A stretch of DNA of 64,000 nucleotides from Nitrosopumilus sp. (GTDB lineage: Archaea > Thermoproteota > Nitrososphaeria > Nitrososphaerales > Nitrosopumilaceae): positions 160,001-224,000 of the forward strand of contig CBDBLO010000002.1 in NCBI GenBank assembly GCA_965207075.1, read 5' to 3'. The first letter of the stretch is position 1, and each line of letters opens with the position of its first letter. A program made the position numbers and the translations under genes. A model generated the notes under the pieces. It saw nothing but the letters and a program-made list of their open reading frames with translations. It was not told where the DNA came from and ran no database searches. This document shows, piece by piece, positions 1 to 64,000 of the stretch.

Positions 1-1301
1 AGACGGGCTCGTACTATACGGCGGCCAAGGCGGCCGGCTACACCTACGACACGCTGATCAACAAGATTTTTGAGGTGGCCTCTATGCGGTACTTTGGGGA
101 CATACACCCCCACCCCGAACCGGGCAAAAAGTCGTCCGCCCAGTCGCTGCGCTCTATGATCCGGAGCTACCTCCGGAGCCACTACACCACAAACGAGAAG
201 CTGCTGGAGCAGCTGGTAACCATAAACTCGAGCGTCTACAATCTGGAGGACGTGAACAAGCTCGGCCGCATGATCGCCAAGAGGCTTGAGCACCTCGGGT
301 TCACGACGCGCACGCACCAGATGTTCGACGTGGGGAACATGATATACTGCGCCAACCACGACGGAGCGGAGAACGACGTCCTGCTGCTGAGCCACCTTGA
401 CACTTGGTACACGAACCAAGACTTTGGCGCGTTCCACAAGGTGGGCAGCAAGCTGTACGGATCGGGCATAGCGGAGAGCAAGGGGGGGCTCGTCGTGATG
501 CTCTCCGCGCTCCAGGCCCTGAGGTTCGCGCGCAGGCTGAAGAGGGTCAGGTGCGGCATACTGCTGATCAGCGACGACTCCGTAGGCGGAAGATTCAGCG
601 AGAAGCTGGTCCGCGATACGGCGGAATCCTCAAGGTACATACTGGACCTGAAATGGGGCATGGAGGACGGATCGGTTGCGACCTCCTGTTCGGGCATCAC
701 CAACTACCACATAGACATGCTTCATGTACGGAGCCCGGGAGAGGCCATAAAGGACGTCATACCGGAGATGTGCAGGAAGGTCGTGGACTGGGAGAAGGCA
801 GCCTTGGCCCACGGCGACGCAAGGGTCAGCATATCGGAATTCAAGGCGCGCACGTCGTTAGGCTCATCACCGGACTACGGGAGCCTCACCCTCACCTCCA
901 GATACGTCACGAAGCAGCAGGGAAGGGATATCGATGCGGATCTGCGCAAGATCGCCAAGAAGAAGGGCAAGGTCAAGCTCGATATCCACATAATACAGCA
1001 GACCCAGCAGGATCCGGTGGTGGTAACCGAGGGCGGGCGCGGCTTCTACAAGATAGTCGACGGGCTGGCAAGAGAGGCCGAGATCAAGATCTCCCCAGCC
1101 CACAGGTATGCACCGTCCAGCCTGGGGGACGTGTCTGACGACGGCCACAAACCCATGCTGGGCTCGATGGGGCCGATAGGGATAGACTGCAGGACGCCAA
1201 ACGAGCACGTCATAAGGGACAGCGTGATAGACAGGGCCCTGCTGCTGGCGCTGACCATGAACGAGATCTCAACGGGCAAGGGAAGGACGGATTGGACATA
1301 G
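1..1301 (+). CDS. 5'-partial fusion protein: C-terminal end of a D-Ala-D-Ala-ligase-like ATP-grasp domain followed by an M20/M25/M40 peptidase-fold domain
   Basis: Frame is open from the window edge (TGSYYTAAKAAGYTYDTLINKIFEVA resembles a Ddl-type C-terminus); then M20 pattern LLSHLDT, LYGSGIAESKGG, GSMGPIG..TPNE. Confidence 0.7.
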   Translation, partial: TGSYYTAAKAAGYTYDTLINKIFEVASMRYFGDIHPHPEPGKKSSAQSLRSMIRSYLRSHYTTNEKLLEQLVTINSSVYNLEDVNKLGRMIAKRLEHLGFTTRTHQMFDVGNMIYCANHDGAENDVLLLSHLDTWYTNQDFGAFHKVGSKLYGSGIAESKGGLVVMLSALQALRFARRLKRVRCGILLISDDSVGGRFSEKLVRDTAESSRYILDLKWGMEDGSVATSCSGITNYHIDMLHVRSPGEAIKDVIPEMCRKVVDWEKAALAHGDARVSISEFKARTSLGSSPDYGSLTLTSRYVTKQQGRDIDADLRKIAKKKGKVKLDIHIIQQTQQDPVVVTEGGRGFYKIVDGLAREAEIKISPAHRYAPSSLGDVSDDGHKPMLGSMGPIGIDCRTPNEHVIRDSVIDRALLLALTMNEISTGKGRTDWT

Positions 1302-3001
1302 AGCAGATAGAGTCGTCGTTTCGTCCCTCACGCAGCGGGAAGGCGGCGTACGCCGCAAACGGCATGGTCGCGTCCGCGTTTCCCGACGCGACCGGGGCCG
1401 GGGTCGAGATGCTCAGGAAGGGCGGAAACGCCGTCGACGCGGCGTGCGCAACGGCGTTCGCGCTGGGCGTCTGCGAGCCGCAGGCATCCGGCATAGGCGG
1501 GCAGTCTATGTGCATAATGCGCGTCAACGGAAAGAACATAGCAGTCGACGGCTCAAGCCGGGCCCCCTCGCTGGCACACTCGTCCATATACGCGAGGAGA
1601 AAGCGCCGGCGGCTCCTCGGCTACAGGGCGACCACGGTCCCGAGCACGGTAGCCGTCCTAGGCAAGATGCATGAGCGCTACGGCCGGCTCGAGTGGCAGA
1701 AGATCCTGGCCCCCGCCATACGGATCGCCAAGAGGGGATACCGCATCACCATGCTGCAACACAGTATCCAGAAGGAGAAGCTTGATGAGTTTCTAAGCGT
1801 AGACTCGGGGTCGGGCGCGCGATACTTTCTGAAGGACGGCCAAGTGCCGTACGAGGTGGGGGACAGATTCGTCCAGGACGATTTGGCGCACACCTTGGAG
1901 GCCATCTCGGAGAGCGGCTACCTGAGCTTCTACCACGGCAGTATCGCAAAACAGATAGACGCCGACATGAGGGCAAACGGCGGGCTGATCCGCGAGGAGG
2001 ACCTGGCGTTTGTCCCCGAACCCATCGAGCGCATTCCAATCATGCGAAAGTACCGGGGCGTCTCCGTGGTGACCATGCCCCCGCCCGCAGCAGGCAGCAC
2101 CCTGCTGCTCACGTTGATGATGCTCAACCACCTTCCGTCCAAGTTCCTGCACGGCGACAGGCCCAGCTCCTACCACTTTATGGCCGAGGCGTTCAGAAAG
2201 GCATTCCTGCACAGGGTGCTGCGGCCGTTCAACCCGCACACCTACGACCAGATGCAGAGCAGGCACCACCTGCAACGCACGTTTGCAAGGCAGATGGCGG
2301 ACTCCATACACAACGCCATGGACGCCACGCTGCCAATGATAGATCCAATATTTGGCGGGGAGGGGGACACCACCCACTTCTCCGTCATGGACAGCGGTCC
2401 GCTCAGGTACCACCCCGGGCTCGTTGAAAAGGAGGGGGAAACCACCCATCTCTCCGTCATGGACAGCGAGGGCAACGCCGTGGGCATCACGCAGTCCATC
2501 GAACTGGCATACGGCTCAAAGGCGGCGGCCGAGGGGCTGGGGTTCCTATACAACGACTACATATCGGCGTTCGAGTTCTCGACCCCGACCAACCCGTTCT
2601 ACATCAGGCCGAACGGGATACCTTGGACTTCAGTCTCCCCCGCGCTGATCTTTTATGACGGGCAGCTCTGGATGGTGGTCGGAAGCCCGGGCAGCCAGAG
2701 GATATTCTCCACCGTTACCCAGTTTCTCACCGGCATGATCGACGGAGACATGCCGATGGACAGGGCGATGGACAGGCCCAGGTTCCACTGCACCATCGGG
2801 GGCACGATCAGCGTGGAAGAGGGCGGGTTTGACGCGGCAGTCAGGCGGTACCTTGAGAAGATGGGCTACAAGCTCACCGACAGGGAGAGGTACTCGTTCT
2901 ATCACGGGGCCATCCACGCGGCCATGAGGCTCCAGACGCGGGCCGGCTTCCAAGGCGTAGCGGAGGTCAGGCGCGACGGCACCGCGGGTGGCATGAATTG
3001 A
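1292..3001 (+). CDS. ggt: gamma-glutamyltransferase family protein
   Basis: GMVAS, GGNAVDAA, CEPQASGIGG, TTHLSVMDSEGNAV, GSPGSQRI, RRDG motifs; overlaps the upstream stop codon. Confidence 0.92.
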   Translation: MDIEQIESSFRPSRSGKAAYAANGMVASAFPDATGAGVEMLRKGGNAVDAACATAFALGVCEPQASGIGGQSMCIMRVNGKNIAVDGSSRAPSLAHSSIYARRKRRRLLGYRATTVPSTVAVLGKMHERYGRLEWQKILAPAIRIAKRGYRITMLQHSIQKEKLDEFLSVDSGSGARYFLKDGQVPYEVGDRFVQDDLAHTLEAISESGYLSFYHGSIAKQIDADMRANGGLIREEDLAFVPEPIERIPIMRKYRGVSVVTMPPPAAGSTLLLTLMMLNHLPSKFLHGDRPSSYHFMAEAFRKAFLHRVLRPFNPHTYDQMQSRHHLQRTFARQMADSIHNAMDATLPMIDPIFGGEGDTTHFSVMDSGPLRYHPGLVEKEGETTHLSVMDSEGNAVGITQSIELAYGSKAAAEGLGFLYNDYISAFEFSTPTNPFYIRPNGIPWTSVSPALIFYDGQLWMVVGSPGSQRIFSTVTQFLTGMIDGDMPMDRAMDRPRFHCTIGGTISVEEGGFDAAVRRYLEKMGYKLTDRERYSFYHGAIHAAMRLQTRAGFQGVAEVRRDGTAGGMN

Positions 3002-3807
3002 CCGGACTTCCCGTCCTGATCTCCATCCCGCACGGCGGCACGGAGGTGCCAGAGGAGCTTGCCGGGCGCGTCCGCATTACAGAATCCGCGCAGTTTGACG
3101 ACTCGGATGCGTTCACGGCCGAGATCTACGACATCGGGGAATCGGCCCTCCACGTTATCAAGGCCGAGATTGCAAGGGCGTACGTCGACCTGAACAGGTC
3201 AAGGGAGCAGCTGCCGCCAGACGTCCCGGACGGGCTGATCAAGAGCGTCACCTGCTACAACGAACCCGTCTACATGAGCGGTATGGAGCCGGGCCCGCAG
3301 CTTACAGAGCGGCTCATCAAAAGGTACTATGATCCGTACTATGGCGCGATAGAGAGGGCGTGCGCGGATCCGCAGAACGGGCTGCGGCTGTGCCTTGACT
3401 GCCACTCCATGGCGCCCACCGCGCCCCCGGTCAGCGGCAATAGCAGCAGTGAGGGCGGCAGTGGCAATACGGCCCGACCGCTGTTCTGCCTCTCAAACCG
3501 CAACGGCAAGACGTGTCCCGATGATCAGATGGAGGTGCTTGCACGCTGCATGTCAGAGTCCTTTGAAATACCCAGGGACCGCATACTCCTGAACCACCCG
3601 TTTCAGGGCGGACACATAACAGAATGGTTTGGGGCAAGGCACGATCCCGCCATCCCATGGGTGCAGATTGAGATGAACCGTGCTCTGTATCTGGATGAGC
3701 AGTGGTTTGACCGCGCCTCCATGAAAATGACCGACAGGAAGCGGCTTGCCGAGCTCAATCGCATGTTCAGGGACGCGCTGGCCGGGTTCTTTGACTGCCG
3801 CACGTGA
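2998..3807 (+). CDS. N-formylglutamate amidohydrolase family protein
   Basis: ISIPHGG, ARAYVDLNR, LDCHSM, PFQGGHIT, VQIEMNRALY motifs; ATGA-type overlap with ggt. Confidence 0.88.
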   Translation: MTGLPVLISIPHGGTEVPEELAGRVRITESAQFDDSDAFTAEIYDIGESALHVIKAEIARAYVDLNRSREQLPPDVPDGLIKSVTCYNEPVYMSGMEPGPQLTERLIKRYYDPYYGAIERACADPQNGLRLCLDCHSMAPTAPPVSGNSSSEGGSGNTARPLFCLSNRNGKTCPDDQMEVLARCMSESFEIPRDRILLNHPFQGGHITEWFGARHDPAIPWVQIEMNRALYLDEQWFDRASMKMTDRKRLAELNRMFRDALAGFFDCRT

Positions 3808-4193
3808 CGGCCTGCGGGCGCCAAGCCAGCCGCGGGTGGATCTTTCCCGGACTCTCGCGCCGGTGCCGGAAACGTAGCCCGGAAAGCTGTATGCCGTGCG
3901 GCGTCCGGGCCCCGGCACGAGGATCCGTCTTTGGGGCACGGTATTGGTGGGCTGTTGCAGACGGTCCCTTGCGCAGATGCTTTCTGCCGCATCCCTCAGA
4001 CGTGAGGCCTACAAGCCGACTCCTGCCAGGCCCTAGAATCCGGACGGATTGCCGTTCGCCAAAGGGAGACAAGATGCCGGCTTCTCGTCCGTATCAGGAG
4101 CGTTCGGTGCGGCTCATGCCAGACTGTGACCAACCGCATTTTCCAGAGCTGTTACTCTCAAGATTTAAGATGCGGTGTGGGATACGGCCGGAC

Positions 4194-5111
4194 ATGGGAC
4201 AGAAGAGGGGGGCGTGCGTGTTATCGGGCGGCTCCTCGGACGGCCTTGCCAGGAGCATATCGGAAAAGATCGGCGCCAAGCTGATCACCACGGAGGTGCG
4301 CGTGTTTTCCGACGGGGAGAGCAAGATGAGGCTCGGGGGCAGAACCTCCGGATACGACAGGGCGGTCATAGTGCAGTCGCTCCACCCGCCCGTGGACACC
4401 AACCTGTTCAGGGCGCTCTGCCTCATATCAAGGATAAGCGAGGACACCAAGGATGTAACCGCGGTGATCCCGTACGTCGGGTATGCAAGGCAGGATGCCG
4501 AGTTCCTTCCGGGTGAGATCATATCCGCAAAGGTGCTCGGCAGGATGCTCAGAAGCGCCGGCGCAGCCAGGATCGTGGTAGTCGACATACACAGTGAGAG
4601 GGGGCTTGCGCTGCTCGGCACGCGGAACACGACCAACGTGTCCGCCGTACCCGCACTGGCGCGGCACTTTGACGGCGTCAGGCTGGAGAGGCCCATTGCG
4701 GTGTCCCCCGACAAGGGGGGCGCAAGGAGGGCGGAACGGTTCGCGTCGGAGATGGGGTGCGACCTGCTGGTGCTCGAAAAGTCAAGGGACAGGAGGACGG
4801 GGGCCGTGAGCATAAAGACCAAGAAGGCGGGGGCCGTGGGGGGCAGGGACGCCATCATAATTGACGACATGATAAGCACCGGAGGAAGCGTTGTCAAGGC
4901 CGCGGAGTTCCTAAAGAAGCAGGGCTGCGGGCGCATATTTGCCGCATGCACGCACGCCCTGCTCGCGGGCGGCGCCAAATCCAGGATAAGGAGGGCGGGG
5001 ATCAGCAAGATAGTCTGCGCCAACACCATGCCTGCCGGCAAGGGAGTCGCATCAGTCGACGTATCAGACGAGATTGCCAGGGTCCTGAAGAGGAGACGAC
5101 AGCGGCGGTAA
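4194..5111 (+). CDS. prs: ribose-phosphate pyrophosphokinase
   Basis: FSDGE, PYVGYARQD, VDIHS, SPDKGG, IIIDDMISTGGS motifs; start placed at ATG 4194. Confidence 0.93.
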   Translation: MGQKRGACVLSGGSSDGLARSISEKIGAKLITTEVRVFSDGESKMRLGGRTSGYDRAVIVQSLHPPVDTNLFRALCLISRISEDTKDVTAVIPYVGYARQDAEFLPGEIISAKVLGRMLRSAGAARIVVVDIHSERGLALLGTRNTTNVSAVPALARHFDGVRLERPIAVSPDKGGARRAERFASEMGCDLLVLEKSRDRRTGAVSIKTKKAGAVGGRDAIIIDDMISTGGSVVKAAEFLKKQGCGRIFAACTHALLAGGAKSRIRRAGISKIVCANTMPAGKGVASVDVSDEIARVLKRRRQRR

Positions 5112-5152
5112 ATGGGTATGCATAAAGCATCACGCGTGCCGGGTACCAGTGT

Positions 5153-6070
5153 ATGAGAATCCTGTTTCTGGGCACGTCTGCCGCCCAGCCCACCGCGTCA
5201 AGGGGCCTCTCATGCACCTGCATAGAGAGGAACGGCGAGATCATCATGTTTGACGCAGGCGAGTGCGCCCAGACCGCGTACGCCAAGACGGGGCTGGGAT
5301 GGAACAAGAGAATGAGGATACTCATCACGCACCTTCACGGCGACCACTGCATAGGAATACTGGGGCTCCTGCAGACGATGTCCATGCAGCGCAGGACCGA
5401 GCCGCTTGAGATATTCGGGCCCGCCGGCATCGAGGAGTTTGTAACGGCAAACATCCGCATGCTCGGCTTTGCCCCGACCTTTCCCATAACCATCGGAACG
5501 GTCAGCCCCGGCGCGGTGGTCGGACACGGGGATGGCGGGCAAGGCGGCGACTATGAGATTCTGGCATGCAGGGCAAGCCACACGATAGCGGCGTTCTCGT
5601 ACGTGCTACGCGAGAAGAACAGGCCCGGAAGATTCAGCGAGGAGAACGCCGCAAAGCTGGGCATACCGAGGGGGCGCCTGTGGGGGCTGCTCCAAGAAGG
5701 ACGCGAGGTGGTGGTGGACGGCAAGACGTTCAGGCCCGAGCAGGTTCTGGGGGAGGAGCGCCCCGGAAAGGTCATAGGCATATCCGGGGACACGATGCCA
5801 AGCGCGGAGCTCGAAGAGTTCTTTGCGGGGTGCGACTATCTAATATTTGACGCCACCTTTCTTGACGGGGAGCAGCAGAGGGCCGCGGAGACCAGGCACT
5901 CGACGGCGTCCCAGGCGGCCTCGCTGGCAAAGTCTGCCGGCGCCAAGAACCTGATCCTGACGCACTTTTCTGCCAGATACAGGGACGACACCGGGCACCT
6001 GGCCGAGGCGCGGAGGATCCATCCCTGCGTGACCGCCGCGGCGGACCGCATGGAGATACGGGTCGCGTGA
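5153..6070 (+). CDS. rnz: ribonuclease Z
   Basis: [33 protein letters not shown] motifs. Confidence 0.95.
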
Positions 6071-6105
6071 AAGCGCGTCGTTGTAGAAACTGGACGGACG
6101 CGACC

Positions 6106-6129
6106 GTTGTTGTTGTTGTTGCTGTTGCT
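6106..6129. repeat. (GTT)5 plus GCTGTTGCT microsatellite between convergent genes
   Basis: Direct reading. Confidence 0.7.
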
Positions 6130-6159
6130 ATCGTCGGTGGCGGCGGCTACTGCGGCGCG

Positions 6160-6867
6160 TCACTGCTTGACGGGCCTGAGCGCGACGGTCCTGCCGACCA
6201 GAGCGCCGTCCTCGTCACGCTCGTCCGTGGCGGTAAGGGACACGAGAAACTCGCTCTTGTCTTTTCGCAGCATCCAGATCTTTGCCGTGTCGTGTATCCC
6301 GTTCCTCCAGTTCTCCATGTGGGCGCTTATGTTACCGCGGGAGCGCGGGGCCGTGTGCTCCAGCAGGTTGACGCCTATCACCTCCTCCTTTGTGTATCCC
6401 AGACTGTCAACGTACGTCTGGTTGCAGTCTATGATGATGCCTTTGTAGTTTACCGACCTGTGCAGGATCTCCGGGTGCTCGTATCCCTCCCTTGAAGAGA
6501 CGTCGTACATCTTTCTCATCTCCTCGAGGTGCGCGATCTCCCTTATCGTGGAGTTGCGGCCTATGAGGTTCCTGTTGTCGTCATACAGGCTCGACGCGGC
6601 CAGCATGACCTCGAACTCCTCGCCGGACTTGGTCAGGAGGAATATGTGCCCGGCCGAGTGCGCGTGGGTCTCCTTCCATCTCTCAAAGTTGGCCACCAGA
6701 TCGTCGCGGTACTTTTCGGGCGTGTGGTCAATAAACGACTTGCCGATTACCTCCTCAAGGGGGTACCCCAGCCTCTCCGCATACGTGCGGTTGCAGTCAA
6801 TTATGGTGCCGTTTAGATCAACGGAACGAAACATCTCGGGAATCGACGTTCCAATGCTGCGGCCCAT
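6160..6867 (-). CDS. tandem PAS-domain protein with no output domain
   Basis: Two repeats of G.IIDCN.TY...LGY..EEVIG...HT. Confidence 0.85.
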   Translation of the reverse strand: MGRSIGTSIPEMFRSVDLNGTIIDCNRTYAERLGYPLEEVIGKSFIDHTPEKYRDDLVANFERWKETHAHSAGHIFLLTKSGEEFEVMLAASSLYDDNRNLIGRNSTIREIAHLEEMRKMYDVSSREGYEHPEILHRSVNYKGIIIDCNQTYVDSLGYTKEEVIGVNLLEHTAPRSRGNISAHMENWRNGIHDTAKIWMLRKDKSEFLVSLTATDERDEDGALVGRTVALRPVKQ

Positions 6868-7174
6868 TGTTAGGGGACAAAACCCGTGTTATATTAAAAT
6901 TTATGAAACAAGGTTGTTCTGACTGGCCCCGAAGGTAGGCCGCTCCCCGCGTGCCTGCCGCAGGCAAAAAGTGTCGTCCGGCGGGGCGTTCTTGGAATAC
7001 CTGCTTGGCCGCAGCTGGAGTCTGAGCGCCGGCGGGGGCCGCCGTACACTATCCTGTCACTGCAACCCGCCTGCACAGGAGGGACGGCGCCGGCCTGCCG
7101 CGCTATAGAGTGGCCCGAAGGTGAAGTCCGGGAGGACTGCAACACCTTATTAACGCAGCAGTGACACGCGGACT

Positions 7175-8371
7175 ATGCCAGACGATGTCCCTGGGCCGGC
7201 AGAAGAGAAGGGGGAGGAGGAAGGCAAAGGGGCCGCGGAACCTGCGGGTTCCGATGCGGAGGAAGACGGTTTTGGGCCGCCCCGCATAATGGTGGGCATC
7301 TTCAACATACCGGAGACGATCAGGACCCTCAGCGGCCTCGGGGTCGCCAAGACGAAGATAAACCCGGCGCAGGGCCTGCTCATGGGCTGGCAGGCCGTCG
7401 TATACCTTGCGTTTGCGGCGTTTCTGGCGTGGATGATAATGGCGTACGTGTCAGTGGACCTGTCCGTGGGTCTGGGCAAGTTCCTGGCCTTCGGGGTGTT
7501 CGGATTCTCGGCCCTGGGCCTGGTGATACTCTATGGATCAAACCTTGTGACCGGGGACTATATGACCGGCGGCCTGGCCATGATGACGCAGCGGTCGCGG
7601 TGGCGCGAGGTGCTCTGGGAGTGGACCATAACGCACGCCGGACACTGGATAGGCGGGTTTGTGATCGCGTGGATGATCGTAATAGGGGCGGCGCAGGCCG
7701 GTCCGATAGGCTCCACAATGATGGAGGTGCTCCAGGATATAGGAACGACAAAGGTGCACGATCTGACGTGGGAGCAGCTCTTCTACAGGGGGATATTTGC
7801 GAACTGGCTGATTGCGATGGGAGTGTGGGGCGCGTTCAGGGCAAAGGACACCGTGGGGCGGCTCCTCCTGATCGGGATACCGGTCTCGATCTTTTTTGCA
7901 ATAGGGTTTGAGCACAGCATCGTCAACCACTTTGCGCTCTCGGCCGGAATCTGGGCCGGGGCGGACTATACGTGGGGGGAGGCGTGGTTCAACAACCTAG
8001 TCCCGGTCACGCTGGGGAACATCATAGGCGCCATGATATTCCAGGGCATGGTATACTGGTACGTGAGCGGCATGCAGGTCTGGGTCGGCCCCGGCAGGTG
8101 GAAAAAGCCGCACGGCACGTACCGCGATCTTGCCAAGGCCGTCAGGGACACGTGGACGCTGATGATATTCTTCGTCGCGATGGCGCCCCTCGCGGCGGGC
8201 GTGCTGTTCCTTTATGTGGTGGAGCCCGCGCTGGGAATCTCGGCCGGGTACGACAACAATGACAACTGGATAGAGCCCGTCGGCATAACGATATACCTGG
8301 TCATAACGGCGCTCGCGGTAAAGTGGACCATGATGCGCAGGTGGCAGTGGTGGAAGGCTCCATCGGAGTGA
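7175..8371 (+). CDS. formate/nitrite transporter (FNT) family channel with a C-terminal hydrophobic extension
   Basis: GSNLVTGD, RGIFANWLIA, GFEHSIVN, NNLVPVTLGNIIGA FNT motifs. Confidence 0.9.
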   Translation: MPDDVPGPAEEKGEEEGKGAAEPAGSDAEEDGFGPPRIMVGIFNIPETIRTLSGLGVAKTKINPAQGLLMGWQAVVYLAFAAFLAWMIMAYVSVDLSVGLGKFLAFGVFGFSALGLVILYGSNLVTGDYMTGGLAMMTQRSRWREVLWEWTITHAGHWIGGFVIAWMIVIGAAQAGPIGSTMMEVLQDIGTTKVHDLTWEQLFYRGIFANWLIAMGVWGAFRAKDTVGRLLLIGIPVSIFFAIGFEHSIVNHFALSAGIWAGADYTWGEAWFNNLVPVTLGNIIGAMIFQGMVYWYVSGMQVWVGPGRWKKPHGTYRDLAKAVRDTWTLMIFFVAMAPLAAGVLFLYVVEPALGISAGYDNNDNWIEPVGITIYLVITALAVKWTMMRRWQWWKAPSE

Positions 8372-8412
8372 CCGACCCGGCGGGCAGCAGGACGGCCGCG
8401 ACGCGGGCGCCG

Positions 8413-8775
8413 CTACGTCTCCCCGGCCGGCGCGTCGCCGCCTGCCAAGACCTCTTGCAGCGGCTCGATCGGGTTTATGGATGAGGCTCCTCCGATGATG
8501 CGCTCCTGGGCGCCTTGGATGTTCTCGACTATACCGCTTGTGGCCTCGTCTGTCATGCTCTCAAGCTGCATTGCCGACTCGTTGATCCTCTCCTCTACAA
8601 AGCCGGTGGCCTCGCCGCCAAGCTTCTCAACGTCCTCTGCCAGGGACTCGGGCACGGTGGAGACCGTGTTTGGAAACAGCGTGCCCAGCTCGTTGTAGAA
8701 TATCATGCCTCCCAGAATCACAAGCCCGGCCACGATTCCAATCTTTATCAGCATGATACGTGGTTGCCGCGTCAT
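8413..8775 (-). CDS. hypothetical protein with N-terminal membrane anchor
   Basis: ORF with N-terminal hydrophobic helix and acidic body. Confidence 0.7.
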   Translation of the reverse strand: MTRQPRIMLIKIGIVAGLVILGGMIFYNELGTLFPNTVSTVPESLAEDVEKLGGEATGFVEERINESAMQLESMTDEATSGIVENIQGAQERIIGGASSINPIEPLQEVLAGGDAPAGET

Positions 8776-8944
8776 GATATTACGGCCCAGCTAAAAAAGA
8801 TCAGGTATATTGGATAAATTTTCTTTACCAGCGCGGGCAGGGCATGGGCCTGACGGTCCTGCAGTGCGGCATCCTGCACGCGGCTCCGTGCTGGTGTGGC
8901 AGTTCGTAGAAGTGACGTGGGGGGCTTGCACGCAGGGGTACAGG

Positions 8945-9364
8945 TCATCCCAGAAGCCAGTCGATTATCCCCTGGGGATTCGCGGACTCGATGGTTATCT
9001 TGACCGGCCCGAGCGGGGACTCGTCGGACTCGCGGCATATTGCCACGCGGCCAGCAAAGGCGGCCTGCTTGTTGAGGTAGAACCAGACGGAGCCTCCGTT
9101 GGCGTTGTCTGCCAGGTTGCGCCTGTACGCGCTCCTGGATTCCGCCCCCGTGCGGATCGCCTCGCGCACGCGCTCAAGGGAGGATGCGGCCGACGCGTCG
9201 GATACCACTGAGAATCGTTGCCGCCTCGTCTCGCCGTCAAAGACGTTGTTGACTGCCGCCTCCACCTTTGCGGGATCCTCAGACGGGTACACGGGGGCAG
9301 CTGCCCTGAACCTGGCCCTGGGTACGGCCGCAGGGATGACCGCATCATCTGATGTTTTGGACAC
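8945..9364 (-). CDS. DUF54/UPF0201 putative RNA-binding protein
   Basis: VYPSEDPAKV, LNKQAAFAG, ESPLGPV motifs. Confidence 0.85.
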   Translation of the reverse strand: MSKTSDDAVIPAAVPRARFRAAAPVYPSEDPAKVEAAVNNVFDGETRRQRFSVVSDASAASSLERVREAIRTGAESRSAYRRNLADNANGGSVWFYLNKQAAFAGRVAICRESDESPLGPVKITIESANPQGIIDWLLG

Positions 9365-9448
9365 TGTTCACACCGCCGCCACTGCTACTGCTGCTGCTAC
9401 CGCCGTCAAATATCACTTGCGCCGATCCCGCGCTCAAAATGGCGGGCG

Positions 9449-10060
9449 TCACGCCGCATCGGCGTGCGTCGCATCGGCGTTGCCGCCGTTGCCGCTCTCG
9501 CGCAGCCACATACCTACGACGCGGTACGCCTCCCCGACCAGCTGCTCCTTTGTCAGGCCCGCGTTTGATATGGCATAGTCGGACAGCGCTATGGAGTCGC
9601 TTATCCCCACTGCCATCTCGCGCGTGTCCCTCTCCTCAAAGTGGTCCCGCGTTTGCGGATCGTCGGGCCTCCCCCTCTCCTGCAGAAATCCAAACCGCGT
9701 GCCGGCAGAGGCGTGGACAGCCAGCACCTTTAGCGTGCCAATCTCTGAGAGCGATCTTATCTCGGCATTTGAGCGCACCCCGTCGACCAGTACCACGTCA
9801 GAATCCGACCGCGAGATCCGTGGGCGCACGAGCTCGGCTATGGCGCCAGGCCCGTTCTTTTCGCGCAGCTCCAGCATTATCCTGCCAAGGTTCGAGCGGG
9901 TAGGCTCAAGGTTGCGCCTCTTGGCCTCCTCGCGGACCGCATCTCCCATGTTCACCGTGTCGTACCCGTACAGGGCGCGCAGTCCGTCCGCAATAGTCGA
10001 CTTGCCTGCCCCCGGCATGCCGGTCAGGCACACGATGAGCACCTTCTTCCCCCGGTTCAA
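9449..10060 (-). CDS. UPF0200 nucleotide kinase (dephospho-CoA kinase-like)
   Basis: TGMPGAGKS P-loop, MGDAVREEA, VDGVRS, RGRPDD; adjacent to DUF54 as is usual in archaea. Confidence 0.85.
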   Translation of the reverse strand: MNRGKKVLIVCLTGMPGAGKSTIADGLRALYGYDTVNMGDAVREEAKRRNLEPTRSNLGRIMLELREKNGPGAIAELVRPRISRSDSDVVLVDGVRSNAEIRSLSEIGTLKVLAVHASAGTRFGFLQERGRPDDPQTRDHFEERDTREMAVGISDSIALSDYAISNAGLTKEQLVGEAYRVVGMWLRESGNGGNADATHADAA

Positions 10061-10216
10061 CGGCCGGTGTTCACCGCGCTTGCATTATGAAGTTACCTAC
10101 TGATCTTGGCACGCCGGAGCCAGTGCCCCTTCCGGCAGCTTGCACGTCCCGCCGCTCCCGCTGTTTTGCGTCATTGGCCCCCGTCGGGGCGCGTCCTGGC
10201 GTACTGAACATGGGTA

Positions 10217-10243
10217 TTGCTGTTGCTGTTGCTGTTGCTGCTG
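10217..10243. repeat. (TTGCTG)4 simple repeat
   Basis: Direct reading, intergenic. Confidence 0.7.
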
Positions 10244-10269
10244 CCAGAGCGTGCTGCACCGCCACGCCC

Positions 10270-11052
10270 TTACAGGCCCAGCCTCCCAAGCAACCTTGCA
10301 AGGGCGCGCCCGTCCCGCGAGTGCTTGTACTCCCTGAGACTTGCTATCACCTCGTCCTTGGGCGGGGCCCTGCAGATTCTCCGGACCTTTCCTGCCAGGG
10401 GCGGGGAGATGAAGATGGCCTGGGTTATGGACGTGACGTTCGAGGGCCTGCGCGCCGTGCTGGCGCTCTCAAAGTCTATTATGACCGGCCTGTCGCCCCG
10501 CTCTGAGATGATGACGTGCTTTGAGATGCGGACGAGCTCTCCGTGGTCTATGCCGGCCTCGTCAAGCTTGTGGCAGTCAGATATTATCGATCTTGCGGCG
10601 CGCCTGAATCTTGCTGACGTGCCGGCGCCCCGGAGCGCGTCAAGCCAGTCGCCTATTCTCCTGCCGCCGGCGTACTGCATGACAAGAAAGTTCCGGCTGT
10701 AGGAGACCAGCCTAGGCCCCACCCCCGCCGCGTTGGCCGCGCCAAGCAGGGACGCCTCGTCCCTCATGTGCGGCCTCGGCGAGTCAGTCCGCCGCGCCTT
10801 TATGGCAAGGCGCCTGCCGCCCGAATCCCTGCCCAGAATCACTACCCCGACATACCCCTTGCCGAGCACGCGCGTCCTGCTCAGAATCGTGGGGCCCGAA
10901 AACGAGACGGAGTCGATTCCGAGTTTTGAGAGCTCCCGCAGCCGCGCCTTCTTCTGCCGCTGGGTGGCGCGCGGATACCCGAAGACTGCCAGCGCGTCCG
11001 GGTCGCCGGACACGCCGTCAACTGAGACGTACGATCGCCGCATCGGTTGCAA
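10270..11052 (-). CDS. RIO-like Ser/Thr protein kinase
   Basis: LGKGYVGVV, AIK, IDHGEL, IIDFESAS motifs. Confidence 0.85.
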   Translation of the reverse strand: MQPMRRSYVSVDGVSGDPDALAVFGYPRATQRQKKARLRELSKLGIDSVSFSGPTILSRTRVLGKGYVGVVILGRDSGGRRLAIKARRTDSPRPHMRDEASLLGAANAAGVGPRLVSYSRNFLVMQYAGGRRIGDWLDALRGAGTSARFRRAARSIISDCHKLDEAGIDHGELVRISKHVIISERGDRPVIIDFESASTARRPSNVTSITQAIFISPPLAGKVRRICRAPPKDEVIASLREYKHSRDGRALARLLGRLGL

Positions 11053-12436
11053 TCAGCTCCTCGGCCGCGCCCCTGGCCGCCGCGCCCAGATCCGCGGCTC
11101 TCCCAATCCATACCTTTGGCCTGCCCTCCCGCCCCGGCGGTAGCAGCGCGTCGGCGCTTCCCCCCGCGCTCTCCCGGTTCAGGAGGCGCCTTGCGTGCGC
11201 GTCGGCCCTCGTGTCGTCCCACTTTTTGAGCGCCGCCAGCCTTCCCTTGGCGTCCACCCACATCATCTCCGAGCCCCCGAGGTTCTTTCCGATGTACGCG
11301 TCCAAGTTCTCTGACATGGAGAACTCGGGGCCGTACTGCACATACACGGGCGAGATCTCAGTTGCGCCCAGCAGCACGAAGAGGTATCCCCGCCCCTCCC
11401 CGGTCTCGACGTGCGCGCCATGCCTGTGCACGGCAAAGCCGTCCTGTGCCAGCTTTTTTGCAAGCTTTGCAGCGGACTTTTTTGTCTGTCCCCATATCAC
11501 GTCGGGCGCCCTCTTCCTGAACCCGAACCTCACCACCAGCAGGTTGTCCCAGTATCTCCGGGCCACCCTTCTTCCGGACCTCTTGGCGCGGCGCCCGTCA
11601 AAAAAGTCGGCCGAGGGCGCCCTTACAAATGCCCGGCACGCAAGTACGAACCTCACCACGTTCGCGCTGGATATCGCGGCCGCCAAGTTCCTGTTGCCAT
11701 CAATGGGATCGATTATCGATATGATTCCCGTAAACTCCCTTGCCGCCCGGCCTATGACGTGGCCGGGGACCACGTCACGTGCAAACGCCCCTACGACCCC
11801 CTCAAAGCTGCCGTAATGCGAGACCAGAACCTCGGCGACGTACCCGCTAAACCCGTTGGTTGCAACCTGGGCCCCGTACAGCCCGTTTGCCTTTAGAAAG
11901 GACTTGAGAAGCCTGACGTCGTCCCTCATCTTCTTGGTCAGTTTTCTGGTCATGTACCGTACGTGGAATCTGGAGCGATCCGCCGCGCTCTGCCACCGGC
12001 CCTCGTCGACGTCATAGCAAGGCACCACGTTTGCTAGGACGCCCTTCTGAAGCCTGGCCTCCACGTAGGGATGGTCCGAGAACTTGAGGTATGGCGCAAA
12101 GTCCCTGAGGGCGGAGCGCCCCACGTCGATTGCAACGTCCTTGAACCGGTCCTGCTCCGTGCCGCGGTCAAACCTGAGGTAGACGTCGACGTCCATCTCG
12201 GGCTTGGCAAGCCACGTGCCCTTCCTGTAGGAGCCCCCCACCTCCACGTCCAGTATCTCCGGATGCTTTGCGGCCTCCTCGGAGACCAAGCCCAGCACCA
12301 TGTCGGCCAGCCTCTTGGCCCGGGAGGCCTGCGCGTCGGTGGGCCGTGCCGCGTCGCGGGCGTCTGCTATGGCCTTCCTGATGTCGGTTCCCTTCTTTCC
12401 CCCTCTCCCCTTTTTTACGGCCGCCGCCCAGCTCAA
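11018..12436 (-). CDS. cca: archaeal (class I) CCA tRNA nucleotidyltransferase
   Basis: GGSYRKGTWL, DVDVY, HPYV, SAADRSRFH, GFSGYVAE, IDPID..RN motifs. Confidence 0.93.
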   Translation of the reverse strand: MSWAAAVKKGRGGKKGTDIRKAIADARDAARPTDAQASRAKRLADMVLGLVSEEAAKHPEILDVEVGGSYRKGTWLAKPEMDVDVYLRFDRGTEQDRFKDVAIDVGRSALRDFAPYLKFSDHPYVEARLQKGVLANVVPCYDVDEGRWQSAADRSRFHVRYMTRKLTKKMRDDVRLLKSFLKANGLYGAQVATNGFSGYVAEVLVSHYGSFEGVVGAFARDVVPGHVIGRAAREFTGIISIIDPIDGNRNLAAAISSANVVRFVLACRAFVRAPSADFFDGRRAKRSGRRVARRYWDNLLVVRFGFRKRAPDVIWGQTKKSAAKLAKKLAQDGFAVHRHGAHVETGEGRGYLFVLLGATEISPVYVQYGPEFSMSENLDAYIGKNLGGSEMMWVDAKGRLAALKKWDDTRADAHARRLLNRESAGGSADALLPPGREGRPKVWIGRAADLGAAARGAAEELIATDAAIVRLS

Positions 12437-13095
12437 TTCTCGACGCCCTCCACCACCGCAAGGTCGCTGTAGACCGGCCCCTGGGGGGTCAGCAGGCTCC
12501 GTTTTAGCTTGAAGTTTTTCACCCTCTGCACCCCAAATGATCTGCCGGCCATCTCCCTCAACTCTTTGGCAATGTCTACCCTCCTTTTAATCCTGAATAT
12601 GGTGCAGTGCGGCCTGAACGGCTTGTCAGGCTTGTATCCCAGGGGGCCCAGCACTCCTGACACCCTCTGCGCCAGATCCTGCAGTTTCGGGCAGCTGGGC
12701 GCCGCACCCGCGGCGGGGGCCGGCCCGCCGTTGTCACCGCGGCCGGCGACGGTGCCACTGGGCCGGCCGCCCCCCTGCGCCGCCGCGGTCGCCGTTATGG
12801 GCGGCGACGGTGACGCCCCCACCCAGACCACCCTGGGCGATCTGGCGTTTGGAAACGCCCCCACCCCGCCTATTCTGACGTCAAAGGCGTCAAACTTGAT
12901 CGAGCCGAGCGCGCCTATGACCCGGCTCTCCGCACCCTCCGGCACCTCCCCAAGGAACTGAAGCGTGATGTGGAGCAGGCCGGCGCCGACCGGCCTTGCG
13001 CCCCCGGGTTCTGCCCGCAGCAGCTCTGACTGCAGGTTCTCAATGGCGCCCGTTATGCCGGGTTCGGTAATCTCCACTGCCACGAACGCCCTCAT
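12433..13095 (-). CDS. thpR: RNA 2',3'-cyclic phosphodiesterase (2H family)
   Basis: MRAFVAV start, HITLQFLGE and PHCTIFR HxT motifs, LTPQGPVY. Confidence 0.9.
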   Translation of the reverse strand: MRAFVAVEITEPGITGAIENLQSELLRAEPGGARPVGAGLLHITLQFLGEVPEGAESRVIGALGSIKFDAFDVRIGGVGAFPNARSPRVVWVGASPSPPITATAAAQGGGRPSGTVAGRGDNGGPAPAAGAAPSCPKLQDLAQRVSGVLGPLGYKPDKPFRPHCTIFRIKRRVDIAKELREMAGRSFGVQRVKNFKLKRSLLTPQGPVYSDLAVVEGVEN

Positions 13096-13214
13096 GCTGT
13101 TGCCGCGCGCGCCGCGGCTATAAAATGTAGCAGGCAGCCGCGCGCCGCCCGCCCGGAATTCCGATGGGCCGACGGGCCGTGCTGCACCGCGGGCGCGCGC
13201 CTGCACGTGATAAG

Positions 13215-13291
13215 TGGTGGGACCGGCAGGATTTGAACCTGCGACCACTAGCCCCCCAGACTAGTATCATACCAAGCTAGACGACGATCCC
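13215..13291 (-). tRNA. tRNA-Pro(GGG), intronless, 3' CCA encoded
   Basis: Minus strand GGGATCG...CGGTCCC-ACCA acceptor stem, anticodon arm CTAGT-CTGGGGG-GCTAG, T arm GCAGGTTCAAATCCTGC. Confidence 0.95.
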
Positions 13292-13345
13292 TTGCAAAAG
13301 GCCGAAACACGAAATTATTAAACCGTCGTATTGCAGATCACACAC

Positions 13346-13561
13346 ATGAGGGTCTGCCGCATCTGCAACAGGATATCGGCGACGGATTCGGACCACACCG
13401 ACTGCGTACAGCAGAGAAGGATAGAGATGGAGGACGAGGGCCTAAAGGAGTCCATACCAGAAAAGCTCGACATGGCAAAAAACCCCGGTGAACTCGGTGT
13501 CGAGATAAAGGCCATTCTGGAGCACCTTGCAAGGGAGAAGGCCGAATCCGAAGAGAAGTGA
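13346..13561 (+). CDS. small hypothetical protein with CxxC/HxxC motif
   Basis: MRVCRICNR...DHTDC; TATA-like TTATTAAA upstream. Confidence 0.65.
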   Translation: MRVCRICNRISATDSDHTDCVQQRRIEMEDEGLKESIPEKLDMAKNPGELGVEIKAILEHLAREKAESEEK

Positions 13562-13673
13562 CGCGCGGCCCCTTGCGCGCCGAGGCGCCGGGGAAGGAAG
13601 ACCGTAGTAGAAGACTGCGCTCATCCCTGCGGCCCGGACGCCGGCTGGCGTGCGGGTTCGAAAACAGGCCCTG

Positions 13674-14414
13674 TCAGCGCTCCTGCGTGGTGGGCCTGAT
13701 GAGAATCTCGTTTATGTTGGCGTGCGGCGGAGCCCCGACTGCGTAGACTATTGCGCCTGCAATGTCCTCGGCCCTGAGTGACTCCATCTCCTTTGCCTTT
13801 TTCACAAAGCCGGCAAGCGACTCGTCGGTTATGGTGGAGTTCAGCTCCGTATCCACCACGCCCGGCTCGATGCACGTGACGCGCACGTTAGAGCGCGTGC
13901 TGAACTCCTGCCTGAGGCCCTCGCTTAGCGCCGTCACCGCGTGCTTGGTGGCGCAGTACACGCTGCCGGACGGGAACACGGTCCTGCCGGCCACGGACGA
14001 GACGTTGATTATGTGCCCGGATTTTTTCTCCTTCATGTGGGATATGACCGCCGCCGTGCAGTACAGCACGCCCTTGAGGTTGACGTCGACCATCCTGTCC
14101 CACTCGTCTATCTTCAGGCTCTGAAAGAAGCTCAGCGGCATCAGTCCCGCGTTGTTCACCAGAATGTCAATAGAGCCCCATTTTTCAAGGACGGCCGCGG
14201 CAAACCCCTCGCACTCGGACCGCTGCGTCACGTCAAGTCTCTGGTACATGACGCTGCCCCCCTCCTTCTCTATCACGCCTGCAAGGTCGGCCAGCTTGTC
14301 GGTCCGGCGGGCCCCGATGGCCACCTTGGCGCCCGCCCTTGAGAGGGCAAGCGCGGTGGCAAGTCCGATCCCGCTGCTGGCGCCCGTTACGATGGCGACC
14401 TTGTCCTTTATCAT
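13674..14414 (-). CDS. short-chain dehydrogenase/reductase
   Basis: TGASSGIG, NNAG, YCATK motifs. Confidence 0.93.
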   Translation of the reverse strand: MIKDKVAIVTGASSGIGLATALALSRAGAKVAIGARRTDKLADLAGVIEKEGGSVMYQRLDVTQRSECEGFAAAVLEKWGSIDILVNNAGLMPLSFFQSLKIDEWDRMVDVNLKGVLYCTAAVISHMKEKKSGHIINVSSVAGRTVFPSGSVYCATKHAVTALSEGLRQEFSTRSNVRVTCIEPGVVDTELNSTITDESLAGFVKKAKEMESLRAEDIAGAIVYAVGAPPHANINEILIRPTTQER

Positions 14415-14472
14415 ACGGGGCCGGCGGGCCGCGGGCGGCTAAAAATCTTTAGAAGTGTCGCCGTCGCGCGCC

Positions 14473-14562
14473 GTTGCAGTCACCGTGTTGCAGTCACCGT
14501 GTTGCAGTCACCGTGTTGCAGTCACCGTGTTGCAGTCACCGTGTTGCAGTCACCGTGTTGCA
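14473..14562. repeat. perfect tandem repeat of the 14-bp unit GTTGCAGTCACCGT, 6 full copies plus 6 bp
   Basis: Direct reading; no spacers. Confidence 0.95.
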
Positions 14563-14663
14563 ACATGTCGTCGTCACCACCGCCGGACGACGTTGGCGCG
14601 CGGCGCGTCCGCGACGCCGCGCTACTAAAACTTGATTAACAGCCACAGCGTCACACAGATGTC

Positions 14664-14885
14664 ATGAACGCGGAGAACTGCGCCTACTGCGGGGACTTGA
14701 CTGACATGCCGTTCCAGTGCAACTACTGCAAGGATCCGTTCTGCGCCGAGCACAGGCTGCCCGAGGAGCACCGCTGCGTAAAGCTCAGCCAGATAAGGGC
14801 AAGGAGGTTCGGGGAGAGGGGCGTGATACGGGACGGCGGCCGCGACAAGCCAAGCGTGTTCAGGCGCATATTCGGACGGTTCTGA
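14664..14885 (+). CDS. AN1-type zinc finger protein
   Basis: CAYC..PFQCNYC...FCAEHRLPEEHRC. Confidence 0.9.
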   Translation: MNAENCAYCGDLTDMPFQCNYCKDPFCAEHRLPEEHRCVKLSQIRARRFGERGVIRDGGRDKPSVFRRIFGRF

Positions 14886-14942
14886 CGGCGGCCGCGGGCA
14901 TGGCGGGCAGCCGCGAACAGGGACGCCGAAGAGGCCCGCCAA

Positions 14943-15227
14943 CTAGTACGGGCTCTTGTCAGGCGATATCCTTGCGCGCTTTCCCTGGTAGATGAGTGCC
15001 GCGGCGAGCGCAAACAGGACGAGCGCGGTCATCGGAAAGTTCTGGGGCGCCGGCAGCACGAACCAGTAGTACGCGCCAAAGCCGATTGAGAGGGCCGCCT
15101 GCGCCCAGAGCTTGGACCACTTCGGGGCGCGCACGAGCCTGGCCAGCCCCTCTATGGCAAGGAGTCCGATCACCGGATATATCGTGTAAAACAGAAAATC
15201 TATCACGTCGACTCCCGTGTGCGACAT
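14943..15227 (-). CDS. small membrane protein
   Basis: Three hydrophobic segments; TATA-like sequence upstream. Confidence 0.7.
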   Translation of the reverse strand: MSHTGVDVIDFLFYTIYPVIGLLAIEGLARLVRAPKWSKLWAQAALSIGFGAYYWFVLPAPQNFPMTALVLFALAAALIYQGKRARISPDKSPY

Positions 15228-15269
15228 GCAGTACGCTGGGCGCGCTTGTAATTTCTACCTATGTGGCGG

Positions 15270-15896
15270 CTAGTCCTCCCAGCGCACCCGCGCGGCCGAC
15301 CTCTCGGATATCAGGGCCTGCGCGTTCTCGTGCGGGATGGTCGCGATGTCCTCGGCCCTGAACGGTCCGTACATGCCCATGTCCGCCCCCACCATCTGCT
15401 CCACGTCCTTGAGGAACCTGACTACGATCCTGCCTGCCTTGTGCCTCTCGGATATCGACTCGAGGAGCTTGGACCTGCCGCTCTTGGTCGCAGACAGTAT
15501 GATCTCCCGGCGCTCGTCGCGCTCCTCCTCGGAGTCCAGGATGTACTTTTCCTCGTCAAGCAGCCGCTGCATCACATGCGAGGCCTCCTCGGCGCCGGAC
15601 GCGGCCCTGAGCTTGGAGGCCTTCTCAAGTCTCGTCCTCAGCAGCATGGAGACCAGCCCGGATGAGACCGCTATGGCCTGGTCCTTGACCTCGTCCTCCA
15701 CCCCGGCATACTCCTGCCGCGACAGGTTTCCTATGAACTCGGACATCTCCCTGTACAGCCCCGAGTCAATCTCGGTGAGGGCCGACTCGTCCTCCACCTC
15801 GCGCAGCACCATGTGGTACAGCTTGCCAAGCCGGGTCTGTGCGTCCATGTCCAAGGGCGGGGGGTCGGCGGAGGGGGAGGAGGGGGAGCCGGACAT
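15270..15896 (-). CDS. DNA replication GINS complex subunit (Gins51-like)
   Basis: Helical A domain (R..K) plus C-terminal B domain VVRFLKDV..MVGADM..YGPFRAEDIATIP..NA. Confidence 0.8.
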   Translation of the reverse strand: MSGSPSSPSADPPPLDMDAQTRLGKLYHMVLREVEDESALTEIDSGLYREMSEFIGNLSRQEYAGVEDEVKDQAIAVSSGLVSMLLRTRLEKASKLRAASGAEEASHVMQRLLDEEKYILDSEEERDERREIILSATKSGRSKLLESISERHKAGRIVVRFLKDVEQMVGADMGMYGPFRAEDIATIPHENAQALISERSAARVRWED

Positions 15897-15960
15897 TGCA
15901 GTTACTACTTACCAAACCTTAAATGATGGTTCTATTTGTGTTTGGTTGAAGCGCAGAGAT

Positions 15961-17421
15961 ATGCCATACAGAGTCAGTCACGGTAAGGCGATACAGGTTC
16001 AGTTTTCACCCGACGAGGTCTTCTCAAGGATACAGCACGAGAACATCCAGTTTATCGACCTGCAGTTTACAGGACTGACCGGGCACTTCCACCACACCAC
16101 CATATCGGCCGCCACCTTCACGCCGGAGCAGATGAGGGACGGCCTGCCAAAGCTCGACGGCTCGTCGATAATAGGGTTCACCAGCATAGACGACTCGGAC
16201 CTGCTGCTAAAGCCGGACCCCAACACGTTTGCCATAATCCCGTGGATGACGGAGAACAAGACGGCGCGCCTGCTGTGCGACGTATACTGGGGGGGCGACC
16301 GCGGCAGGCTCTCGCGTGACCCCAGGGGGATCGCGCAAAAGGCCGAGGAGTACATCAAGTCCCAGGGCTTTGACTACTCAACGTGGGGCCCCGAGGTAGA
16401 GTTCTTTGTCTTTGACAAGGTGCACTGGGACGTGCTCACGCCATACAAGGGCCAGTCATACGCCATAGAGTCCAAGGAGGCCCCGTGGAGCCAGGAGGGT
16501 GACGGGTATCCGATGGGGCTCCAAGAGGGGTACTATCCGAGCACCCCGTCTGACACGCTTACGCCATACCGGAACGAGTGCGTAAACATACTGCAGAACA
16601 ACTTCGGGATACTGTGCGACAACCACCACCACGAGGTCGCGACGGCGGGCCAGTGCGAGATCGACATCAGGTACGACCACCTGACGAACGCGGCCGACGC
16701 CGCGCAGTCATACAAGTACGTAATCAGGAACATAGCGCAAAAGTACGGCAAGGTGGCCACCATGATGCCCAAGCCCATTGCGATGGACTCGGGCAGCGGA
16801 ATGCACGTCAACGTCAGCCTCTGGAAGAAGGACCGGAACATGTTCTACGACTCGGGCAGCGAGGACGAGCTGAGCCAGACGGCGCGCTACTTTTGCGGCG
16901 GCGTCATAGAGCACGCAAAGGCGCTCTCCGCCATCTGCAACCCCACCACGAACTCGTACCACAGGCTCGTGCCCGGCTACGAGGCGCCCGCATATATCGC
17001 GTGGAGTTCTGGAAACCGTTCGGCAATAGTCAGGGTCCCGAGGCACCTGACGGGCAAGCAGTACGCCCACCTAAAGCGCCTGGAGTTCAGGGCGCCCGAT
17101 CCGTCCTCAAACCCGTACCTGGTGTTCGCCGCCATAACGGCGGCCGGCATGGACGGCGTCAAGAAGAAGATGGAGCCTGGCGACCAGATACACGACGACA
17201 TATTCAAGATGACGCGCTCAGACAGGGCAAAGCGCGGAATCGATGTGTTGCCAAAGAGCCTGGGCGACGCGCTCAACGAGCTTGAGAGCGACAGAAAGTT
17301 CCTGCTGTCCATATACACGGACGACGTGATAGACAAGGTGATAGAGCTGGAGAGGAGGGACCAGCGCGAGATATCGATCAGGCCGCACCCGCACGAGTTT
17401 TACCTGTACTTTGACGTCTAG
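15961..17421 (+). CDS. glnA: glutamine synthetase type I
   Basis: DGSSI, GPEVEFF, HHEVATAGQCE, MPKP, SGSGMH, RLVPGYEAP, LEFRAPDPSSNPYL. Confidence 0.97.
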   Translation: MPYRVSHGKAIQVQFSPDEVFSRIQHENIQFIDLQFTGLTGHFHHTTISAATFTPEQMRDGLPKLDGSSIIGFTSIDDSDLLLKPDPNTFAIIPWMTENKTARLLCDVYWGGDRGRLSRDPRGIAQKAEEYIKSQGFDYSTWGPEVEFFVFDKVHWDVLTPYKGQSYAIESKEAPWSQEGDGYPMGLQEGYYPSTPSDTLTPYRNECVNILQNNFGILCDNHHHEVATAGQCEIDIRYDHLTNAADAAQSYKYVIRNIAQKYGKVATMMPKPIAMDSGSGMHVNVSLWKKDRNMFYDSGSEDELSQTARYFCGGVIEHAKALSAICNPTTNSYHRLVPGYEAPAYIAWSSGNRSAIVRVPRHLTGKQYAHLKRLEFRAPDPSSNPYLVFAAITAAGMDGVKKKMEPGDQIHDDIFKMTRSDRAKRGIDVLPKSLGDALNELESDRKFLLSIYTDDVIDKVIELERRDQREISIRPHPHEFYLYFDV

Positions 17422-17439
17422 CTGCGCGGCGTGCGCCCG

Positions 17440-17727
17440 TCAGACCCTGCCGGTCATGTAGTAGATTGCCAGCGCGGATACGGCCATCAGGCCAAAGCCG
17501 GCCCCGAGGATCGCGCCCCTCTTTCCGCTGCCGCTGTCGGTGGCCGACCTGTACAACAGTATGCCGCCGGCGAGGCCCAGCAGGAGAACCAGCACCCCGA
17601 TCACCACGATGTCAAAACTGGTGTTGGTTATCAGCGGGTGGAAGAAGCCGGCAAGGAACATGAAGAAGACTATAATGTATACATACTTGAAGCCGCCCAT
17701 CAGGAGGGTGCCCTTCTCAAGTGCCAT
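17440..17727 (-). CDS. small membrane protein
   Basis: Three hydrophobic helices. Confidence 0.7.
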   Translation of the reverse strand: MALEKGTLLMGGFKYVYIIVFFMFLAGFFHPLITNTSFDIVVIGVLVLLLGLAGGILLYRSATDSGSGKRGAILGAGFGLMAVSALAIYYMTGRV

Positions 17728-17786
17728 CGTCAGGCCGGTCTTGGGCTAATCAAATAAACCTTGAGCCGCCAAGCGCCGCGGCGCTA

Positions 17787-19490
17787 CTACATCATTCCGC
17801 CCATGTCGGGCATGCCGCCGCCCATTCCGGGCATTCCTCCGGGCATGCCACCCATTCCGGGCATGCCGCCTTCCCCGCCTCCCGGGGGTCCTCCGGCGGA
17901 CTTTTGCGTGGCGATGACGTCATCAATCCTGAGAATCATGCAGGCGGCCTCCGTCGCCGACGACGTCACCTGCAGCTTTACTGAGAGGGGCTCGATTATC
18001 TCGCTGTTCTTCATGCTTGCGATCCTCGCCTCCATCACGTCGATGCCCGTCCAGCTCTCGCCGCGCTGCTGCTTTGAGCGCAGGAGCGTCAGCGTGTCTA
18101 TCGGGTCCATCCCGGCGTTCTCTGCAAGGGTAAGCGGAAGCGACTCGAGGGAGTCGGCAAACTTTTCTGCGGCAAGCTGCTCCCTGCCCTCCAGGGACTT
18201 TGCCCAGCTCCGGAGCTTTGTGGCCGCAAAGGTCTCAGGCGAGCCTCCGCCTGCCACCACGGACGGGCTCAGTATGACGTCCCTGACCACCATCAGCGCG
18301 TCGTGGACGGAGCGCTCCGCCTCGTCGACGACCCTCTGCGAGCCTCCGCGCAGGAGCAGCGTAACGGATTTTGGGTTCTTGCACCCCTCTACAAAGACCC
18401 ACTTGTCCTCTTCTATCTTTCTCTCCTCCACCAGCGAGGCCGCGCCCAGGTCGTCTGCCGACAGATCGTCAAGGTTCGTAACCACCCTGCCGCCGGTGGC
18501 CCTCGAGAGCTTTGTAAGGTCGCTCTCCTTTATGCGCCTGACAGCGATTATCCCGGCCTTTGCCAGATAGTGCTGCGCCATCTCGTCTATTCCCTTCTGG
18601 CACAAGACCACGTTGGCCCCGGTGCCGGTCACCTTGTCGACCATCGACTTGAGCATGTTGTTCTCCTCGTCAAGGAAGGACTTTAGCTGCTGCGGATCGG
18701 ATATGTTGATCTTGGCATCCGTCTCGGTCTTGCTGATCTCAAGCGCCGTGTTGAGGAGGGCGATCTTCGCGTCCGAGACGTCCTTTGGCATTCCGCCGTG
18801 TACAATCTCCTTGTCCAGGACGATTCCCCGGACTATCGACGAGTCCTTTATTGAGCCGCCCGCCTTCTTCTCGACCTTTATGTCGTCTATGTCGACGTCG
18901 TAATCGTCACCGCTCTTCTCGGAGACCGTGAGTACCGCGTCCACTATTATCCCGGCAATCTGATCCGAGTCCTTGCGCACGAGCTTTGTCTGCATGGACG
19001 TCTTTGCAATCTTCGTCAGGACGTCCCTGTCGTCGGGCGTGACCGGCTCGGCAATCTCCCTGAGGAACTCCTCGGCCTGCTTGCCCGCCCTGCGGTACCC
19101 GTCCACTATGATCGTGGGGTGGACGTTCTGATCCAGGAGCGACTCGGCGTTCTCAAGCAGGGCGCCGGCAAGAACGACCGCGGAGGTGGTGCCGTCGCCC
19201 ACCTCGTTGTCGGTGGTCTTGGATATCTCTACAAGCATCTTGGCCGCCGGGTGCTGCACGTCGATCTCCTTTAGGATGGTCGCCCCGTCGTTTGTTATCG
19301 TAACGTCCCCAAGCGAGTCTACCAGCATCTTGTCCATGCCGCGCGGGCCGAGGCTGGAGTGCACTATCTCCGCGATTATCTTTGACGCCGCAATGTTGTT
19401 CTTTTGCGCGTCCCTGCCCTTGGTCTCGGTGCCGCCCTCCTTTAGGAGTACGACGGGCATGTTGCCCTTTGACGTCGCCTGTATTGCCAT
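17787..19490 (-). CDS. ths: thermosome (group II chaperonin) subunit
   Basis: [29 protein letters not shown]-rich tail. Confidence 0.97.
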
Positions 19491-19542
19491 GCCTGCCGAC
19501 TTGGAAATCCACTTTTTATATCTTGAGATCGGCGGCGGCGTG

Positions 19543-20879
19543 TGAAGAGTCGGGGAATCATGTCACCCCGACGCATAAGAGAGCCGACATGGAGGGAGGC
19601 GTAATGACACCTCAAACCAAGTATGACGAACATGTCCTCATACAGGAACAAAGGGAGGAGACCGAGCGCATACTCAAGACTGCCAGCGAGAAGGGCAGGA
19701 AGCCCATACGCAAGCTGGACACGCTTGACGCAAGGTTCATCGTCCGCGAAAAGAGGAGGGGGACAAGCAACAAGACGATTGCAGGCATCCTGAAGGTCTG
19801 CATAAGGCAGGTGCAGCGCATCTGGAGCCGGTTCAGGCGCCTCGACACGGGGCGGATACTGTACCTTCCAAGGCGCCCCGGCAGGCACCGGAAGGGCGAG
19901 CCGGGGCGCAGGGAGCACTCCGCGGTTTTGGCCGCGTTCGGCCGGGTCGTAAACGGCGCGTCTGCCACATACTGGCACATCAGGAACGCGGGGGACCACG
20001 TCCCAAAGGACGCCGTGCACCGGGTGCTGCTTGAGAACGGGCTGGCGCGCGAGGAGCACGCCAAGAAGAGGCAGCGCAGGTACGTGAGGTACGAGCGGAG
20101 GCACAGCAACACGCTCTGGCACACGGACTATACGCAGCTGGAGGACGGGAGGTGGCTGATCGTATACGTGGACGACTCGTCCCGGTACATCGTCGGACAC
20201 GGCGTGTTTGACCGCGCCACGTCCGAGAACGCCACCGCGGTCTTCAAGCAGGCCTGCCTGGCGCACGGGACGCCGTACTCGGTCCTGACCGACCACGGAT
20301 CCCAGTTCTACGCCATGGAGTCCGAGGCAAAGCGCGAAAGGGGGCGCACGCACTTTGAGGAGCACCTCGGGGACGCCGGCGTAAAGCAGATCCTGGCGCG
20401 CGTGGGACACCCCCAGACCAATGGCAAGGCGGAGCGCGTGTTCAAGGAGTACAAGTACAAGGTTGGGCACTTTGCCGACGTTGCGGGACCGCCGGGCACG
20501 GCGGCCCCGTTTGGCGCCCCCGCCGCAATGGAGAGCGACCCGACTGCCAGGTTCGTCAGGAACCACAACAACAAGCCGCACGGCAGCCTGTACGGGCAGA
20601 CGCCCGCGGACGCATACCGCGAGCGGAGGCTCCCAGAGGGCCGGTCATACAAGGATGACGACGGGTAAGACACCTCAGTCAACCCCGCCGTAGGACCCTC
20701 CAGCGTATGCTGCGCACGATCATGTAAAAGCGTACCTTTCGCGGCAGTTCGCGCACGTCGGGCACGCTGCCGGCCGCTTGGGCTGGCCCAGCGGAACCGG
20801 GAATTCAAAATTCATATGGAGTCCAGACATGCGTGGAGCAATGTCACGACACACCGTGACATCATTTTCCGACTCTACA
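19543..20879 (+). mobile_element. IS481-family insertion sequence, copy 1 (1337 bp)
   Basis: 24-bp imperfect TIRs (TGAAGAGTCGGGGAATCATGTCAC / TGTAGAGTCGGAAAATGATGTCAC, 20/24 match); 15-bp direct repeat ATCGGCGGCGGCGTG at 19528-19542 and 20880-20894. Confidence 0.92.
19604..20668 (+). CDS. IS481-family DDE (rve) transposase
   Basis: HTH, then WHTDY, VDDSSR, LTDHGSQF, PQTNGKAER; GGAGG upstream of ATG 19604 (alternative ATG 19589). Confidence 0.9.
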   Translation: MTPQTKYDEHVLIQEQREETERILKTASEKGRKPIRKLDTLDARFIVREKRRGTSNKTIAGILKVCIRQVQRIWSRFRRLDTGRILYLPRRPGRHRKGEPGRREHSAVLAAFGRVVNGASATYWHIRNAGDHVPKDAVHRVLLENGLAREEHAKKRQRRYVRYERRHSNTLWHTDYTQLEDGRWLIVYVDDSSRYIVGHGVFDRATSENATAVFKQACLAHGTPYSVLTDHGSQFYAMESEAKRERGRTHFEEHLGDAGVKQILARVGHPQTNGKAERVFKEYKYKVGHFADVAGPPGTAAPFGAPAAMESDPTARFVRNHNNKPHGSLYGQTPADAYRERRLPEGRSYKDDDG

Positions 20880-21182
20880 ATCGGCGGCGGCGTGCTCCTA
20901 CCGACGCACCACTGCTACTGCGGCCGCCGCCACACGCCGAGACGGCCCTTCACATACGCCCGGGTCGTGAGATACGCCGGACTTGGTCCATACAACTCTA
21001 ACTGAAAATACGTACACCCATGCTTTAGGGGCAGAAGAGGGACGGGGCATTTTCCTGGGCCGGGCGATGGTTCCGGACTGCACCGGACAATCTAGTTTCC
21101 GGCCGTATACAGGTGCGCGGTGTCCGCGCGGGGGCGGTACCGGGGCCTATCTTTTTATGCCAAGCGGCCGGAGCCGATTGTA

Positions 21183-21689
21183 ATGTTTAATAGATTCAGA
21201 AGGGAAGGGAAGGGAGAAGTAGAGATGGCAGCAGTAGAAGAGAACAGTGCCGGGCCGCCAAACGAAGGGACGGTAGTAGAGGCGCCGACTTCCCCGGGCG
21301 GGCGCATAGGAATCGGGGACCTGATGGACAAACGTGCAAGGCTCGAGGAGGCCATCGACTATGTCGGGGTCATGATAAAGAACCTCAAGGACAAGCGCAC
21401 CCTGCTTGAAAAGGACATAGAGGACGAGTCAGTCGACATCAAGAACCTCAAGGAAAAGCTCCAAAAGGTCAACGAGTACATAGAGGACGAGAGCGCCGGG
21501 ATTACAAAGCTGGCCCTCAAGAGGAGGGAGGTCGAGGAGGAGGCCGACGAGGTGGGCGCCATAATCAACAACCTCAGAAACAAGCTTGCCGGAATCGACC
21601 AGGTCATAGAAGAAGAGGGCGACAGGGTCAGGAAGATAAAGGGAACAAAGGAGGCCTCGGTAGGGGCAGCCTCTGAATTTACAGACTAG
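21183..21689 (+). CDS. coiled-coil protein
   Basis: Long heptad-patterned E/K/L/I-rich region; TTTTTATG promoter-like site upstream. Confidence 0.75.
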   Translation: MFNRFRREGKGEVEMAAVEENSAGPPNEGTVVEAPTSPGGRIGIGDLMDKRARLEEAIDYVGVMIKNLKDKRTLLEKDIEDESVDIKNLKEKLQKVNEYIEDESAGITKLALKRREVEEEADEVGAIINNLRNKLAGIDQVIEEEGDRVRKIKGTKEASVGAASEFTD

Positions 21690-21773
21690 CGGCAGGGTAG
21701 CCGCCACTTCGGGTATGGGTGCCGCGCGATGTCAGTCCGTCGTGTGTGGGTGCCTAGCATGCACGCGCGCAAG

Positions 21774-22448
21774 CTACGGGTTAAAGCGCTGATTGGTGGC
21801 GGCCGACGGCGACGCTGCCATGGTAGACACGTCCTGCGTCTGGGTCGGCACCGAGGGGAACATCTGTCCTGTCGAGGTCCCCGCTATGGCGGCGGCTTCC
21901 TTTAGTATCTCGTCTGTCTCCGCACTGGTCACCGAGTCCGTCCCAAACGCTGCGTCTCCTGCAAAGCTCTCCGTCATTAACCCGTCGAGCATCTCGGCCA
22001 TCTGCGTCAGCTCCTGTTCTGCCCCCGGCATGACCTTGCCCAGGGACGACTTTATGTTCTTCATCAGGGCTACCGTCGGCATTATAGTGACTACCGTGTC
22101 CCCGAGGTCGCTGCACGTGGTAAGGCGCAGCTCGATACGCTCCAGTGCGGTCCTGGCCCCACCCAGCACCTTTGTAACCTTGCGTATCTCGGCCAGTTCG
22201 TTGCCGAGGATCTTGCTGGTCTGCTGATCGTTCTTCTGTACGGCGTCAACGACCCTCTGGAACAGCGCGGCATCCCGCTTCTGCAAGCTTCCAAGCATAG
22301 AGTCCAGTTTCCTGATCTGCGGCTTTAGCATCTTTGTCGCGTCCCGTATGCGGGGCTTGAGCGGGCCCTTGGGCCTGACGACGGATCCTATCCTTTCGGA
22401 TATGGTTGGCGTCTCCTGCCTCGACCAGGTCTTCTGGAAGTTTGCCAT
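21774..22448 (-). CDS. ESCRT-III/Snf7 (CdvB-family) protein
   Basis: PLKPRI..A, RDAALFQRVV, LGNELAEIRK, ALERIELRLTT..DLGD pattern of archaeal CdvB paralogues. Confidence 0.85.
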   Translation of the reverse strand: MANFQKTWSRQETPTISERIGSVVRPKGPLKPRIRDATKMLKPQIRKLDSMLGSLQKRDAALFQRVVDAVQKNDQQTSKILGNELAEIRKVTKVLGGARTALERIELRLTTCSDLGDTVVTIMPTVALMKNIKSSLGKVMPGAEQELTQMAEMLDGLMTESFAGDAAFGTDSVTSAETDEILKEAAAIAGTSTGQMFPSVPTQTQDVSTMAASPSAATNQRFNP

Positions 22449-22506
22449 TGACCCCCATCTCAAAGTTAGTATTTAACCCTGTACGGGCGGCGGCCGGTGC
22501 AGGGCC

Positions 22507-23046
22507 GTGCCGGCGATGCAGAATTCGTCAAGGCCAATCGGCAGGCTTTTACCTCCGGGCGCCGGATACCGCGCAGCCTTGAGCCGCGCAAAGACTGCAC
22601 TTGTCGTGATAGTGGTGCTGCTGGCGGCAGGCCTGATTGTGGGGGCGCTCGTACCGGAGGGGGGGACGGAGCCCGGCATCGGCGCGCCCCGGGGCGACGG
22701 GGACGAGGTCTTTCACGTCAGGCTGGCAGAGCCCGGCATGTACTCGGGCGGCGTGTACACCGACTCGTTTGAGGCGCCCGGCGGCCAGTACGCGTTTGAC
22801 TTTGTGCCCAACGGGAGCAGCCCCGAGATCCTCTCCATTACGCTGGAGGGCGGCGGCGGTCCCGAGTACCGCGAGGACTTTGTGCTGGAGGGAACCAAGC
22901 ACGAGGCGCTTCTCGGGGAGTACTATACGTGGGAGTATCTGGGACAAAAGCACGTAGCCATACAGGACGGCGGCACGGTCTCCATTACGATAGACCCTCA
23001 CGGTGACACACTGGGCTCCGTGTCCGTATACCTGTATGAGAATTAA
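22507..23046 (+). CDS. hypothetical membrane-anchored exported protein
   Basis: Hydrophobic N-terminal segment, beta-rich body (FVPNGSSP); start uncertain. Confidence 0.7.
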   Translation: MPAMQNSSRPIGRLLPPGAGYRAALSRAKTALVVIVVLLAAGLIVGALVPEGGTEPGIGAPRGDGDEVFHVRLAEPGMYSGGVYTDSFEAPGGQYAFDFVPNGSSPEILSITLEGGGGPEYREDFVLEGTKHEALLGEYYTWEYLGQKHVAIQDGGTVSITIDPHGDTLGSVSVYLYEN

Positions 23047-23050
23047 GATA

Positions 23051-23181
23051 AGGGGTGGCGCAACCCCTCTGCTACAGAACAATGAGAGATTTCCTCTCCG
23101 TTCGGGAAACCAAGTCCCTTGGCCATTTCGTTCTGCGGGGTTACGCGCCGTCAGTCGATAGAACTTGCATCCATCGGCATC
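23051..23181 (-). ncRNA. candidate structured non-coding RNA (~130 nt)
   Basis: Nested complementary stems of 10 bp and 9 bp, two inner hairpins, K-turn-like 5' hairpin, and an archaeal TATA box (TTAAATA, 23203-23209) about 22 nt upstream; ends are approximate. Confidence 0.6.
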
Positions 23182-23468
23182 AATCTAACTAGTAAATCTG
23201 GGTATTTAACATTTTTTCCACCATCTCATATTCTCTGGGGCTGTTTTTAGAAAAAATTGCATCATTCCTGCAGGCATGCCAACGCGCCGGCAGGGACGGA
23301 TCTCAGGGGCCTGAATGAGGCCGTTCATCCCCCTGGCGCGCCACGCGCGAATTCCGGAACTCCGACGCCCGCCAAGACGGATCTGGGCGGCCGGCCTGAA
23401 AGGGGTGCGGAACGGCCGCGCCCGGGCCTGCGAGGTCCCCGCACTCCGACATTTATTACGGCAGGGCC

Positions 23469-23687
23469 ATGCCAAGTCGCATGATGAACAGAAAGGCAAA
23501 GGCCAAGCTGATCATACTCTTGGGAATCATATGGGTAATCATAACCCTGCCGCTGCCCTGGATCGTAAACAACCCGGAGGTCTCCGAGTCACAGTTCAAT
23601 ACCATACTTGGCATCGTGGGCGTCATGTCGATACCGTTCGTCGTCCTGGGCGTGGTCTGGACGCTAAAGCCGGAGCTGACGACATGA
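23469..23687 (+). CDS. small two-TM membrane protein
   Basis: Two hydrophobic helices, ATGA overlap with cysQ; start may be 23481 or 23484. Confidence 0.7.
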   Translation: MPSRMMNRKAKAKLIILLGIIWVIITLPLPWIVNNPEVSESQFNTILGIVGVMSIPFVVLGVVWTLKPELTT

Positions 23688-24559
23688 GCCGGCCTGTGCT
23701 GGCGCCGGATCCACCGCCGATAAAAGATGCGGCCCCGGAGCTCGGCGCCGCGCTCGAGGCAGTGGCCAGTGCGGGCGCCGCGGTCCTCGACATATACCGC
23801 AAGAACGCCGGCGGCTCCGAGGAGAAGGAGGACGGCTCGCCTGTCACGGAGGCCGATCTTGCAAGCCACAGAATACTGACAGAGCTGCTGTCAAAGACGG
23901 GACACGCCATACTGTCCGAAGAAGGCGCGGACCGGTGGATCCTGCGCGCGGACAGAACGGGATCAGAGACGGTGTGGATAGTGGATCCACTCGACGGCAC
24001 GTCCGACTTTATAGACAGGACCGGCGAGTTTACCATAATGGCGGCGCTCATAAAAGAAAAGAGGCCCGTGCTGGGGGTCATACTGCGGCCCACCGACAAC
24101 ACCATATTTGTCGCGCAGAAAGGCCGGGGCGCGCTCTGCCATGACGCGGAGGGCTGGAGGAGGATCGCAGTGACGGGCACGTCCGCGCTGTCCGAGTGCA
24201 GGATGGTCGGCTCAAGGCACCACCTCACGGACCAAGAGAGGGGGTTCATAGCCGGGCTCGGGGTAAAGGAGTTTGTGAGCATAGGAAGCTCCCTCAAGGT
24301 CGGGATGATAAGCTCCGGCCGGGCCGAGGCGTACATTACGACCACCGACAGGATAAAGGAGTGGGACACGGCCGCGTCGTACTGCATCATAACGGAGGCC
24401 GGCGGAAGGATGACCGACGTGCGCGGGCGCGACCTCACGTACAACAACGAGGACATCCACCACAGGCACGGTGTCTTGGCCACGAACGGCGCCGTGCACG
24501 GGCGCATAGTCAGCGAGTTTGCGCTGTACTCAGATCAGGCCGCGGCCGCGGAGAAATGA
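23684..24559 (+). CDS. cysQ: 3'(2'),5'-bisphosphate nucleotidase
   Basis: KEDGSPVTEAD, ILSEE, VDPLDGTSDF, GSSLK, EWDTAA. Confidence 0.9.
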   Translation: MSRPVLAPDPPPIKDAAPELGAALEAVASAGAAVLDIYRKNAGGSEEKEDGSPVTEADLASHRILTELLSKTGHAILSEEGADRWILRADRTGSETVWIVDPLDGTSDFIDRTGEFTIMAALIKEKRPVLGVILRPTDNTIFVAQKGRGALCHDAEGWRRIAVTGTSALSECRMVGSRHHLTDQERGFIAGLGVKEFVSIGSSLKVGMISSGRAEAYITTTDRIKEWDTAASYCIITEAGGRMTDVRGRDLTYNNEDIHHRHGVLATNGAVHGRIVSEFALYSDQAAAAEK

Positions 24560-25048
24560 CTTTACCTTTTGCGCGCTGTCCTCCAGCGGCTCGTCCTCCG
24601 TGTCGACTATGAGATCCGCGTTCTCGGGCGCCTCGTACGGGTCGTCTATCCCCGTAAACCCCTTGATCTCGCCCCTGCGGGCCTTGGCGTACATGCCCTT
24701 GACGTCCCGCTCCTCGCACTTTGCAAGGGAGCACTTGACGTAGCACTCGGCAAACTGGTCGCCAGAGTCCACTATGCTCCGGGCGTTCTCCCTGTTCTCC
24801 GCGTAAGGGGAGACCAGTGATACCACGCTGGGAACCCCGTGCCTTAGCAGCATCTTGGCAAGGTGCGCGACCTTTTTGTTGTGCTCGTCGCGCCCCTCCT
24901 TTGAAAAGTCCTTGGGGGACAGCCACTCCCTCAGCTCGTCGCCGTCGAGCATCGCCAGGTTTGGAATGTCCCTCTGGAGATCCTTCACTATGGTGGTCTT
25001 GCCGGAGCACGGCAGCCCCGTCATCCACAGTACGAACGGCCTTGCCAT
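24530..25048 (-). CDS. cysC: adenylyl-sulfate kinase
   Basis: WMTGLPCSGKTT, LDGD, RDVKGMY, FTGIDDPYEAP. Confidence 0.95.
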   Translation of the reverse strand: MARPFVLWMTGLPCSGKTTIVKDLQRDIPNLAMLDGDELREWLSPKDFSKEGRDEHNKKVAHLAKMLLRHGVPSVVSLVSPYAENRENARSIVDSGDQFAECYVKCSLAKCEERDVKGMYAKARRGEIKGFTGIDDPYEAPENADLIVDTEDEPLEDSAQKVKSFLRGRGLI

Positions 25049-25126
25049 GACGCACTGGCACAGGGCCGGCCTTAAAGAGCTTGCCGTGACCGACAGGGCC
25101 GCGCGCAGCTGGGACAGCGGCGGGCG

Positions 25127-25681
25127 TCAGGCCGCCCAGGGCTGCGACTCGAGATGGTCTATGTCGCCCATCAGATCGTCAAGCTTCTTGGACGTGGCCA
25201 CTACGGAGCGGAACTGCTCGTACATCTCAAACTCCTCCTCCTTTGAGAGTATCTCCGCCTCGGCCCTGTCAAAAAAGTCCTCCTCCTTTGAGAGGTGGTC
25301 GGATATGTATACGGAGTACGCCCTCATGTACCGGGCAATGGGCTCGCGCGCGTTCAGGTCGCTCCCCTCCTCCTTCCAGCGCCGCATGTACCGCCGCAGC
25401 TGCACCGCGACGCGCCTGGAGAACTCGTGCTCTACCAGCAGCACGTGGATCTCGCGCCTCAGGTGGTCGTAGCTTGCGACGCACGGAAAGTACGAGTCCT
25501 CCTCCCGGGAGTAGTGCACGGCATCGAGGAACTCCTCCATTACGCGCGCGATCTTTTCAACGTCGCCGAACGGGACGTTCCTGCCGTCGTATAGCGCGGT
25601 ATAGCACTTTGTGACTATGCTGTCGAACCTGCGCACCTGTATGTGGTCACGCCGCAGCTCCTCCGTCGCGCTCAACGTCAC
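25127..25681 (-). CDS. hemerythrin/HHE cation-binding domain protein
   Basis: DH, HYSREE, EHE, HLSKEE motifs. Confidence 0.85.
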   Translation of the reverse strand: MTLSATEELRRDHIQVRRFDSIVTKCYTALYDGRNVPFGDVEKIARVMEEFLDAVHYSREEDSYFPCVASYDHLRREIHVLLVEHEFSRRVAVQLRRYMRRWKEEGSDLNAREPIARYMRAYSVYISDHLSKEEDFFDRAEAEILSKEEEFEMYEQFRSVVATSKKLDDLMGDIDHLESQPWAA

Positions 25682-25775
25682 GCGGGGCGCAGGCGGGGCT
25701 TAATAATGATCGGGCGGCGGCACCTATGCCGCGCCGCGCGTGTCAAGACGGTAAAGAAAAACTCGGGTAACGGAG

Positions 25776-26678
25776 TCAGAGGTCGAGCGAGTCCTTGAGC
25801 CCCTTGTACCTGTTCCGTATGGTAACCTCTGTCACGTTTGCCGACTCTGCTATGTCGCGCTGGGTCTTGTCCTCCCCGTTCTTGACGCACGACAGGTACA
25901 GCGCCGCGGCCGCAAGCCCCATCGGATCCTTTCCGGCGGAGACCTCGTTCTCCTGCGCCTTTTTGAGGACCTTTATTGCGTACCTCTTCGTCTTCTCCTC
26001 TATCCCAATCCTGCTTGCGATCCTTGCAATGCACTGGATCGAGTCCGTGACGGGCATCCTCAGGTCGAGCTCCTTGACAAGCAGCCGGTAGCATCTCGCG
26101 ATGTCCTTGCGCTTGATGTTGGCGGCCTGCTCCACGTCCTTGAGGTTCCGCGGCGTGGCGGTCTCCCTGCACGCCGCGTACAGGGCAGATGCCATCAGGG
26201 CCGATATGGAACGGCCCCGTACAAGCCCCTTGTCGAGCGCCTTTCTGTATATGTAGGCGGCCTTCTCGATCACGGGATCCGAGATTGCCATCTTGTCCTT
26301 TAGGCGGTTGAGCTCGCTGAACGCCTGCCTGAAGTTGCGATCAACCGGCTCGTGCACCTGGCTGCGGCTGTCCCACGTACGGAGCCGCTCTATGGTGCTC
26401 TTCATGGTCGCGGCAAGCGGGCGCCCGGAGGCGTCCTTGTTCAGAGGATTGATGATGGTTGCAAGCCCCATGTCATGCATTGTCAGCGAGGTCGGGGCCC
26501 CGGCCCTTGCACGATCGCCGTGCTCGTCTTGGGCAAACGAGCGCCACTCAGGGCCCGACTCCTGCAGCTTTTCAGATACCACGTAGCCGCAGGCGGAGCA
26601 GAACATCTCTCCAGACTCGTTGTCGGTGACCATAACGCCCCTACACCTGTTACACAGGTCTTTTGATACACTTACCAT
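25776..26678 (-). CDS. tfb: transcription initiation factor IIB
   Basis: Zn ribbon CxxC..CxxC, GPEWRSF, RGRS, GKDP.GLAAA, VTEVTIRNRY. Confidence 0.96.
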   Translation of the reverse strand: MVSVSKDLCNRCRGVMVTDNESGEMFCSACGYVVSEKLQESGPEWRSFAQDEHGDRARAGAPTSLTMHDMGLATIINPLNKDASGRPLAATMKSTIERLRTWDSRSQVHEPVDRNFRQAFSELNRLKDKMAISDPVIEKAAYIYRKALDKGLVRGRSISALMASALYAACRETATPRNLKDVEQAANIKRKDIARCYRLLVKELDLRMPVTDSIQCIARIASRIGIEEKTKRYAIKVLKKAQENEVSAGKDPMGLAAAALYLSCVKNGEDKTQRDIAESANVTEVTIRNRYKGLKDSLDL

Positions 26679-26836
26679 GGCTATTAACCTCAAAAAGTGG
26701 TCTTTATTAATCATGAACTCATTCGGGGCACAGCGGGCGCTGTAGGCACGCACATGCCAAGGCGCCCGTGCGTCCGCAGCCACGGGAGGGGATCTGCAGG
26801 CAGTGTATTATTATCAAACCGCCACCACAAGGAGGC

Positions 26837-27901
26837 ATGAGGGATCGGTTGCCGTCGCGGTGCGGGAGCGGGGGTGCACAAGGGACGCTGGGGTCACCGT
26901 CACCGTCACCACCACGGTCACTGTCGTCATTGCCGTCGCCTCCAGTGCTGGCACTCATGGTAATGGCAGTGGCCGTCGCATATGCGGGAGCATCCGCGCA
27001 GCACGCGGCGCACGCAGAGGTGGGATCCCTCGTGGATGCGCACTCCGTGGAGGGCGGAATAAACATAGAGATAACATATCCTGACGGCCTAGTTGCGGGA
27101 AGGGAGGGGACCGTCTCCATCCTCGTCAAGAACAACGGCTGGGAGGACAAGCAGGACATCTCCTTTGAGGTATCGCTGTCTGACGATAGGGCGGTCGGCG
27201 CCGACCCCCCGGACGTCCTGGCCATAGGGCGGCTGGCCGAGGGCGGTTCGTACGGCGAGAGCATATCCATATCCGCGGCCGACGACGCGGGCCCCGGCAC
27301 GCACTACCTGAACCTGCGTTACACTCACGTCTTGGTTGCAAACAACGAGGAGCCCCAAGCGCCGTTCTTTTACGACATAGCGGTTCCGATCAGGATAAAG
27401 GGGGACGCGAGCGTCAGCATCCGCACGCAGATGCCAGAGTCGATATTCGGCAACGCCGAGTTCCCAATTACGGTCGAGGTTTTATCAAACGACATTGATC
27501 TCAGGGACGTGCGGATCAGGATAATCCCGCCGTCGGACATCGAGTTCCGGGGCGAGACACTGCACGCGTTCTCAAAGATAGAGAGGGGGGTGCCCGTCAG
27601 CATAACCTCAAGAATAGTCACGCCAGCGGATGAGGTACCCACAGAGTACAAGCTGCCGTTTGAGATCACGGTCCAGTACGTGGACGACGTGGGGGAGGAG
27701 CAGTCCGACGCGCAGACCGTGTCGACCGTGCTGCGGCCCAGGATGTTCATGGAGCTTACCGCCGAGGGGGGCATATGGCTGGGAAATATCTTCATCGCGC
27801 CCTACGTGAGCATAGGCACGATAGCGGGGATCCCCGCGGGCGCAGTCATCTCAATCCTGCTAAAGCGAAGGTTCGGTGGGGACGGGAGGCGCAAAGGGTA
27901 A
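26837..27901 (+). CDS. exported, C-terminally anchored Ig-like/COG1361-like surface protein
   Basis: Signal-like hydrophobic stretch, beta-rich domains (V.N.G), C-terminal TM; start uncertain. Confidence 0.65.
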   Translation: MRDRLPSRCGSGGAQGTLGSPSPSPPRSLSSLPSPPVLALMVMAVAVAYAGASAQHAAHAEVGSLVDAHSVEGGINIEITYPDGLVAGREGTVSILVKNNGWEDKQDISFEVSLSDDRAVGADPPDVLAIGRLAEGGSYGESISISAADDAGPGTHYLNLRYTHVLVANNEEPQAPFFYDIAVPIRIKGDASVSIRTQMPESIFGNAEFPITVEVLSNDIDLRDVRIRIIPPSDIEFRGETLHAFSKIERGVPVSITSRIVTPADEVPTEYKLPFEITVQYVDDVGEEQSDAQTVSTVLRPRMFMELTAEGGIWLGNIFIAPYVSIGTIAGIPAGAVISILLKRRFGGDGRRKG

Positions 27902-27919
27902 CAGGGCCGGGCGCGGCCG

Positions 27920-28249
27920 TCACTTGCCGGCGCCGTCCGGCTCCGGCGCCCCGCCGTCGCACCTTGCGCGTATGGCATCCGTATACCTCCGGCTGTACTC
28001 GTTGAAGAGGCGTATCTTGTCCTGGGCCAGCGCCATGGCTCCAGGCCTGCCGTTGACGGCGGAATCTGCATCCATCTGTTCTGCAAGCAGCCGCTGGAGC
28101 TCCTCCGCGCCGGCGCCCGCAAGTCCCACCAGCAGCACCTCAAGCTCGGAGGCAAGCATGTCCCTAGTGTCCGGAACGGCGGGCGGCCGGGCACCGATGA
28201 TCTCCCTTGCCACGATGCGCCCGAACACCCTCCTGTCTAGATCCAGCAA
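27920..28249 (-). CDS. hypothetical protein
   Basis: ORF with TTTTATA TATA box upstream on the minus strand. Confidence 0.6.
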   Translation of the reverse strand: MLDLDRRVFGRIVAREIIGARPPAVPDTRDMLASELEVLLVGLAGAGAEELQRLLAEQMDADSAVNGRPGAMALAQDKIRLFNEYSRRYTDAIRARCDGGAPEPDGAGK

Positions 28250-28336
28250 CGCATGACCGCGGCGCAGAGGCCGTATAAAAGGCGCGGCGGCGTCCCTTAA
28301 CTACAATTTTATAGGTTTGAATTTTCCGCCCTGACA

Positions 28337-28528
28337 ATGGTTCTCAACCTGAGGTGCGCAGACTATGGCTTTGAGTGCAGTTTTGCCCTTAATGCCAAGG
28401 CGACTGCAGAAACCATTCAAAAACTGAGGCATCATTTCGAGGAGGAGCACGGGATAGACTATACCACCGAGGCCGTGATCCAGATGGTGACCAACCGCGG
28501 GCACACGCTGGACTCCATAAGGCGCTAG
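28337..28528 (+). CDS. DUF1059 small metal-binding protein
   Basis: LRCADYGFECSF...H...EHG pattern. Confidence 0.8.
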   Translation: MVLNLRCADYGFECSFALNAKATAETIQKLRHHFEEEHGIDYTTEAVIQMVTNRGHTLDSIRR

Positions 28529-28562
28529 GCCGTTCCCCGCTCGTCATCCGGCTTCCCCCGGA

Positions 28563-29063
28563 CTAGGGAGATGGCCTTTGCGCGTCTTGCGCCCCGTCCC
28601 CATTTCCGTTTCCCCGTCCCCGGCCTGCAACGGCATTATCCACCTTGCCGGTGCCGCCGCAAGAGGTGCACGCGTACCTGCGCGTCTTGCGGAACAGCAT
28701 ACCCGTCTTGCGCTCTAGATATCCGTCCCCGCCGCAAGAGGTGCACCGCACCGGCGGGCGGGCCTGGGATCTGCTGCGGCGGCGTGTCTTCTGGCGGGCG
28801 GCCCTGCCCTTCTTGGACGGATCCTTGCGCGTATACTTGGCCGACTGCTTCCTGACGTGGCCGCTCTTGCGCGGCATGCTCGGCACCTCGCCTTGGGGAC
28901 CCGCTATGCTGTTGTACGCCCATACCACCATCTTGTACATCTCAATGTCGCCCGAGGGCCTGTCGGGGTGGTACCTCAGTATGCAGCTGCGGTACTTGGC
29001 CTTGATCGTCTCGGGGGGATCCAGCGGCGAGGCTCCAAGTACGTCATACGGGTCCGCATTCAT
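28563..29063 (-). CDS. J-domain protein with DnaJ-type zinc finger
   Basis: DPYDVLG, YHPD, two CxxCxGxG repeats. Confidence 0.8.
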   Translation of the reverse strand: MNADPYDVLGASPLDPPETIKAKYRSCILRYHPDRPSGDIEMYKMVVWAYNSIAGPQGEVPSMPRKSGHVRKQSAKYTRKDPSKKGRAARQKTRRRSRSQARPPVRCTSCGGDGYLERKTGMLFRKTRRYACTSCGGTGKVDNAVAGRGRGNGNGDGAQDAQRPSP

Positions 29064-29446
29064 GGCAGGCGATTCCGGTACGGCGGCAGTATATTCATGT
29101 CTTGGGTTGCCGCCGCCACCGGTCCCCCGCCACGACCAGCCCATTGGCAAGAGCGCGGGCTCGCATGCGGCGACCAGATCCTAAGGCTTGGTCGAACAGG
29201 CGCGGTATTTCTAAAAGTCCTGCAGGGCGCTCGTTGGCCGTACGCGAACAATAAAGCTCCCGGCACCCACCGGTCTAGAATAGTTACCAGACCAATGTCG
29301 ACTTTTCAACTGCAGGTCGGTGCCTTGCGCCAACCGCTCGTACGGGGACAGATCCGCCTTGCAGGTCACGGGTCGGATCTTGCATGCAAGAAGGCACTCC
29401 AGATTTGGATACACCTCCTTATATAACGCAGGGCGTAAGGGTATGT

Positions 29447-30112
29447 ATGGCTGCCATGCTGACGCCGGACTTGCAGGCGGGCGCGGAGAGACGCGGGGGC
29501 GCCGTGCGCGGTGCCGCCATGGGGCACGTGGGGCTTGACACGGACGACCTGTACTGGCTGAACCCCGCCGTCGCCAGCGCTGCCATCACCGCCTCCGGTA
29601 TACTTACGAGGCTGGAACTTGCAACGGACGCGCTTGACTCCGCGATTGCGTCCATAAGGGGGCAGGTGCGCGACATACGCGGGCGCAACAGGAGGCTGGC
29701 CCCTAGGTACGACCCCGGCAACGAGGTACACGCCAAGTCGATGGGCCTGGAGCATGTGATGTCCGTCATGCTCGAGGCGCTGATCCGCGCGCGCCAGAGA
29801 ATGGTGACGCCTGTCACGGCGCGCCAGATGCCCCGCATGCTGCTGCCTGCGCTGTATGTGGTGCGCACCGCACACATGCAGCTGTCCCAGGACGCGGCGC
29901 CCGGGTGCCAAGAAAGCCTGCACGACGCATCGGCCCACTTGGGCGGCATCATCCTCGACGCGGCCACGATATCGGGCTCCAACCTGAACCTTGGCCGGTC
30001 CAACGCGGAGGTCTCGGCAATATTTAGTCAAGCGAGATTGACTGTCGACTCTAAGTTAAGAAAGCAGTATGACAAACTGGAGATGCCGGCAGCATGCAGG
30101 CGATACTGCTAG
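29447..30112 (+). CDS. hypothetical helical protein, probable highly divergent ESCRT-III/CdvB paralogue
   Basis: C-terminal half aligns by eye with the CdvB-family protein at 21774-22448; TTATATAA TATA box upstream. Confidence 0.55.
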   Translation: MAAMLTPDLQAGAERRGGAVRGAAMGHVGLDTDDLYWLNPAVASAAITASGILTRLELATDALDSAIASIRGQVRDIRGRNRRLAPRYDPGNEVHAKSMGLEHVMSVMLEALIRARQRMVTPVTARQMPRMLLPALYVVRTAHMQLSQDAAPGCQESLHDASAHLGGIILDAATISGSNLNLGRSNAEVSAIFSQARLTVDSKLRKQYDKLEMPAACRRYC

Positions 30113-30354
30113 GCGGGGCACGGACTAACAGCGGCACGCTATGCAAAATGCCCATCCCCGTATCATCATATCTGCGTCCTGTCGTTCGGTGTTACAGGTT
30201 TGTCGTCGTCCTACCGGTGCGGCGGCGCAGGTGACGCTTGTAAGGCAGCTAGAAGTACTGCAAGGACAAGGGGGGGATTCCGGGGGGAATGGGCGCGGCG
30301 GCCTAGTACGGAAAGCCGATCCGATATCCATGCATTGCGCATGGCGGCCAAACA

Positions 30355-31691
30355 TGTAGAGTCGGAAAATGATGTCACGGTGTGTCGTGACATTGCTCCA
30401 CGCATGCCTGGACTCCATATGAATTTTGAATTCCCGGTTCCGCTGGGCCAGCCCAAGCGGCCGGCAGCGTGCCCGACGTGCGCGAACTGCCGCGAAAGGT
30501 ACGCTTTTACATGATCGTGCGCAGCATACGCTGGAGGGTCCTACGGCGGGGTTGACTGAGGTGTCTTACCCGTCGTCATCCTTGTATGACCGGCCCTCTG
30601 GGAGCCTCCGCTCGCGGTATGCGTCCGCGGGCGTCTGCCCGTACAGGCTGCCGTGCGGCTTGTTGTTGTGGTTCCTGACGAACCTGGCAGTCGGGTCGCT
30701 CTCCATTGCGGCGGGGGCGCCAAACGGGGCCGCCGTGCCCGGCGGTCCCGCAACGTCGGCAAAGTGCCCGACCTTGTACTTGTACTCCTTGAACACGCGC
30801 TCCGCCTTGCCATTGGTCTGGGGATGCCCCACGCGCGCCAGGATCTGCTTTACGCCGGCGTCCCCGAGGTGCTCCTCAAAGTGCGTGCGCCCCCTTTCGC
30901 GCTTTGCCTCGGACTCCATGGCGTAGAACTGGGATCCGTGGTCGGTCAGGACCGAGTACGGCGTCCCGTGCGCCAGGCAGGCCTGCTTGAAGACCGCGGT
31001 GGCGTTCTCGGACGTGGCGCGGTCAAACACGCCGTGTCCGACGATGTACCGGGACGAGTCGTCCACGTATACGATCAGCCACCTCCCGTCCTCCAGCTGC
31101 GTATAGTCCGTGTGCCAGAGCGTGTTGCTGTGCCTCCGCTCGTACCTCACGTACCTGCGCTGCCTCTTCTTGGCGTGCTCCTCGCGCGCCAGCCCGTTCT
31201 CAAGCAGCACCCGGTGCACGGCGTCCTTTGGGACGTGGTCCCCCGCGTTCCTGATGTGCCAGTATGTGGCAGACGCGCCGTTTACGACCCGGCCGAACGC
31301 GGCCAAAACCGCGGAGTGCTCCCTGCGCCCCGGCTCGCCCTTCCGGTGCCTGCCGGGGCGCCTTGGAAGGTACAGTATCCGCCCCGTGTCGAGGCGCCTG
31401 AACCGGCTCCAGATGCGCTGCACCTGCCTTATGCAGACCTTCAGGATGCCTGCAATCGTCTTGTTGCTTGTCCCCCTCCTCTTTTCGCGGACGATGAACC
31501 TTGCGTCAAGCGTGTCCAGCTTGCGTATGGGCTTCCTGCCCTTCTCGCTGGCAGTCTTGAGTATGCGCTCGGTCTCCTCCCTTTGTTCCTGTATGAGGAC
31601 ATGTTCGTCATACTTGGTTTGAGGTGTCATTACGCCTCCCTCCATGTCGGCTCTCTTATGCGTCGGGGTGACATGATTCCCCGACTCTTCA
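30355..31691 (-). mobile_element. IS481-family insertion sequence, copy 2 (1337 bp)
   Basis: Near-identical inverted copy of 19543-20879; 15-bp direct repeat CATGGCGGCCAAACA at 30340-30354 and 31692-31706. Confidence 0.92.
30566..31630 (-). CDS. IS481-family DDE transposase
   Basis: Protein identical to copy 1. Confidence 0.9.
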   Translation of the reverse strand: MTPQTKYDEHVLIQEQREETERILKTASEKGRKPIRKLDTLDARFIVREKRRGTSNKTIAGILKVCIRQVQRIWSRFRRLDTGRILYLPRRPGRHRKGEPGRREHSAVLAAFGRVVNGASATYWHIRNAGDHVPKDAVHRVLLENGLAREEHAKKRQRRYVRYERRHSNTLWHTDYTQLEDGRWLIVYVDDSSRYIVGHGVFDRATSENATAVFKQACLAHGTPYSVLTDHGSQFYAMESEAKRERGRTHFEEHLGDAGVKQILARVGHPQTNGKAERVFKEYKYKVGHFADVAGPPGTAAPFGAPAAMESDPTARFVRNHNNKPHGSLYGQTPADAYRERRLPEGRSYKDDDG

Positions 31692-31738
31692 CATGGCGGC
31701 CAAACAGGCAAAGAAAAAGAAGGGGTGGTGCGGAGGAC

Positions 31739-32293
31739 TCAGTCTACCCTGACCGTCTTTCCGCGGTTTGCGCCTTCGGCCAGGCCGAAGGTGATCTGGA
31801 GAATGCCGTTGCGGTAGGATGCCTTGGCAGAGTTGGCGTTGACCTTGCGCTCAAGCGGGATCCGCGCCTGGTACTTCTTGCCGCCCCCGCCCTCCGCGGA
31901 GACTGACACGTGTTTCCCCTCGACTGCGATCCTGATGTCGCGCTTCTCTACGCCGGGCATCTCGGTTATCATCTTGACAACCTTCTCCTTCTCGTCGACT
32001 ATGGTGTCCACCAGGGGCTCCCTAGTCTCGGCTGCGCCCTCTGCGCCGGGCAGGTGGGCGGGTCGGCGCCCCACGATCCCGGCGTTTCCGTACTCGCGTA
32101 CGACGGGGCGGCCGTCCGGCCCCGTAGTCATTACAAGGCCATAGTACCGCACGTCTGGGCTCTGGAGCCGGCCGGCACCCTCTCCGTGGTCTGTGCGGCA
32201 CGAGCCCCCCTCGCAGGAGCCTCCCCCCATCCCAAAGAATGGATCGGAGAAGAACCTCTTCAGGAGCCTGTCCGCCTCGTTCTCGAAGAACAT
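31739..32293 (-). CDS. hsp20: archaeal small heat shock protein Hsp20
   Basis: YYG..MT.GPDGRPVVREYGN, REPLVD, EMPGVEK, ASYRNGILQI. Confidence 0.93.
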   Translation of the reverse strand: MFFENEADRLLKRFFSDPFFGMGGGSCEGGSCRTDHGEGAGRLQSPDVRYYGLVMTTGPDGRPVVREYGNAGIVGRRPAHLPGAEGAAETREPLVDTIVDEKEKVVKMITEMPGVEKRDIRIAVEGKHVSVSAEGGGGKKYQARIPLERKVNANSAKASYRNGILQITFGLAEGANRGKTVRVD

Positions 32294-32308
32294 GTCATAT
32301 TCACCTGT

Positions 32309-32393
32309 TTATGTAATGTATATTACATAATATAAGTATTATTCCAACCAAGGTATAATATTACAAAAGACTATTATAGTTTACAGGCTGTAA
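32309..32393. promoter_or_regulatory. AT-rich divergent promoter with palindromic operator-like sites
   Basis: TTATGTAAT-gtat-ATTACATAA (32309-32330) and TTACAG-g-CTGTAA (32381-32393). Confidence 0.55.
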
Positions 32394-32399
32394 TATGGC

Positions 32400-33131
32400 A
32401 TGCGGACAGTCGGAGTCTCTGTTCCGGACGCCATAAGGGAGATCATAACAAGGAACCGCTCCGTATACGACTGCATGAGGATGGACCTGATCAACTATAC
32501 GGCGCTGGCGGTGAGGATCCAGCCCGAGGTGGAGCGCATGCTCGGCGGCCCCGTCAACCTGAACACGATCGTGGTGGCCATCAAGAGGTACGCGGACCGG
32601 CTCTCGGTCCGGGAGGACGCAGCCGGGGGGGAGGAGTCCATGCTGAAGAACGCAAGGGTGGTGCTGACTGACGGGATGATGGACATCAGGTTTTCAGCAG
32701 AGGAGTTTGACAGGCTGGGCGGGGCGCCCGAGATGCTTGCAAAGTTTGCAAAGATGGGCGGCAACTACGAGTTTTTCAGGCTGTCGGACTCGTTTAGGTT
32801 CCTTGCCGAGGACATGGAGGACGTAAGGGAGATGTTCAGGGGCATGCTCAGGAAGGAGTCAACGGCCGGGGGCCGGGGAGACTACGAGGAGGAAGAGAGG
32901 ATGTTCAGCACGGGTTTGGCCAAGATCAGGATCGTGCCGCCCTCCGCCGCGCGGGCCGGAAGCGGCCCGTCTGACATTGTGTCCCATGTGGCCGAGATAC
33001 TGCATGCGGCGGGAATAGAGATTGTCAACGCGTATTTCGGCCAGGACGGCATCACGGTCGTACTGAGAGAGAAGGATGCAGCGCGCGCGTACGAGGTTCT
33101 GCGCGCCGGCGCGTCCCGGGCGAGAATATAG
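32400..33131 (+). CDS. ACT domain-containing protein with N-terminal helical (HTH-like) domain
   Basis: DLINYTALA...IVVAIKRY N-terminus; C-terminal L..AGIEIV ACT-like pattern. Confidence 0.75.
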   Translation: MRTVGVSVPDAIREIITRNRSVYDCMRMDLINYTALAVRIQPEVERMLGGPVNLNTIVVAIKRYADRLSVREDAAGGEESMLKNARVVLTDGMMDIRFSAEEFDRLGGAPEMLAKFAKMGGNYEFFRLSDSFRFLAEDMEDVREMFRGMLRKESTAGGRGDYEEEERMFSTGLAKIRIVPPSAARAGSGPSDIVSHVAEILHAAGIEIVNAYFGQDGITVVLREKDAARAYEVLRAGASRARI

Positions 33132-33149
33132 ATTCACACAGCATATATT

Positions 33150-34616
33150 GTGACCGCGGACGCGGGGCGCTGCTTGGTGTCTGACAGCGGCGGCGGCATC
33201 GGAGACAGCGGACGCGGGGCCGCCAAACCCAGAAAAAGAATAGTGATTGCCGGCGGCGGCTTTGCCGGCGTCGCGTGCGCGCGCCAGCTAGAGTCCGAAC
33301 TCGGCGACGATCCCGACATCGATCTGGTCATGATAAACGAGGACAACTTTCTGCTCTTTACGCCCATGCTGCCCCAGGTCGTGTCGGGGATGATCGAGAC
33401 CAGACACATCGTTACGCCCATACGGACCATCTGCAAGAGGGCGCGCTTCTTTGAGGGCAGGGTAAGGGGCATCGACCCGTACGCGAAGACCATAACCGTG
33501 TGGGGAGGGGGTGATGCCGGGCGCCTGACCATGCATTACGACTTTGCGGTGGTGGCGCTCGGAAGCGAGGCCAACTTCTTTGGGATGCCCGACGTCGAGA
33601 GGAACGCCTTTACGATGAAGACGCTCAACGACGCGGCCGAGCTCAGAAACAGGGTGATTGACATGCTTGAGAGGGCCGAGAACGAGGCGGATCCCGCGCT
33701 GCGCAGGCGCCTGCTGAACTTCGTGGTGGTCGGGGCGGGCTTTGCAGGCATCGAGACCGCGGGGGAGCTTATGGACCTGCTTCACGACGCGCACAAGCAC
33801 TATCGCTCCGTAGGGAAGGACGACGTAAGGGTCGTGATACTAGAGGCGCTGCAGGAGATACTTCCCGGGTTCAACAAGGATCTGGCCGCATTTGCAAAGA
33901 GACGGATGGAGGAGAGGGGGATAGAGTTCAGGCTGCAGTCCGCCGTAAGGGCGTTTGACGGGGAGGAGATAACGGTGAAGAGGCTGGCGGGGGACGGAAA
34001 TGGGGGCAACGGCGGCGGAGGGCCTAGGGGGGAGGAGAACGGCAACGGCGGCGATGATGATGATGAGGTGATAATGTCAAAAACCCTGATCTGGACGGCT
34101 GGCGTCACGCCCGTCGACATGATCAAGAGGGCCATGCTAAAGACGGAGAGGGGAAAGGTCATAGTGGACGACTACCTGGAAGTGCCCGAGTTTCCGGGTG
34201 TCTTTGCAGTCGGGGACTGCGCGCTGTTCGTAGAACCGGACACGGGCAGGCCCGTCCCGCCCACCGCGCAGCTGGCAGAGGCCCAGGGCAAGACGGCCGC
34301 CAAGAACCTGGTTGCGTTGATAAGAAACCGCGAAAAGGAGAGATTTGAATTCAAGCCCAGAGGCCAGATGGCCGTCATAGGCAAGAGGTCCGCGATCGCG
34401 TCCGTGTTTGGCGTGAATATGTCCGGGTTCTGGGCCTGGCTCATATGGAGGGGCGTCTACCTCTCAAAGATCTCGTCGGGGGAGAAGAAGAGCAGGGTGC
34501 TACTTGACTGGGTGATCGACCTCTTCTTTAGCAGGGACATATCCAGGCTAAAGCTGGCAAGGCGTGGGGCCGAAAAGGATTACAGGGTGCTGGACGAGGT
34601 GGACGACATGTGGTAA
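33150..34616 (+). CDS. NAD(P)/FAD-dependent oxidoreductase, type II NADH dehydrogenase-like
   Basis: GGGFAG, FTPML, VVVGAGFAGIE.AGEL, WTAGV, VFAVGD, PPTAQ; start uncertain. Confidence 0.9.
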   Translation: MTADAGRCLVSDSGGGIGDSGRGAAKPRKRIVIAGGGFAGVACARQLESELGDDPDIDLVMINEDNFLLFTPMLPQVVSGMIETRHIVTPIRTICKRARFFEGRVRGIDPYAKTITVWGGGDAGRLTMHYDFAVVALGSEANFFGMPDVERNAFTMKTLNDAAELRNRVIDMLERAENEADPALRRRLLNFVVVGAGFAGIETAGELMDLLHDAHKHYRSVGKDDVRVVILEALQEILPGFNKDLAAFAKRRMEERGIEFRLQSAVRAFDGEEITVKRLAGDGNGGNGGGGPRGEENGNGGDDDDEVIMSKTLIWTAGVTPVDMIKRAMLKTERGKVIVDDYLEVPEFPGVFAVGDCALFVEPDTGRPVPPTAQLAEAQGKTAAKNLVALIRNREKERFEFKPRGQMAVIGKRSAIASVFGVNMSGFWAWLIWRGVYLSKISSGEKKSRVLLDWVIDLFFSRDISRLKLARRGAEKDYRVLDEVDDMW

Positions 34617-34647
34617 CGGGCCGCGCGCGTTACAAGGGGCGGCCGCA

Positions 34648-36330
34648 CTACGGCGCCATGCGGCGTAGCCTCCTCACGGTTACAATGACCGCCGCGGAGG
34701 GCGCCGCGACGTACAGTCCGGCGTTGAGCAGGATGACAGCAGAGCCGTACGCGATTACGTCCAAGTCCGAGCCCGCCTCCGCCGCGCCCAGTATGGAGAG
34801 CGAGGATATCATGGGCGTGATGAACGCCCTTACCGCATCCCTGAACGCGGGATGTTCGCGCTCGAGGTCCGCCACGGCGGGCGAGAATGAATAGTATACG
34901 GCATTGAATCCCGACATGAACGCCGCACCGGAGCTGGTGGACATGACGGTGCCGTCCCTCAGTTCGCGCATGGACTGTATCTGGGGCTCAAGTTCGGAGC
35001 CAAACGCCGCAGTCGCGACAAGGCACCCCCCGCCCTCAGGGTCGGCCGGGGCGGCGTCAGACTGTTCCTGCGGCGGCGGTGATGGGTCGGCCGGGGTCGG
35101 GTCGGCCGGGGTCGGGTCGGCAGTCGGCGGCGCTTCCTCCTTTACCGCAAACGTCTCCAGCATCCTCTGATAATGCGGCATCATGTCATCAAACCTTTCG
35201 GGGATGTTGGCGTATGACAGGGTATAGTACTGCCCGTCCCCGTACACGATGGTCTCAATGAGCGAGACCTTGGCGGTCACGTTGTTCAGTGTTATGGTCT
35301 CGGTCACCCGCATGGCGTGGGCCGGCAGGCCCGCCACTACGGTCGGCTCCTGCTCAAACGTCGCAAAGTCCTCGGCGCTCAGCACCTCACGGATCTCCGC
35401 CGTTCGGTCACTGACTAGCTGCTCCAGCGTGGACTGGCCCGCGTCGTTCACAAACACGTAGATCTGTGGGGTTCCCCCGGCGGCCCGCGGCCCCACCGCA
35501 ACGACGTCGGGCACTTCGGGATCCGAACGCCCCGGTTCCTGCAAGAGCCAGCCGGCGGGAGCTACAAACGTGATGCCAAGGCGGGAGCTGTCATAGATCT
35601 GCTCGCCGGAGTCGGTGGGGGCAAGTGGGTCCTGCGCCGGCTGCTGCGGAACAGGCGGCGGAACCGGCTCGTCGGGCAGCGACGCAATGGTGGAGCGGTC
35701 CACCGTGCGTATGCTCTGGATTCTCACGGACTCGGGGTCGACGGGCCTGTCCTGGGCTCCCGTCTCCGTTGCCGCGATGGCGTCGAGTGTCTCGAAGCTC
35801 TGCTCCGTTACGATCCTCCCAAACACGGTGTACTGCCCGTCAAGAAAGTTAGAGTTCTGATGGACTATGAAGAACTGCGACCCGGCGCTGTTGGGATCCT
35901 GGCTCCTTGCCATCGAGACTATGCCGCGGTCGTGCGGTATGTTGTTGAACTCGGCGTCCACGGAGTGCGGGGGGCCTCCGATCCCCCACGTGCGGGGGTC
36001 GCCATCGACCGTGTTGGGATCCCCGCCCTGTATCATAAACCCGGGTATGATCCTGTGAAACAGCGTGCCGTCATAAAAGCCGGACTCTGCCAGGGTGACA
36101 AAGTTGGACACGTGGTTGGGGGCTGCTGCCGGAAAGAATTCAATTATGATCGTGCCCATCTGCGTCTCCAGTACCGCCACCCTGCCGTCGGCCTCCGCAA
36201 CCTGGGCGTAGGCCTCCGCAGTGGCCTCTGCAAAAGGCAGTGCCGACGGCGCATGCAGCAGCGCCAAGCAGCAGACGGCAGCCAAGGCGGCGCACGCGAC
36301 AGGCGCCCGTAAAATTCCAGTATTTTTCAT
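34648..36330 (-). CDS. exported cyclophilin-type peptidyl-prolyl isomerase with PsbP-like domain and CFI-box-CTERM tail
   Basis: FHRIIPGFMIQGGDP, SMARSQDPNSAGSQFF; GGGCLVATAAFGSEL..RELRD tail; PADPT linker repeats. Confidence 0.9.
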   Translation of the reverse strand: MKNTGILRAPVACAALAAVCCLALLHAPSALPFAEATAEAYAQVAEADGRVAVLETQMGTIIIEFFPAAAPNHVSNFVTLAESGFYDGTLFHRIIPGFMIQGGDPNTVDGDPRTWGIGGPPHSVDAEFNNIPHDRGIVSMARSQDPNSAGSQFFIVHQNSNFLDGQYTVFGRIVTEQSFETLDAIAATETGAQDRPVDPESVRIQSIRTVDRSTIASLPDEPVPPPVPQQPAQDPLAPTDSGEQIYDSSRLGITFVAPAGWLLQEPGRSDPEVPDVVAVGPRAAGGTPQIYVFVNDAGQSTLEQLVSDRTAEIREVLSAEDFATFEQEPTVVAGLPAHAMRVTETITLNNVTAKVSLIETIVYGDGQYYTLSYANIPERFDDMMPHYQRMLETFAVKEEAPPTADPTPADPTPADPSPPPQEQSDAAPADPEGGGCLVATAAFGSELEPQIQSMRELRDGTVMSTSSGAAFMSGFNAVYYSFSPAVADLEREHPAFRDAVRAFITPMISSLSILGAAEAGSDLDVIAYGSAVILLNAGLYVAAPSAAVIVTVRRLRRMAP

Positions 36331-36446
36331 GTACAACAACGGATCGACACCCGCCTCCATAAAAGCCGTTGTCTGGCGGCGGCTACGGCAAAAACCACGG
36401 CAGGCGCCGCACTCTATTTATAAAAAGCCAGAGTTCCTGCCAAAGC

Positions 36447-36941
36447 ATGGGTCCCGACGAGAAGATTCACGCGCACCTAGTCTCGATATGGAGGGAGTCA
36501 CAGGGGCTCTTCGCGCTGGGGGGCAAGGAGGGGATGCTCTTTCTTACCGACAGACACATTGCGTTTGTACACAAGACGGGGGCCAGCATGAACTGGTGGA
36601 AGGCGATAACGCAGAGGCAGGTTGTAAAGTTCATCAGGTCGAAAAACACCATGATCCGACACGACGGCTACGGCGAGGACGACCTGGCCGACGACCTGGC
36701 CGACGACAGGAACGTGGAGGTTCCGTACGAGGATGTCGTGGGGATCAGCAGCGGGGAGAAGGCGTGGGGCAGCGTCCTGCACCTAGAACACCGCGCCGGC
36801 GACAAAAGGGAGAAGCACCAGTACTCTGTCGCGCAGGACTGGGTCAAGTACCCCGCAAAGGAGCCCACCAAGTACATGAAGGTAGACTGGGAGCCGTTTG
36901 TGGAGTTTGTAAACAAGAGGCGGCGGCAGCTGACGACGTAG
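36447..36941 (+). CDS. hypothetical protein (PH-like fold possible)
   Basis: GMLFLTDRHIAF pattern; TATTTATAA box upstream. Confidence 0.7.
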   Translation: MGPDEKIHAHLVSIWRESQGLFALGGKEGMLFLTDRHIAFVHKTGASMNWWKAITQRQVVKFIRSKNTMIRHDGYGEDDLADDLADDRNVEVPYEDVVGISSGEKAWGSVLHLEHRAGDKREKHQYSVAQDWVKYPAKEPTKYMKVDWEPFVEFVNKRRRQLTT

Positions 36942-36947
36942 GGGGGT

Positions 36948-37757
36948 GTGGTCGCCGTGGCAGAGGGACGCGTTTATGCGGTGGGCGTGGGGCCGGGATC
37001 GCCAAGGTATCTGACCGCCATAGCGGAGGAGATCATCAAGGGGTGCGACATCGTGGTGGGGTACGAATACACGCTCAGGACCATACGGCACCTTCTGGGG
37101 CCCGGCAAAACGGTCCACACGGTCACGATGTCAAGCCAAGAGGGGGTGCTGCAGTCAGTCGCCGCCGAACTCAGGGCGGGCGCGGAGGAAAAGACGGTGG
37201 TGGTCCCGTTTACCGGCGACGCAAGCTTTTCAGAATCGGAGGTGGTCGACAGGCTCGCCGAGATATTTGGCGGCGTGCAGATAATACCCGGAATCAGCTC
37301 GGTGCAGGTGGCGGCCGCCATGGCGGGGGTGCCGCTTGACAAGTCAAGGGTCATTACCATGCACGTGACGTCTCCCATAGAGGGCAAAAAGGAGGAGATG
37401 CGCCAGGCGCTGGCGTCGGGGCTGAGCGTGGTTCTCATCCCGCGGCCCTGGCCCAAGAGGCCGGACAAGCACTTCATGCCGTCGGAGGTGGCGGCGCACC
37501 TCAGAGAGCACGGCTTTGACACAGGCGCCATGCGTGTAAGCGTCTTTGAATCCCTTACCACCGAGCAGCAGACTAGGTTTGACGGAACCGTAAGTGAGCT
37601 TGAGGGCAAGGAGTTCTCCGACCTGTGCGTGGTGGTGTTCAACCAGTCAGAACCAGACTCTTACATGAACTACAGGTGGCAGTGGGACGACGGCTGCGGC
37701 GGGCATGGCAACGATGAGGGCGGGCGGGGCGTCCCCGGGGGACAGGGGGACGCGTGA
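36948..37757 (+). CDS. cbiE: precorrin-6Y/cobalt-precorrin-7 C5-methyltransferase
   Basis: VGVGPGSP.YLT, TGD, IIPGISSVQVAAA tetrapyrrole methylase motifs. Confidence 0.82.
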   Translation: MVAVAEGRVYAVGVGPGSPRYLTAIAEEIIKGCDIVVGYEYTLRTIRHLLGPGKTVHTVTMSSQEGVLQSVAAELRAGAEEKTVVVPFTGDASFSESEVVDRLAEIFGGVQIIPGISSVQVAAAMAGVPLDKSRVITMHVTSPIEGKKEEMRQALASGLSVVLIPRPWPKRPDKHFMPSEVAAHLREHGFDTGAMRVSVFESLTTEQQTRFDGTVSELEGKEFSDLCVVVFNQSEPDSYMNYRWQWDDGCGGHGNDEGGRGVPGGQGDA

Positions 37758-37796
37758 CGGAGCCTGCTGCAGTAGTGCGGCCGGCTACGGCGGCGG

Positions 37797-38327
37797 CTAG
37801 CGGAACCCCACATCCAGAGACTCCTCTATCATAAAGAACTCTACGTAGCCGCCTGCCAGCAGAAGCGCCACCACAATGCCCGCCTCCAAGAGCAGCGGGC
37901 GGAGGTGCCCCGACAGGGCAGCCCTCCTTACAATCGTAATCGTCATCAGTACGCTCCTCGACATTGCCAGCGAGTACGCGCAGATCTCCATCAGCCCGAA
38001 CGGGGTGAGGAACAGCACGGCCAGGGGCGACACCCCCTCAAGCTCCGGCATGCTGGTCTCCAAGGCCGCAAACACCAGCCCGGTGGACCAAGCGGACAGG
38101 AACCCCCACGCCAACCCGGCGCCCGGAACAAACATGAGCAGCGCGATCATGGTGTTGTGCAGAAATATCCCAAACGCGTCTATGTCCTCCACCAATGCCT
38201 CGAACTCGGACAGCAGCGCCTCGGCCTCGGCGTCGGAAACGTCAGACGTGGTACCCAGCACGAACACGGCGGTAAAGGCGGCAAGCAGGGCAAGGAACGC
38301 CGCAGTCCTGGCCGGGATCCTCTCCAT
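37797..38327 (-). CDS. SpoIIM (stage II sporulation protein M)-like membrane protein
   Basis: IFLHN, PFGLME.AY, LL.GG.VE motifs. Confidence 0.8.
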   Translation of the reverse strand: MERIPARTAAFLALLAAFTAVFVLGTTSDVSDAEAEALLSEFEALVEDIDAFGIFLHNTMIALLMFVPGAGLAWGFLSAWSTGLVFAALETSMPELEGVSPLAVLFLTPFGLMEICAYSLAMSRSVLMTITIVRRAALSGHLRPLLLEAGIVVALLLAGGYVEFFMIEESLDVGFR

Positions 38328-38444
38328 GGTTCGGCCCGGAGAGCTTTCTATTTGTTGTTTGGCAAAACGGCCGGAGGCGACGGCACAACGGCACGCCGCT
38401 CCGGCGGGGACAGATTAATTATCGGCACCAGCAGTTATTCTGCA

Positions 38445-39872
38445 ATGGGGTGGGATCGCAAGGACGCGCTGGGGTATGCGCTGAGCAGGGGCGTCCAGGT
38501 AAGCCCCCGCGCCTTTGAGATCCTAAGGAGCGTCCCGTCGGACTCGCTTGAGGGTGTGGTCAAGGCAATGGTGCACGCGGCCAAAAGGGAGTCCCGGACC
38601 CAGATGACGGCAGACGATCTTGAGGAGCACTTGGGCCTCAGGGTGGACACCGAGGTGGACGCGGACCTCAGGGTGCTGTCGGATCCCACGGGGCACACCA
38701 CCACGGCCGAGGGGGTCGACGGGTACGGCGCCCTCTTCGCCAGCAGGTATGAAAAGTTAAAGTCCATAATCGCTGCCAGGCCCGAGTCCAAAAAGGTCAA
38801 GTCCGTGGAGTCCGTCAGGAGATCGGGCGGCGTAAAGGACGACGAGGATGCCTACGTGGCGGGACTAATCAACGATAGGGAGGTCAGGGACAGCAGGGCC
38901 GAGATCCTCTTGGAGGATCCCTCGGGAGTGCTGTCCATACCCGTGTACAACGAGGAGCTGCAGAAGGAGGCCGGCTCCCTGATGCGGGACCAGATGGCAA
39001 TGGTGAGGCTGGGAAGGGGCAAGAGGGGCGTCTTTGCCAAGGAGATCATCCTGCCCGACACCCCGGCCCACGTGCCCAACAGGTCGGAGACGGGCGCCTG
39101 GGCGGCCCTGATCTCCGACCTTCACGTCGGCTCGAAATACTTCATGGAGGAGGAGTTCAGGGGGTTTGTGGGCTGGCTCTCGGAGGCGGACGCGGTCGCA
39201 AGGAACGTGCGGTTCGTCCTGATATGCGGCGACGTGGTCGACGGGGTGGGGATCTACAAGGACCAGGACAAGGAGTTGGAGATGGACACTGTCGAGGAGC
39301 AGCTGGGGCGCCTCGAGGAGATGCTTGCCGAGATACCGGAGCGCGTCAAGATCATAATATCCCCCGGAAACCACGACCCCGGAAGAAGGGCCCTGCCCCA
39401 GCCGGCAATACCAGAAAAGTACTGCCCGGGGCTGTGGCGCCGCGAGAACATAACCATGGTCGGAAACCCCGCCGTGGTTTCGCTCAACGGCGTCAGGGTC
39501 CTGATGTTCCACGGGCAGTCGATCGACGACATAGTCAGGGTCACGCCGGGCCTCAGTTACGACGAGCCCATTGCGGTAATGGAGCTCCTGCTAAGGGCGC
39601 GGCACCTGAGCCCCATATACGGGGAGAGGACGCCCATTGCCCCCGAGCTTGAGGACTGGATGGTCATAGGGGACGACATCGACATATTCCACGCGGGGCA
39701 CGTGCACAGGTGGGCAGTCAGCAAGTACAGAGGCACCCTGCTCGTCAACTCGGGAGCCTGGCAGCGCCAGACGCCGTTCCAGGCCAGCGTCGGCATAGTA
39801 CCCAACCCGGGGATTGCCGCACTGGTCAACCTCAAAACGTACGAGCTCAAGAGCCAGAACTACAACGGATAG
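38445..39872 (+). CDS. polB: DNA polymerase D small subunit (DP1)
   Basis: ISDLHVGS, GDVVDGVGIY, PGNHD, FHG.S.DD, HAGHVH, NSGAWQ.QT. Confidence 0.95.
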   Translation: MGWDRKDALGYALSRGVQVSPRAFEILRSVPSDSLEGVVKAMVHAAKRESRTQMTADDLEEHLGLRVDTEVDADLRVLSDPTGHTTTAEGVDGYGALFASRYEKLKSIIAARPESKKVKSVESVRRSGGVKDDEDAYVAGLINDREVRDSRAEILLEDPSGVLSIPVYNEELQKEAGSLMRDQMAMVRLGRGKRGVFAKEIILPDTPAHVPNRSETGAWAALISDLHVGSKYFMEEEFRGFVGWLSEADAVARNVRFVLICGDVVDGVGIYKDQDKELEMDTVEEQLGRLEEMLAEIPERVKIIISPGNHDPGRRALPQPAIPEKYCPGLWRRENITMVGNPAVVSLNGVRVLMFHGQSIDDIVRVTPGLSYDEPIAVMELLLRARHLSPIYGERTPIAPELEDWMVIGDDIDIFHAGHVHRWAVSKYRGTLLVNSGAWQRQTPFQASVGIVPNPGIAALVNLKTYELKSQNYNG

Positions 39873-39876
39873 CGGA

Positions 39877-41100
39877 TCAGAGCAGCCCCTGCAGGGCCAG
39901 ATCCTCGGCAAACGCCTTTTTCACCGTCTGGGGCGAGACCGTCAGCCTGTGCTTCTTGGTCCTGCCGTGCACGCCCCGGCTTGCCACCCTGCCGGATACG
40001 ATGCCCGACAGCTCTATCTCGCTCAGCATCTGCGTCACGCGGCGCTGCGTGAGCGGGCCTGCCGCCACGTCCCTGCACAGGGACTTGTAGTGCGAGTAGA
40101 CCTCGCCGGTGGAGCTGGCCTCGCTCCTCATTATCGCGAGTATCAGTAGTTTCTCGTGGAGTGGGTACGACTGCAGCACGGTCATCTCCTTGTCCTCCTC
40201 CATCTTCTTTGAGGCCTCCCTTACGTGCTCGACCGTTACGGTCTGGCTGTCGGTGCCGCTGCCGCCTGCCGCCCTCTCGGCAATCTCGCCTGCAATTCGC
40301 AGCAGGTCTATCGCCCGCCTTGCGTCGCCGTGCTCCGAGCCCGACAGGGCCGCGCACAGGTTCAGCGCCGGTTCCTCCACCGCGCCGGGGGCAAAGGCCG
40401 CCGCGACCCTCTCCTCCAGTATCTTCCTGATCTGCTCCGTGGTGTAGGTGGTAAAGACGGCCTCCTCGTCGGCCAGCCTGCTTATTACGCGCGGATCAAG
40501 GTTCTCCTTGAACGAGAGGTTGTTTGATATGCCCACTATGGTAAGGGTGCCACGGTCCAGCCTCATGTTGGCGCTGGTCAGCTGGTACAGGATGTCCTTG
40601 CCCGTCCTGCCCACAAGCTGCGCCAGGTGGTCGATCTCGTCTATCACGAACACGACGTTCAGCCCGCGCCCGTCGACCTCTTCAAGTATCCGCTTGAACA
40701 CCTCCCCTATGGCCAGTCCCGTAACGGGAAGCCTCTTCTGGTCCATCCCGAGCTGCTTGCCCAAGCTCACAAGCAGCCCGCCCAGCGTCGTCTCATCCTT
40801 TGCGTTGGTGTAGACGAGACGTATTGGGAACTTGGAGTCTGCCGCGCGTGCCTGGATTTGGGATATCACCTTGCGAACCACGAGCGTCTTGCCCGTCCCC
40901 GGCTTGCCGTACACAAGTAGGTTGGAGGGCCTCGAGCCCTTTAGTATCGGGATCAGCACCTGGGCCACGGCCTTCTGCTCCTCGTCCCTGTGCAGTACCA
41001 GATCCGGCATGTGCGCGGAATGTAGCACGGCCCTGTCCACGATTATGGACCTGCCGCCTGCAACTGCATCAAGGAGGCTGTCAACCGGATCACTTGCCAT
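39877..41100 (-). CDS. cdc6: Orc1/Cdc6 replication initiator
   Basis: HRDEE, YGKPGTGKT, VIDEID, HGDARRAIDLL, wHTH with RG..GRT. Confidence 0.96.
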   Translation of the reverse strand: MASDPVDSLLDAVAGGRSIIVDRAVLHSAHMPDLVLHRDEEQKAVAQVLIPILKGSRPSNLLVYGKPGTGKTLVVRKVISQIQARAADSKFPIRLVYTNAKDETTLGGLLVSLGKQLGMDQKRLPVTGLAIGEVFKRILEEVDGRGLNVVFVIDEIDHLAQLVGRTGKDILYQLTSANMRLDRGTLTIVGISNNLSFKENLDPRVISRLADEEAVFTTYTTEQIRKILEERVAAAFAPGAVEEPALNLCAALSGSEHGDARRAIDLLRIAGEIAERAAGGSGTDSQTVTVEHVREASKKMEEDKEMTVLQSYPLHEKLLILAIMRSEASSTGEVYSHYKSLCRDVAAGPLTQRRVTQMLSEIELSGIVSGRVASRGVHGRTKKHRLTVSPQTVKKAFAEDLALQGLL

Positions 41101-41600
41101 GTTGGTTCCACTCACACACCATGATTTCCACTCCAGCATATAACATACAGTATACGGCCCGGTGTGTAGTGTGTGGTGTAGTAGTGTAGTGTGATGTAGT
41201 ATGTAAGCTCCTTTTTGAAAAATTTTAGAAGGTGTGGAGTGGAAATGAAGGTGTGTGGGTCTGCCGGCTGGTAGTGGGACTGGTAGGGGAACAGCGGCGG
41301 TTCCTGCCTGCCCATTCACAACTGTTAGCGTGCTGTTAAGGTACTGCCAAAAGAGGTCGGAATCGACCCCTTCATTTCCACTCCAAGCGTCAAGATCCAC
41401 CTTAACACTGTCAACATACTGGAATCGACCCCTTCATTTCCACTCCAGTCATGGAATCGACCCACCCCGGACCACACCCCGGCTCCAGAGTGTTAGGATC
41501 CGCCCCTCTGGCTAGGCACGGGCTAGGCGTGCCAGCTTAACACACACGTTACTTAACACACACTGCATGCGCATGCTAATATACTGATATTGTGAGCAAT
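41101..41600. other. probable chromosomal replication origin (oriC) with ORB elements
   Basis: Directly upstream of cdc6; GGAATCGACCCCTTCATTTCCACTCCA at 41359-41385 and 41421-41447, inverted TGGAGTGGAAATGAAGG at 41235-41251, partial ATTTCCACTCCA near 41124; matches the archaeal ORB form (GGAAA core plus G-string). Confidence 0.85.
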
Positions 41601-41607
41601 GCTTTGC

Positions 41608-42009
41608 ATGGTCAAGAAACGCATCAGGATAGACGTTGAGGACGCCGACGGCGCCAAGTATGACATCAAGCTGGAGGGCAACATCACCCTTGAGAAGATC
41701 CGGATGGTCTTTGAGGCCATGAACATGGCGGACATAGAGGCAGGGAGCGGCAGCCAGAACCACCCAGAACCACCCAACATGGACTCTACCGGAGCCAAGA
41801 TCTGGCACGCCGTAGACAAGTACTTCTCACTGGGCAAGTTCACGTCGACTGACGTGCTTGAAAAGTACGAGGACGAGTTCAACGAGCCGATCAAACTGAG
41901 CGTGATATCGACGTACCTCTCAAGGTTCTCTGCAAGGGGCAGGCTTGACAGGGTCCGGACAGGCAGGGAATGGACCTATCAGACCAACAAGATCGCCCAG
42001 CAGCACTGA
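41608..42009 (+). CDS. winged-helix DNA-binding protein
   Basis: FTS.DV...YE.......LSVISTYLSR....G.L.R...GR.W.Y wHTH pattern. Confidence 0.75.
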   Translation: MVKKRIRIDVEDADGAKYDIKLEGNITLEKIRMVFEAMNMADIEAGSGSQNHPEPPNMDSTGAKIWHAVDKYFSLGKFTSTDVLEKYEDEFNEPIKLSVISTYLSRFSARGRLDRVRTGREWTYQTNKIAQQH

Positions 42010-42165
42010 CTACGATATGACTGCCTTACGTACAATCAACTCGTTGTTCTGATACGTTATCTTGACGTATTCCCCCTTTTGCATGTCCATGTATCTTCTA
42101 AACTGCCTTGGTATGGATATCGCCCCCGCCGAGGTGATCTTTACCAGCGCCTCGTTCTCCCGCAT
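42010..42165 (-). CDS. AbrB/MazE/SpoVT-family DNA-binding protein (51 aa, below the ORF-track cutoff)
   Basis: MRENEALVKITSAGAISIPRQFRRYMDMQKGEYVKITYQNNELIVRKAVIS; KI...G.I.IP...R......G swapped-hairpin signature. Confidence 0.85.
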   Translation of the reverse strand: MRENEALVKITSAGAISIPRQFRRYMDMQKGEYVKITYQNNELIVRKAVIS

Positions 42166-42412
42166 GGGTGTTTCACTGCATATTATAATATATAATTTTC
42201 TTAATTTACACTAAATATTCTATAATAGAAGAAATAATGAATTTCCATATTCATTGTAAATATAATATCTGAAGCAATCCTGCCGCGCAACCGGCTGCGC
42301 CCGGACAAGACGCGCCCAGCGGTTCCAGGACCCGATGCATCCAGCCCTCCCCACGGCAGTCCTTGGGGCTTGGTGCAGAACGGAGCCCCTTAGCGCAGGT
42401 GGCATGAAAAGA

Positions 42413-43078
42413 TCAGTCACCGGCCCCACCCTGTCGAAGTCTTTCCAGGCCCTTCTGGGTCACGCTGTAACTGTACGGCCTGGTGTCCTCGTCACGCTGG
42501 AGATATCCATCCTCATACATCTTTTTCAAGAGTCGTGATGTATGCTCCCTGCTCTTCCCCATCGTGACTTGTATATCACGTGATGTTATGATATCATTCG
42601 TGATTAAATGCAATACATAGTCAACGGGGTTGGGATAGGCACGGAACTCCGTCTTGGGCACGGTTTCTCCGTCGCCGCCCGCGAGATCCTCCCCCCGCCC
42701 TTCTGCATGCAGCTCTTCTGCCGCCACGCCCTCTTCCTCCGCCGCCACCGCGGCGGCGGCCGCCGGCTCCCTGGACACCAATTCGCTCAGGGCTGCCGCC
42801 AGCTTGGACACGGCCTCGTCCCCACTGCCGTCTCCCGCCCTGGCAGCCTCCCCACGTCCCATCTCCACCGCATCTAGGCGTATCTTTAGGTCTATGAGCT
42901 GCCTTTCATAGTATTCGAGGCGCTCCGAGCCGGTGATCTCGCCACTCTTGCTCCCGAGACCGGACTCTCTGGCCATGGTGCGCAGCCAAAAGTATGCAAA
43001 GAGGGCCAGCAGCCCCGCCAAAAATGCAACCGCAATGCTAATTGCCACCCACGGATCAAAAACCTCCTCCGCCATCAC
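42413..43078 (-). CDS. membrane-anchored coiled-coil/winged-helix protein
   Basis: N-terminal TM helix, coiled coil, acidic linker, C-terminal TSRDIQ..MGKSREHTSRLLKKMYEDGYLQR....PY.Y wHTH. Confidence 0.8.
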   Translation of the reverse strand: MMAEEVFDPWVAISIAVAFLAGLLALFAYFWLRTMARESGLGSKSGEITGSERLEYYERQLIDLKIRLDAVEMGRGEAARAGDGSGDEAVSKLAAALSELVSREPAAAAAVAAEEEGVAAEELHAEGRGEDLAGGDGETVPKTEFRAYPNPVDYVLHLITNDIITSRDIQVTMGKSREHTSRLLKKMYEDGYLQRDEDTRPYSYSVTQKGLERLRQGGAGD

Positions 43079-43199
43079 GGTATATCATATGTACTGTGAT
43101 ATATCATATTCGGTCAGTATTTTTTCACACCACATGTTAAAAAAATCACCCATCTGCAACAGCTTGGACTGCCAAGACCAGGCCATTCGTCACTGTACA

Positions 43200-43562
43200 T
43201 CACATACTGCATGCCTGCCGTATGTACTTTTCAATCACATCAATCATCTGTTCAGCACTTTCAGGCTGTATATCACCACTGTTTATCACGTCAACCCTCT
43301 CTGCAAGGTCCATCATCACGTCCACATCGTCAGGCAGGAGTATCCCCAACCCCCTTAGAACGACCACCGTATAGAAGAGAGCGACCAGCTTGTCCCTCGA
43401 TTGGCCTACCTGCCTGTAGTATGCCCCCCGGCTTATGGGAAACCTAGCCTCCAAGAGTTCCCGCTGGTTTAAAATAATTTCAATTTGTCTCTCTGTAAAC
43501 AGTGATTTTTCAATCATTTTCTGTATAACTTTGTTGAAAATCGGTCTTTTGGATTCACTCAT
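43200..43562 (-). CDS. HTH-containing hypothetical protein
   Basis: SLFTERQIEII...ISRGAYYRQV.Q LuxR/sigma4-like HTH pattern. Confidence 0.7.
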   Translation of the reverse strand: MSESKRPIFNKVIQKMIEKSLFTERQIEIILNQRELLEARFPISRGAYYRQVGQSRDKLVALFYTVVVLRGLGILLPDDVDVMMDLAERVDVINSGDIQPESAEQMIDVIEKYIRQACSM

Positions 43563-43625
43563 AGCTATACAAACTTGTATACGGCGTAAATTAAACTTTA
43601 AAGTAAAGGGGCTGCCACGCAATGC

Positions 43626-44447
43626 GTGGCCGCAGACACGGAAGAGAAGATAGGCAAGGGCCAGGTAGAGGGCTATCTGCAGTCGGAGCTGAGGAACAGG
43701 GGAACGCTGCTCTTTGTCTTGATAGACTCCGAGGTGTCGGACACCGACGAGTCGGCACGCCTGGTCCGTGCGGCCGAGTCGGCAGGCGCCTCTGCGATAC
43801 TGGTGGGCGGCTCCTCCGCGACGGATCAGATGGAGCTGTCCGTCGTGACCGGCGAGATTAAGAAGAGCACGCAGCGGATACCGGTCATCCTGTTTCCCGG
43901 AAACGTGACGGGAGTCGTGCCCAGCGCCGACGCCATACTGTTCAGCTCGCTCTTAAACTCGGAGAATCCGTACTTTGTGACGCAGGCCCAGGCACTGGGG
44001 GCCCCCTCGGTGGCAAAGTTCGGGCTCGAACCCCTGCCCACCGCATACCTGGTTATAGGGGAGGGAACCACGGCCTGGTTTGTTGGGGGCGCGCGGGGCA
44101 TACCACACGACAAGCCCAAGATAGCGGCGGCCTACTCGCTGGCCGCACAGTTTCTGGGCATGCGGTTTGTATACCTGGAGGCGGGCTCCGGCGCAAAGAC
44201 CAGCGTGTCGCCTGAGATGGTCAGGACGGTGCGCAAGGCCTTTGGCGGCTTTCTGATTGTCGGCGGCGGCATCAGGGATGCCGGAACGGCGGCCGCGCTG
44301 GCGGATGCGGGGGCAGACGCCCTCGTGGTGGGAACCCTGGTCGAGGGTGGCGACTCGGCGGAGGGCGAGCGGAGGCTTGGGGAGATTACCGGCGCGATTG
44401 GCGGCAGCCGCAGCGGCAGCCGCAGCGACGGAACGGGTGGCCCGTGA
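43626..44447 (+). CDS. geranylgeranylglyceryl phosphate synthase
   Basis: LID, ILVGGS, PVILFPG, YLEAGSGA, VGGGIR motifs. Confidence 0.93.
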   Translation: MAADTEEKIGKGQVEGYLQSELRNRGTLLFVLIDSEVSDTDESARLVRAAESAGASAILVGGSSATDQMELSVVTGEIKKSTQRIPVILFPGNVTGVVPSADAILFSSLLNSENPYFVTQAQALGAPSVAKFGLEPLPTAYLVIGEGTTAWFVGGARGIPHDKPKIAAAYSLAAQFLGMRFVYLEAGSGAKTSVSPEMVRTVRKAFGGFLIVGGGIRDAGTAAALADAGADALVVGTLVEGGDSAEGERRLGEITGAIGGSRSGSRSDGTGGP

Positions 44448-47400
44448 TTGGCCGCAGATCCTCCTGAGACCCCCGCAATGATGACCCTGGACGACGTCGG
44501 CTACAGGCTGCAGGGCATAGAGATGCCAGAGGCATACCGGGACTACTATACGCGGCTCTCAAAGGAGACTGCGAGGGTCCTCGAGTGGGCCTCGGCCGCC
44601 AAGAAGGGCAGCAGGGCGGACTCCGACGACGTGATAGGGCCCAAGATCGCCTTTGATCTGGCGGATCGCGTCTCAAAGATGCACGAGATTGAGATCGCCG
44701 AGCCGCTGCGGGAGCTGCTTGCAGGCAACGGCAAGGAACTCTCCGCGCTCTTGCTCTCAAGGGATATAGCGCTGGGCAAGTATCACAGGGAGGGCGCCCC
44801 CCTCGAGGAGAGGATCGACCTGGCAGTCCGGGTGGGGCTTGCCGTGGTTACGGAGGGGGTCACCATGGCCCCGCTTGAGGGCATCAGCGCCGTATCCATA
44901 AAGAAGAACCGCGACGGCACGAGCTACCTCTCAGTCTCCATAGCGGGGCCCATGCGCGCAGCGGGCGGCACCGAGTCGGCCGTTACCATGCTTATCGCGG
45001 ACCACGTGCGCAAGGCAGTCGGGCTTGACAGGTACCAGGCCGAGTCGTACGACGACGAGCCGGGCAGGTTCGTAGAGGAGCTCAGGGTCTATGAGAGGGA
45101 CGGGCTGGGATTTCAGTACCACGTCCACGACGAGGACATAGAGCACACGATACGGAACCTGCCAGTCGAGCTGGACGGGGTGGACACGGACGATTTTGAG
45201 GTGGTAAACCACCGTAACATGACTAGGATCAAGACCGAGAAGGTCCGCGGAGGGGCCCTGCGCGTGCTCAACGACGGCCTGATCGGCAGGTCCAAGAAGC
45301 TTCTCAAACGCATAGAGCTCTACAAGCTTGACGGATGGGAATGGCTGGCCGAACTCAAGGGAGCCGTGCAGCCGGGGGACGGGAGCGCGGGCGGCAGCGA
45401 CAGCGACAACGCCTATGACGACAAGGAGGACGCCGGCGCAAAGAGGATGCGGGAGGTGCTCACCGGGCGCTCCGTGCTCTCCATGCCGGGCAGGCCCGGC
45501 GGATTCAGGCTGCGGTACGGGCGGGCGTGCAACACGGGCTTTGCGGCAGTCGGGTTTCACCCGGTGATTGCGGAGATTCTGGATCATACCATAGCAGTCG
45601 GCACCCAGGTCAAGACGGACATGCCGGGCAAGGGGGCGTCGGTCGCATTCGTAGACTCGATAGAGACGCCCACGGTCCGGCTCGCGGACGGCAGCGTGGT
45701 CAAGATTAGGGACACGGAGCACGGGATCATGGTAAAGGGGCAGATCGCCGAGATTCTGCACCTCGGCGACGTCTTGATCTCGTTTGGCGACTTTATAGAG
45801 AACAACGCCAAGCTGGAGCCGTCCGGCTACGTGGGGGAGATCTGGACCGAGGAGCTGAGGAGGCTGCTGCAGCGGGAGCAGGAACGGGGGCAGACGCCTG
45901 ACGGGCCCGTCTCCGGGAAGATACGACATCTTGAGGAGTTTCTGCTCAGGGACCCCACGGTTGACGAGGCCATCTCGCTGTCACTCGAGTTTGGGCTGGC
46001 CCTGCATCCCAGATACCTGCACTTCTGGGACGAGCTCCGGCCCGCGGAGCTCGGGGCGCTCTTGGAACCCGACGCGGCATCCGAGTCCGAGATTGCCTAC
46101 GGCAACGCCTACAGCGACGGTATTGTGAAGAAGGCGCTTGAAAAGGCGGGCGTGCCGCACGAGTTTGTTGCCGCCGACGGCGACGGACATGCCGGGCAAG
46201 GGGGCGGCGGCCCCGGTGCCGCCGCCGTTCGCCATGGAAAAGACGGCCCCGGCGACAACGGCAGCGACGCCTTGCCCGCAGCCAAAAACGGAGACTTTGA
46301 GTTCGTCCCGGCTCCAAGATCCCCGCCCGCACTCGGCACCGTACTGTTGAGGGGCGCCGAGGCCAAGATCCTCTACAACCTCCTGCTCAAGAGGCCGCCC
46401 CGGATTGATGCCCCCGGCGCCACCGTCCTTGACATACTCTCAGGTTCGGGCATTGCCGTCAGGAAAAAGTCGTCGGCGTGCATAGGCATACGTATAGGCA
46501 GGCCCGAAAAGGCCGCCGCCCGGGCGATGTCCCCCCCGACCCACCTGCTGTTCCCGGTGGGCGAGGGGGGCGGTTCCACCAGGGACGTCATAAAGGCGTC
46601 CAGGGCCTCCGACCGCTTCTACGCCGACCTGTGCAACAGGCGCTGCCCCGACTGCGGCGCCGTCACGCTGGGCTTGGCGTGCCCCGACTGCGGCACAAGG
46701 TCGGTGGAGACCAGGCGCTGCGCGCGATGCGGCGCGTCGACTGACCTGGAGGAGTGCGACCGGTGCGGGCGCAGGACCGTCCTGTATGCAAACCTGGAGT
46801 TTCCCCTGCGGGCCCAGCTGCTCAAGGCCCAGGAGCGCATGGAACTGCGGGCGCAGGAGCCGCTCAAGGGGGTCAAGGGGCTTGCAGGGACGGACAAGCT
46901 GGCCGAGCCCATCGAGAAGGGGCTGCTGCGCCAGGGGTTCGGGCTGACCGTCTTCAAGGACGGGACGGTGCGCTTTGACGCGACGAACTCCCCGCTTACC
47001 CACTTCAAGCCCTCCTGGATAGGCACCCCCGTCCAGAAGCTGCGCGAACTCGGCTACACGCGCGACATGGACGGCAGGCCGCTCACCGACCCGGACCAGC
47101 TGGTAGAGATGCGCATGCAGGACGTAATCATACCGTACGAGAGCGGCCGCTACCTCTTGGCCGCGGCCAAGTACGTCGACGCGCTGCTCTCAAAGTTTCA
47201 CGGCGCAGAGCCGTACTACAAAGCCAGGGCCGTGGAGGACATGGCGGGGCATCTGGTCATAGGGCTCGCGCCGCACACGTCAGTCGGCATAGTGGGCAGA
47301 ATCATCGGGTTTGCCGAGACGCACGTGTGCTTTGCAACCCCCAACTGGCACTCTGCCAAGCGGCGGGACGCCGACGGCGACGCGGACTCCATCATGCTGC

Positions 47401-48119
47401 TGATGGACTGCCTGCTGAACTTCTCAAAGGCGTTCCTGTCGGGGAGGATAGGCGGACTGATGGACGCGCCGCTCCTGGTCCAGCCCCTCGTACTGCCCCA
47501 CGAGTCGCAGCCGCAGGCGCACAACCTGGAGGTCGCACGGTCCTTCCCGCTCGAGTTCTTCGAGTCGGCCGCACGCAGGGAAAAGGCCGGCAGCGTCGAC
47601 TCCGTCGAGATCATAAAGTCGAGGCTGGACACGGAGAGGCAGTTTTACGACTATCTATTCACCCACGAGACGTCCACCCTGACCACGTCAAGGTCGCGCA
47701 GCGCGTACTCCGTGCTGGGCTCCATGCTCAACAAGCTTGACCTGCAGCTGAAGAACGCGGAGATGATCAGGGCAGTCAGCCCGGACGAGACTGCCCTGAA
47801 CGTCATAACGACCCACCTGCTGCCGGACATGGCCGGCAACCTGAGGGCGTACGCAAGGCAGGAGTTCCGCTGCACCGAATGCGGCACGCGGTTCAGGCGC
47901 ATCCCGCTGACGCGCAAGTGCGCCCAGTGCGGGGTAAGGCTGACGCCCAACATAACGAGGCCGGGCGTGGAAAAGTACCTGATGCTTGCAAAGAGCCTGG
48001 CCAAAAGGTACGACATCGGGAGCTACAACCGCGGAAGGATAGCCCTGCTTGCCGACGAGATCTCGATGGTCTTCGGCAAGAGCAAGGGGGATCAGCTCAT
48101 GCTCAGCGACTACATGTGA
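44448..48119 (+). CDS. polC: DNA polymerase D large subunit (DP2)
   Basis: TEGV..APLEG, GPMRAAGGT, GFRLRYGR, RIGRPEKA, FKDGTVRFD, PHTS, HSAKRRDADGDAD, Zn fingers. Confidence 0.97.
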   Translation: MAADPPETPAMMTLDDVGYRLQGIEMPEAYRDYYTRLSKETARVLEWASAAKKGSRADSDDVIGPKIAFDLADRVSKMHEIEIAEPLRELLAGNGKELSALLLSRDIALGKYHREGAPLEERIDLAVRVGLAVVTEGVTMAPLEGISAVSIKKNRDGTSYLSVSIAGPMRAAGGTESAVTMLIADHVRKAVGLDRYQAESYDDEPGRFVEELRVYERDGLGFQYHVHDEDIEHTIRNLPVELDGVDTDDFEVVNHRNMTRIKTEKVRGGALRVLNDGLIGRSKKLLKRIELYKLDGWEWLAELKGAVQPGDGSAGGSDSDNAYDDKEDAGAKRMREVLTGRSVLSMPGRPGGFRLRYGRACNTGFAAVGFHPVIAEILDHTIAVGTQVKTDMPGKGASVAFVDSIETPTVRLADGSVVKIRDTEHGIMVKGQIAEILHLGDVLISFGDFIENNAKLEPSGYVGEIWTEELRRLLQREQERGQTPDGPVSGKIRHLEEFLLRDPTVDEAISLSLEFGLALHPRYLHFWDELRPAELGALLEPDAASESEIAYGNAYSDGIVKKALEKAGVPHEFVAADGDGHAGQGGGGPGAAAVRHGKDGPGDNGSDALPAAKNGDFEFVPAPRSPPALGTVLLRGAEAKILYNLLLKRPPRIDAPGATVLDILSGSGIAVRKKSSACIGIRIGRPEKAAARAMSPPTHLLFPVGEGGGSTRDVIKASRASDRFYADLCNRRCPDCGAVTLGLACPDCGTRSVETRRCARCGASTDLEECDRCGRRTVLYANLEFPLRAQLLKAQERMELRAQEPLKGVKGLAGTDKLAEPIEKGLLRQGFGLTVFKDGTVRFDATNSPLTHFKPSWIGTPVQKLRELGYTRDMDGRPLTDPDQLVEMRMQDVIIPYESGRYLLAAAKYVDALLSKFHGAEPYYKARAVEDMAGHLVIGLAPHTSVGIVGRIIGFAETHVCFATPNWHSAKRRDADGDADSIMLLMDCLLNFSKAFLSGRIGGLMDAPLLVQPLVLPHESQPQAHNLEVARSFPLEFFESAARREKAGSVDSVEIIKSRLDTERQFYDYLFTHETSTLTTSRSRSAYSVLGSMLNKLDLQLKNAEMIRAVSPDETALNVITTHLLPDMAGNLRAYARQEFRCTECGTRFRRIPLTRKCAQCGVRLTPNITRPGVEKYLMLAKSLAKRYDIGSYNRGRIALLADEISMVFGKSKGDQLMLSDYM

Positions 48120-48164
48120 GATGCAAACACGCGGCAGCCTGCAAGCTGCCCGTGCGGACGGCAG

Positions 48165-49508
48165 TCACCTGAGCCTGACGTACTCGTAGGCCCCGCGCCG
48201 CGCCCCGTCAGGAAAGCAGAACCTTACGGTCTGGTAGCCCTTTCTGAGCGCCCTTGCCTTTCTGAGTATGCTCTTGGGATCCTTCCCGTTGATTACCACC
48301 TGCCGTATCAGGGACGCGATCTCGGCCATCTCGGCCTCCTTCATGCCGAGCCTCGTCACCTCTGAGACGCCCAGCCTTATGCCCCCCGGACGGAAGTAGT
48401 TGCGCTTTGCCTTGATGTCTCCGGGTATGAGCTGCCTGTTCACTATGATGTTGGCCCTCTCCAGGTCGGCCTCGACCCGCCCGCCGTCCGAGTACTTTAG
48501 GACGTCGAGCGCGATCTGGTGCGACTTGGTAAAGCCCCTCGACTCGCCCAGCACCCTGAACCCCTCGGCGCTCAGGGCCTCTGCCAGGACCTTTGCGTTC
48601 CTTATCACCTGGGCGGCGTATTTTTTGCCGAACTCCAGGGCCTCGGCAAACGCCACGGCCTTGCCTGCCATGTTGTTGATGTGGTGGCTGCTTGTCAGGC
48701 CCGGGAACACCGCCTTTTTTATCGCCTCCTCGTGCTCCGCGGCGCCCAGCACGAGGCCGCCCTGGGGGCCGAACAGGGTCTTGTGCGTGCTCATCGTCAT
48801 GGTGTCCGCCCCCTCCCTGAGGGGGTCCTGGAACTTGGAGCCGGCGATGAGCCCGGCCACGTGGGCCGCGTCGTAGTTTATGTGCATGCCGTACCCCTTT
48901 AGAAAGTCCGCCAGCTCCTTTACGGGGTGTGGAAACAGAAAGAGCGAGCCGCCAAACATTGCTATCTTGGGCCTGCTGCCCTTCGCGGCCCTCTTTGAGG
49001 CGAGCTTCCTGACGCGCCTCTTGGTCTCGTCCACGTCTATCGTCATCTCCTGCGCGTCAAACGGGTAGAACTCTATCTCAAGCCCGTGCACCAGTCCCGC
49101 CGTGCCGGAGTGGTCCCTCTTGCCGTGCGAGATGTGTCCGCCGGCCGGTATCGAGGGCGCAAGCATGGTGTCCCCGGGATCCGAGAATGCAGAGTACACG
49201 GCCAGGTTCGCGACCACGCCCGATATGGGGCGCACGTCTGCAAACTTGGCCCTGAACAGCCTCTTTGCAAGGCCCATGCACTGCACCTCGACCTCGTCTA
49301 TCTTGGTGCATCCGGCATAGACCCGCTCGCCGGGCCAGCCCTCCGCATAGCGGTTTCCAAAGTCGGTTGCGATCGCCTCCCGGACAGCCGGACTCGGGAT
49401 GTTCTCGCTTGCTATGAGTGGAATCGACTCGGCAAACCACTTGTGGTGCTCCTTCAGCCTTGCAAATATCATGTTGTATGAGTCCCGGTTTCTGGACTTG
49501 CCCGCCAT
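48165..49508 (-). CDS. glyA: serine hydroxymethyltransferase
   Basis: LIASEN, YAEG.PG.R.Y.G, GGHISH, DAAH..GLIA, STHKTLFGPQGG. Confidence 0.96.
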   Translation of the reverse strand: MAGKSRNRDSYNMIFARLKEHHKWFAESIPLIASENIPSPAVREAIATDFGNRYAEGWPGERVYAGCTKIDEVEVQCMGLAKRLFRAKFADVRPISGVVANLAVYSAFSDPGDTMLAPSIPAGGHISHGKRDHSGTAGLVHGLEIEFYPFDAQEMTIDVDETKRRVRKLASKRAAKGSRPKIAMFGGSLFLFPHPVKELADFLKGYGMHINYDAAHVAGLIAGSKFQDPLREGADTMTMSTHKTLFGPQGGLVLGAAEHEEAIKKAVFPGLTSSHHINNMAGKAVAFAEALEFGKKYAAQVIRNAKVLAEALSAEGFRVLGESRGFTKSHQIALDVLKYSDGGRVEADLERANIIVNRQLIPGDIKAKRNYFRPGGIRLGVSEVTRLGMKEAEMAEIASLIRQVVINGKDPKSILRKARALRKGYQTVRFCFPDGARRGAYEYVRLR

Positions 49509-49620
49509 GCGGCAACGCGCACGCGTCCCAATTTAAAAACAGCGCTGGCCGTATTTGGGGGGGGGGAGGGGAACCGGGGCGCCGTGACGCCGCCCCTTCG
49601 GTACGGCACGAACGGCGCCA

Positions 49621-51006
49621 CTAGTTTACAGTCACCATAATCTGGGACGGCGGCGACAGCGCGCTGGGTCTTACAAGTGACTCCCACACGAACGCCGTGA
49701 CGTCGTACAGGCCTGCCGCCTCCGGCATCCATGATGTGGAGACGCTCAGTGACTGCCCGGCATCCATGTGCCCCGTCACCCATGACAGGGAGGAGACCGC
49801 GCCGCTCTCGGCGTCCTTGACCACTATGATGTACACGAACTGCTGCTTTCTCTCCTGCTGGTTTGTCAGCTTTGTCGATACCTGCACCTGCTGGCCCTCC
49901 GATATGGAGCTGCCCATGTCGGCGTTGAACCCGTCCGTAATCCTCAGCTCGGACGTCCTTACCCTGTCTAGCGGCGCCACCAGGGCCCCTATCTGCGACG
50001 CGGCCGTGACCGACTGCTCGTCTGCCTCACTGTACGGGTCAGGCAGCGTGTTGTCCTTGTAGCTTGCAGTTACAATGTCGCCCTCTGCCACCTTCAGCCG
50101 GTGCCCGGAGGACCGGTCGTCGGTGGTAAACGTTACGGCGCCCTCAAAGATCCCGGACGACTCGGACTTTTCGGTTACGACAAGCGAGATGCCCCCCGCA
50201 TCGGAGTCCGACCACACGTCGACCTCAAAGCTGTTGATTGCATTCGGATTCAGGTTCATGTCGGGATCAATCACCCTGACAGTCCCGGTTCCGGACGCCG
50301 GGTATGACCGCTCGGACCACTCTATCTGCCCTATGTTCCACCTTATCGGGGCGGTGTCCACTATGGTGTGGCCGTCGGTATACTCGAAGGAGACCGTGAT
50401 TGCGTCGTCGCTTCCGGCCTTGATGTGGCCGCTGGTTGGCCCGTTGCCGCCGGTCTCCCGCTGCGGGTTGTCAAACCCGCGCCCGCCCGCGCCCGTCCGC
50501 GAGTCGCCGTCCGCGTCGTGGTCAAAGCCGATCAGCGTGACCTCTCCGGTGAATATGCCAGTGTTCGGACCCGTCTCGACCAGCTTGTACCTTTCAAGCG
50601 TGCCCTCCCTGGTGGAGATCTTTATCGGGTCGTGCTCGGTATCGCCTATGGTGTCCACTGCCCTCGAGTCAAAGTTGTGGTCGGGCGCCACTATGGTTAT
50701 GTGGACCGTGTCGGTCCAGCTGAACACCTTTTTTCCAAACGAGACAAAGCCGCCATACTCGCCGTCGTGGGTGGCCGCAGAGGCGGACTGCACGTAGGCA
50801 TCATCATGGCCGTGCCCGGCCGGGGCCTGCAGGTACTGCCCCGCGTTCCGGTCCGCGCCGGGCGGTTCGAAGGGCAGGGACGGCGCCAGCAAAAGAAGCA
50901 GGGCCGCCGCGGCGAGGAACGGGGCCGCCGTCTTGGGCCGGACGCCGCGGCGCTCTTGCCGCCACCGCCCTAGTCCTGTGCAGCCGTGCAAGAGCCTCTC
51001 TGGCAT
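49621..51006 (-). CDS. exported S-layer-like protein of thaumarchaeal type
   Basis: Signal peptide, repeated ETG.NTGIFTG / ES.SGIFEG and DPD.N motifs, C-terminal FVWES...PSALS; start uncertain. Confidence 0.7.
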   Translation of the reverse strand: MPERLLHGCTGLGRWRQERRGVRPKTAAPFLAAAALLLLLAPSLPFEPPGADRNAGQYLQAPAGHGHDDAYVQSASAATHDGEYGGFVSFGKKVFSWTDTVHITIVAPDHNFDSRAVDTIGDTEHDPIKISTREGTLERYKLVETGPNTGIFTGEVTLIGFDHDADGDSRTGAGGRGFDNPQRETGGNGPTSGHIKAGSDDAITVSFEYTDGHTIVDTAPIRWNIGQIEWSERSYPASGTGTVRVIDPDMNLNPNAINSFEVDVWSDSDAGGISLVVTEKSESSGIFEGAVTFTTDDRSSGHRLKVAEGDIVTASYKDNTLPDPYSEADEQSVTAASQIGALVAPLDRVRTSELRITDGFNADMGSSISEGQQVQVSTKLTNQQERKQQFVYIIVVKDAESGAVSSLSWVTGHMDAGQSLSVSTSWMPEAAGLYDVTAFVWESLVRPSALSPPSQIMVTVN

Positions 51007-51191
51007 GACATACCACTGATTACTAATCAAATAACCCTTTCATTGCGCGCAGTCTTTTGCCGTGCCGCATCTGCCGCACGGCAACGCTCCGTACCGCGTG
51101 ATGCTTGGGGGAAAAGGGAGGACACCTCTTGTACGGGACGCCCGCGTTCCGGGCAAGAAAGTTCATATACAATCCGAGGCTAGCGCGGGAC

Positions 51192-51389
51192 ATGGCATCA
51201 AGGGAGATTACGGTGGGCGTGGGCATCCCCATGATTGTGGTGGGCGCGCTCATGGCCTTTCTGTGGGCGCCGTTCGAGACGGACAGCTACCAGCCGCAGA
51301 TCGAGCTGGTGGGCAGCACCATAGGAATACTCGGAATCGCCTTTTTCATCGCGGGACTCTTCTACACAAAGGAGCCCGTCATGCACTGA
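51192..51389 (+). CDS. small two-TM membrane protein
   Basis: Two hydrophobic helices; TATA-like site upstream. Confidence 0.7.
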   Translation: MASREITVGVGIPMIVVGALMAFLWAPFETDSYQPQIELVGSTIGILGIAFFIAGLFYTKEPVMH

Positions 51390-51424
51390 CTGAAATAAAT
51401 AATCACCAGTGCTAACACCGTTGC

Positions 51425-52183
51425 TTGAAGGTCAGACTATCTGAGGTATTTACGTCAGTCGAGGGCGAGGGCATCCTGTACGGCACCAAGACCCTCTTCG
51501 TGCGGCTGGCCGGATGCCCGTTTACGTGCTTTTACTGCGACACGCCCGAGTCCCTCCCGCTTGACTCTGGAACCGAGTATTCCATTGAGGAGGCCGCCGG
51601 GCTGATCGACGACTCGCTGCAGGATCACACGTACAAGGTCAACTTTACCGGGGGAGACCCGCTCATGCAGCACGAGGCCGTCGCGCTGCTTGCAGGACAC
51701 GTGCATGCTCACGCGCGCGGGGTGCTGACGTATCTGGAGTCGTCGTGCTTTGATGCGGAACGCTTTGCGCACGTGCTGCCGCACATCGACGTTGCAAAGG
51801 TCGAGTTCAAGACGACCGACTCTGAGTTTGTCGACGCCGGACACCATGACAGGATGACGGGGCAGGCCCTCCTGTGCCTTGAGCGTGCAGTCTCCGCCCG
51901 CAAGACCACGTACGTCAAGATCGTGGTCAGTTCAAGGACCGCCGTGCAGGAGATACTAGGTTTGGCGTCTGCCATACGTGACGTCCTGCAGAGGGGCCGG
52001 GAGTCGTCGGGGCGGCAGGAGGACGGCCGTGACGGCGCCATGTCGGGGTTCGTAATACAGCCCGCATACGGCCGTGACGAGCCGCCGCTTGGCCTCCTGC
52101 TGTCAATGTATGACGCGGTGCGCCCCATCCACCCCGATGTCCGCGTGGTTCCACAGCTTCACAAGCTGATCGGGGCCCCCTGA
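51425..52183 (+). CDS. queE: 7-carboxy-7-deazaguanine synthase (radical SAM)
   Basis: EVFTSVEGEG, FVRLAGCPFTCFYCDT, FTGGDP, PQLHK. Confidence 0.93.
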   Translation: MKVRLSEVFTSVEGEGILYGTKTLFVRLAGCPFTCFYCDTPESLPLDSGTEYSIEEAAGLIDDSLQDHTYKVNFTGGDPLMQHEAVALLAGHVHAHARGVLTYLESSCFDAERFAHVLPHIDVAKVEFKTTDSEFVDAGHHDRMTGQALLCLERAVSARKTTYVKIVVSSRTAVQEILGLASAIRDVLQRGRESSGRQEDGRDGAMSGFVIQPAYGRDEPPLGLLLSMYDAVRPIHPDVRVVPQLHKLIGAP

Positions 52184-52248
52184 GGCGGCGGCAGGCCGCA
52201 AACTAAGTACATATACACCCGCATCCGTTCCAGATCAGGCTGCAGGGA

Positions 52249-52809
52249 ATGGACGAGGAACGCGTAAGAAAGCTGATCAGGGAGATCATCATAGAACTCG
52301 GCGAGGATCCCACGCGGGAGGGCCTGCGCGAGACGCCGACAAGAATAGCCAGCATGTACAGGGAGATATTCGGCGGGTACGAGTCGGACTCGGAGCTCTC
52401 CGTGCAGTTCTCAGAGGACTCCGACACGGTGGTGGCCTGCGACATACAGTTCTATTCCATGTGCGAGCACCACATGCTTCCGTTCTACGGCAAGATACAC
52501 ATAGCCTACTCCCCAAACGGCAGGGTCTTTGGCATATCAAAACTCGTCAGGCTCGTCGAGAAATACTCCAAGAGGCTCCAGATACAGGAGCGCCTGACCA
52601 AGGACATCGCCGATGAGCTGTACTCCCAAGGCGTCCGCGGCGTCGCCGTCGTGGCCGACGCGGAGCACCTGTGCATGAAGATGCGCGGCGTCCGGAACGA
52701 CGCGCTGCTGACGTCGTCCGCGTTCCGCGGCATATACGCGGCAAAGGGCGAGAGGGAGGGGGTAATAACCCTCATACGCAGAAAGGCGCCAGAGCGGCAC
52801 CAGTTCTGA
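52249..52809 (+). CDS. folE: GTP cyclohydrolase I
   Basis: REGL.ETP.R, CEHHMLPF, GISKL.R, RLQIQERLT, HLCM.MRG. Confidence 0.96.
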   Translation: MDEERVRKLIREIIIELGEDPTREGLRETPTRIASMYREIFGGYESDSELSVQFSEDSDTVVACDIQFYSMCEHHMLPFYGKIHIAYSPNGRVFGISKLVRLVEKYSKRLQIQERLTKDIADELYSQGVRGVAVVADAEHLCMKMRGVRNDALLTSSAFRGIYAAKGEREGVITLIRRKAPERHQF

Positions 52810-52913
52810 GCGCGCCGCGGCTACGGCGCCCTGATGGCGGGGGCAGACAACTGATATCGCCTTGCAAGACCTACACGTGCGGCTTGTACCACAAGGCCGC
52901 CGGGCCGAAGAAG

Positions 52914-53879
52914 CTAGGCCGGTTCGGCCCGCGCGAGCTCGGACTCTACCCTCTTTTCGGCCGCCGCCGCGTACTCACTGTTGATGTCAACTGATACAAA
53001 GTGCCTGTTTGTCCGTATGGCGGCCACTGCCGCCGTCCCGGATCCGCCGAACGGGTCTAGCACGACGTCCCCCTCGAAGGTGTAGAGCTGTATGCACCGG
53101 CGCGGCAGCTCCACCGGGAACGGCGCCGGGTGGTTCACCTTTTTTGCCCTCTCGGGGCCAAAGCTCCACACGCTCTTCGTATATTCCAGAAACTCGTCCC
53201 TCGTTATCGTGCTTTTTCTCTTGCCGTCCCCGCGCCTGTCAAACCTTCCCTTGGAGAATATCAGTATGTACTCGTGCGTGTCACGCAGGGTCGGATTGCT
53301 TGCCGACATCCAGCTGCCCCACGCGGTGGACGTCCCGGCCCCCCTGCCCTTGTCCCAGATGACCTCGCCGCGCATGAGAAACTGGTTTTTTAGCATCAGC
53401 GTTATGATGTGCGAGTGGAGCGGGACGTACGGCCTGCGCCCCACGTTTGCAATGTTGACGCACGCCCTTCCGCCCAGCACCAGCACCCTGTACGTCTCGG
53501 CAAACACGCGGTCAAGCATCCCGAGGTACTGGTCCATGTCCATGTCGGCGTCATAGTCCTTGCCCACGTTGTAGGGCGGGGACGTCACCATGAGGTGCAC
53601 GCTTGAGTCCGGAATTTTTGTTAGGCTGGTGCTGTCGCCGCACATGACCGTGTCCCTGCACGCGCCGATGTCGTTCTCACGCGCCGCCTGGGCGCCGCCG
53701 TTGCCGCCATCGCCAGCACTGCCGCCCCCGCCTGAGAACATCCTCCTTGCGTAAAACCCCCCAGAGTCGTGGTTTACCCTCTCCGTTCCGCCAAAGCCCC
53801 TCATCGCGGTCTTTCTTGGCGGGCGCCCCTTGCCCTTCCTCCCCGCTGCTGCTGTCGTCCGCTGTCTGTCACCTGGCAT
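52914..53879 (-). CDS. orphan beta-class DNA methyltransferase (N4-cytosine/N6-adenine)
   Basis: TSPPY (motif IV) precedes VLDPFGGSGT (motif I); HPAPFP. Confidence 0.92.
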   Translation of the reverse strand: MPGDRQRTTAAAGRKGKGRPPRKTAMRGFGGTERVNHDSGGFYARRMFSGGGGSAGDGGNGGAQAARENDIGACRDTVMCGDSTSLTKIPDSSVHLMVTSPPYNVGKDYDADMDMDQYLGMLDRVFAETYRVLVLGGRACVNIANVGRRPYVPLHSHIITLMLKNQFLMRGEVIWDKGRGAGTSTAWGSWMSASNPTLRDTHEYILIFSKGRFDRRGDGKRKSTITRDEFLEYTKSVWSFGPERAKKVNHPAPFPVELPRRCIQLYTFEGDVVLDPFGGSGTAAVAAIRTNRHFVSVDINSEYAAAAEKRVESELARAEPA

Positions 53880-54005
53880 GTCAACTGTCTCCGGCCATCA
53901 TCTTGTCGCCCCGGGCCTTAATGTACTCTCTTCGCCGCCGCCTGCCAGGGCACGTCCCCCCGTCTGAAACTTAATCATTAAATAATCAGGCCAGGGAGCA
54001 CCCCC

Positions 54006-54257
54006 ATGACCCTGCCTCCAAGTGCGCACGTACCCCGCGAGTCGTGGCCGAACTGGATATGGTACTCGATTGAGTTTGGCATAGTGCTGGCGGCCTCCAT
54101 GCTGGTGTCCCGCGAGATCACCGACTCCGTCGAGGAGCTGGCGCCCGACGTACAGAACTACCTCTTCATGGGGATAGTGGGCCTGATATTCCTGGCCTGG
54201 TATATCGGGATAAGGGGGCTCGTGCTCAAAAAGAAGATCCTGCGGAACACCTACTAG
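54006..54257 (+). CDS. small two-TM membrane protein
   Basis: Two hydrophobic helices; TTAAATAA upstream. Confidence 0.7.
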   Translation: MTLPPSAHVPRESWPNWIWYSIEFGIVLAASMLVSREITDSVEELAPDVQNYLFMGIVGLIFLAWYIGIRGLVLKKKILRNTY

Positions 54258-54294
54258 GGATACGCCCCTCCCGTCGTCCCTTCCGCCATGTGAG

Positions 54295-55047
54295 TTAGCT
54301 GCCTTGGTACGCCGTCTTGTCCGCGATGCCGGCGTCCGCAAAGGCGCGCCTGCGGTTCATGCAGGACTCGCACCTGCCGCACTGCCGCCTTCTGCCCGCG
54401 TAGCAGCTCCACGTCTCGTATATGCGGTCCCCGAGCGCGTCGGCCCCCAGCCTTACCAGTTCCCTCTTCCCAATCCCCGCCGAATACGGGGACCATATCT
54501 CTATCTCGCGCCGCACGCCCAGCCTTATCCCGTCCGACTCGCCGGCGTTGAACGCGGCCTGGAGCCTTCGGGCAAACGGGGGCCTGCAGTCCGGATAGTG
54601 CGCGTCGCCGGTATGGGCTCCGTACGCGACGCGCGTAGCCCCGACCGAGAACGCCCACGCGGACGCGATCGAGAGAAAGACCGCGTTTCTGATCGGCACC
54701 ACGATAGAGTACTCGAAGGAGCCCGGCAGCTTGCTCTTTGAGCTCGTCAGGACGTTCGAGTCGCCGTACAGCCCCCTCATAAAGCCGATGTCGACTATCC
54801 TGTGCCGCTTGAGCCGCAGCCTCCTTGCCAGCCTCCTGGCCGCGTCCAGCTCGGGGCCCGCCCTCTGGCCGTACGAGAACGTTATGCCGTACACCTCGTC
54901 GTACTCGGCCGCCTGCATCGAGGCCACACACGTCGAGTCGATCCCGCCGCTGAACACCACGACAGCCCTTCTTGGCGGGTGGCCCTTGGTACCGCCACTC
55001 CCCTTCTGGGCGCCCGCGCCCCTCTTTTTCGCCTTCACGCGCACCAC
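54295..55047 (-). CDS. queC: 7-cyano-7-deazaguanine synthase
   Basis: FSGGIDS, YGQR, VPIRN, YPDCR, TWSCY....CGRCESC..R; start approximate. Confidence 0.95.
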   Translation of the reverse strand: MVRVKAKKRGAGAQKGSGGTKGHPPRRAVVVFSGGIDSTCVASMQAAEYDEVYGITFSYGQRAGPELDAARRLARRLRLKRHRIVDIGFMRGLYGDSNVLTSSKSKLPGSFEYSIVVPIRNAVFLSIASAWAFSVGATRVAYGAHTGDAHYPDCRPPFARRLQAAFNAGESDGIRLGVRREIEIWSPYSAGIGKRELVRLGADALGDRIYETWSCYAGRRRQCGRCESCMNRRRAFADAGIADKTAYQGS

Positions 55048-55055
55048 GCCGCCAC

Positions 55056-56075
55056 CTAGGACACTATCCTCGCCCTTCCTGCGGGCCTGCAGACAACGGT
55101 CCTGCACGGGACGCCCGCGGACCTGAACCCGGCCGACATCGCGGCCGTTATCTTCTGCTGCGTCCTGGGCGCGCCGGTCGTTATCGATATGACGGAGGGG
55201 CCCGCCCCGCTTATCATCACCTCCTTTGCGCCCGCCCCGAGCGCGGCCTCCCTGACGCGGTCAAAGCCCGGTATCATGTGCTTTCTTGCGGGCTCCGCTA
55301 TCGCGTCCGCCGTGATCCCGGAGCCGAGCATGCTGTTGTCCCCCGTCGCCAGGGACGCCGCAAGCAGCGCCGCGTTTGCCGTGTTGATTGCGCTGTCCCC
55401 GAGCGGCACCTTCCTGGGGAGCACTCCCCTTGAGACGGCCGTCTTTTTGTCCGGGACCCTTATTGTGGGGATTGCCACACAAAACCGCAGCCTCGGGGAC
55501 GGCCTGAATCCGGCCAGCGCCATGGGACTGCCGGGCCTGACCACCACGAACCCGCCCATGACCGAGGCCGCCACGTTGTCGTAGTGTACGGTGCCCGCGC
55601 TCGCCCTCTCGCCCTCGCCGGCCGCGGCCACGAGCTCGGCAGGGGACAAACCCAGGCCGAACAGGCTGTCGCACGCGACCGCGGCGGCCGCGGCCGACGT
55701 CGCGCTGCTTCCAAGCCCCAGCCCCGTGGGGACGCCCTTCCTGATTGCTATCTTGATGTCGTCGGTTATGCCGCGCCCCCTGAGCATGTGCCTTGCCACC
55801 AGCCCCGCCGTGTTCGAGTCGGGGTCCGCAGGCGGCAGGACCGCGCCCCTGCCTTGGCCCCCCCTCCTGGAGCCCGTGCTTGTAATGGATATCCTGCCTG
55901 CCCCCGAGTTCCGCCCCGCTATGGATACTGAGACCTCGTCGTAAAACGCGTCGAGCGCAAGCCCGAACGCGTCAAAGCCGGGGCCCAGGTTTGCCGAGCT
56001 GCAGTACGCCCTCGCCTTCTTCCGCGTCCCCTTCGCGGCGCGCGGGGCCCTTGTGGTGGCGCCCAAGCCGTTCAC
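55056..56075 (-). CDS. thrB: homoserine kinase
   Basis: SSANLGPGFD, P.GLGLGSSA, HYDNV, ISGAGPS. Confidence 0.95.
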   Translation of the reverse strand: MNGLGATTRAPRAAKGTRKKARAYCSSANLGPGFDAFGLALDAFYDEVSVSIAGRNSGAGRISITSTGSRRGGQGRGAVLPPADPDSNTAGLVARHMLRGRGITDDIKIAIRKGVPTGLGLGSSATSAAAAAVACDSLFGLGLSPAELVAAAGEGERASAGTVHYDNVAASVMGGFVVVRPGSPMALAGFRPSPRLRFCVAIPTIRVPDKKTAVSRGVLPRKVPLGDSAINTANAALLAASLATGDNSMLGSGITADAIAEPARKHMIPGFDRVREAALGAGAKEVMISGAGPSVISITTGAPRTQQKITAAMSAGFRSAGVPCRTVVCRPAGRARIVS

Positions 56076-56141
56076 CTCTCCGCCGCCGCCGCCGCCGCCC
56101 CGCCGCGTGCCGGAGGCCGTGACCTTGCTGCCGCTATCATG

Positions 56142-56900
56142 TCAGTCCTCCACCTCCTCTCCTCTGTTAAGTATTCTGCTGAGCGCCCCCTCCAGGGTTA
56201 CCAGCCCGTCGCCGGTCACGTTAGACACCGGGACAAGCCCCTGCGCAAACCCGCCTATGTTGAGCCCGCGCAGTATGCTGCTGGTAAGCGTGTACGTCTC
56301 GCCGTCGGACTCGGCCGCGACCGCGTCCTCAAGAGAGCTGAGGCTGGAGGACCACCTGAGTATCTCCCTGATCTTTGGGCCTATCAGGTCCGTCTTGGTG
56401 ACCGCGTTTATGGCGGGCAGCCCGAGCCGCAGCCTTATGGAGGTGGAGAGCAGGGCTATTGACACAAAGTTGACCGGCGTGGTGATCAGGGCGCCGTCAA
56501 ACAAAAAGATGCTAGTCTTCTCCCCCGCCGATATGTTGTCGACCACGTACCCCCCGCTTGAGCGGTACGCGAACAGCTCGACTTGGCCCGGCGTGTCCAC
56601 TATGAGATAGTCCGGGTTCACGTCGTCGACCTGCGCCCGTATGTCGTCCACCTTGGAGGCTATCAGGTCGCTTGCCATTATCAGCGAGCCGTTGGGCCCC
56701 AGGTCGTACTGCCGCATTATGGACACCAGGTCGACGTGGTCCCTGACGTCTATGTCGCACGCGTAGGGCAGGCTCTCGACGCCCGCGTCCAGGTTCAGGA
56801 TGGCCGCAAACGCGCCGTTTCTCGTATAGTATTCGTGCAGCTTCGAGGTGAGGAGGGACTTGCCGCTTCCGGCGGTCCCGGATATAAAGACGGACTTCAA
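56142..56900 (-). CDS. GPN-loop GTPase
   Basis: GTAGSGKS, LGPNG, DTPGQVE, TKTD. Confidence 0.93.
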   Translation of the reverse strand: MKSVFISGTAGSGKSLLTSKLHEYYTRNGAFAAILNLDAGVESLPYACDIDVRDHVDLVSIMRQYDLGPNGSLIMASDLIASKVDDIRAQVDDVNPDYLIVDTPGQVELFAYRSSGGYVVDNISAGEKTSIFLFDGALITTPVNFVSIALLSTSIRLRLGLPAINAVTKTDLIGPKIREILRWSSSLSSLEDAVAAESDGETYTLTSSILRGLNIGGFAQGLVPVSNVTGDGLVTLEGALSRILNRGEEVED

Positions 56901-57003
56901 CTGGACGGCCGTGCCTGCCGCCCTTTATTCAAAGCTTGCAGGGCCGCCGCCCGTGCCTGCGTAATAATTTAGTTCATATTTTCCATTTCTGGGGTTTTTT
57001 GCA

Positions 57004-58050
57004 ATGAACTGGAGGCTGGCAGTGGTGCCCGTTACGCTCATACCCATAGTCATCATCGCCGTCCAGTTCGACATAGAGCTGGACGACGTCCTCGCGATAG
57101 GGATAGTGCCGTTTGTGGGGGCGGTGGCGGCCATGATGGCAAAGCTCGGGCTGCAGGGGATAAAATTCGCGTACATCACGCGCAGGTACCTTGCAGGGTT
57201 TGACTCCGTGCTGAGGCTGACCGGCGTCAGGGTCGGCTCCGAGTTCATAAAGTTCACCACCCCGATGTTCGTGGGCGCCGAGTTCATCGTGATATACTAC
57301 CTGCACAAGAAGGGCGTAAAGCCCTCAAAGTCGACCTGGATTGCCATCATGGACATAGTAACGGAGGTGCTGGCGGGGGGGCTGCTCTCCATCGCGGCCG
57401 GCATCATAGCGCTCGCAAGCGGGGCGTACCTAGTGGCGGCCGTCGTGCTTGGCACCAGCATATTCGTGACCACGCTGTGGATGGTGCTGTTCCTGCTCTC
57501 ATCCAAGCGCACGTTCCAGGTGCCGCGCGTCCTGGCGTCGCTCTCGGTCAGACTCGGCAAGGAGAAGGCGGCCAAGTACGTCAAGGAGACCAACACCTGG
57601 ATGGAGGAGATCTGCAGTATGAGCAGGCAGCACCTCAGGACGCCGAAGGCAAAGAAGGTGTTTGTCGTGTCGTTTCTGATCTCGCTTGCGTCGTGGTCGT
57701 TTTACGGCATATCCTTCATGATAATAGCGCTGGGGCCGGGCTATGTAATCGGGGCGTTTGAGTCGATAATGGCCGTGATGGCGGCAAACGCGATAGGAAA
57801 CCTGCCGATTACGGTGGGCGGCTCCGGCCTGGCAGAGTTTGGGATAGTGGCGTACCTGTACAACCTGGACCCGTTCAACCTGCAGGCGGGCGCCGGGACG
57901 GACACCCTGGCGTGGGACGCCGTCATCGGGTGGCGCATCGCCACGTATTACGTGCCGATTGTGATCACCTGGCTGCTGCTAGTCAAGCTGGCGCTCAGCC
58001 GCGTGCCCCGCAACCAGCAGGCGGCCGCAGGCGGCCCCGGCGGAGACTAG
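57004..58050 (+). CDS. flippase-like (UPF0104 / lysylphosphatidylglycerol synthase TM) membrane protein
   Basis: Multiple TMs, TP...GAE, P.T.GGSG.AE, WR..TYY motifs. Confidence 0.85.
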   Translation: MNWRLAVVPVTLIPIVIIAVQFDIELDDVLAIGIVPFVGAVAAMMAKLGLQGIKFAYITRRYLAGFDSVLRLTGVRVGSEFIKFTTPMFVGAEFIVIYYLHKKGVKPSKSTWIAIMDIVTEVLAGGLLSIAAGIIALASGAYLVAAVVLGTSIFVTTLWMVLFLLSSKRTFQVPRVLASLSVRLGKEKAAKYVKETNTWMEEICSMSRQHLRTPKAKKVFVVSFLISLASWSFYGISFMIIALGPGYVIGAFESIMAVMAANAIGNLPITVGGSGLAEFGIVAYLYNLDPFNLQAGAGTDTLAWDAVIGWRIATYYVPIVITWLLLVKLALSRVPRNQQAAAGGPGGD

Positions 58051-58138
58051 GGCCCTGTGCCCCTCTGCCTGCCGCGTGGCGGGCCTGCGGCGCCGCCGCC
58101 GGAGAATACTTTAATTGAAAATGACGCGCCGTTACGCG

Positions 58139-58744
58139 ATGTCCGACGCGCCAGCAAGCGATCCCGGCGGCGGGAGGGACGAGCTCGTCGCGATGCTGCA
58201 AAGGACGGGGGCCCTGAGGCTCTCTGACAGGAGGGAGTTCAGGCTGGCATCGGGCGAGATGTCGGACCACTATTTTGATCTCAGGCTGCTGTGCGGCGAT
58301 CCGGACGGCATAGGCGCCGTGTCCGCGGCCCTGTATGACATGATGGTGCGGACGGGCGCGCCGCGGTCGGTGGGCGGCATAGAGTCCGGCTCCATCTCGA
58401 TTGCCGCGGCCATATCGCACCTGAGCGGGCAGCTCCACAGGCGGGATCCGTCGTCGCCGTCGCTGCCGTCCTTTTTCGTAAGGAAGGGCCGCAAGGGGCA
58501 CGGGACGCAGAAGATGATAGAGGGCGTGATAGAGTCGCCTGCAGTCGTGGTGGAGGACGTGGTTACAAGCGGCGGCTCGGCACTCAGGGCGGTAGACATA
58601 ATCCGCGACGCGGGGTACGAGTGCGACCATCTGATGTGCGTGGTGTTCCGGGGATCCGACGCGCAGCAAAAAGAGATAGAAAAGTCCGTGAAGATTCGGT
58701 ACCTGCTCAGATCCGACTACATACTAGGGCGCCTCCGTGCATGA
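58139..58744 (+). CDS. pyrE: orotate phosphoribosyltransferase
   Basis: F.LASG..S.HYFD, VRK..KGHG, VVVEDVVTSGGS. Confidence 0.9.
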   Translation: MSDAPASDPGGGRDELVAMLQRTGALRLSDRREFRLASGEMSDHYFDLRLLCGDPDGIGAVSAALYDMMVRTGAPRSVGGIESGSISIAAAISHLSGQLHRRDPSSPSLPSFFVRKGRKGHGTQKMIEGVIESPAVVVEDVVTSGGSALRAVDIIRDAGYECDHLMCVVFRGSDAQQKEIEKSVKIRYLLRSDYILGRLRA

Positions 58745-58842
58745 ACCGCCGTTCCCCTGCGGCGCGGCGTCACGTGCAAGGAGGCGCCGCAAGGGCCGCC
58801 GCGTGAGAGACGCACCGCCGGCAAAACCACTTTATCCCCGCC

Positions 58843-59646
58843 ATGTATTACGACATTGTGGATTTCACCGGCAAGACGGTCCTTGTCACTGGCGCCTCAT
58901 CCGGGATAGGCAGGGAGTCCGCGATACAGTTTGCGCGCGGGGGCGCCGACCTGGCCCTGGTGGCAAGGAGAAAGGACATGCTCGATGCCTCCGCGTCCTC
59001 GCTCGAATCCAGATACGGCGTCCGCGCCAAGGCATACCAGTGCGACGTGTCGCAAAGGGAACAGGTCTCGCGCATGACCCGCCTGGCTCTCGACGAGTTC
59101 GCTGATATCGACGTTCTGGTGAACAACGCGGGCTTTGCGATCAGCGGGGCCGTGTCCGCGCTGTCAGTCGAGGACATCGAGTCGCAGATGCAGACCAACT
59201 ACCTTGGGATGGTATACTGCACGAAGGGGCTGCTGCCCCGCATGCTCGAGAGGGGCTCTGGACACATCGTCAACGTGGCATCGGTTGCCGCGAGCTTTGG
59301 GCTGCCCGGCATCGCGCCGTACTGCGCCTCCAAGTCTGCGATGCTGGGGTTCTCCGAGGGGCTGAAGCACGAGCTGCGGGGGACCGGCGTGGGCGTAACG
59401 GTGGTCAGCCCCATAATGGTCAGGACCGAGTTCTTTGATCATCCGTGCTTTGAGAACGTGCCGCGCAGCCCGGCCGCCTCACTGGGCCCCGGCACCGTCG
59501 CCAAGGCCGTGCTGCAGGCCGCAGGCTCGCCAAGGCTCGAGATCATAGTGCCGCCGCCCGTCCGCGCCGCGGTGTGGCTCAAGCACACGTTTCCGTTCGT
59601 GATAAACCCCATACTTGGAAGGGCGTTCAAAAAATACATGCGCTAG
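58843..59646 (+). CDS. short-chain dehydrogenase/reductase
   Basis: TGASSGIG, NNAG, YCASK. Confidence 0.92.
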   Translation: MYYDIVDFTGKTVLVTGASSGIGRESAIQFARGGADLALVARRKDMLDASASSLESRYGVRAKAYQCDVSQREQVSRMTRLALDEFADIDVLVNNAGFAISGAVSALSVEDIESQMQTNYLGMVYCTKGLLPRMLERGSGHIVNVASVAASFGLPGIAPYCASKSAMLGFSEGLKHELRGTGVGVTVVSPIMVRTEFFDHPCFENVPRSPAASLGPGTVAKAVLQAAGSPRLEIIVPPPVRAAVWLKHTFPFVINPILGRAFKKYMR

Positions 59647-59694
59647 CAGCGCGCCGCCTGTCCGTCGTGTCTCCCCCCTGTCCGTCGCCGCCGC

Positions 59695-60066
59695 CTAGTC
59701 GCCGGCCGCCCCGCCCGCGTCGACTGCCTCCAGCGACTGCAGCCCGAACCTGTAGATTGCGTCCATCTCTATGCCCTTTTCATTCAGCAGGTACTCGACT
59801 GTCTTTTTGCCAAGCGGAGCCTTGTGCTGCTCAAATACAAAGCAGTACACCGTGCCCTTCTCCAGGGTCTTCGTATCGGTGCCAGCAGGCACGTCCATCG
59901 TAATGATGTGCCTTCCGTCCTCCACCGGCTCGTACAGCTGCACGTCGGCCTTGTTGTCCTTGTCATACAGCTCCAGTATGACCCCCGTCCCATCCATCCT
60001 TCTGGCGTCCGTAAACTCGGCATTCTCGATGTCGCTGACCACCCAGTCAGGAAGCTCGTCTGGCAT
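59695..60066 (-). CDS. hypothetical protein
   Basis: ATG overlaps the upstream TAA (TAATG coupling). Confidence 0.7.
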   Translation of the reverse strand: MPDELPDWVVSDIENAEFTDARRMDGTGVILELYDKDNKADVQLYEPVEDGRHIITMDVPAGTDTKTLEKGTVYCFVFEQHKAPLGKKTVEYLLNEKGIEMDAIYRFGLQSLEAVDAGGAAGD

Positions 60067-60374
60067 TACTCTTCCTGCTTTTCCTTTTTGCTCTTCTGCC
60101 ACCAGTTCAGGTAGTCGTCCTGCCTGTCCTCGCGCGTCTTCTCACGCTGGTTCAGCTTGTACCTGATGTCCGACACCTGCTCCCTCGTGGCGTACAGCCC
60201 GCACCGCTTGCATATGAAGTGCTTTGTGGCCGTGTCGAGCTTCATGGGAATCTCGATCTGGTCGAACAGCTTGTACAGGTCGTCCCTGCCCCTGTCCTCC
60301 TCGGGCGTCTCCTCCTCGTACTGCTCCTGTATCTTCCTCTTCTCCTTTGCCGCGCATTCCGGACAGTTGGGCAT
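60066..60374 (-). CDS. zinc-ribbon hypothetical protein
   Basis: CPEC ... CKRCGL; TTTTTAA box upstream. Confidence 0.75.
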   Translation of the reverse strand: MPNCPECAAKEKRKIQEQYEEETPEEDRGRDDLYKLFDQIEIPMKLDTATKHFICKRCGLYATREQVSDIRYKLNQREKTREDRQDDYLNWWQKSKKEKQEE

Positions 60375-60691
60375 GTATCTTGACGCCAAATTTTTTCCTT
60401 AAAAAGCCTTACCGATAGCGGTTCGGGCGCGGATACCGTTTCGCGGCTTGTCAGATCGGACGCGCCCGAAGGGCCGCATCAAAATTTGGCGCGGCCCGTC
60501 AGTATTGGCCGTACCCTAATTTTATGCCCACATACTTTTTGAACGGTCTGGGATCTGCCCGGCGCCCCCTAAGGACTGCAACCGGCGCATGCCCGTTGCC
60601 CCTTTCTTACATCTTTCAAAAACGGCGCAGCCCATCTAATGATGCGGGACACGTGGATTCGTGCGCAAACTAGGCATTTGTGGCCATCTCC

Positions 60692-60709
60692 AATAATAAT
60701 AATAATAAT
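60692..60709. repeat. (AAT)6 microsatellite
   Basis: Direct reading, intergenic. Confidence 0.7.
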
Positions 60710-60822
60710 GATAATAGACAGTCCAACGCGCGGCTCATCTCGTCATCCCTTTCGGTCCGTTCGCCCATCGAACATTGCCGCGCGCCGGACCTACGTCGGC
60801 CATGCGCCGCGTCTTATTATCC

Positions 60823-62112
60823 CTATTCCCCGAGGATGTCAGACGCGATTTTGGCCGCGTTCTGGGCCCCGCTCCCGTCAAAGTTCCTGGAGAACTCTGA
60901 CAGTCTGTCTGCGTACTCGGATCTGTTGCGCCTTATGTCGCGTATGGCCTCGATGATCTGTCCCGTGTTGTTTGCCAGGGCCCCGAGTCCGCGCTCGTGG
61001 GCCCATCTTATGTTGTTCGTGTGCTCGTCGTATATGGGGACCCCTATGATGGGCTTTGCCTTGCCCCCCATTATCTCGCCCATTACCGTGTGCGAGCCGT
61101 TGATCACGGCATAGTCGCACGCGTCAAGCACCGCGTCCTTGTCGTTCTCGGCCAGGAAGCCCACGTCGATCTGGATCCAGTCCACTCCCCTGTCGGCGGC
61201 CTCTGCGATGGTGTACCTCCTGCCGTCCGTACCGGTCACCGAGTCGATGCTGCCGTCGTTTCTTGCATGCGAGATTATCCTGCGCTCTGCCCTCATCTCG
61301 TCCCTTGCAAAGGCCTCCTCGTACCTCCTACCGGTCCCGTCGTTGGTGGACCTGTTGCCCGTGCGCATCCAGTACCCAAAGCCTCCCGTGCCGTTCTGCC
61401 CAAGCAGTCTGGCCAGGTTCGTGCCGGACCGCTTCTCTGCTGTAGTCGGTCCTCCGCCGCCTCCGCCGCCGCGATCCTCTGTAAAGTGGCCCACGTACAC
61501 GACCTTTTCCCTCTTGACCTCGTCTGGAAAGTTGAGGTTGTGCTCGCATATGGTGTGCGGCGGCGGCGAGTCGGCCACTAGGATCTTGGTGGCCTTTGCT
61601 ATCTGCCTTGCTATGAATGCGACTGCGGGGTACAGGTATGCCCGCGTTCTGTACAGTCTGGGCCTGAACTGGTTTGTGACGAACAGGCACGGTATGTCCC
61701 TGTTGCGTGCAAGTATGTTTGAGCCCACGTCGCCGTCGTTTACCACCAGGTCAAACTTCTGCGCGTCGTACAGCCTGCGCTCCTGGCGCAGGTAGTTGGC
61801 AATCTGGGATACGAGGGCCGGGTTTCCCTCCACTGGGAGCAGCAGATTTGCAAGCGACCTTGAGAGGCTGGGGCCCATGTCGCCGTCTATCGGGGTCGGC
61901 ATCAGAATTTCGTGTATCCTGTCGGTTTGGCCCCCATCCGCCCCAAAGCGCTCAAGAAGCCTCTGGTATATACGGCCCTTGCTTGAGTAATGAACCTCCG
62001 CCGCCGCCGCGCCGCCGCCGCCCATCCGCGCCGCCAGCGCCCTGTCAAACCTCATCATTCTAGAGTAGTGGCCGCCCCCCCACGGGTAGATGAACTGTCC
62101 TATCTTGCGCAT
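60823..62112 (-). CDS. GT-B glycosyltransferase (GT28/MurG-like)
   Basis: WGGGHYSR N-terminal motif, VINGSHTVMGE, P.YDEH..N. Confidence 0.8.
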   Translation of the reverse strand: MRKIGQFIYPWGGGHYSRMMRFDRALAARMGGGGAAAAEVHYSSKGRIYQRLLERFGADGGQTDRIHEILMPTPIDGDMGPSLSRSLANLLLPVEGNPALVSQIANYLRQERRLYDAQKFDLVVNDGDVGSNILARNRDIPCLFVTNQFRPRLYRTRAYLYPAVAFIARQIAKATKILVADSPPPHTICEHNLNFPDEVKREKVVYVGHFTEDRGGGGGGGPTTAEKRSGTNLARLLGQNGTGGFGYWMRTGNRSTNDGTGRRYEEAFARDEMRAERRIISHARNDGSIDSVTGTDGRRYTIAEAADRGVDWIQIDVGFLAENDKDAVLDACDYAVINGSHTVMGEIMGGKAKPIIGVPIYDEHTNNIRWAHERGLGALANNTGQIIEAIRDIRRNRSEYADRLSEFSRNFDGSGAQNAAKIASDILGE

Positions 62113-62159
62113 GAGGCGCCAAGACCACTGCCCGTTTAAATTGTGATCTGCCTGGTGCC

Positions 62160-63332
62160 CTAGGACGACCCGGATGATTCCGGATACAGCGAGTCGAGAA
62201 TGTCGTGCGTGTTGTTTGCGCCCACCCGGACGGTGACCTTCTGGACCGGTTCTGCCTTGGCCGCGCCGTCCTGCCATCCTGTGTCGGCCGTCCCTCCGGC
62301 CGTGGCCGCCATTGCAATCTCCTTCTCCAGCCTCTTGACGCCGGCGTCCCCCAGCACCAGTTCGCGCGCGATCCCGTAGATGCCGTCCTCGCCCGTTCCT
62401 GCAAGGGGCACGAGCGGCGTCATGCCGTGCTCAGTTACGTACAGCACGTGGGCGTCCACGACGTCGGCCGGAAACGCGGCGGGGGGTGTGGCAAGCGCTA
62501 TTCTGGAGCCCGGTCCCTGCATGGCCTGCATGGCCCCGGTGACGGCCCCGACAAAAGCCCGGTATCTTCCACCGGCGCTGCGGCCTCCGCGGTCCCGGCT
62601 GCCGCCGCTCCCCATCCTTACAAACTCCAGCTCGACCTCCTGCCTCAGCATCCTTGGAATCAGCCGGTTCAGCAGCCTTGCCAGGTTCAGCAGCCCCGAC
62701 CTGTTCTTGTAAAAGACGGTTATCGAGACGTCGTATCCCTGGCGCATGCACTCAAGGCACGACGCGGCGGACAGCTCGTCATATACGGCGCACGCCGCGT
62801 CCCTCCGGCCGTCACGCTGGGTCGGCACGCCCCCCGCGCCCCCGTCCGAAAATATGCAGACGTACGCGTTCCTTGGCGTCACGTACGCGTAGATCTCCCT
62901 GTCAAACCTGCTCTCGGTCCCGGGAACCGCCCCCAGCTCCTCCTTTCTCTCTATGATTCTTGACGTGGCGGCCACCTCTGCGTCCTTTGCGATGAACCCC
63001 TTCGTGGTGCCCTCCACCGTAACCAGGAACCGTTCCCCTCTCAGCAGGAGGTTGCCGCCCACCGACACAATCTTGGAGACCAGCTCGTCGAGGCCGTTGC
63101 CGGCCCTTCTTGCTATGGCCACCTTCCTGACCCCGAACAGCAGCCCTATGGCAGACGACGCAAAGACCGGGTCGTTTGCGTGCACCAGTATGATGTCGCC
63201 GTCGCGGCCAACCGACCTGAACTCCTGTCCGCGTATCCTCAGGATTGTCTTGATGTTTGCAGTCAGCTGCGGGATTCTCTTCCGTGCAAACACGGTTGGA
63301 AAGACCAGCACGTACGAGGGGGCCTCTTCCAT
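62160..63332 (-). CDS. THUMP-domain ThiI-like protein with degenerate C-terminal domain
   Basis: QL..NI, LFGV, F.V.V, EIY..V.....Y THUMP pattern; no SGG.DS PP-loop. Confidence 0.65.
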   Translation of the reverse strand: MEEAPSYVLVFPTVFARKRIPQLTANIKTILRIRGQEFRSVGRDGDIILVHANDPVFASSAIGLLFGVRKVAIARRAGNGLDELVSKIVSVGGNLLLRGERFLVTVEGTTKGFIAKDAEVAATSRIIERKEELGAVPGTESRFDREIYAYVTPRNAYVCIFSDGGAGGVPTQRDGRRDAACAVYDELSAASCLECMRQGYDVSITVFYKNRSGLLNLARLLNRLIPRMLRQEVELEFVRMGSGGSRDRGGRSAGGRYRAFVGAVTGAMQAMQGPGSRIALATPPAAFPADVVDAHVLYVTEHGMTPLVPLAGTGEDGIYGIARELVLGDAGVKRLEKEIAMAATAGGTADTGWQDGAAKAEPVQKVTVRVGANNTHDILDSLYPESSGSS

Positions 63333-63363
63333 CGCCGTGTTGAGGCCGGTGTGCGTTTTTAAC

Positions 63364-64000
63364 CTAGCGTTGCCTTGTGCTGGCGCCCCCGCCCCCGCCA
63401 GTCACTTGCGCCCGCCCCCTTGCAATGCGCCCCGCGACCAGCATTACGGCGTGGGGATACGCCACGTGCTCCTTTTCGAGTATCCTCCCTGAGAGGGATT
63501 CCTCGGTATCGTCGGGCCTTACCGGCACCGCATACTGCACTATGATCGGGCCCGTGTCGACCCCCTCGTCTGCATAGTGGACGGTGCATCCGGACCACTT
63601 TGCATCGTCCTCCAGCGCCTGCCTCTGCGCGTGCAGCCCCGGATACATCGGCAGCAGGGACGGGTGTATGTTCAGGACGGTGTGCTCTCTGACAATCTCG
63701 GGGGGCACTATCCGCATAAAGCCGGCCATGCAGACTATGTCGGGTTTTAGCTGCCGCAGCCTGGTGGCCAGTTCGCCCATGTCAGATGTGGTGCTGCATT
63801 CTATCCCGTGCCGCCGGGCCGTCTCCATGCCGGGAGCATCGGCCACGTTTGATATGACGTGTCTTACGCTGACGTTGGGTATGCGGCCCGCCTGCACGGC
63901 CCGTATTATCGCCTCCATGTTGCTTCCCCTGCCGGATATGAGGATCACCACGCTCAGCGTGGTGCGCGTCGTAGATGATGATGATGCCGGTGATGATGAT
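63364..64000 (-). CDS. purN: phosphoribosylglycinamide formyltransferase (frame open to the window edge)
   Basis: ISGRGSNM, AGFMRI, NIHPSLLP.YPG, GCTVH, DTGPII. Confidence 0.95.
   Translation of the reverse strand, partial: SSSPASSSSTTRTTLSVVILISGRGSNMEAIIRAVQAGRIPNVSVRHVISNVADAPGMETARRHGIECSTTSDMGELATRLRQLKPDIVCMAGFMRIVPPEIVREHTVLNIHPSLLPMYPGLHAQRQALEDDAKWSGCTVHYADEGVDTGPIIVQYAVPVRPDDTEESLSGRILEKEHVAYPHAVMLVAGRIARGRAQVTGGGGGASTRQR

Follow-up and report, generated by a model that had tools for sequence, protein, structure and literature searches.

A 64-kb window of Nitrosopumilus sp. DNA (GCA_965207075.1, contig CBDBLO010000002.1, positions 160,001 to 224,000 of the forward strand), whose own numbering is used below, was found to carry on its minus strand, at about 23180-23045, the gene for a structured RNA. 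By every test applied here this RNA is a new class, and it is restricted to the archaeal family Nitrosopumilaceae, in which it is near-universal. The predicted minus-strand RNA is probably about 135 nt long, its 3' end being placed by a T-rich stretch. With somewhat less than even confidence, we favour the reading that it is a family-specific RNA in which a leaderless nine-codon mini-gene is fused to a folded, probably pseudoknotted domain, and that it would engage ribosomes. The parts of the gene are as follows.

23203-23217, minus strand: promoter, with an A-rich BRE-like stretch (23217-23211) followed by the TATA box TTAAATA (23209-23203).
23151-23180, minus strand: mini-ORF at the predicted 5' end, with the AUG at 23180-23178, eight more sense codons and the stop codon UGA at 23153-23151.
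23154-23178, minus strand: P0, the 5' hairpin overlapping the mini-ORF, in which 23178-23170 pairs with 23162-23154.
23147-23150, minus strand: CGGC, the linker that joins the stop codon to P1, variable among relatives.
23137-23146, minus strand: 5' strand of P1, GCGUAACCCC, supported by covariation and pairing with 23067-23058.
23130-23136, minus strand: 5' strand of P2, GCAGAAC, pairing with 23080-23074.
23119-23129, minus strand: J1, the purine-rich junction and 5' strand of the proposed pseudoknot (UGGC in the window), as judged from tests of J1/tail pairing.
23104-23118, minus strand: HA, a hairpin of the three-way junction with variable sequence and length, supported by covariation.
23084-23098, minus strand: HB, the near-invariant hairpin GAGAG-GAAAU-CUCUC, supported by covariation, with the first G and the last U of its loop kept.
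23074-23080, minus strand: 3' strand of P2, GUUCUGU, supported by covariation.
23068-23073, minus strand: 6-nt bulge on the 3' strand in the interval between P2 and P1, identified from the alignment.
23058-23067, minus strand: 3' strand of P1, GGGGUUGCGC, supported by covariation.
23041-23057, minus strand: 3' tail, containing a T-rich stretch at which transcription probably ends and the putative pseudoknot partner GCCA (overlapping the end of P1).

The original prediction, made from the letters of the window, had described a stand-alone and highly structured RNA preceded by its own promoter. Its stems and TATA box are all present in the sequence on the minus strand, at the coordinates it gave. 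The 10-bp stem that it had drawn between 23146-23137 and 23067-23058 is P1; the nested stem of 23136-23128 with 23082-23074 is present as well, the conserved core of P2 being 7 bp, with two extra pairs, up to 23128, in the window's genome; and both junction hairpins, GGGA..UCCC and GAGAG-GAAAU-CUCUC, can be read as proposed. What it had missed is that the 5' hairpin appears to double as a nine-codon frame, and that the 3' tail probably pairs with the junction.

Folding of the window sequence alone was modestly better than that of shuffled sequences (z = -2.08; 5 of 200 shuffles as good). Comparison among 72 distinct homologues gave 94.2% of cells paired, with compensatory changes at 23 of the 34 pairs, the changes that the original prediction had suggested be sought. 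As controls, none of 500 shuffles reached the observed level of pairing, and partners slid along the sequence paired at 36-50%, which sets the core far beyond chance. The alignment used was fitted to the model and therefore favours the structure, but the compensatory exchanges remain plain in the raw rows. By helix, compensatory changes were found at 7 of 8 pairs of P0 (83% of cells paired), at 4 of the 9 modelled pairs of the 10-bp P1 (98%), at 5 of 7 pairs of P2 (99.6%), at all 5 pairs of HA and at 2 of 5 pairs of HB. The comparison thus supports a predicted fold composed of P0, P1, P2 and a three-way junction with the variable hairpin HA and the near-invariant hairpin HB. Conserved bases are found in helices and junctions rather than in loops left open for pairing with targets, which favours recognition by protein or ribosome over antisense pairing.

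No described RNA family accounts for this fold. Comparison of the whole window with Rfam 15 (4227 families) at the gathering cut-off gave tRNA-Pro as the sole match and none at the RNA locus; this was the check that the original prediction had proposed, and its claim of novelty stood. A permissive Rfam scan of 22900-23600 gave a ybhL leader (E 2.8; positions 23271-23343) and a group II intron domain 5 (E 2.9), both at chance level and far under their gathering cut-offs. The tRNA and tmRNA test of the window by ARAGORN returned only the tRNA-Pro at 13215-13291, and no CCA-type end was found 3' of P1. The tRNA-Pro gene (anticodon GGG, minus strand) was the only match to Rfam or ARAGORN in the 64 kb, and a TATA-like box ends 23-24 nt upstream of its 5' end. 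RNase P RNA, SRP RNA and 5S rRNA were rejected as identities, all three being found elsewhere in the window's genome (G000) with scores above the cut-offs.

The two major archaeal guide RNA classes were also considered. A box C/D RNA carries a box C (RUGAUGA), a box D (CUGA) and guide regions; among the leaders compared CUGA was present in 4 of 69, and C/D families were absent from the Rfam results at the RNA locus, both at the gathering score and at E <= 10. In an H/ACA RNA the pseudouridylation pocket is two-sided and the basal stem is followed by an ACA box. Here the bulge between P1 and P2 is one-sided, and the basal stem is followed by a C and a U-run. The view of the original prediction that the RNA is neither tRNA, 5S, SRP, RNase P, C/D nor H/ACA was thereby upheld. 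No description of the RNA class was found by full-text searches of the literature; beyond these searches, the supplementary start-site tables for Thaumarchaeota contigs in PMC5069720 (Tables S2 and S4-S6) may list its start site.

One part of the original prediction was the drawing of the 5' hairpin as a K-turn, from which an L7Ae-bound RNA was proposed. In the window's genome, and there alone, GCCG-AUG-GA can be placed opposite CUGA-CGGC, so that GCCG (23178-23175) and CGGC (23150-23147) form a C-stem enclosing a 3-nt bulge and tandem G.A pairs. This C-stem is made from the G of the AUG and the three bases after it, paired with the four linker bases before P1, and no part of the RNA varies more than this linker. 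Of 69 distinct leaders, only that of the window formed all four pairs, and 2 formed at least three of the four; the stem, the 3-nt bulge and the tandem G.A occurred together in the window only. Most copies have UAA as the triplet within the supposed D box, and others have UGA or UAG. The K-turn arrangement competes, moreover, with P0, which is supported by covariation, and neither a C/D nor any other K-turn family was matched in Rfam. Judged from the leaders compared, the K-turn portion of the drawn fold is a chance resemblance, and the idea of L7Ae binding falls with a motif found in one homologue of 69; a K-turn RNA bound by L7Ae, or a C/D-like RNA, is the least credible of the readings weighed here. 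The conformational switch once suggested for the 3' end, in which AGGGGU would pair with ACCCCU to the exclusion of P1, fared no better: the tail needed for it occurs in the window's genome only, and energy evaluation put the P1 fold ahead of the alternative hairpin by about 16 kcal/mol, the hand-written P0 pairs used in this evaluation being imperfect but identical in both structures. For the family, K-turn and 3' switch were both rejected.

The distribution of the RNA was examined at several levels. By DNA search, copies about 70-75% identical across 23215-23062 of the window were detected in genomes of the same genus. The first covariance model, built on 27 copies, matched 22 of 23 Nitrosopumilaceae genomes and none of the 127 genomes drawn from the order's 19 other families; the one family member that it missed has a divergent copy (37 bits) at the syntenic site. 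With the second model, built on 78 copies, matches were obtained in 146 of 151 sampled Nitrosopumilaceae genomes belonging to 23 of 24 genera, at 1-4 copies each, a tally that takes in three unpublished genomes (G221, G244 and G234) used there only. Applied to 36 genomes of 13 other families, the same model matched nothing, even at a threshold of E <= 0.5. For the genus g66, represented by three genomes (G188, G200 and G219) of 0.8-0.9 Mb that are 93-95% complete, no match to the RNA model was obtained under stricter filters. Named records containing a 17-letter core word of the RNA came from Nitrosopumilus, Nitrosarchaeum and other Nitrosopumilaceae, and the same word also matches unrelated bacterial genomes by chance. 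Virus-borne copies were rejected, as the RNA was found in none of the 25 viral contigs that contain the core word.

The window's own genome carries a single copy. Its GC content is 60%, compared with 36-45% for the RNA copies of relatives, and its copy scores 106 bits against about 150 for those of AT-rich relatives. Up to four paralogous copies per genome were observed elsewhere (for instance L054-L060, L181-L190 and L236-L237), and these fall into types with different mini-ORF peptides. The types are conserved across species, which suggests old duplications.

The relation of the RNA to its neighbours was also analysed. The 3' tail adjoins the stop codon (23046) of a convergent plus-strand gene at 22507-23046. 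The product of this gene is a 179-residue protein that is membrane-anchored, with a hydrophobic stretch at its N terminus and a conserved C-terminal portion of about 115 residues; it matched no Pfam family. RNA and gene meet 3' end to 3' end in 44 of the 60 loci examined, two of which are the window itself. Like the RNA, the protein is restricted to Nitrosopumilaceae, being found in 22 of 23 genomes of this family against none of 127 from others. These two observations would be in line with a cis element controlling the convergent gene through read-through antisense transcription. Against this, secondary copies of the RNA adjoin unrelated genes; in two genomes (G074 and G172) the RNA and the gene stand about 11 and 96 kb apart; and another genome (G184) has the RNA and no match to the 179-residue protein. 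Such control of the neighbour is therefore regarded as very improbable, and an obligatory link between RNA and protein was rejected. A cis-regulatory leader or riboswitch was rejected as well, because primary copy and neighbour converge at those 44 loci and the neighbours of secondary copies are mixed, often convergent too. Since the neighbour is not always adjacent and the secondary copies lie by unrelated genes, the RNA is best described as a stand-alone gene and not a leader.

Other features of the surroundings were recorded. Upstream of the RNA lies an inositol monophosphatase gene (ORF 23315-24559), with its Pfam match starting from residue 144, and a GC-rich spacer of about 490 nt (23210-23700) separates the RNA promoter from the inositol monophosphatase domain. 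The spacer includes a 72-codon ORF of membrane-like appearance (23469-23687, starting MMNRKAKAKL) with no Pfam match. Beyond the 179-residue gene, a minus-strand ORF at 21774-22463 resembles Snf7 (CdvB-type), scoring 23.3 bits against a Pfam cut-off of 27.3; it is syntenic in 34 of 60 loci.

The TATA box TTAAATA is conserved in homologues, with a fixed gap of 22 nt to the AUG. To place this gap among those of other genes, a strict TATA motif was counted upstream of 1823 crude ORFs of the window's genome, and a peak was observed at 21-23 nt before the ATG, with 9, 5 and 7 matches at gaps of 21, 22 and 23 (21 in total) over a sparse background. This peak suggests that many genes are leaderless in the genome. 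The SRP, RNase P and 5S RNAs of this genome are preceded by TATA-like boxes as well, at a distance of 22-23 nt from the end of the box to the 5' end of the RNA. As the 22-nt gap matches both leaderless genes and stable RNAs, the 5' end was placed at the A of the AUG, and the transcript is predicted to begin at or beside this codon. The TATA box thus stands at the organism's usual distance from an AUG, as in a leaderless gene, and the claim of an own promoter is borne out by its conservation and by the spacing that it shares with the SRP, RNase P and 5S RNA genes.

Expression was sought for the locus of a relative (L008) in four runs, all of which consisted of contigs. A 174-nt metatranscriptome contig covers positions 1547-1720 of this locus, where the RNA model spans 1526-1670, the contig being one from which the strand cannot be read. 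This RNA-library contig extends 50 nt beyond the predicted end of the RNA, and from it transcript ends and level are likewise not readable. Two other runs carry the region on long, DNA-like contigs. The RNA is predicted to be independently transcribed.

We next consider the 5' segment, which in the window reads as a mini-ORF for the peptide MPMDASSID. A frame of nine codons (eight in one paralogue group) that opens with AUG and closes with a stop codon ending 3-5 nt before P1 was found in 70 of 72 distinct leaders, with the AUG at one and the same position of the model, and 28 of 30 further copies, including those of new genera, conform to this layout of AUG, frame and stop. In two conforming copies AUG and TATA box have moved together, the AUG by 5-6 nt in the 3' direction, and the 22-nt gap, the nine codons and a 3-nt spacer are all kept. 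In one copy (L186) the TATA box is closer, and the start would fall just before the third in-frame AUG, giving a frame of 7 codons. At the stop position only UAA, UAG and UGA occur, whereas the 3-5 nt that follow show free variation. In each of 15 sequence groups frame 0 stays open (in L132 from an in-frame UUG), and the other two frames mostly stop earlier; the product of the chance probabilities for an open frame is 10^-4.45, which is overstated because the groups are related. The frame also persists where the hairpin register differs or where the lower pairs of P0 are lost. As the frame is mostly inherited, few independent events underlie these counts. Taken together, the comparisons make it fairly probable that the mini-ORF is selected as a frame.

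The peptide itself behaves differently from the frame. The third position of a codon is frequently better conserved than the first, and as this is accounted for by pairing in P0, the peptide appears poorly constrained. Across genera a loose pattern can be followed (MPKDIIPID, MSKDIITID, MRKDVNPID), with synonymous changes between GAU and GAC and between AAA and AAG. This pattern, together with the layout of a leaderless gene, would agree with a small mRNA, of which the nine-residue peptide is the product and the folded domain a stabilising 3' untranslated region with terminator. The peptides of paralogues are, however, unrelated (MSLVTKSNE, MSKSLSAE and MLVQCRMMD, with MSLGIIDFK in another type), and near-invariant helices with a probable pseudoknot exceed the needs of a stabiliser, so that we consider a small mRNA improbable.

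A plain non-coding scaffold for a ribonucleoprotein is a more serious alternative. By this account the fold and the 5' hairpin would be the whole function and no ribosome would take part, the AUG representing a favoured start-site context and the stop-like triplet a part of an A-rich linker. Structure is indeed far better conserved than peptide, the third positions are constrained by pairing, and the promoter spacing is shared with SRP, RNase P and 5S RNAs. Moreover, one lineage (G094, GC 0.62) retains the fold with neither AUG nor stop, and one clade (L030, L132 and L184) is without the AUG and has an in-frame UUG only. On the other side, a scaffold would not require that the stop triplet be confined to the three stop codons next to freely varying bases, that an open frame of kept length be found in 15 sequence groups including those with different hairpin registers, or that an AUG displaced by 5-6 nt be accompanied by its TATA box. 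We consider a scaffold without ribosomes less likely than not.

The purine-rich J1 is complementary to U-rich bases 3' of P1, and a pseudoknot between the two was examined. As the alignment by the model shifts J1 among lineages, column-wise counts are of limited use (in alignment A1, four pseudoknot pairs, 84% paired, with one compensatory change), and a test of energy that needs no alignment was used. Each J1 with its own tail gave -6.93 kcal/mol, compared with -6.45 kcal/mol for cross-pairings, and 2 of 5000 permutations were as good, a result inflated by relatedness. Where J1 contains GG, the pair between the base preceding GG and the one following GCC is A:U in 46 combinations and U:A in 4; an A:A mismatch occupies this key position in one clade (three distinct combinations). 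In G094, the most divergent homologue, both strands differ and yet pair over 7 bp at -9.4 kcal/mol, with 13 of 2000 shuffles reaching this level. In the window itself the two strands can form only the 4-bp pairing UGGC:GCCA, which overlaps the end of P1. A pseudoknot of J1 with the 3' tail is likely in view of the permutations and of G094, with the A:A clade and the short pairing of the window speaking against it.

The preferred reading, of a leaderless mini-gene joined to a folded domain that engages ribosomes, may be put as a sequence of steps. A ribosome would bind the 5'-terminal AUG and open P0. On reaching the stop codon, it would melt the outer pairs of P1, and the 3' strand of P1 thus freed could lengthen the helix between J1 and the tail. 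Translation might in this way remodel the folded domain, or else a stabilised domain might detain the ribosome at the stop codon; the remodelling step is purely an inference. Against this reading stand G094 and the clade with UUG, the poorly constrained peptide, and the pairing of the AUG's G within P0, which would hinder initiation. The domain itself would most likely act by its shape, bound by protein or ribosome. A stronger form of the proposal is a stand-alone ribosome-coupled switch, with nine codons and a stop set against the pseudoknot, in which fold and binding of the domain follow initiation and termination. This form we consider unlikely, and were it true, it would be a switch without described archaeal counterpart and a possible functional analogue of the bacterial RNAs for ribosome sensing or ribosome rescue.

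Several known systems share single features with this RNA. SgrS/SgrT, RNAIII/delta-haemolysin and SR1/SR1P likewise combine a conserved fold and a short frame in one short transcript. SgrS, RNAIII and SR1 are bacterial, act by antisense pairing and encode peptides of at least 20 residues behind a ribosome-binding site, whereas in the archaeal RNA the frame has nine codons and starts from the 5' end, and no conserved open pairing seed was seen. The ermC, cat, cmlA and tnaC leaders carry a very short ORF overlapping a hairpin as well; there a ribosome within the ORF reshapes downstream pairing and thereby controls the downstream gene of the same transcript, while the archaeal RNA would end in a terminator and its next gene is usually convergent. 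Bacterial tmRNA (SsrA) resembles the probably pseudoknotted archaeal RNA in being a stable pseudoknotted RNA whose short frame runs for about ten codons to a stop codon, but the archaeal RNA is without tRNA-like domain or CCA end by ARAGORN, and its frame starts from the 5'-terminal AUG. Stimulators of frameshifting and read-through are pseudoknots that lie a few nucleotides downstream of the decoding site, and a stable helix with a putative pseudoknot is likewise located here 3-5 nt past the A-site codon. Unlike these recoding elements, the archaeal RNA has neither a slippery site nor a conserved frame past the stop, the latter because a linker of 3, 4 or 5 nt changes the frame. The K-turn RNAs of the C/D and H/ACA classes are archaeal, small and transcribed from their own promoters, and the window copy can be drawn with a K-turn-like motif; the present RNA differs in that the motif is not conserved and in that guide architecture, ACA box, two-sided pocket and Rfam match are all absent.

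Nitrosopumilaceae are among the most abundant microbes of the ocean, and to our knowledge almost nothing is known of RNA-based regulation in this family. Given that almost all sampled genomes of the family carry the RNA, frequently as several diverged copies, a central role is likely. A leaderless nine-codon frame with a probably pseudoknotted domain behind its stop offers a concrete hypothesis on the coupling of ribosome and RNA in archaea, which can be tested in cultured strains, and the covariance model would allow the RNA to be annotated in hundreds of genomes. A parallel by description is Tan1 of marine group II archaea, a structured orphan RNA of 229 nt whose function is given as unknown (PMC5069720). 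Tan1 differs in phylum and in length, and a mini-ORF is not reported for it in the portion of PMC5069720 covered here; the likeness, one of description only, is that both are lineage-specific, structured, stand-alone RNAs of abundant planktonic archaea.
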